Shown in pieces: positions 1 through 64,000 of a stretch of DNA of 64,000 bases (position 1 is the stretch's first letter; every line of letters starts with the position of its first letter). Source of the DNA: Eledone cirrhosa (Eukaryota); contig OZ024741.1 of assembly GCA_964016885.1 (NCBI GenBank), positions 205,034,001 through 205,098,000 of the forward strand, given 5' to 3'. A program made the position numbers and the translations under genes. The notes beneath the pieces are model-generated. The model had not been told where the DNA came from. It saw only the letters and a program-made list of their open reading frames with translations, and searched no databases.

Positions 1-4
1 AGCA

Positions 5-1666
5 GTGTTAGTCCAGGGTAGTACAATAAGCAAGGCAATCAAAGATATGAAGACGGGTAAGGCGGCTGGTCCTTCGGAAATAGTTGCTGAGATGCTGAAG
101 GCATCTGGTTCGGTGGGACACACCATGGTCACCCGGATAGTTAAGCAAGTCGTACAGAATGGGGTTGTTCCGAAGGACTGGCGTAGCAGCATCATCGTTA
201 ACTGCTATAAGGGAAAAGGAGATGCCCTAGATAGGAGTAACTATAGAGGCATTAAATTAATCGACCAGGTCATGAAGGTCACGGAAAAAGTAATAGCGCA
301 ACTAATCAGAGAGAGAATTGACCTAGATGAAATGCAGTTCGGGTTTGTGTCAGGCAAAAGTACCACAGACGCTCTTTTCATTGTACGACAACTACAGGAG
401 AAGTACCTAGCTAAAAGTAAACTCCTATACTTAGCTTTCGTCGACTTGGAGAAAGCCTTCGACAGAGTCCCCCGTTCCATTATCTGGTGGTCTCTTAGAA
501 AACTAGGTGTTGACGAATGGCTTGTGAGAGCTATACAAGCCATGTATAAAGAAACAGTCAGTAAGGTTAGAATTAACAACGAATATAGTGAAGAGTTTAG
601 CGTAAAAGTTGGTGTCCATCAGGGCTCTGTTCTTAGCCCCCTACTATTTATTATTGCCCTTCAGGCTATAACAGAGGAGTTCAAGACCGGCTGCCCATGG
701 GAACTCCTATACGCAGATGATCTAACGCTCATAGCTGAATCAATGACCGAACTAGAGAAGAAATTCCAAACATGGAAGCACGGCCTAGAATCAAAAGGCC
801 TTAAAATTAACCTGGCTAAGACTAAAGTTCTAGTTTGTAGGAAAGAAAATAAGGCGGCGGTCCCATCTGGGAAATGGCCATGCTCAGTGTGTAGGAAAGG
901 CGTAGGTAGAAACTCCATTTTATGTCCCAAATGCAAAGTATGGGTGCATAAAAGATGTAGTGGGATCACAGGTAAGCTAACTAAGAACATAGATTTTACA
1001 TGTGGCCGGTGCTCTGGTGCAATAAGTAGCAGCAAGTGCCCACAAAATACTAGCTCCTTCAACTGCGCAGAGGGTTCTATAGAAATAGTGGACAGCTTCC
1101 GTTACCTGGGTGACAAAATCAGCAGTGGGGGAGGGTGCTCTGAAAGTACAGTAGCTAGAGTCAGAACTGGATGGAAAAAGTTCAGAGAGCTTATACCACT
1201 ATTAGCCGCTAGAGGGTTCTCCCTAAAAATGAAAGGCAGGTTATACAATGCCTGCATACGAACAGCAATGCTGCATGGCAGTGAGACCTGGGCATTGTGC
1301 GCAGAGGATATACGCAGACTAGAGAGGAATGAAGCTTGCATGCTCCGCTGGATGTGCAATAGTAATATACGTGAACGGCTAAGCATAAACGAACTAAGGA
1401 AAAAATTAGAAATAAGAGGGATCAGATGTTGTTTACTCGAGAGAAGGCTACGTTGGTACGGTCACGTGATGCGCATGAAAGACGACAGCTGTATAACAAA
1501 GTGCAGGGCAATAAAGATAGACGGTAGCCACGGAGTAGGCAGACCCAGAAAAACATGGGACGAGCTGATAAATTCCGACCTCACACGCTTACACCTCTCC
1601 AAGACAATGTCACTGGACCGAGACCTTTGGCGGTACTCAGTAATAGAGAAGACCCGCCTTACCTAA
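5..1666 (+). CDS. RTE-clade LINE ORF, 3' part (RT, embedded PHD-like finger, C-terminal domain); cut by the window start
   Basis: 553-aa open frame with RT motifs QFGF, FVDLEKAFDRV, GVHQGSVLSP, YADD and FRYLG, plus the RTE C-terminal motifs RLRWYGHVMR and GRPRKTW. Confidence 0.95.
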   Translation: MLVQGSTISKAIKDMKTGKAAGPSEIVAEMLKASGSVGHTMVTRIVKQVVQNGVVPKDWRSSIIVNCYKGKGDALDRSNYRGIKLIDQVMKVTEKVIAQLIRERIDLDEMQFGFVSGKSTTDALFIVRQLQEKYLAKSKLLYLAFVDLEKAFDRVPRSIIWWSLRKLGVDEWLVRAIQAMYKETVSKVRINNEYSEEFSVKVGVHQGSVLSPLLFIIALQAITEEFKTGCPWELLYADDLTLIAESMTELEKKFQTWKHGLESKGLKINLAKTKVLVCRKENKAAVPSGKWPCSVCRKGVGRNSILCPKCKVWVHKRCSGITGKLTKNIDFTCGRCSGAISSSKCPQNTSSFNCAEGSIEIVDSFRYLGDKISSGGGCSESTVARVRTGWKKFRELIPLLAARGFSLKMKGRLYNACIRTAMLHGSETWALCAEDIRRLERNEACMLRWMCNSNIRERLSINELRKKLEIRGIRCCLLERRLRWYGHVMRMKDDSCITKCRAIKIDGSHGVGRPRKTWDELINSDLTRLHLSKTMSLDRDLWRYSVIEKTRLT

Positions 1667-1837
1667 ATACAAAGTAAAAACCTACTACAGTCAGTAGGCA
1701 TCTCTATCAAAACACACCCCCGTACCACCACCTCCACCCCATCCACACCGCCCCTTTCAATGTAAAGTTATGTTGGTCCCACAACATCCAGGCCGAAACA
1801 AATGAGATCGTGTAGGTGTCACGACAAAAAAAAACAC

Positions 1838-2170
1838 ACAGTCCACGCTGTAAATGTGGCCGTGTAGGCAACACGGTAAAAACCTCCCAGCCCCACACTG
1901 TAAATGTGGTTGGTGTTAGGAAGGGCATCCAGCTGTAGAAAACCCCTGACAGTCCACGCTGTAATGTGGCCATGTAGGCAACACGGTAAAAACCTCCCAG
2001 CCCCACACTGTAAATGTGGTTGGTGTTAGGAAGGGTATCCAACTGTAGAAAACCCCTGACAGTCCACGCTGTAATGTGGCCATGTAGGCAACACGGTAAA
2101 AACCTCCCAGCCCCACACTGTAAATGTGGTTGGTGTTAGGAAGGGTATCCAACTGTAGAAAACCCGCCAG
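1838..2170 (+). repeat. Three tandem copies of a ~110-bp unit in the RTE 3' UTR
   Basis: The unit acagtccacgctgtaa...gtagaaaacccctg starts at 1838, 1949 and 2059. Confidence 0.95.
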
Positions 2171-2283
2171 ACAGTCCTATGCGAGCAAGACAACCACTCT
2201 TGCCTCAAGTGGGAAAACCCCCGTCCAAACCCATGCAAGCGTGGAACACGGACGCTAAACCTGATGATGATGATGATGATGAT

Positions 2284-3370
2284 ACATTCATCATACAATC
2301 TGTCCTTCATTTTGAGGGAAAAGCCTTTTGTAGCTGGCAGTGGTATTAACTCCCTGAACTTTCTCCATCCCATTCTCACTCTGACTACTGCATTTTCAGA
2401 ACACCCACCTTCACTACTAATTTGGTCACCCAGGTATCAGAAGCTGTCTACTGCTTCTACAAAACCTTCCAATAATTTGACAGCAATTGTTTCCTGTGGT
2501 TGTTTGCTGCTTGCTGCTCCTGTACAATGGCCACATGTAAAACCTACATTCTTAGCTAAACTACCTGAGATCCCACTACATCTCTTGTGTACCTATAGTT
2601 TGCACTTGGGACAGAGGATGGAATTTCTACCTATGCCTTTCCTACACACTGAGCAAGGCCATTTTTCTGAGGGATCAGGGCTCTGTTTTTGCTTCAACTT
2701 ATTAGGACTGTAGTCTTTGTCAGGTTGACTTTAAGACCCTTTGTTTCTAGGCCATGCTTCCAGGTTTGGAATTTCTTCTCTAATTCTGCCATAGATTCAG
2801 CTATAAGCGTAAGATATCTGCATGCAGGAGTTCCCATGCAATCAGTCTTAAACTCCTCTGTATAACCTGCAGTACAATAGTAAAGAGGAGAGGGCTAAAA
2901 ACAGAGCCCTGGTGGCTGCCAACCTGCACACTAAATTCTTCACTATAGCCATTGTTAATCCTAACTTTGCTGACTGCTCTCCAATACACAGCTTGTACAC
3001 CCTTTACAAGCTACTCATCCACTTTTAGTTTTCTAAGAGCCCACCAGTTTAAGGCATGGGGGACTCTCTCAAAGGTTTTCTCCAGATCAACAAATGCTAA
3101 GTAGAGCAACTTACATTTTGCTAGGTACTTCTGCTGTAGTTGCTTCACAAGGAAGAGAGCATTTGAGGTACTTTTACCTGGCACAAATCCGAATTGCATC
3201 TCATCTAGACTAATCCGGTCCCTAATCAGCTGTGCTATAATTCTTTTTGTTATTTTCATGACCTGGCCCATCAACTTGATGCCTCTATAGTTTTCTCTAT
3301 CTAGTGCATCTCCTTTACCCTTGTAGCAATTGACAATGATGCTGCTATGCCAATCATTTGGAATGACACA
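2284..3370 (-). mobile_element. Degenerate RTE LINE fragment, inverted relative to the 1-2283 copy
   Basis: Minus-strand ORF pieces YKGKGDALDRENYRGIKL, QFGFVPG, GSHQGSVFSPLLF and GWRKFRELIPL, interrupted by stops and frameshifts. Confidence 0.92.
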
Positions 3371-3764
3371 AGTGTTGCTTGGCTTACAATATGAGTGGTT
3401 AAGGTGTGACCCACTGTATATAAGATAAATCAGATATAATGCACAAAAGAGAAGACAAGCACTGGTATGAAGATGTGATATATATGGAGTATAACAGTTG
3501 TGTAAAGAAATACAAAGTAGTCCAAGTGGAAGGAACATGCAAAAAAAGAAAATGAAGAGATTCATAGGAAGAGGCTAAACTTTATGAAGGAGATGGCAGA
3601 GGACTATAACAGCAAAAAAACTGTACTGAAGAAGACTTATCCAACCCATACAAACGGTTGGTCAAGTATTGGTATTTGAATATATTGCATTCTTCTGCAT
3701 TACAGGCGGCAGTGCACAAGGTGGGAACCAGAGATTTTAAATTTAAACTTCTGTTTATTTTTAG

Positions 3765-35690
<31,926 letters not shown>

Positions 35691-38600
35691 AGGCCTCTGC
35701 TGATGTATTTTTACCAACAATATTAAGAGGGATGGTTTATGAAAATGAAGGCAATGTCCCTTTCTCCTCTGCCACACTCTTGAAATAATGTTGCAATGAA
35801 TTTTTCTATCAAAATTAAAAATAAAAACAAAAACACAACTGAGAAAAACACAGCAAAATATGAAAAATTTACCAAACTTTTAACCTGTATAGCTGCAATG
35901 ATACCTGGTTTGCCTGTCATATAGACTAACTTTTGAGCTTCTCTATTGTCATGGCTTATTTACCAAAGCTGTTTGATGAAATTTCCATTCCTCCATCTTA
36001 TTTATTTCTGCCATTAAAGTAACCCCTCTCCCACACTTTAAAAGAAAACAAAGCAAAAAGAAAATAGCCTTTTATGTTCTTTTCTCTCTTATGTTCTTCC
36101 CTTCCATTTGACTAGTTTCTTACATATTGTTTATGTGGAACCAACATCCATACTAAACAACTACAATACTAGCTATTCACTTTTCCTCTCATCCTATTTG
36201 GAACAAAAAGAAAGATGAAAAAAAAAAGCTTTTTAAAAAAATAAAGTTTGAAACATACACAAAAAATACAGCAGCAAAGAGAAAGCAAATGTGGAAATTT
36301 ATCTAACCCCAGAGAATTGTGTGTATGTGTGTGATATTTCCACTTTAAGCAACCCTCATTCTTGCTAAGCTTGAACAAAGGAACACAAGACTTCTGTTTG
36401 TCTTTCATTGTTTTATCATCCAACCCTGATTTCATTATTTTCTGTGTGTGTGTTGTGTGTGTGTGTGCATGTGTGTGTTTTGCATTGAAATATCTACTCA
36501 CCATTTTTATCACTTCCTCTTGTTTTGTATTGTAGCTATGGTGGTAGTTATTTTCTAATGTGAAATGATAATAGGATTAACATTTGGATAAATCTACTTT
36601 TGAATGTCTTTATTTTTCTTCCTTTTCAATCTGACGCCTTAATTCAACAATTTTTTTTTAACTCTCTTCCCATCCCCTAAAAAAAGCTGTTACTCTATCA
36701 AAGGACCTTTTTATTTTTCATCAGCCCTACATTCCTCAAATCTCTTCAGGTGCTCATTTTTTTTCTTGTTTTCTTCCCCCTCATCATGAGTTAATAATGA
36801 TGCTCTGACCAGTCAAATATTTCTTAATAGCTTGTGTTCTATAAACTTCTTCCAATCCCGAAGAATTTCTGATTTTAAAGTATTTTATTGGGAGCATGAC
36901 CAAGTACTATTGCCAATTTACTAATAGCTGCTTCATTGCTTGAAGAAACAGGAGTCATGCTTTCCAGTCTGTACATATGCAATAATGAAATCCAAAATGG
37001 CCATGGTGTTCTTTTTGTTTTAAACTCCTACAATCATGGAAAATGGACATTAAACGGTGATGGTGATTATGATGATTGGTGATTGTCGTAACATCTCTGA
37101 ATTATGTAATCATTGATTGAGAAATTTACAAATCACCTATAATGCTTTCATTATCCATGATTTGATCGATTAAGATATGAATATTGTAGATTTAATGCAA
37201 GTTTATTTTTTCTTATTTAATTAATAGAACTACATTTTGTGGCTAAACTATTCATCGTTAAACAATATTAACCCCTCTCATCATTGACAGATATTCTTTT
37301 CCAGCAAATTTTACGTACTTTTCCCCCCAGTTTGTAATTACAAATGTGCAATTTCACTGTAATCTCTCAAGCTGACTGCTGACTTGATGTCATGTTTTTT
37401 ATCTTAATTTTGAGGTTTTTAATGATGTCTTCACATTACTGACTCAAACTATATTTCTTTGCTATTTTTTGTAATCAATGGTTAGTTATACAAAATGCAA
37501 AATTTAAAGGAGAAAAATAATGTTGATAAAAAACAAACTAACCAAATTTCTTCTGGTTAAAATTATGGACAAATATTTTCCTGGGTGTATCTGCTCCCAA
37601 CACAAATGATTTAAAGACCTTTCAACTTGTTGTTAGAGGAGCTCCTGTTTTGATACAAACGCTTGTATAGACTCACAAGAAGTGACTTAATCTATGAGCT
37701 CTTCTGTTCTCTCAAGGTGCAATTTAAAACAAAAAAATACTCAGATATTTAGGGGGGCGGGGGACAACCAGACCTTAATAAATGTTGAACTTAAAACAAA
37801 ATTAACACTTTCAGAAATGAAGATATATTAAAGAGAAATGAAAAGAGATTTACTGCGAAGGAGATTGTGTTGCTTTTTATTTTAAGCCTGTTAGTATAAA
37901 GAATATATAATGGTTAAGTATGAATGCTTCTCAATGAAGATGAGTTAAATCCCAAATATTAGATTGGTCTTCTTTTTACAATATCCTACTATAACCTTCA
38001 AATTTTACCTTTTAAGTTTATTTTATAATTTCTTTATGAACCTTAAGGTTGTTTATATTTGACCCACACTTAGTATCATTGAAAAACTTTATCTTTTGAA
38101 CAAGCAAGGTAGCTTCTATGTATTCACATTAGCCAATGAGGCAGCTTCTACTTGATTACTCGACCTAAAAGAAATAGCAGTCAAAACCTCCACAAACCAC
38201 AGAAAAAAAAAATTGTCTCTCCCTTCTATTGTTAATCATATCTTTTCTCTCTCATTACCATAAACACACTACATCTATTTGTTCACTCTTTAGTGAGTTG
38301 TGAGTATATATTTATATGTATGAATGGTTGGATTGGGGACTATTATTAAAACATGAGAAACTTTGTAGGTGACTAGGTAATCCTACATAGGTCTGGGCTG
38401 TAAATTTCATTGATATACACACCCCTTCAGTTTTTTATTTTTTTTTTTTTTTATTCAACACATCATAATCGGGAATATTCCTCAATTTTTCATCACTCTT
38501 AGGTGAAATAAATGAAATATTGGTTTCCTTTCCCCCAGGCAAAATATTTGTGACGATGAAATAGGATGTGGCATACTTGAGAATGTTAGTGGCATGAATG

Positions 38601-40983
38601 AAGTGATATAGCTCCAACCAGAAATTAAAAGTGAATCATGGACTTAGCTTGCTGCTCATTCTCTTAGTAGCCTGTACAAGAGATGTGGCTGGTAGTCAGT
38701 AGTTTGTATGCCACTTGAACACAGACTAAGGCTTCATTAACCTAGATGAAGGTGTATGTTGTGAGACCCAAAACACCCTGTGACTTCAGGATACATTTTT
38801 TTTTTTTTGTATCCAAGGTTTTGCATCTGGGGATATATGAACTTTTTGAATTAAACAAAGATGAATTTGGAATGAAGTTAGTTCATTGAGATGGTATTTG
38901 CAACCCAACATAACAAAAGGTTATTTTTGTAAATTGTGTTCGAAGTTATTAATTTAAATAGGAACCCTTTAAAGTGGGTGGTTTTGTTTCATAGAACCAA
39001 CAGTAGTTTTGTATCAAAAGGGTTAACCATGCATGAATCACTGAACCAATTAAAACAGGTATAAGTTACCTGAAAAAAAAAAAAAGTTAGGTCAGGTGTA
39101 CCATCAACTGAACTGCATACTCTGATGGGTGTGTAATAGTATTGCACATGAAGCAGAGAGAAATGGGGCATAAGAAGGATCAGATACAGTGTGCAGGAGA
39201 GGAGACTGGTAGTTTGGACAGCTGTAAACTATGAAAGGGGAAATCTTGGGATGATCTCATGCAATTAAACCTCTTAAAAATGACAGTATCAAGTTCTCTG
39301 GTGATGCCATATTGAAGAAAACTTGCCTCACCATGCATACAGTATGAAACAAACATGGAGAGGTCAGTAGTTTACACTAATCATCCCCACCTTGCACATC
39401 AAACAATGCCAGCAGGGAAAGATTGCCCTTCCTTTTGTCCAACTTCATCCAGCATGGAAAGGCATCTCCCATCACCAATGTCAACATACTAAGATGGATG
39501 CTCCTTCCTCCATCCAACCCATGCCAACATAGAAAGCCAGACAGGCCCCACCATGATAAAATGTTTATTTACGGTTTGGAATGATGTGGCTTAGGAGGCC
39601 GTCCTAAAACATGAATGAAATGTCTGGCCTTGTTTCAAAGCATGGCATCCCATTTAGACCAGCCAGGCATGAGAAATAGATGTTTAAATATGATGATCAC
39701 GCCTTTCCTATCCAACCCATGCATACATGGAAAGCTGCACTGTGCTGGTACCATAACACATCACCCAGTCCATTCTATATAGTGATAGTGCTGTTGCAAC
39801 AAAATACACCCACTCCACTCTGCAGAGTGGCCGTGCTTGTACCATAACAAAAATCGCCATTCCACTCTGTATAGCGGTAGTAATGCTCCCAGTACATGTT
39901 GAAGTGTGGTTGGCATTAGGAAGAGCATCCAAAACCAAACCAAAAACATCCGTATGAGCAAGATGTGATCACCAGACCTGGTTAGTCTTATAACGTGACA
40001 ATCCATCTAACCCATATAAGCAAGGAAAATAGATGTCAAACTGTGATGAAGTTGATCACCTTAAACTAGTCATTAGAGTTTTGGATTAAATACCACAGTA
40101 TTTGTTTTGGCTCACTGCACTCCAAGTTTAAATATGCTTTTCATCATTTTAGGCTCAATAAATAAAGCATCTGTTTATGAGGTGGTGCATTGGTGGGATT
40201 TAAAGAGTTGAACAGGTTGCTTTGTGGTATCTGATCTGGTTTGGTTTTGTATGTTGAGTTCAAATCCTACCTTCTAAAGTGAGGAGTTTGAATTGGCAGA
40301 TAGTATCAGCAATGGAACACATTGTTCTTTGTCCAATCTAACAATCTGCTCCATTCATCTTGAAAGGAAAAGTAAATTTTGAGCTTAGAACTGAAACATG
40401 CAAAACTAAATACTGTAAGGCATGTATTGAAATGCTCTACAACTTCAACTATCTCCATTGCACCTTGTTTCTTGAAGCTATCATATATTAGATTTAATCT
40501 CTTTATTTCTGAACCATGAACTCAAACTGCTATTAATTTTTACCTTGTAGGCTTATTTAGAATTAACATTCCATTTTTATGGAAAGAAGTTGTGGTTTTC
40601 ATTTGATTACATATTTTTGACAGTGACTGACGTTCCAAAGTGGCCCGCCAATGGAATATGTTGCACACCCCTGCTTTAATCCTTTCAATACCAACCTGCC
40701 TCTGCCATGTAACAAAGCCACTCATTTTAAAGTCTTGATTTAAATTGAAATCTTCCAACATAATGTTATATATGAACCTTTTGATATGTTAGAAGTACCC
40801 AATTAATAATTGAAATAATTTTAGTAAATTCCTAGAAAATTCTTCAGTAATTAATTCAAATATAATGAATATTATTAGAAATATTGTTAAATGTATATAT
40901 ATATTTAAAGTGGGTGTAGGTATATTTATCACAATCTCCAGTTCATATTTATTTGCCCTTGCCAAGCCATGTATCTTACATTC

Positions 40984-41005
40984 AATAAAAACTTTGGTCT
41001 TTATT
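40984..41005. promoter_or_regulatory. Opposed AATAAA hexamers (+ 40984-40989; - 41000-41005), candidate convergent poly(A) signals
   Basis: Sequence ttcAATAAAaactttggtcTTTATTcaa; usage unverified and the hexamer is common in AT-rich DNA. Confidence 0.3.
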
Positions 41006-42647
41006 CAATGAGAACATATTGGTAACCATATGTTCGAAATGTACATTACAACGAAACTCGCTTTATTTGTGGGTTTTAGTCCAATTATTCGATGTAGAAA
41101 AAACTTTGCAGTTGTCAAAGACGTGTGAGAATATATAAGCAAGATGTGACCCATGACCCATTTGAGAGAGCAATGGCTCTGATTAAGTATTAACTTCATC
41201 TGTGATGGTCCAACAAACACTTGATAGCAGGGAAAGTGAACATTACATGATGATTAATTCTGGATTCACCGGCAACTGACTTAGGGTACAGAAATTACAC
41301 CCTCTTATCTTCCAAAAAAGAATCTTGAAAATTGATGAGCAAGGAAGGAAGGAAGAAATCAGATTATTGCAACAGTATGGGCCAGGTAGTTGTTAGATTT
41401 AATCCATTACTTGTACAGTCAATCTGTTGGGCATCCTCAAAGTTTCTCCTTATCAAAATTCACTCAGGTTTGGGGCGATCAAAGGCTATGTTAGAAAACA
41501 GCTTCTCAAGGTACTGCATAGAACCCCTTGGAATCAAAGGAAAATCTTCAACAACATGGGCATACTAACATTTGATTTTGATGTCTGTGCCTTTCCAAGG
41601 GATTTTTAGTGGAGCAAGTGAACAGGTTTCTTATGAAAAACTGAAACTAGCATATATCAGTTTCTCGGACATCTCACTGCCATAGGCTGGAATAGATATC
41701 AAACCAACTCCTTCGACATGAAAACAACTGTCAATGAAAGATTGTGTTCCAGTGTACTTCTCTTGGACTGGCTATTAATTTTATTGAGCACTGTAAAATA
41801 AGAATAAGCTCTCATCAAACCAAGATTCTTAATGTTTTTTAAGCTTGCTGCAGGCAATTTCTATTCTATAAAGTCTGAGTCAATAGAATATTGGACAGTA
41901 TGCTTTACAGTACCTCATAAGGTAAAAAAAAAAGTACTAGTCTATTCTTCCTCAGGTAGAAATCAGGTGAATTCAGAACTGGAGAGGGATTGGCTCTGCT
42001 AGGTTTAAAAAAATGACCCATGTTATGGGTCCATACAAAATCTACAGTTTAGTGCTCATAAATGATCACCTATTCAACGATGTAGAGGCACTAAAAAATA
42101 TGCTTTGGATACATTACTTTTGATGGGAGGAAGCTGGTGTTTGCAGCATAACAAAATTTTCTTTCATAACATTATGATGGAAGGTTTAAAACAAAGAGCT
42201 ATATACCATAAAATGAGAGGCAATTTGGTATCGAAAGGGTTAAAGTAGTGGAACACATTTACCATAGAGCATCTATTTCAGGATCCACAGATCATTCATT
42301 CATAAAAAGTCCAACATACTTGTGTACTATTGTTTCAATGTTCAAGCCTTTAACTAATCCAAAAATCCGTCTGAAGTCTGAGGGAACTAGCTAACATTTA
42401 GAATGTGTCATTAGCGAAATACCTGAGCATGTTTAGGTTCACAATGTGAATAATTTTCAGCTTTGGAACATTTCATATTAAATACTCAAATAAGTTGGGC
42501 ATATAAACCCCTAGGGAGAGAAAAAGTGGACTGAATTGCCTGATGGAATTAAACTTACATTTGCCATATGTTGGATGGCTGCATTGCCATTACAGCAAAG
42601 TAGAACTGATCACTTAATTGTCATTTTTAAACCTTATCTATTAGCCA

Positions 42648-43440
42648 TCATCATTTTACATCCGCTTTTCCCTGGGTGGGACAGGTCTTATTCAGCACAG
42701 CATCTCTCCACTTGTCACGGTCCTTCGTCATCTCCAGCGATCTGAGGTCTGTTCTCACCACCTCCGCCCATGTTTTTCGTGGTCGACCTCTACCACATCT
42801 TCCTTCAACTGGCACTTCTTCACCCATCGGTCATCTTCCATGTGCATCACATGTCCATACCACCGCAGTCTCCTCTACTATGGCCTCGGAACACCCCCTT
42901 CCTATGCTGTTCTCCTAGGTATCGGAAGCTATCCACCACTTCTATAGCACCCGCCTGCATTTGAAAAATGTGCTAATATCCTTTCTGCCACTTTCATAAC
43001 CTGATCCATCAGTTTTATACCCCTATAATTGCTCCTCTCCAGAGCATCTCCTTTACCTTTGCAGCAATTTATGAGAATACTGCTGCACCAGTCTTTGGAT
43101 ATGACACCACCATATATATCCTGATTGATGATGCGTGCAACCAGTTTAGTGCTTACGTCCCCTGATGCTTTCAGCATCTCAGCAACTATCCCCGATGGTC
43201 CAGCAGCCTTACCATTTTTCATTTCCTTAATCGCCTCTTGGACCCTATAGTCATCAATCTCAATAGCTGGTCCCTCTGTCGGATCTACTGAGGGTAATTT
43301 CTCTCTCCCATTCATTCTCCACATTCATCAGTCTCTCATAATGACATTTCCATGCCTCCTTTTTCTGATCATTCGTGACACTAAGTACACCGGCATCATT
43401 CCAGACACATTTATCTCCAACATCCTGAATGCATTGACAC
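42648..43440 (-). mobile_element. Internally deleted RTE copy (same family as 60914-63490)
   Basis: Mosaic of segments matching about 60914-61165, 61450-61540 and 62288-62760. Confidence 0.88.
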
Positions 43441-43594
43441 AATAGATGTAAATAAAGAATAAAGAAAAAATTGTTTTATGAAGCATTGAATGAATTTGAA
43501 TTCTTAATGTAAGTTAACATATTGTATGTAAGCTGCTACAATGCAGGTTTGACTATAAAATAGTTGAACCCATTTTAAACAACTCTTTTCATTA

Positions 43595-44031
43595 TCTATA
43601 TTGCTAAAACAGAGAATGTCTGTTTGTCTGTCTGACTGTTCAATCACTAAAACTTGAGAACCACCCAACCGATTGGTTTCAAACTTTACACATGTAATAC
43701 TTATGGTACTATTGAGTGTTCTGAGCAAACAAATTTTCAATGCCCTATTTATTTCGCGATAAAGTATTGATTTTCTTCGCACGGAAAAAACCCTAGTAAT
43801 GTATGACACATTTTTTTTATAAGTACAAAATGTAGACACCATCCCGAGGTCGAGGTATTCCGTACTTCTCTGTACTGTTATATATATATATAATTATATA
43901 TTCGTGTACAGATATTTTTGCATACACAATAACAAAATATAAACAAACACGAGGCTTGATAAGGATAAATATATATCAAATATATAAGAATCCTAGAGCA
44001 AATCCTGAGCAATGCTGGGCCATTCTGCTAG
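43595..44031 (+). mobile_element. Non-autonomous Helitron
   Basis: A|TCTATATTG start, (gtct)n tract, core shared with the 49222 copy, 3' cctgagcaatgctggg hairpin remnant then CTAG|T. Confidence 0.8.
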
Positions 44032-44259
44032 TAATCATCTATTTATGCCAGCTTTTCCATGCTGGTATAAGTTGGATGGATGTTTCAAGGCATTATTTTA
44101 CAACTGTTGCCAACCCTTTTAGTTGCCTTTTACAGACACAGTGTATCTATTTTAAAACTGGAGAGTAACTCAATTTTAAATTTAAAAGAAACAAAAAAAT
44201 CAAAACACAACACAAACGCCTTTTTATATTTACTAAAAAATATACTGAATAAAAGCAGC

Positions 44260-44605
44260 AAAAATGAGGTTCTTCCAAAGGGTCTATGGAATAATGTTAC
44301 TCGATAGAGTGCGTAGCTTAGAGATCAGAGAGTCACTACTTCTCTGAATTGAGAGATCATAGCTCCAATACTATGGGTATGTGGTTAGAATGTCTCAGGA
44401 AAGAATCACTGGACAGATTTTATGGGCAAATCCAACCAGCAGGAGACCCAGGGGTAGACCCCAAGCAATATGGTTGGATAACATCCAAGAGCTTGGCTGG
44501 TCTTGCTTGGGCATCCAGATGGATCAGTTGGAGAAGGTTGCTTCTGACAGGAACAGCTGGAAGGAGTGTTTGAGGACTCAAGAATATGTGGGCAAAGAAG
44601 AAGAA
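44260..44605 (+). mobile_element. 3' fragment of a second RTE family
   Basis: Peptide VRMSQERITGQILWANPTSRRPRGRP; homologous to 58500-58975 and 30320-30680. Confidence 0.8.
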
Positions 44606-44957
44606 ATACCAGTTTCTAGCACACAAGTCTGAAACTTGACATGCTAGAATCAACAGCCAAATCTCATTCAAATCATACACTAGTCTTAAAAAACAAAAGG
44701 AAAGACACATTGAATAATACAATCCTAAGTTCACTATGTGAACTGACACAAATGACAGGGTGGTTGAGTTGGAACAACTTTGACCTTAGGTTTGATAGAT
44801 CAGGACTGACCTGGGACTAGACAAGAAGTACTCATATTTGTTGAAGTTCTGGAAAAATAAACATATCCTTTTAATTTGTTTGTTTATTTTGTTCTCTCTG
44901 AGATAATTGGTCAAGAAAGCATTTTAAAGTATCATAATTTTTGCCACCTGTTTCATT

Positions 44958-44990
<33 letters not shown>

Positions 44991-45094
44991 TTCTTCTTCT
45001 TCATCTTCATTATTGTCATCTTCAAATAGATATTGAAACGAAAAGAAATTTAATAAAAAAAAACAGCATAATTAAGTAAGAGATAATACTTCTT

Positions 45095-45870
45095 TCATTG
45101 GTGATGCAGTGCTTGGGTCCCATTGGTTAATAAGCTTTCATCCTGTTGGTCAAAAAGTCATCAACAGTAGATATGACGTCATCATCACTGCAATACTAGT
45201 TCCCAGCCAAGTGTTTTTTCATGTTGGGGAACAGATGATAGTCAGATGGGGCCAAATCAGAATAGAGAGGGTGATCAACCAGTTCAAAGCCACAGTGCTG
45301 CACAGCAGCCATTGAAACCAAGGACTTGTGTGCTGGAGTATTGTCCTGATGAAACAAGACCCCTTTCTTTAATTTTCCTGGACGTTTGTTGTTGATAGGT
45401 TTTCGTAATTGACTTAGCAATTAATGGTGTGGTCCTTTGGAAGACAGTCAATAAATACAATGTCTTTTTCATCCCATAAATTGAGGCCATGACCATCCTT
45501 GTAGATGAAACAACCTTGGCCTTCTTTGGAGCAGGTGATGAAGGGTATTTCCATTGCATGGATAGTTTCTTTGTTTCTGGCTCAAAGTGATGAATCCAAT
45601 ACTCATCCTGAGTTAGGAAATGTTCAAGAAAACAGCTGAATCTGCCTCAAACAATGCCCAATTTTCCTGTGATATGATCAGCCTGGTGCACTTTTGATTA
45701 GGTGTCAGAAGACGTGGCACCCACCAAGCAGAAACCTTCATCATGCCAAATTCATTGTGCAGAATATTCTCAACTCTCGCACGGGATATGCTAATAGCAT
45801 TGGCTATTTGAGTTATCAAATGTGATGAACACGATCAATGTTTTCCTTGGTGGTGGCAGTTGCAGTTCTT
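45095..45870 (-). mobile_element. Degenerate mariner transposase remnant
   Basis: Motifs WVPRLLT, FHQDNTPAH and HPLYSDLAPSDYHLF in broken frames. Confidence 0.92.
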
Positions 45871-47646
45871 CCATAGATTCAGCTATGAGGACCAGATCAT
45901 TGGCATATAGAAGTTCTCATTGGCAACCAGTCTTAAACTCTGCTTATGACCTGGAGGACTAGAAACAGAAGCAGGCTAAGAACTGAACCCTGATGCACCC
46001 CTAACTGTACCTTGAATTCCTCACTAAACTCATTTCTTATTCACACTTTACGTTCGGCTTACACTGCTCTTACAAACCACTCTTCTACACCTAGTTCCCT
46101 TAGTCAAAGGTATTGAAATTCTAATTTGAGAGCAAAACATTTTACTATACATACCTACTGTAGGTGGTTTGTTGTTTTAAGCTAAAACACATAACTATAC
46201 AGACTTCACTTCAACAGTTAAGAGCAAGTACTAGGGAAACATCATCATCGTTTAGCAATAGTCTATCTATTCAAGGAGACATTTGTGTCTCATCCATTCA
46301 GCACAACTTAAACTAGAATTAACTTTGTCATTGCCATATTTCTAATGAATGACACTGCCTTTGATTTTCAAATCATTTTGAAAATAATCAAGAATTTGAA
46401 GGGCTTTAATAATATAACTGATTGTTTCATTAATCAATGAGTGTTTGGGTCATAACTTAAAGGTTCTTACATAAAATTAAGATGGAAGGTTTTTAGAGAA
46501 AACATGAACATTTAAAAATAAACAGCTTTGTATGGTAGAACCAGGGCTGGTTTCTAGTGGTTTTGTATCAAAAAGGTTAAATAGCACCATATTCTTTAGT
46601 CACTTATGTTTTGTGTAAGGGTTAATTAGCTAAGTAACCATATAACCATCACTAATGGCAACATATCAGTTTTGCTGTTAGAAAAGTCTTTAATGTTGGT
46701 CATACAATCTTCAGTCCTTTGTTTCCACCATGACAATGAATTAAATTCTCATTTGTGCTGATAAAAAGTTTGCCTGCTAGAATTAGTAACCTAATATTCT
46801 TCAAATCACTTATTGCTAACCAATGACTGAAACTAGTAAGTAAAATAAGGAAAAAAAAATGAAAATATGTTTGTTTACATCGGATATGATGCTCTTCTTA
46901 ACACCAATAATGTATTTAAAAACAGAATAAGATTGACAATAACAGTAAGTATAATAACAATGAACTTACATGGATGGTTTGTTTCTAACATCACAGGAAC
47001 AGTATTTATATTTTCATCAATCTCTAATGTCTAAAAATTAGAAAAATATATATATGTACAATATTTAATCTTTCCCCTCATTATCCTAGCTATACTCATT
47101 AAATAAAAAAAATGTCCCCCTCCCATTATTATCATTCCATATATACTTGAATATGGCATGTTATTCATTGTCTGGATAGCCTTAATGAAGAAAACTTATC
47201 ATCAAAAGCATTCCAGCAGCAGTAACTATCCCATTTGTTTTTGTAGGAATTAGGACTACATTAAAAAAGAGACGAGATTGTTCTAATCTTGTAAAGCCTC
47301 TGCAGTGAAGTCTATGCTAGGTGTCTGGCAGAGATGTAGGGATATTGTTAAGTCCAAACATACCCGACAATTTAAAAAAGGACACATTGAATAGTGTAAT
47401 CCAAGCAACATTGTGCACTCCCCTCTCTAATAATAGGATAGTCACAACTGGAACACCTTTAATCATAGATCTAATTAACCAGGACCAACTTAGAACTAAA
47501 AAATAACTTTTCTTTCTTAGGGAGCTAAGAGTTTCCCGCTGCTTAATGGCTTCAGGTCAAGTAATCTTTTTATTCTTTTAATGGTTTAAGTCAATAGACT
47601 GCAACCATCGCCAAAGTAGAGAGGCATTCGTGTAAATCATTCAAAT

Positions 47647-48086
47647 AATTGTTTCTACTGTTGGCACAAGGCCAGCAATTATCCCAGTGTATTACTGGTA
47701 CTTTATTTTATCGACCCCATAAGGATGAAAAGCAAAGTTAACCTCGCGGGATTTGAATTCAGACCACAAAGGGCCGTAACTCTTTGCTGCAAAGCATGGC
47801 ATCTGACTCTCTACCGATACTGCGCAACAAGCTAACAAAGCAAACATCGCCAATTTGCTACCCAGTCCACACTGTAATGTGGTCGTGTAGGTGACATGAC
47901 AAAAAGCACACACTGTAAATGTGGTTGGTGTCAGGAATGGCATCCAGCTGTAGAAACCAAGCCAAAATCTGCTCTGAGTGAGCTAAACATAGTCCTCTGA
48001 CCTGATTCTTTCCCTAAAGGTCAACCCGTCCAACCCATGCCAGCGTGGAAGACGGACGTTAAACGATGATGATGATGATGATGATG
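47647..48086. mobile_element. Nin-domain SINE (-) adjoining an RTE-type 3' tail fragment (+) with (GAT)n
   Basis: 47647-47825 matches the 13115 SINE; 47865-48086 matches the 1838-2283 RTE tail. Confidence 0.75.
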
Positions 48087-48510
48087 CATTTCAAATGAAT
48101 TAACATGTAAAAGCTCTGAGATTCACAGCTGTAAAATCTGAAAATCAAGTATGAACAGATCTATGTAACTGCTGCTGGTTTTGTTACAAATGGAAGGTTA
48201 GCTAGCTTAAAACAGTATAACTGCAATAAAGAGTAACAATTTCAAATAAAAAACTTTACCTGTTTCGCTCTTTTACTAGTGCTGTCCTTGTCTTCCTTAT
48301 GACCACCTTCTTCCATAGATATTTTATGCTTTAGAGCTAGCTCTTCAACCTGAATGAAAAATAAGACAATTTTTAAAACAATTTTTTCTTTCTTGATATG
48401 GGTTGTGCAGATCTACAAATTTAGTAGTAAAAAAAAATGTATATTCCTCCAGTGTTTACCTCCAAATGTTAATACTGTTGGAATATAGGAGATAACGTTC
48501 TCTGAAACTA

Positions 48511-49221
48511 TCTACTTATATATATAACCAGCAATTTCTCTGTTTGTCTGTCCGACAGTGGAAACACGTGCGTAGAGAGAGAGTGAGAGTGAAAGAAAGA
48601 AACAGACGAGAGGGGGATAGCGGGAGGGTGAGAGAGAGTGAATAGACGCTAAAACACGTGCTATAGAAACATTACCTTCCCCTCTCCACTGACTTTGGTC
48701 ACTGAGGCCGAGGGAATCGCTGGTTGCTATAGACACCTTGCACAAGCCAGAATAACCAGTTCGAGGCGGTTCTGACTTGACACCATGCAAGGACCATGAA
48801 GAAGGTTGCCATTGAATTTGTAGTTGTTGCTGCTGATAATAAGGACCATTTGAAGAAGGTTGCTGCTGATGGGGTAATTTATTAATCAGATTGCGCAGTT
48901 CCATAACCTACGTTTGATTTGTTCAATTTTTTTTGTTGTTTTTTTTTAATTTCTTATTGAAAAAATATAAATAATAAAATAAGGTTAGAAATTTAAATAC
49001 AATTAAATACGATTTAATTTCCATTTCCAGCAGCCAATGTCCAGTGTTTAATTTCATGAAAAAATTGGAAATAAGTAAAAAAAATAGAAGTGTATCTTTT
49101 GAACATTTGTTTTGACAATAAAAAAATATTTCCTTATTCACACCTAATGGTATGATTAAAATTTCAGTATATACACTAGATTTGCTAGCAGAAAACCGCC
49201 CACCAGGTGGTTTTCTGCTAG
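48511..49221 (+). mobile_element. Non-autonomous Helitron, unit 1 of a composite
   Basis: A|TCTACTTATATATATAA start; 3' hairpin ctagcagaaaacc...ggttttctgCTAG. Confidence 0.75.
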
Positions 49222-50113
49222 TCTATATATATATAAAACTGAGGATGTCTGTCTGTGTGTGTGTGAGTTTGAATCCCTAAAACTCGAGAACTACCCAACC
49301 GACTGTTTTGAAACTTTACACATGTAATACTTATGTTTCAGGGAGTGTTCTGAGCAAAAACTGTTTCAAATTTTCGATGCCCTAGGGATCGCATTAGGCG
49401 ATTTAGCGATCTCTCTCTATAATTCTTAATCTTTCTCTTTTTAGATAGATACATACATATAACGTCGCGCCCTTATAATATCTGTCTGTATGTCTGGTTG
49501 CCTGCCGTCACTTCCCTGAGGATGTCTGTGTGTGTTTGAATCCCTAAAACTCGAGAAGTACCCAACCGACTTTTTTCAAACTTTACATGTGTATTACTTA
49601 TGTTTCAGGGAGTGTTATGCACATTCAACTTTTTGATCCCCTAGGGTCCGCATTAGTTGAAAAACTGCGTTTTTTCATGTTTTTATGGGGTTTTTTGAGT
49701 CGTTATGTCAGACTCATTTCCGTGAAATTGTAACTATGTATTAGTCAGTCTCTTCTTCATACCGTGAGCAAAGAAAATCCAACTTTTTTATGGCCTAGGG
49801 TCCGCATTAGGTGAAAAACTTCATTTTTTCAGCTTTTTAGAGCTTTTTTGAGGCGTTACGTCTAGCCGATTTTTCCCGAAATTTCAAGGCATATTATGCA
49901 CATAAAAAAAATTCATTTTCTTGATCGCATTAGGTGAAAACCTGCATTTTTCCTGCTTCATCGAGGAAAATCTTAAAGATTATCCAGCCATCAGAGTATT
50001 CGATTTATTTTCTTTACATATTGTCCAGGCATGCAGTTTTTCCACGATTAGGTCTGTTGGTGGTCCGCGTTCCAAAATACCTTATCCCGTGCAACGCCGG
50101 GTACCACTGCTTG
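49222..50113 (+). mobile_element. Non-autonomous Helitron, unit 2, with an internal duplication
   Basis: TCTATATATATATAAAA start; about 49238-49400 repeated at about 49516-49655; 3' cccgtgcaacgccggg hairpin then CTTG|T. Confidence 0.8.
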
Positions 50114-50394
50114 TAGACAATAAAATTACCAGATGAATTAATATATAACTTTCATCAAGATGAATGGAACGACCAAAAGTTTTCATTTTTGACGACTGTG
50201 TGCACAGTGGTGAGTTAAGTGGAGATGGGGGAAGTAGAGTTTGAGAAGGGGTATTATTAACTTACAAAATTATCTTGGTTTAGAAGTGATAGGTAAGATA
50301 TTGTGTCAAGTTAATAGAGATATTTTTGGCAGTGGACTTAGAATAGAAAGCCTGACAGAAATTTGGGAGGTGAGAAATCATGCTGTCTTACAGA

Positions 50395-50700
50395 TGTCAC
50401 TCTACCAGTGACACGTTCCCCGACTCCAACTTAGTTGGCCACAAACCCTGGTAGTGGGGCCCGCTATGCAGAGGAAAGGAAGATAAATACCAGAGATTGT
50501 CCGGCCGCTTCCTCTTCGCGCCAGTCGCTGTCGCGACCTCAGGCGTACTTGGACCAAGTTCTGCCGAGCTCCTCCGCAAGATTGGAACGTCGTAGGTCCG
50601 TCTGAGGAAGGAGCCCCGCGAGGTAGGTTGGCTGTTGCAGCGGGTGTCGCTGACCATTGTCCGTGGGGCGCAACTCCATTAACGCCGCACTCTAGGCCCA
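50395..50700 (+). mobile_element. 3' fragment of a CRE-clade (restriction-like endonuclease) non-LTR retrotransposon
   Basis: Plus strand reads KEDKYQRLSGRFLFAPVAVATSGVLGPSSAELLRKIG...EPREVGWLLQRVSLTIVRG, matching KxxKY..FxPxAxETxG..LxQRxSxAxxRGN. Confidence 0.8.
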
Positions 50701-51576
50701 GAGCTCAATCAACCACCCCTCCCTCATTCTTCCGTGACACTAGAGCCATTGCCTTTCCCTTCCTTTTTCGATTTTTTACATTCCATTCTTTTTTCTCAAT
50801 CTAAATTTTTTTTTCTTTTTCTATTAAATTGTATTTATATGATATATTTTTACATAGAATAAAATATTTAAAACTATTCTCTCATTTAAGAAACTATCTC
50901 ATCTCGCGAATTACATCTTGCTGTCTAAAATAAAATAAAAATGTACAAAAAGACGAAATGTTCGTGCTTGTAACGTTTCTCATCATAAGTCTACCGGATC
51001 AAGGTTATCAACAAAGAGAAAGAAAATCCTCCTTTAGGAGCTTATTTCTTATTTTAGATCGAAAAACACAATATTCTGTAACTATTAAGCATATATTTCA
51101 CAGTAATATAGTATATATATTATATACTTACTTTTAAACGACTTAATTGATCTTCGTGAAGTTCTATAATTGATTTTATATATTTTTCTTCCCATTTTAA
51201 CTGATGAAGTTGTTTTTGATGACACTCCGCGTTCGACATAATTAAAAAGAAGAGTTACTCTCTACTTATGAGAAAACTATCCGAAGTTTTCATCCTAGAT
51301 ATACTATCCCACTTAAAATTGAATCAAAATTTATTAATAAAGTTAGTGTCAACATATTTAATGGGAACAATAAACGGCTAACTAGAACAGTATCTAAACA
51401 GAAACCTAAATAAGAATAACCAAGTAAACCGTTTCCAAGATAGAAACGGAAGTAAGAGAAGACAACTCTCATTACCGTCAATATTTTTAAATATATTATT
51501 AGTTATAAATATTGTTATACTTCAGGGAGGGTCATGATGCCAATATATAATACAAAAAGTATTAGTTACAAAGTTA

Positions 51577-51885
51577 TCTATGTAATATTTGCAAATGTCT
51601 GCGTATTTGTAAGTTTGTTCCACAAGCATAACGTACACTAAGGGAAGTAACTCTAAGTGAGAAACTTAAATATAAGTTTGAAAGGAAGCAACGGAGAGGA
51701 GTTCCAGCGAAAACTACTTTCTTCGCTTATTTTTTGAATTATGAATTCAGAATTAATTTCATTATGTACCTCGATTGAAAATAAATGAAATTTAGAATAA
51801 CATTTCTATACTTCATGTTTTACTTTCTTTTATTAATATATATGAACCACTTTCATTCCAAGGCAACGCCTGGTGACTCTGCTAG
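51577..51885 (+). mobile_element. Short Helitron-like element
   Basis: A|TCTATGTAATA start; 3' ccaaggcaacgcctgg hairpin then CTAG|T. Confidence 0.6.
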
Positions 51886-52463
51886 TACCTGTATAAATAT
51901 AGAGTGTGTAACCGAGACTGTATGATAAAGTTATACCTGTATAAATACAGAGTGTATATTATACACTTCGGCTGCTAGCGCTATTCTTAATATATATATA
52001 TATATATATATATTAGTTATCAGTTGTATCAACATAACATGATTCACAGTGAGACGTATATAAGTTTACTACACATTAACATATTGTGCCTTTATATACA
52101 CACAAGTATTAGTACTTTTCTTTTACAGAACTGAAGACTTATAGGAAAAAGATAGAAGAAACATAAATCTGAGAAGTGACATACTAATCTCAGAGGTTTG
52201 TAATAATGCCACTAAAAAAATTGAAAGAAAAACATTTAATTAAAATAATCATAAAAACAAACAAAATATAATTATTGTAAAAATAGATAAAGAAAAAAAT
52301 TGAATTAAAATCTAGTAATAAGTATATTTTAAACTCTAAAGTAATATAGTCAAATTCAAACAATTAACATGTCAGGAAATGCAAAGTTGTCTAAGTTATT
52401 AACATGCTTCAACATATTTGTGTTCCAGCATATCCACAGCTGATGGGCTAGAACAGGTAAAAG

Positions 52464-52603
52464 CAGTGCCGGATTTACCATTGTGCTTAGGCACAGGGCC
52501 CCATGCCATCTTCATGTCCCCCAAAGTTTTTACGATGAATTTTTTTTTATGTTTGGGGCCTCATAACTACCACAGGGCCTGATTTGTCCTAAATCCGACA
52601 CTG
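52464..52603. mobile_element. hAT-type MITE
   Basis: 14-bp TIRs cagtgccggattta / taaatccgacactg (one mismatch); perfect 8-bp TSD GGTAAAAG on both sides. Confidence 0.9.
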
Positions 52604-53009
52604 GGTAAAAGACTATTATAATAAATGTTGAGATTTAGTCACCTTCTTGAATTTTATAAGTTGACAATTATTGCTATTATCCAAAATGTTTATCAACTAG
52701 ACAATAAGTCTCTCTTTCCAGATATAATTTAATTTATTATATCGAAATAAACGATGTACACGAAATTGCATAATAGCAAAGTTCACATTTTCACCCAAAC
52801 AAATATGCTGACAATATAGATAGCTTGAAATTACAAACACAACTGCCATAGCTGTAAAATTCCAACATATACACAGATATATCTATTAGTTAATTATATA
52901 AATACGTAAATATAGATTCAAAATGAAAGAAAATATTGAATCAACACTAAGTGTGTCAATCGGTCACACACAAGGGGTGCCGGAACCCCTCTTTAATATT
53001 TTTTTAGGC

Positions 53010-53560
53010 AAGCCGACACACGGGCAGCGTTACTGTGGGTGATAGCAATACCAAAGTGATGGAACAACCAAGTACCGTCATAGCATCATCTGACACTTCA
53101 GTAAGGCAAGCTGCGAACGATGGCAAGAACTTTGTTATCAGCAACCCGGCTCCTCCAAACCTCTCGAACGCCGCAGGCTGGAAAAAAATTTGTTGATAAT
53201 TCCCAGTATTTTAAAATATCATTTGGTTCAGCTACAGAACCAATGACTCCCATATCTACCACAGCATCCAGGACGTGCGAAAGAGTAACTGACTGTTGCC
53301 TCCCAAATGAGACATGTACCTATTACCCAGAGACAAAGGGTAAGGCCATCTGATTTCTTCCCATTAACTCTAGACAATCTAGCTGGCTCCAGAATTGGAG
53401 AAATATTTACTCAAGCCAGGGTCTGTGTAGATCATTGTTGTGAGCTCGTAAAGATGAAAGGGACTTTACTGGAGACCGGTTATTGAACTGATCGGCAGTG
53501 AAAGCACTTCTGGTGAGGCAAGTTACAAGACCAGGACTTTAGGGGTAGATCTGAAGCGGA
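53010..53560 (-). mobile_element. Degenerate CRE-clade retrotransposon endonuclease fragment
   Basis: Minus strand reads LEPARLSRVNGKKSDGLTL.LW.IGTCLIWEAT...QPAAFERFGG...FGIAITHSNAARV. Confidence 0.75.
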
Positions 53561-53759
53561 GATTTTGGTTGTTGTGAAAGATGATAAACACGACAAATAC
53601 CAATAATTCTGGTTAGATATATAACTTTAATTCACTTTAGCAAAAAGGAAAAAGAATATAATTACTTCAAATCATAAATATAACATTTGACGGTTGTATT
53701 CACAAGTGAATATAGTGTTAAAAAGGGCTTCTTTGTTGTGCTGGAGAATCTTTGTTTAA

Positions 53760-53975
53760 TATGCTACGTTCGATTAAAAAAGTGACAAGTTGTAGTCAGG
53801 CAGTATTACCAGCAGAGGTAGTAGTAAGGTTGCAGTGGCAAGAAAGCTGTGTTGTCTATATGAAGAGAGGCGGTTGACTGTATGGTTGAAGTGCCAATAG
53901 AAGAAAACAAGTGGAGTGGGACAGTGCAATGACCTCAGTTCGGTAAGGCATTCAGGCGGCACGACTAGCATTCAA
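53760..53975 (-). mobile_element. Degenerate LINE ORF2 C-terminal remnant
   Basis: HSFLATATL...LP.YNLSLF resembles the SFFPRT.LWNSLP..YNL..FK ending of Jockey/CR1-group ORF2. Confidence 0.45.
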
Positions 53976-55086
53976 GCGGCACGACTAACTATGGAGTCCT
54001 GTGGAGTCGAGGGGCCTACCACAGCGAAATTTCAGTTCCCCACAGACATCGGCTCCCTCTCTGAGTGCAATGGAGATGCGGAGCTCATTCTAGCTGAGTA
54101 GACCATCAATGTTGGCTACGGACAGGGTCTCAACCCAGTCCCCCAGAATTTTGCGCTCACAGAAATACGGTGACACCTTGAGAATCGATCAGATTGATGA
54201 AAGAGAGGTTTGAAGGCGTCACTTGAATGCAGATTGTCCTAAACTTTCTGCTTCAGTCAATCCACTTCAATATCTGGAACTGACAAACCTAACTTACTCT
54301 ATGAGTTCCATGTCACGGTCGGTAATGAAATAAAAACACGTGAGTAAATAGATCTATTTGTATTTACGAGCAAAGGAAAGCAACCGACGTAGTAATGTAA
54401 CATTTTGTGCACAAATATTGTATCAGTCCGATTCTTACCAACTGACCAGGCAGCGAATTTACGGTATGCGTCCTGGCTCTCTGCGCTTTGAGTTAAAATG
54501 CTGTCACGGTTAATTTAATCTTTCTCTGGAAGAAATTGGCTTTGTTCTGACCTGGAGAAGGATCGGCTTCGCCAGATTTAAATGCCTTAGTCATACCGTA
54601 TGATACGACGACGCCCCTACGACTCTACCACTAGTTAAGGGGTCCCGACGCTACAGTTTCTAACAGGAACCAATTTATTTTTTCTGTGTTTGTAAGAAGT
54701 GAGATTTTTTTTTAAATCGAGAGGACGTCTAATGAAAGATTTTCTCCCTACCAGTATTACCAGTTAGATTTTCTATGATTATTCTGCACGTACCTTACAA
54801 AACAACGAAAATAACTTGTATTCAGTCATGAGAAGATAAGATTGGAAACTCGTTCGTATTCTACTGTATATTCTATATTTAAATGAAGTAATTCCGTCAA
54901 GAAGGTACAGGAAAAAAGAGTGCTCTATGTAGGCTACAGAGCTTATTTTGTATTTACTGTAGAGTTGTCTTTCCTTGCGTATTTCCGTTTCTGATTAGAA
55001 AACGTTTTTCTCTGGTATTAGAGGCAATAATTGTATTATTATTTTCTTTTAGATCAGTTAAGTGTTGCTATTTCCCCCCAGCAAAA

Positions 55087-55145
55087 ATGACAGAAAATGA
55101 AGTGTGTGGATCAGCCACAAATCTGGATGTGCACATTGAATACTG
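55087..55145 (+). CDS. MIEN1: MIEN1/SelW2-like coding exon 1 (MTENEVCGSATNLDVHIEY, first two bases of Cys)
   Basis: aaaATG start, donor TG|gtaaat (phase 2); upstream acceptors ending at 55052 and 55081 suggest a 5' UTR exon. Confidence 0.88.
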
Positions 55146-58100
55146 GTAAATATATATAGATTTCTTATAAGGCTTTGACTATTTTGGCCCCATTTTAAAA
55201 ATGGAAATGTTTACATATAGCACTACAACCGTGTCACCTCTATTGTATATGTGTTATCTGTTTGGGAACATATTTGAAATAATACATTTTGTATTTGTCT
55301 TTTAATTTTTAAAAGGGTTCCAAGAATTAACACCCACCTATGTCGTCGTTCGACCATCGAAAGATAGCAACCAAATTTCTTTGAAATTGAATTTTAACAT
55401 TAAATAAGCGAAGGTCATATTTGTTGATGTAGTCATGGATGATTGTTTCCTAACTTCGAAACAATTGAGATGTAAAATAAACGGAAACGGTGAAATATAC
55501 TTAGTTTCTGTTTATTTACTCTGGTTAAAGCTTTTCATTACTTAGGAATTTCTATTGATCCTTCGTTGTAGGAATATGCAACGTAAACTGCGACTACTGC
55601 CAGTTTCTGAAAGTCGTGTTAAATACTGTTGTTAACGGTATACATCTATTACAATAATTTGCTTTCATCTTTATCAAACATAATTTAATTTCAAAGATTT
55701 ACCCTTACTAATAAATCAAATTCAAGCTGAGCTAATAAATAGAAAAGAGATAAAGTCCATGCGTATTACGATATTTCTACTTCTTTTTTTTTTTTTTTTC
55801 CCTACTAATAAATCATTTGGAATTATATACACCGATTAGTCAGATTGATATTGTTCATTTTTCATATTATTGACTTATTGCATTCATTTTCATTCTATTC
55901 ATATATTTTATTACAGTTGAAGTAGTTGATGGTATTATTCTGGCGAATGTCGCCCAACAACGAAGGATCGCCAGAATTACCTATCGATTCCTAAGTCACT
56001 GTATATATTCAGTTAGTCACTCATATCAACTCTTGTTATCTTTGCAACGTTTTGACAATCTAATCTTTGAAAAATTCGGACGTTTGTTTAACGCCAGACT
56101 TTCTCCGGATAAATTGACACGAAAAGTTTGGGACAAATCACGTTTGAGAGACATTTCCAACTCCTTTGTTGATAAATTCGACCAATACTAAAGGTGTCGC
56201 TTACTCTCTGTGAATGCCAAATTCTCATGCGGACTGGCTTGATTCTTTGTTTGTGGCCAACGTCGGTAGCCTACACAGTTTAAATGAGCTCCACATCTCC
56301 ATCACTCAGAATCGGAGCCGGTGTTTGTGGGGATTAAAAATGTTTTCGTGAATTATCATATCGACTAAATGCATGCATAACTACAGTTTAGTGACCCCAC
56401 CTGACTTTGTTTCTTTATAATTTTCTTAATTTTCTTAATAATGCATAAACACTAAACTCTATAAAGTCAATATTGACAAACATTTGAACTCTTGCCACTT
56501 TGAAAAAATGGTATTTCATGTTTCCCTAAATACCTCGCCTAGATATTGGTTTTCTTGTAATTATTCTAAAACAATGCTTGGTTTTATTTTTTACAGCAAT
56601 TCCTGAGGCTACAAGAATCTGGTGGATGAACTTCGTGAAAAGATTCATGCCGAAGTTTCTGAAGCCAGTGTAACTGACAGTATTAGTGAACGAACTGGTG
56701 AGATTTATTATTATGGATTTGATATCTCGGTCATTGTTGTTATTTAACTTGAAATTTACCCTAAACAACATCAAGCCTCAGGTATTTAGGATGTATTGGA
56801 GGGTTTCCAGTAGGCATGCCTTTTGGAATGTCCCCCAAAAAGGGGGATGTTCTTTAATTAGCCTTGGAAACTCTTCAAGAGATTACCTAGTATTCCTATG
56901 ACGATGGGGATGACCTTGACCTCATGAAAGTCCCAAATCCTTTTCAGTTCCCACTTTAGATCCTGGTACCAGTTAATTTTCTCCTTCTTTTCTTGCACTC
57001 TTGTTTAAAGGAGCAAGCTACGTCTATATATAATCAAGCAAGATCTTTTTTCCTTGTCAAAAACCATCAGGTCAGGCTTATTATGTTCAAACAGCCTGTC
57101 TGACCCCACTGTTGATGGAAAACCAATTGGAGTCCTTCCCGTTCACAGTTACGCAACTCTCAGCACTGCTATAGAGCTGTTGGAACAGGGTTGTGATCTT
57201 GAGAGATGCACGGATGAGCTTGAGAATTTTCCAGAGGGATGCATGCTTAACCATATTGAAAGCTGCCTTGAGGTTGATGAAGGCGACGTAGAGGCAGCGA
57301 TCTTTGTGGAACTCCCAAGAACTTTCAATAATGAGACGAAGGGCAGAAATGTGGTCAGTGATAGATCAATTTGGCATATGGGTTACATCTGCTTCTAATG
57401 GCGGGAAGAGCATGGCTGAGGAGGATATTTTTGAAGAGCATGCTTGAGATGGAGAGGAGGGTGATGTTCCAGTTGTTGCTGCAGAGGAGTTTGTCGCCAT
57501 TCATTTCCAGAAGGGAGGATGGTGTCTCGGGTTCAGTCATTTGGGAGCTGCTCTGACACCAATACATGGTTGATGATCATGTTATCTCCACCCACCTTCA
57601 ACATTTCCATAGTGATAGTGTAGATTCCAGAGACTTTGCAGTTGTTGAGCTTCGTCAGGAGTGAAAGGATCAATTCTGCAAGTGTCATAGGTTGCAGCTG
57701 TGTCTGTGATGATGGTTAGACAAGGATCGATTGAGATGAGTGGGTGATGAAGAAGAAGGTTGAAGTGCTCCTTCCAGTGTTTGAGGCTGGCAGCTTCTGT
57801 GGTGATGACATTGCCTTTGCTATCCTTCACCAGAGCTGTCTTGATCCAGGGACTGGCATGGGCTCTGCAGTGTGTGTTGAACACTTGGCTAAGGTTAATG
57901 TTCCTTGCCCCTGCCTCCAAGTTCTTGGTTTCTTCCCCCCCAAATTTCTCCAGTGATCCATGACGACCTTGTTGCATATTCGGTTGAGCCTGCAGTACTC
58001 ATTCATGTTACTACACAGGTGAGCTTTGCAGCGACAGTTGATTATCTCTAGTGTCTGCAGTGAAATCCAGGGTTGTTGGAAAGAGGTCTTGAGTTTACCA

Positions 58101-61100
58101 GAACATTACATGCAGACAGGTTGACACTTGATTTAAAGATCTCCCAGTTGTTGGTCTTGTCTTTGACCAGGACGCTGAAGCGACACGCAAATGTAGAGGC
58201 GATGTTGGGATCATGGTGACAAGATGAGTCAGGGCGAGGCTGGAACTTGGTGTCAGGGTCTGCTTGCAACCTCAGCTTCAGTTTTGTAACCAGCAACTGA
58301 TGGTCAGTATTGCTTTGTAGACCTGGCAGTTGGTGACAAACGACATCCAGCGACGGGAGATGATTATATGGTCGATTGCCTTCTGGGTATAACTGTCCGG
58401 ACTGAACCAGGTCCAGTTATGGATGAGTTTATGGGGGAACTAGGTGTTAGCAATACATAGATTATTGTAGTGAAGCAGGTGGAGAAGTTCAGTAATCAGA
58501 AGAAGAGAGGTAGGCATAAAAACCAAACTCGCTATCTTCAATTTGATATTTGTGCCAACTCTTACCTATGGTCATGAATCTTGGGTAATGACCGAAAGAA
58601 TATGGCCACGAATACAAGTGGCCAAAATGGGGTTCCTTGAAAGGGTCTTTGGAGTAACGTTACTCGATAGAGTATGTAGTTTGAAGATCAGAGAGTCATT
58701 CCAGGTAGAGCTGCTGCTTCTCCGAATTAAGAGATCCTAGCTCCGATACAATGGGCATGTGGTTAGAATGTCTCAGGAAAGAATCGCTGGACAGATTTTA
58801 TGGACAAAACCAACTGGCAGGAAACCCAGGCGTATAGCCCGAGCAAGATGGTTGGATAACTTCCATGAGCTTGGCTGGTCTTGCTTAGGGATGCAGCTGG
58901 ATCAGTTGGAGATGGTTGCTTCTGACAGGACCAATGACCCTCTCAGGAATAAGTGGGTGAAGAAGAGCAGAAAATGATGAAGTTCCTACATCCGTGTTAG
59001 AGTCTAAACAATAGCAACATGCATTTTTGTGAAAATACATATAAAAGTAATTGCAAAATTATAATGTATACCTTTGTTGGATGTTGAATGGGAGGGCATT
59101 GACCCATAGAAACCATACTGAACAATGGGTTGAGAGGACTCCCCCTAGTATTGATGCCACAAAATGCACCCAGTACACTCTGTAAAGTAGCTGATGATAG
59201 AAAGGGCATCCAGCTGTAAAAAATCTTGCCAAAACTGGAATGTATGTAAGCAAAATGTGGCCTTTGGACCATTTGAGAGGGCAGTGGCTTCAATTCAATA
59301 TTGACTTAGTCTGTAACAACCCATGCAACTCTTGCTTTCATGGATAAATGTATTTGTGTTATGGAATTCTATATTGTTATATATGCTACTAATACTGGTG
59401 TATTACTCATTTATCAGAAGTTAACCAAGGGAGGAGGGCTATAGATAGTGTACTATTAACGATGCGGATGACTCAGCATGATCAAACTATTACTACAATA
59501 AAGATAAATCTTCAATGTCTGTCTCAATAAAAGTCTGCACAATCTAACTGATGGTGTATTTCTTTTAAATTATTGGTTCCACTCATTTGACTGAGGCCAT
59601 GCTGGGCCACAACCATAGTCAATCATGTCAACCATAATACTTATTTCAGCCTGGTGCTTATTATATCATTTATATGTCAAACAGCTAATTTTCAGGTCAT
59701 GAGCAACACTGGTTTTTAACCCTTTCATAATTGCATTTCTAATGAAATACACTGTATTTCAATTAATTAATGAGGAATTTTGAGGCATTTACTAAAATTA
59801 CTAATTATTTCATTACTTAGATAGTAATTTAATGTAAGGTTTTTATATAAAATTATGTTGGAAAGATTTTAATTTAAATTGGAAACTTTTAAATTGGGTG
59901 GTTTTATTTCATAGAACTAGAGCTTGATTTGGCCGGATTGGTAACTAAAGGGTTAAACATATGTAAACATAAACATGACACACACGTAAACACATGTGCA
60001 TTATGATGGGCTTCTGTACAGTTTCCATCTCCTGAATTCCACTTCGGAGACATTGGTCAATCTGAGGCTATAGTAAAAAAAAACATGTCCATGCTGGTGT
60101 GAGATTGAACCTGGCACCATGTGATAGTGAAGCGAACTTCCTAACCACACAGCCATGCTTGCACCTATAATACAGGTTTTTATAGAATATTTTAGCCACA
60201 AACAACCCTAATATAAATATCACTGAAATATAGTATTATTTTAACTATAGTTCACTGTTTTGTGGTATTAATTATGATTAAGTTCTTTTGTATCTAAATA
60301 TTGAATAAGATTTATTTTATTCTTTCACTATAGTTGTTGTGGGCTTTACAATATAACAGTTTAATTTTATTTTAAATAAATGATTATATTTAAATAGGTT
60401 TTCACAATATTATTTTTTAAATGTTTCATTCCAATTAATCATGTATAAATGATTCTAATGGAAGTAATATCATTTTTTTTAGCTGCCTTTGAAATTACCA
60501 TCAATGAGAAGTTGGTGTTTTCTCGTCTTCAGTCTTTTTCATACCCTGATTCTGATCAGGTTGGTATTTTCCATTTGATTTAACCATTATTTTTTGTTTT
60601 AAATGTATATTTTCTTTAATTCTATTTTTTTTTTTAGTATAAAGAATAAATGCAATAGCTAATTTATCTGCAACTTTCTTTGTTTCTGTTTGATATCTAT
60701 AAAATTATTTGTACATTTTAATAAATAGAACTTACATGATAGTTTGGTATGTTATCTTGAAAACATTGGAATAGCATTTGTGCTCCCACCTACAAATGTG
60801 ATGAAAAAATCCCAATTTACTGATCCATGTATGCTAGTTATTTATTGTAAAAGAAATAATGTTGACTTCCCTGAAAACACTGAAGACTATTACAGTGTTT
60901 CAAAGGAGACTACATCATCATCATCATCATTTTATGTCCGCTTTTCCCTGCTTGCAAGGGTGGGACGGGTCTTATTCAGCACAGCATCTCTCCACTTGAA
61001 ACAGTCCTTCGTCAGCGATCTGAGGTCTATTCTCACCACCTCCGCCCATGTTTTTCGTGGTCTACCTCTACCACGTCTTCCTTCAACTGGCATTTCCTGG

Positions 61101-64000
61101 CACTTCTTCACCCACCGGTCATCCTTCATGCGCATCACATGTCCATACTACCTCAGTCTCCTCTCTCGTACACTACATTCTATCCCTCTCAGACACAGTT
61201 TCTCTCTCAACACATTCATGCTGGGTCACTCACGCACATTGACATTGCACATCCAACGGAGCATGCTTGCCTCATTTCTCTCCAGCTGTCGCATATCCTC
61301 TGCAGTTGCTGCCCATGTCTCACTACCATGCAGCATCGCGCTCCTCACACAGGCATCATATAACCAGCCTTTCGTACGCAGGGAGAAACCCTTTTTCATC
61401 AGCAGAGGAAGCAGCTCCCTAAACTTCTTCCAACCCGTCCTTATTCTAGATACTATGGCTTCGGAACACCCCCCTCTCATGCTAATCTGATCTCCTAGGT
61501 ACCACCACTTCTATAGCACCCGCCTGCATTTGAAAAATATGTCTATCAATGCGACTTCTACTGTCTAATTTCCCTGTACATCTGCATACGTATTTCTCCC
61601 TACCTGTTAGTTTGCTTGCTTTCCCACTACATCTCTTGTGTACCCAGGATCTGCATTGTGTGCAGTTTATAGAATTTATGCCAGTTCCTTTTCTGCATAT
61701 CGAACATGGCCATTTCCCTGACGGAATCAGAGTTTTGTCCTCTTTTCTACTCATCAACACTTTTGTCTTAGCTAGGTTCACTCTCAGTCCTCTTGCTTCC
61801 AACTGCTGTTTCCATAGCCAGAATTTATTCTCTAGCTCCTCTACTGATTTTGCTATAAGAACCAGATTGTCAGCATAGAGAAGTTCCCATGGACAGCCAG
61901 TCTTAAACTCCTCTGTTATGGCTTGGAGGACTATAATGAACGAGAGCGGGCTGAGGACCGAACATTAATGTACTCCTACTTGTATCTGGAATTCCTCACT
62001 AAACTCCATTCCTATCCTGACTTTACTGACAGCACTTCTGTACAAAGTTTGCACTGTCCTCACAAGCCATTCCTCAACACCTAGTTTCCTTAGGGCCCAC
62101 CAGATGACAGATCGGGGTACCCTATTAAAGGCCTTCTCTAGGTCAAGAAAGGCTAAGTATAGTGGCTTATTCTTCTCTAAGAACCTCTCTTGTAATTGTC
62201 TCACCAAGAAGAGGGCAACTGTTGTACTTTTCCCAGGCACAAAACCAAACTGCATCTCATCTAGTTTGACCCTTTCTCTGATTAGTTGTGCTAATATCCT
62301 TTCTGCCCCTTTCATAACCTGATCCATCAGTTTTATACTGCTATAATTGCTTCTCTCCAGAGCATCCCCTTTACCTTTGTAGCAATTTATGAGAATACTG
62401 CTGCACCAGTCTTTGGGTATGACACCATCATATATAGCCTGATTGATGATGCGTGCAACCAGTTTAGTGTCTACGTCCCCTGATGCCTTCAGCATCTATC
62501 TCCGACGGTCCAGCAGCTTTACCATTTTTCATTTCCTTAATCGCCTCTTGGACCCTATATTCGTCAATCTCAATAGCTGGTCCCTCTGTTGGATCTACTG
62601 AGGGTAATTTCTCTCTCTCCCATTCGTTCTCCACATTCATCAGTCTCTCATAATGACATTTCCAGGCCTCCTTTTTCTGGTCATTCTTGACACTAAGTAT
62701 AGCGGCATCATTCCAGACACATTTATCTCCAACAACATCCTGATTTACATTGACACACTGCCTTGCAATGTGGAACACCGCACGCCTCTGATCTTCCCAT
62801 CGCAGAACATTGGCAAACCTCCTACTCTCAGCCTCCCTGCATGCTAAGTACACCTGACGTCTAGCTTCTCTCTTAGCGGCTGTATATCCTTCTCTACTCC
62901 CACCCTTTTTCCAAGCCTTCCATGCTAGTCTTTTGTCTCTAATAGCCTTATCTACTGTGCTGTTCCACCACCAGGTCACTCTCTGTCTGGTTGGAGCTCT
63001 GCTCCAGCCACAAGTTTCATAAGTAGCCTGCAGTAAGTTGTCACGTAAGAAATTCCAGTTATTATCTATGTCATACATCTCTAAATCGTCTTCTTTTTCG
63101 TCATACACATCTTGAAGGGCTTTCCTAAATTTGTATTTTAGTGAAAGGTCTTTTAGCTTCCAGACCTTTCTTCTCCACACCTTCCTGTATGTCTCATTCC
63201 ATCTCTTGCTTACTGAGATATTACTAACGACTAACCTATGCTGTGGGGTACATTCTTCCCCAGGGTATATGCCTTGGTATTTGACACCATCTGCCTGTCC
63301 CGCTGCCTAACTAGTAAGAAGTCAATCTGGCTTATGTGCTCGCCAGATTTGTAGGTTATTAGGTGGTTGGCAGGTTTCTGGAAGTTAGTGTTGCAAATAG
63401 TCAGTGTACTTGCATCACAAAATTCAAGAAGTCTCACTCCTTTTTCTGATCATTCGTGACACTAAGTACACCGGCATCATTCCGGACACAAAGCTAATTA
63501 TAAATTTGTTAACTAATTATAAATTACTTGTGTTACTGACCTATCAAGATGTAAATATATTTGCCATAGTGACTATATATGAAGTGTGGTCCTTAACCCT
63601 TTAAACTGGCCATATCCGACCAGAATTCTCTCACCTCTTTCTGTTCAAACTGGCTGCTCATACCTACACTAAGGTATTGTTCTCCAAATAAACAATATCA
63701 AAATCTCATAGATTTGATATTCATCATCATCGTTTAATGTCCATTTTCCACACTAGCATGGGTCTGTGAGATAAAGCCTTTACTGTGAAAATATAATAGT
63801 ATATATAAAGTAATGTAAATGCTAAAGGGTTAAATGTCGAAGTTGACATCTTAATAACTTTGATGAAGTATTAATTACTATAAAAATATAGTCAGAAGAT
63901 TTATAGTTTTGTTAAAAAGCATTTAAAGATTTCCATTAAAAAATAATGGTTTTAACATAAATACTATATTATTTTATCAATTCTTTTCAACAGATTGTGA
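55087..64000 (+). CDS. MIEN1: Rdx-family selenoprotein (MIEN1/SelW2-like, CxxU), spliced; 3' end outside window
   Basis: Exons join in phase to MTENEVCGSATNLDVHIEYCNSUGYKNLVDELREKIHAEVSEASVTDSISERTAAFEITINEKLVFSRLQSFSYPDSDQIV; U is TGA at 56604-56606. Confidence 0.9.
56597..56697 (+). CDS. MIEN1: MIEN1/SelW2-like coding exon 2 with the Sec codon (C-N-S-U-G-Y...)
   Basis: ttttacag acceptor, gtgag donor; C AAT TCC TGA GGC TAC AAG, frame open after the TGA. Confidence 0.92.
57050..58490 (-). mobile_element. Degenerate RTE LINE (third family), intronic
   Basis: Fragments WTWFSPDSYTQKAIDHIII, WKEHFNLLL and YVAFINLKAAFNMV. Confidence 0.85.
58500..58980 (+). mobile_element. 3' fragment of the second RTE family
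   Basis: Peptide IFVPTLTYGHESWVMTER...GHVVRM...KPTGRKPR. Confidence 0.85.
60004..60168 (-). mobile_element. tRNA-derived SINE
   Basis: Minus strand: A box tggctgtgtgg, B box ggttcaatc, body ending ggaaactgtacagaagccc next to a (CA)-rich tract. Confidence 0.75.
60483..60559 (+). CDS. MIEN1: MIEN1/SelW2-like coding exon 3 (AFEITINEKLVFSRLQSFSYPDSDQ)
   Basis: ttttttttag acceptor, gttggt donor; Rdx motif FEI.IN..LVFS.L....P. Confidence 0.92.
60914..63490 (-). mobile_element. Degenerate RTE LINE, 5'-truncated in APE, with (GAT)n tail; intronic
   Basis: ORF pieces covering APE end, RT, PHD-like finger and C-terminus; tail at 60914. Confidence 0.95.
63597..63829. mobile_element. piggyBac-type MITE carrying an inserted RTE/SINE tail
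   Basis: Homologous to 16661-16853, TTAA flanks; (cat)n tail fragment at about 63720-63765. Confidence 0.8.
63994..64000 (+). CDS. MIEN1: Start of MIEN1/SelW2-like coding exon 4 (IV...), truncated by window end
   Basis: ttcttttcaacag acceptor, phase 0; ATT GTG fits the expected final helix, but only 7 nt are visible. Confidence 0.6.

Follow-up and report, generated by a model that had tools for sequence, protein, structure and literature searches.

Within the Rdx family, SELENOW2 and MIEN1 are sister clades, with all invertebrate members placed in the SELENOW2 branch and repeated duplications in fish (PMC13134290). Fish duplications and the genes SelW2a-c were also described in PMC3316567, which reported no Cys-to-Sec events in vertebrates. 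Several SelW-family genes in one invertebrate are not unusual, since the limpet Lottia has three by the column order of the corresponding table (PMC3473315). Human MIEN1, also named C17orf37 or Rdx12, carries a CVIL tail that is geranylgeranylated and anchors the protein to membranes (PMC6738349), and its disulfide has a redox couple of -225 mV (PMC3527542). A motif with two selenocysteines (UxxU) is rare and already known from SELENOW, namely in amphioxus and Ostreococcus lucimarinus, where it arose through a Cys-to-Sec change (PMC7539508, PMC3473315), and SELENOL, described as peroxiredoxin-like, forms a diselenide (PMC13134290).

Here, we analysed a window of 64,000 nucleotides from the 3.0 Gb genome of Eledone cirrhosa, corresponding to positions 205034001-205098000 of the chromosome; positions designated as extended carry this numbering on past the window end (64000). 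Our results make it very probable that the locus is a four-exon Rdx gene of SELENOW2/MIEN1 type in which a hairpin 3' of the stop codon likely directs the recoding of the UGA to selenocysteine, yielding a predicted 106-residue CxxU protein with a CTIL end, predicted to be geranylgeranylated, and likely functioning as a membrane-tethered thiol/selenol oxidoreductase. As such, it is a fresh member of an already known family, and the local expansion into four copies is modestly interesting.

The preliminary description of this DNA had proposed that four phase-compatible exons, with a Cys codon split by an intron, spell VHIEYC-N-S-[TGA]-GYK, and that the frame stays open after the TGA. Our splicing check bears this out: the four coding exons have GT-AG ends at the coordinates originally given (Table 1), and the cysteine codon is divided as TG/C across 55145/56597. 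The spliced product reads MTENE...VHIEYC-N-S-[TGA]-GYK...AFEITINEKLVFSRL...YP in a single frame with one internal stop. Exon 4 runs beyond the window edge to a TAA at extended 64075-64077, adding IVNLL...GCTIL; the full gene comprises 106 codons with one internal TGA, after which 83 further codons lead to CTIL-TAA, a CaaX box. The gene is not a chance arrangement, given the Rdx match in exon 3, the existence of two collinear database proteins, and three paralogs with the same exon plan. Three public runs, all of one sample, gave contigs that span 54919-56749 and agree with the assembly at every letter; the TGA is therefore unlikely to be an assembly error, which is all that these contigs argue against, as they are possibly the assembly's own source. 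No splice joints were seen in these runs among the matches listed; the runs cover introns and behave as DNA. The sequencing runs listed included none of RNA, which says nothing about expression.

Table 1. Features of the window gene and of its paralogs. Window and extended positions are given for the gene, and chromosome positions for paralogs B, C and D.
Feature	Position	Strand	Remarks
Probable 5' UTR part of first coding exon (inferred)	55053..55086	+	follows a TTTTAG acceptor
Coding exon 1	55087..55145	+	MTENE...VHIEY, then the TG of Cys20, whose codon is split; P0007 and P0158 are collinear with it
Coding exon 2	56597..56697	+	101 nt, same length in all four paralogs
In-frame TGA, codon 23, predicted selenocysteine	56604..56606	+	C-N-S-U; TGA in 4/4 paralogs, W in orthologs; contigs without variant
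Coding exon 3	60483..60559	+	77 nt; AFEITINEKLVFSRL, Rdx core strands; Pfam PF10262 and MIEN1 profile match
Exon 4, first 7 nt in window	63994..64000	+	coding part continues to extended 64077
SECIS-type hairpin	extended 64999-65081	+	core AUGAA at 65018, GGAU ending 65058; 15-bp helix I
Candidate poly(A) signal ATTAAA	extended 65112-65117	+	motif match only
Paralog A (window copy)			CNSU motif, CTIL tail, 106 aa
Paralog B	166730783-166741699		CDTU, CIAL, 150 aa, long N-terminus
Paralog C	74100277-74115061		CLIL tail; first motif codon TG/A
Paralog D	160905872-160920317		CQGU, 86 aa, CaaX lost

At the 5' end, an acceptor-like TTAG lies a few tens of nucleotides upstream of the ATG in all four paralogs, which implies a further non-coding exon upstream of 55053; the exon predicted by the TTTTAG acceptor was not found. 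The segment 53000-53421 of the window was considered as a 5' exon common to paralog D and rejected, being a repeat with 2192 candidates in the genome. At the 3' end, an AATAAA occurs 793 nt past the stop, upstream of the hairpin, and its use could generate an mRNA devoid of the SECIS.

The assignment of the locus to the Rdx family is based on profile searches as well as on fold prediction. With exon 3 alone, the Pfam Rdx family (PF10262, cut-off 22.6 bits) scored 19.9 (E 8e-4), 21.5, 23.4 and 15.8 bits for copies A to D, respectively, and the database ortholog P0007, which is 77% identical to the window product, reached 54.5 bits, a score that belongs to P0007 itself. Exon 2 alone matched no Pfam family, and a profile of this exon gave no meaningful match in the PDB. 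The Rdx family motif is GxFEI/V. All four copies display FEI or FEV, with GAFE in B, C and D; the window copy and the orthologs have alanine in place of the glycine. The best solved relative, by sequence (ortholog residues 11-106) as well as by fold, is human MIEN1 (2LJK): P0007 matches it with E 4e-11 through to the CaaX box, which in both proteins ends in Leu, and the four-copy exon-3 profile matches it with E 1.2e-6, versus 0.11 for SELENOW1. In contrast, the match of P0007 to mouse SelW (SELENOW1, 2NPB) is much weaker (E 0.25) and stops at residue 79, leaving the CaaX tail uncovered, although both proteins share the CxxU Rdx fold (Foldseek E 1.8e-4). The predicted fold of P0007, modelled with W at residue 23 (pLDDT 82.7), has a strand at 14-20 and a helix at 26-39, and the motif is located between this first strand and first helix; Foldseek with this model returned 2LJK as top match, with MIEN1 and SelW-related proteins leading.

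Differences from MIEN1 are also evident, as amniotes have CxxC where the window gene has CxxU, the window copy reads AAFEI for GAFEI, and identity to a mammalian MIEN1 is 25% (26/104). The Rdx fold, the CxxU motif and SECIS-dependent selenocysteine (predicted here) are rather shared with SELENOW2 of invertebrates, fish and amphibians, from which this genome differs by its four dispersed copies on one chromosome and their fast protein divergence. Of the identity as a MIEN1/SelW2-like Rdx protein advanced in the preliminary description, the family holds, and SELENOW2 is probably the more apt label: PMC13134290 places invertebrate genes in the SELENOW2 branch, MIEN1 proper being a jawed-vertebrate duplicate. 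The assignment to the SELENOW2 branch is best read as resting on that study, our tree of 30 rows having a weak backbone (75/70) and no labelled SELENOW2, while membership in the SELENOW2/MIEN1 subfamily follows from P0007 and the exon-3 profile, both of which match MIEN1 better than SELENOW1.

Related sequences retrieved from databases agree with the gene model. In the protein search, 4 of 9 candidates were retrieved with the exon-3 alignment of the four copies, and protein searches with exon 2 or with exon 3 plus its intron flank found none of 22 and none of 3 candidates among longer proteins. P0003 and P0004, which this alignment retrieved, stem from Logan contigs 1.2-1.3 kb in length and continue from exon 2 through exons 3 and 4 in the manner of the gene model. 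Contigs this short in which exons are joined most likely represent transcripts of related organisms. P0007, in the cluster of P0004, has 106 aa, of which 82/106 are identical to the window product without gaps, and carries W at residue 23; P0158, from a second cluster (7 contigs), has 107 aa, 73/106 identical, and reads CNSW. Both are collinear with the spliced window model across all three junctions, at 69-77% identity, and the tails of the close orthologs are CaaX boxes, CIIL and CVIL. Their siblings P0004 and P0157 (58 contigs, in the cluster of P0158) begin downstream of the TGA site. The W at residue 23 of P0007 and P0158 probably reflects a gene call that reads TGA as W, although a TGG codon would give the same residue. 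More broadly, 147 of 149 homologs were aligned, two over 260 aa being dropped; most of those with names are annotated as MIEN1 or MIEN1-like, 61 have a CaaX-like C-terminus under a loose pattern, and the motif is C..W in 76 of the aligned sequences and C..C in 24, the motif region being missing in 30.

The preliminary description also placed a SECIS beyond the window end, and an element with the SECIS pattern is indeed found there, at extended 65018-65058, its core starting 940 nt past the stop of the window gene. A custom pattern, folding and conservation among paralogs support the presence of the RUGA..GA core, helix II, apical AA and helix I. Helix II pairs at 9/10 positions, with one mismatch and no G-U, and the apical loop has AAA; the fold has an MFE of -29.4 kcal/mol (z -4.68), and none of 200 shuffles was equally stable. 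A loose SECIS pattern over 113.5 kb gave four matches on the + strand and three on the - strand, the hairpin being the only strong one on the + strand. A strict pattern, drawn up after the element had been seen, matched 1/1000 dinucleotide shuffles of the 1.1-kb UTR, and exactly one + strand site at each of four loci. Conversely, the hairpin went undetected by the Rfam model SECIS_1 (RF00031) at E<=10 in the downstream DNA, where Rfam scans yielded mostly low-complexity miRNA-family noise. Across the genome (129 of 57266 candidates scored), it gave no match over the 35-bit cut-off, the best reaching 33.2 bits elsewhere, and the hairpin was not among its four genome-wide matches. RF00031 looks insensitive in this genome, which gives no match above the cut-off although it encodes the selenocysteine machinery, with two tRNA-Sec genes (anticodon TCA) and six exon matches to SepSecS.

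A DNA search of the genome with the hairpin returned four candidates, all of them accounted for by the window copy and three further copies (82-87% identical), and a search started from paralog C led to the same four loci; these copy counts are lower bounds. The three other hairpins are situated on the same chromosome at 166.75, 74.12 and 160.92 Mb, each next to a paralog of the window gene. An origin of the hairpin as a transposon end was discarded, as its four genome-wide candidates each lie downstream of a paralog. Two of the hairpin copies adjoin the other Rdx matches of the genome. All four genes share one plan, consisting of an exon 2 of 101 nt and an exon 3 of 77 nt with the same phases, GT-AG ends, the TGA and the 3' hairpin. 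The hairpin core is identical at 35-38/41 nt between copies (85-93%), versus 103-123/178 for exons 2 and 3 (58-69%). Helix II is 100% paired in every copy and shows two changes, one of them two-sided and the other one-sided; the structure beats all slid controls, but its covariation, computed on four sequences only, does not exceed the column-shuffle control (64/500 shuffles as high). A covariance model built from the four hairpins matched only its own training sequences in 246 kb.

Taken together, the SECIS-type hairpin, the TGA in 4/4 paralogs and the W of the orthologous proteins make it very probable that the TGA encodes selenocysteine, as originally predicted, and that the window gene is likely an intact selenoprotein gene of the SELENOW2/MIEN1 branch, whose product is predicted to be prenylated and membrane-bound. 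The TGA aligns with the Cys/Sec of homologs, conservation extends on either side of it, and it is kept in the paralogs despite divergent flanking codons. In a crude neutral simulation on a star tree, four frames without new stops had P 3e-4 to 2e-5 in the absence of selection; that the TGA by itself is kept, with P 0.03-0.1, is weak evidence. The preliminary description regarded a missing SECIS together with a Cys codon in close relatives as evidence of a pseudogene or an error; what we found instead is the downstream element, paralogs that have TGA, and orthologous proteins that have W, as gene calls usually show where TGA is translated as W.

At the protein level, the four copies are 32-47% identical, with dS of 0.44-0.74 and dN/dS of 0.69-0.94 for paralog pairs (Nei-Gojobori, 84-105 codons, B being computed from a start downstream of that of its 150-aa frame); coding constraint between the paralogs is therefore weak. 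In the 30-row tree, the four copies and the close orthologs form one group (100/99) that includes one long-branch outsider, and the window copy, whose branch is short (0.054), groups with the orthologs (91/86). Monophyly of the four copies alone had a p-AU of 0.065, versus 0.51 with the close orthologs included. The best explanation takes the window copy as the conserved one of the four and the others as faster-evolving duplicates made at the DNA level.

Paralog C departs from its sisters at the first codon of the motif, which is TGA in C, TGC in A and D, and TGT in B: its exon 1 ends in TAC TG/gt, and exon 2 begins ag/A AGT GCA TGA. With the SECIS-type hairpin downstream, the product is likely U-S-A-U, having two predicted selenocysteines, as read from one base of the assembly, the first of exon 2 at chromosome position 74103905; a search of the assembly for another copy of the exon to compare it with found none. 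Splicing could add variation, as the acceptor is a tandem TAG/AAG whose distal AG, 3 nt downstream, is also in frame and would give C-A-U. In tandem acceptors of this kind, the proximal TAG is normally preferred. The tandem site could thus switch the motif between U-x-x-U and C-x-U. The change in C differs from that of known UxxU SELENOW and SELENOL proteins in affecting an intron-split codon of a CaaX-bearing copy and in being polarised by three CxxU sisters, and exon 3 of C matches only Rdx, unlike the peroxiredoxin-like SELENOL (PMC13134290). No WxxW-type motif occurs among the 149 homologs, the passages covered of PMC2874816 hold no UxxU, and at title and abstract level, within a partial coverage of the literature, we found no published description of a four-copy expansion or a prenylated UxxU protein.

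We tentatively propose, as a possible reading that we hold with some reserve, that one SELENOW2/MIEN1 gene gave rise to four live selenoproteins with diversified redox chemistry and location, namely a membrane-anchored CxxU protein (A), an N-terminally extended one (B), a soluble one (D), and a prenylated UxxU protein (C) originated by a recent Cys-to-Sec gain at the intron-split codon. A rival reading, which leaves the window gene unaffected and which we consider somewhat unlikely, sees B, C and D as duplicates in decay and attributes the first-motif TGA of C to a base-call error or a nonsense allele. The long branches of B and D (1.26 and 1.45), the dN/dS of 0.85-0.94 among B, C and D, the truncated tail of D (a remnant of which persists in another frame), the single assembly base behind the TGA of C, and the outcome of the protein searches, which turned up nothing in the databases closely related to B, C or D, are all consistent with decay. 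However, the three genes retain splice sites, frame, the selenocysteine TGA and the hairpin; the terminal branch of C is short (0.1), and this copy has kept CLIL; its alternative AAG acceptor also preserves the frame; and, although 47 different single changes could introduce a stop into its frame, the observed one is a TGA at the motif cysteine.

Regarding function, a selenoprotein acting as a soluble or non-redox adaptor, with the CaaX unused or the CxxU non-catalytic, appears improbable. Paralog D, which retains TGA and hairpin without a CaaX, would suit such a role, as would the 60/76 C..W homologs lacking a CaaX under the loose pattern, many of which may be truncated or belong to other Rdx subfamilies; moreover, the literature covered establishes no substrate for the SELENOW2/MIEN1 subfamily. 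Against it, a CaaX box is present in three of the four copies and in all close orthologs, as judged from sequence, and human MIEN1 is both prenylated and redox-active (PMC6738349, PMC3527542).

That the window gene is a nonsense pseudogene or the result of a sequencing error, its translation ending after 22 residues, is very improbable. In its favour, we saw no transcript of Eledone cirrhosa, Rfam missed the hairpin, and the dN/dS of the paralogs is near 1; but the frame remains open to a conserved CaaX, the contigs concur with the assembly, the same TGA and hairpin recur in three paralogs at the dS given above, orthologs are similar over their full length, and the branch of the window copy is short. 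Still less probable is a reading of the UGA as Trp or Cys, through a code change or leaky read-through with an incidental hairpin, for although database orthologs carry W at the site, its frequency among diverse homologs (76/147, versus a 1.2% background of W) fits a gene-caller artefact, sibling proteins are cut short at this very position, conservation is higher in the hairpin than in the coding exons, and the genome encodes tRNA-Sec.

By analogy with established eukaryotic selenocysteine biology, SBP2 would bind the kink-turn core of the hairpin, and eEFSec would deliver Sec-tRNA at the UGA of codon 23. If the protein behaves as human MIEN1 does (PMC6738349, PMC3527542), GGTase-I would prenylate Cys103 of CTIL, anchoring it at the cytosolic side of membranes, where a reversible selenenylsulfide between Cys20 and Sec23 would act on membrane-proximal proteins; as a guess, these might be signalling or cytoskeletal proteins.

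The window gene on its own is ordinary, yet it is easily mis-annotated, as the siblings of its orthologs begin after the UGA and the orthologs themselves carry W there, and its hairpin is a SECIS-type element that escapes the Rfam model. The four copies offer a within-genome series, in which CxxU occurs both with the lipid anchor and without it, alongside a probable UxxU; such a series bears on the effect of adding a second selenium to a thioredoxin fold. Paralog C would represent a polarised Cys-to-Sec gain, a type of event that PMC3316567, in the passages covered, did not find in vertebrates and, should the proposal hold, a natural membrane-tethered diselenide oxidoreductase having its CxxU sisters as built-in controls.

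Paralog C, one of three further copies (B, C and D) on sequence C2 of the SELENOW2/MIEN1-type Rdx gene in the window (paralog A), retains both a CLIL tail and the downstream SECIS-type hairpin, and its intron-split codon reads TG|A in the assembly, which probably yields a UxxU motif; a tandem acceptor (TAG/AAG) could alternatively give a C-A-U product. Paralog D (86 aa, motif CQGU) has lost its CaaX box by shortening of exon 4, with a remnant of the tail present in another frame, and its hairpin is intact, with a compensatory A-U pair. In paralog B, the N-terminus is extended in frame to give 150 aa, and 4064 nt separate the stop from the hairpin, far more than in the other copies.

Upstream of the paralog A hairpin lies an AATAAA (approximately L003:1370, in the extracted downstream stretch; extended positions 64870-64875), which, if used, would produce an mRNA without the SECIS. 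In all four copies, the stretch that directly follows the Sec TGA may also form hairpins (-7 to -15 kcal/mol, raw folding energies).

Coordinates of paralogs, candidate hairpin, retroelement frames and tRNA-Sec genes
Feature	Location	Strand	Basis or stretch
Paralog B	G000:C2:166730783-166745845		L016, L017
Paralog C	G000:C2:74100277-74116590		L020, L021
Paralog D	G000:C2:160905872-160922064		L024, L025
Candidate post-UGA hairpin, window copy	window 56607-56653		folding energy
925-aa open frame	window 5453-8230	+	endonuclease + RVT_1 domains
RT fragment	window 3011-3574	-	
RT fragment	window 33460-34032	+	
tRNA-Sec gene 1	G000:C23:15059770	+	
tRNA-Sec gene 2	G000:C23:15118228	-	

Intron 3 of the window gene contains a very high-copy repeat approximately 2.5 kb long (window 60840-63450; contig depth 1e5-8e5), LINE-like by eye, two ORFs of which matched no family in a Pfam scan; a 2566-nt copy (88% identity, opposite orientation) is carried by intron 3 of paralog B. 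The 925-aa frame is a non-LTR retrotransposon ORF.

The two tRNA-Sec genes score equally and are oppositely oriented, 58 kb apart. Among sub-threshold matches of the genome-wide tRNA-Sec search, tandem arrays of tRNA-like genes were observed at C1:441.187-441.228 Mb (spacing ~1.68 kb) and C10:51.299-51.328 Mb (~3 kb). The Rfam SECIS_1 model gave four sub-threshold matches (30-33 bits) on C4 and C11 (L033-L036), possibly SECIS elements of other selenoprotein genes.
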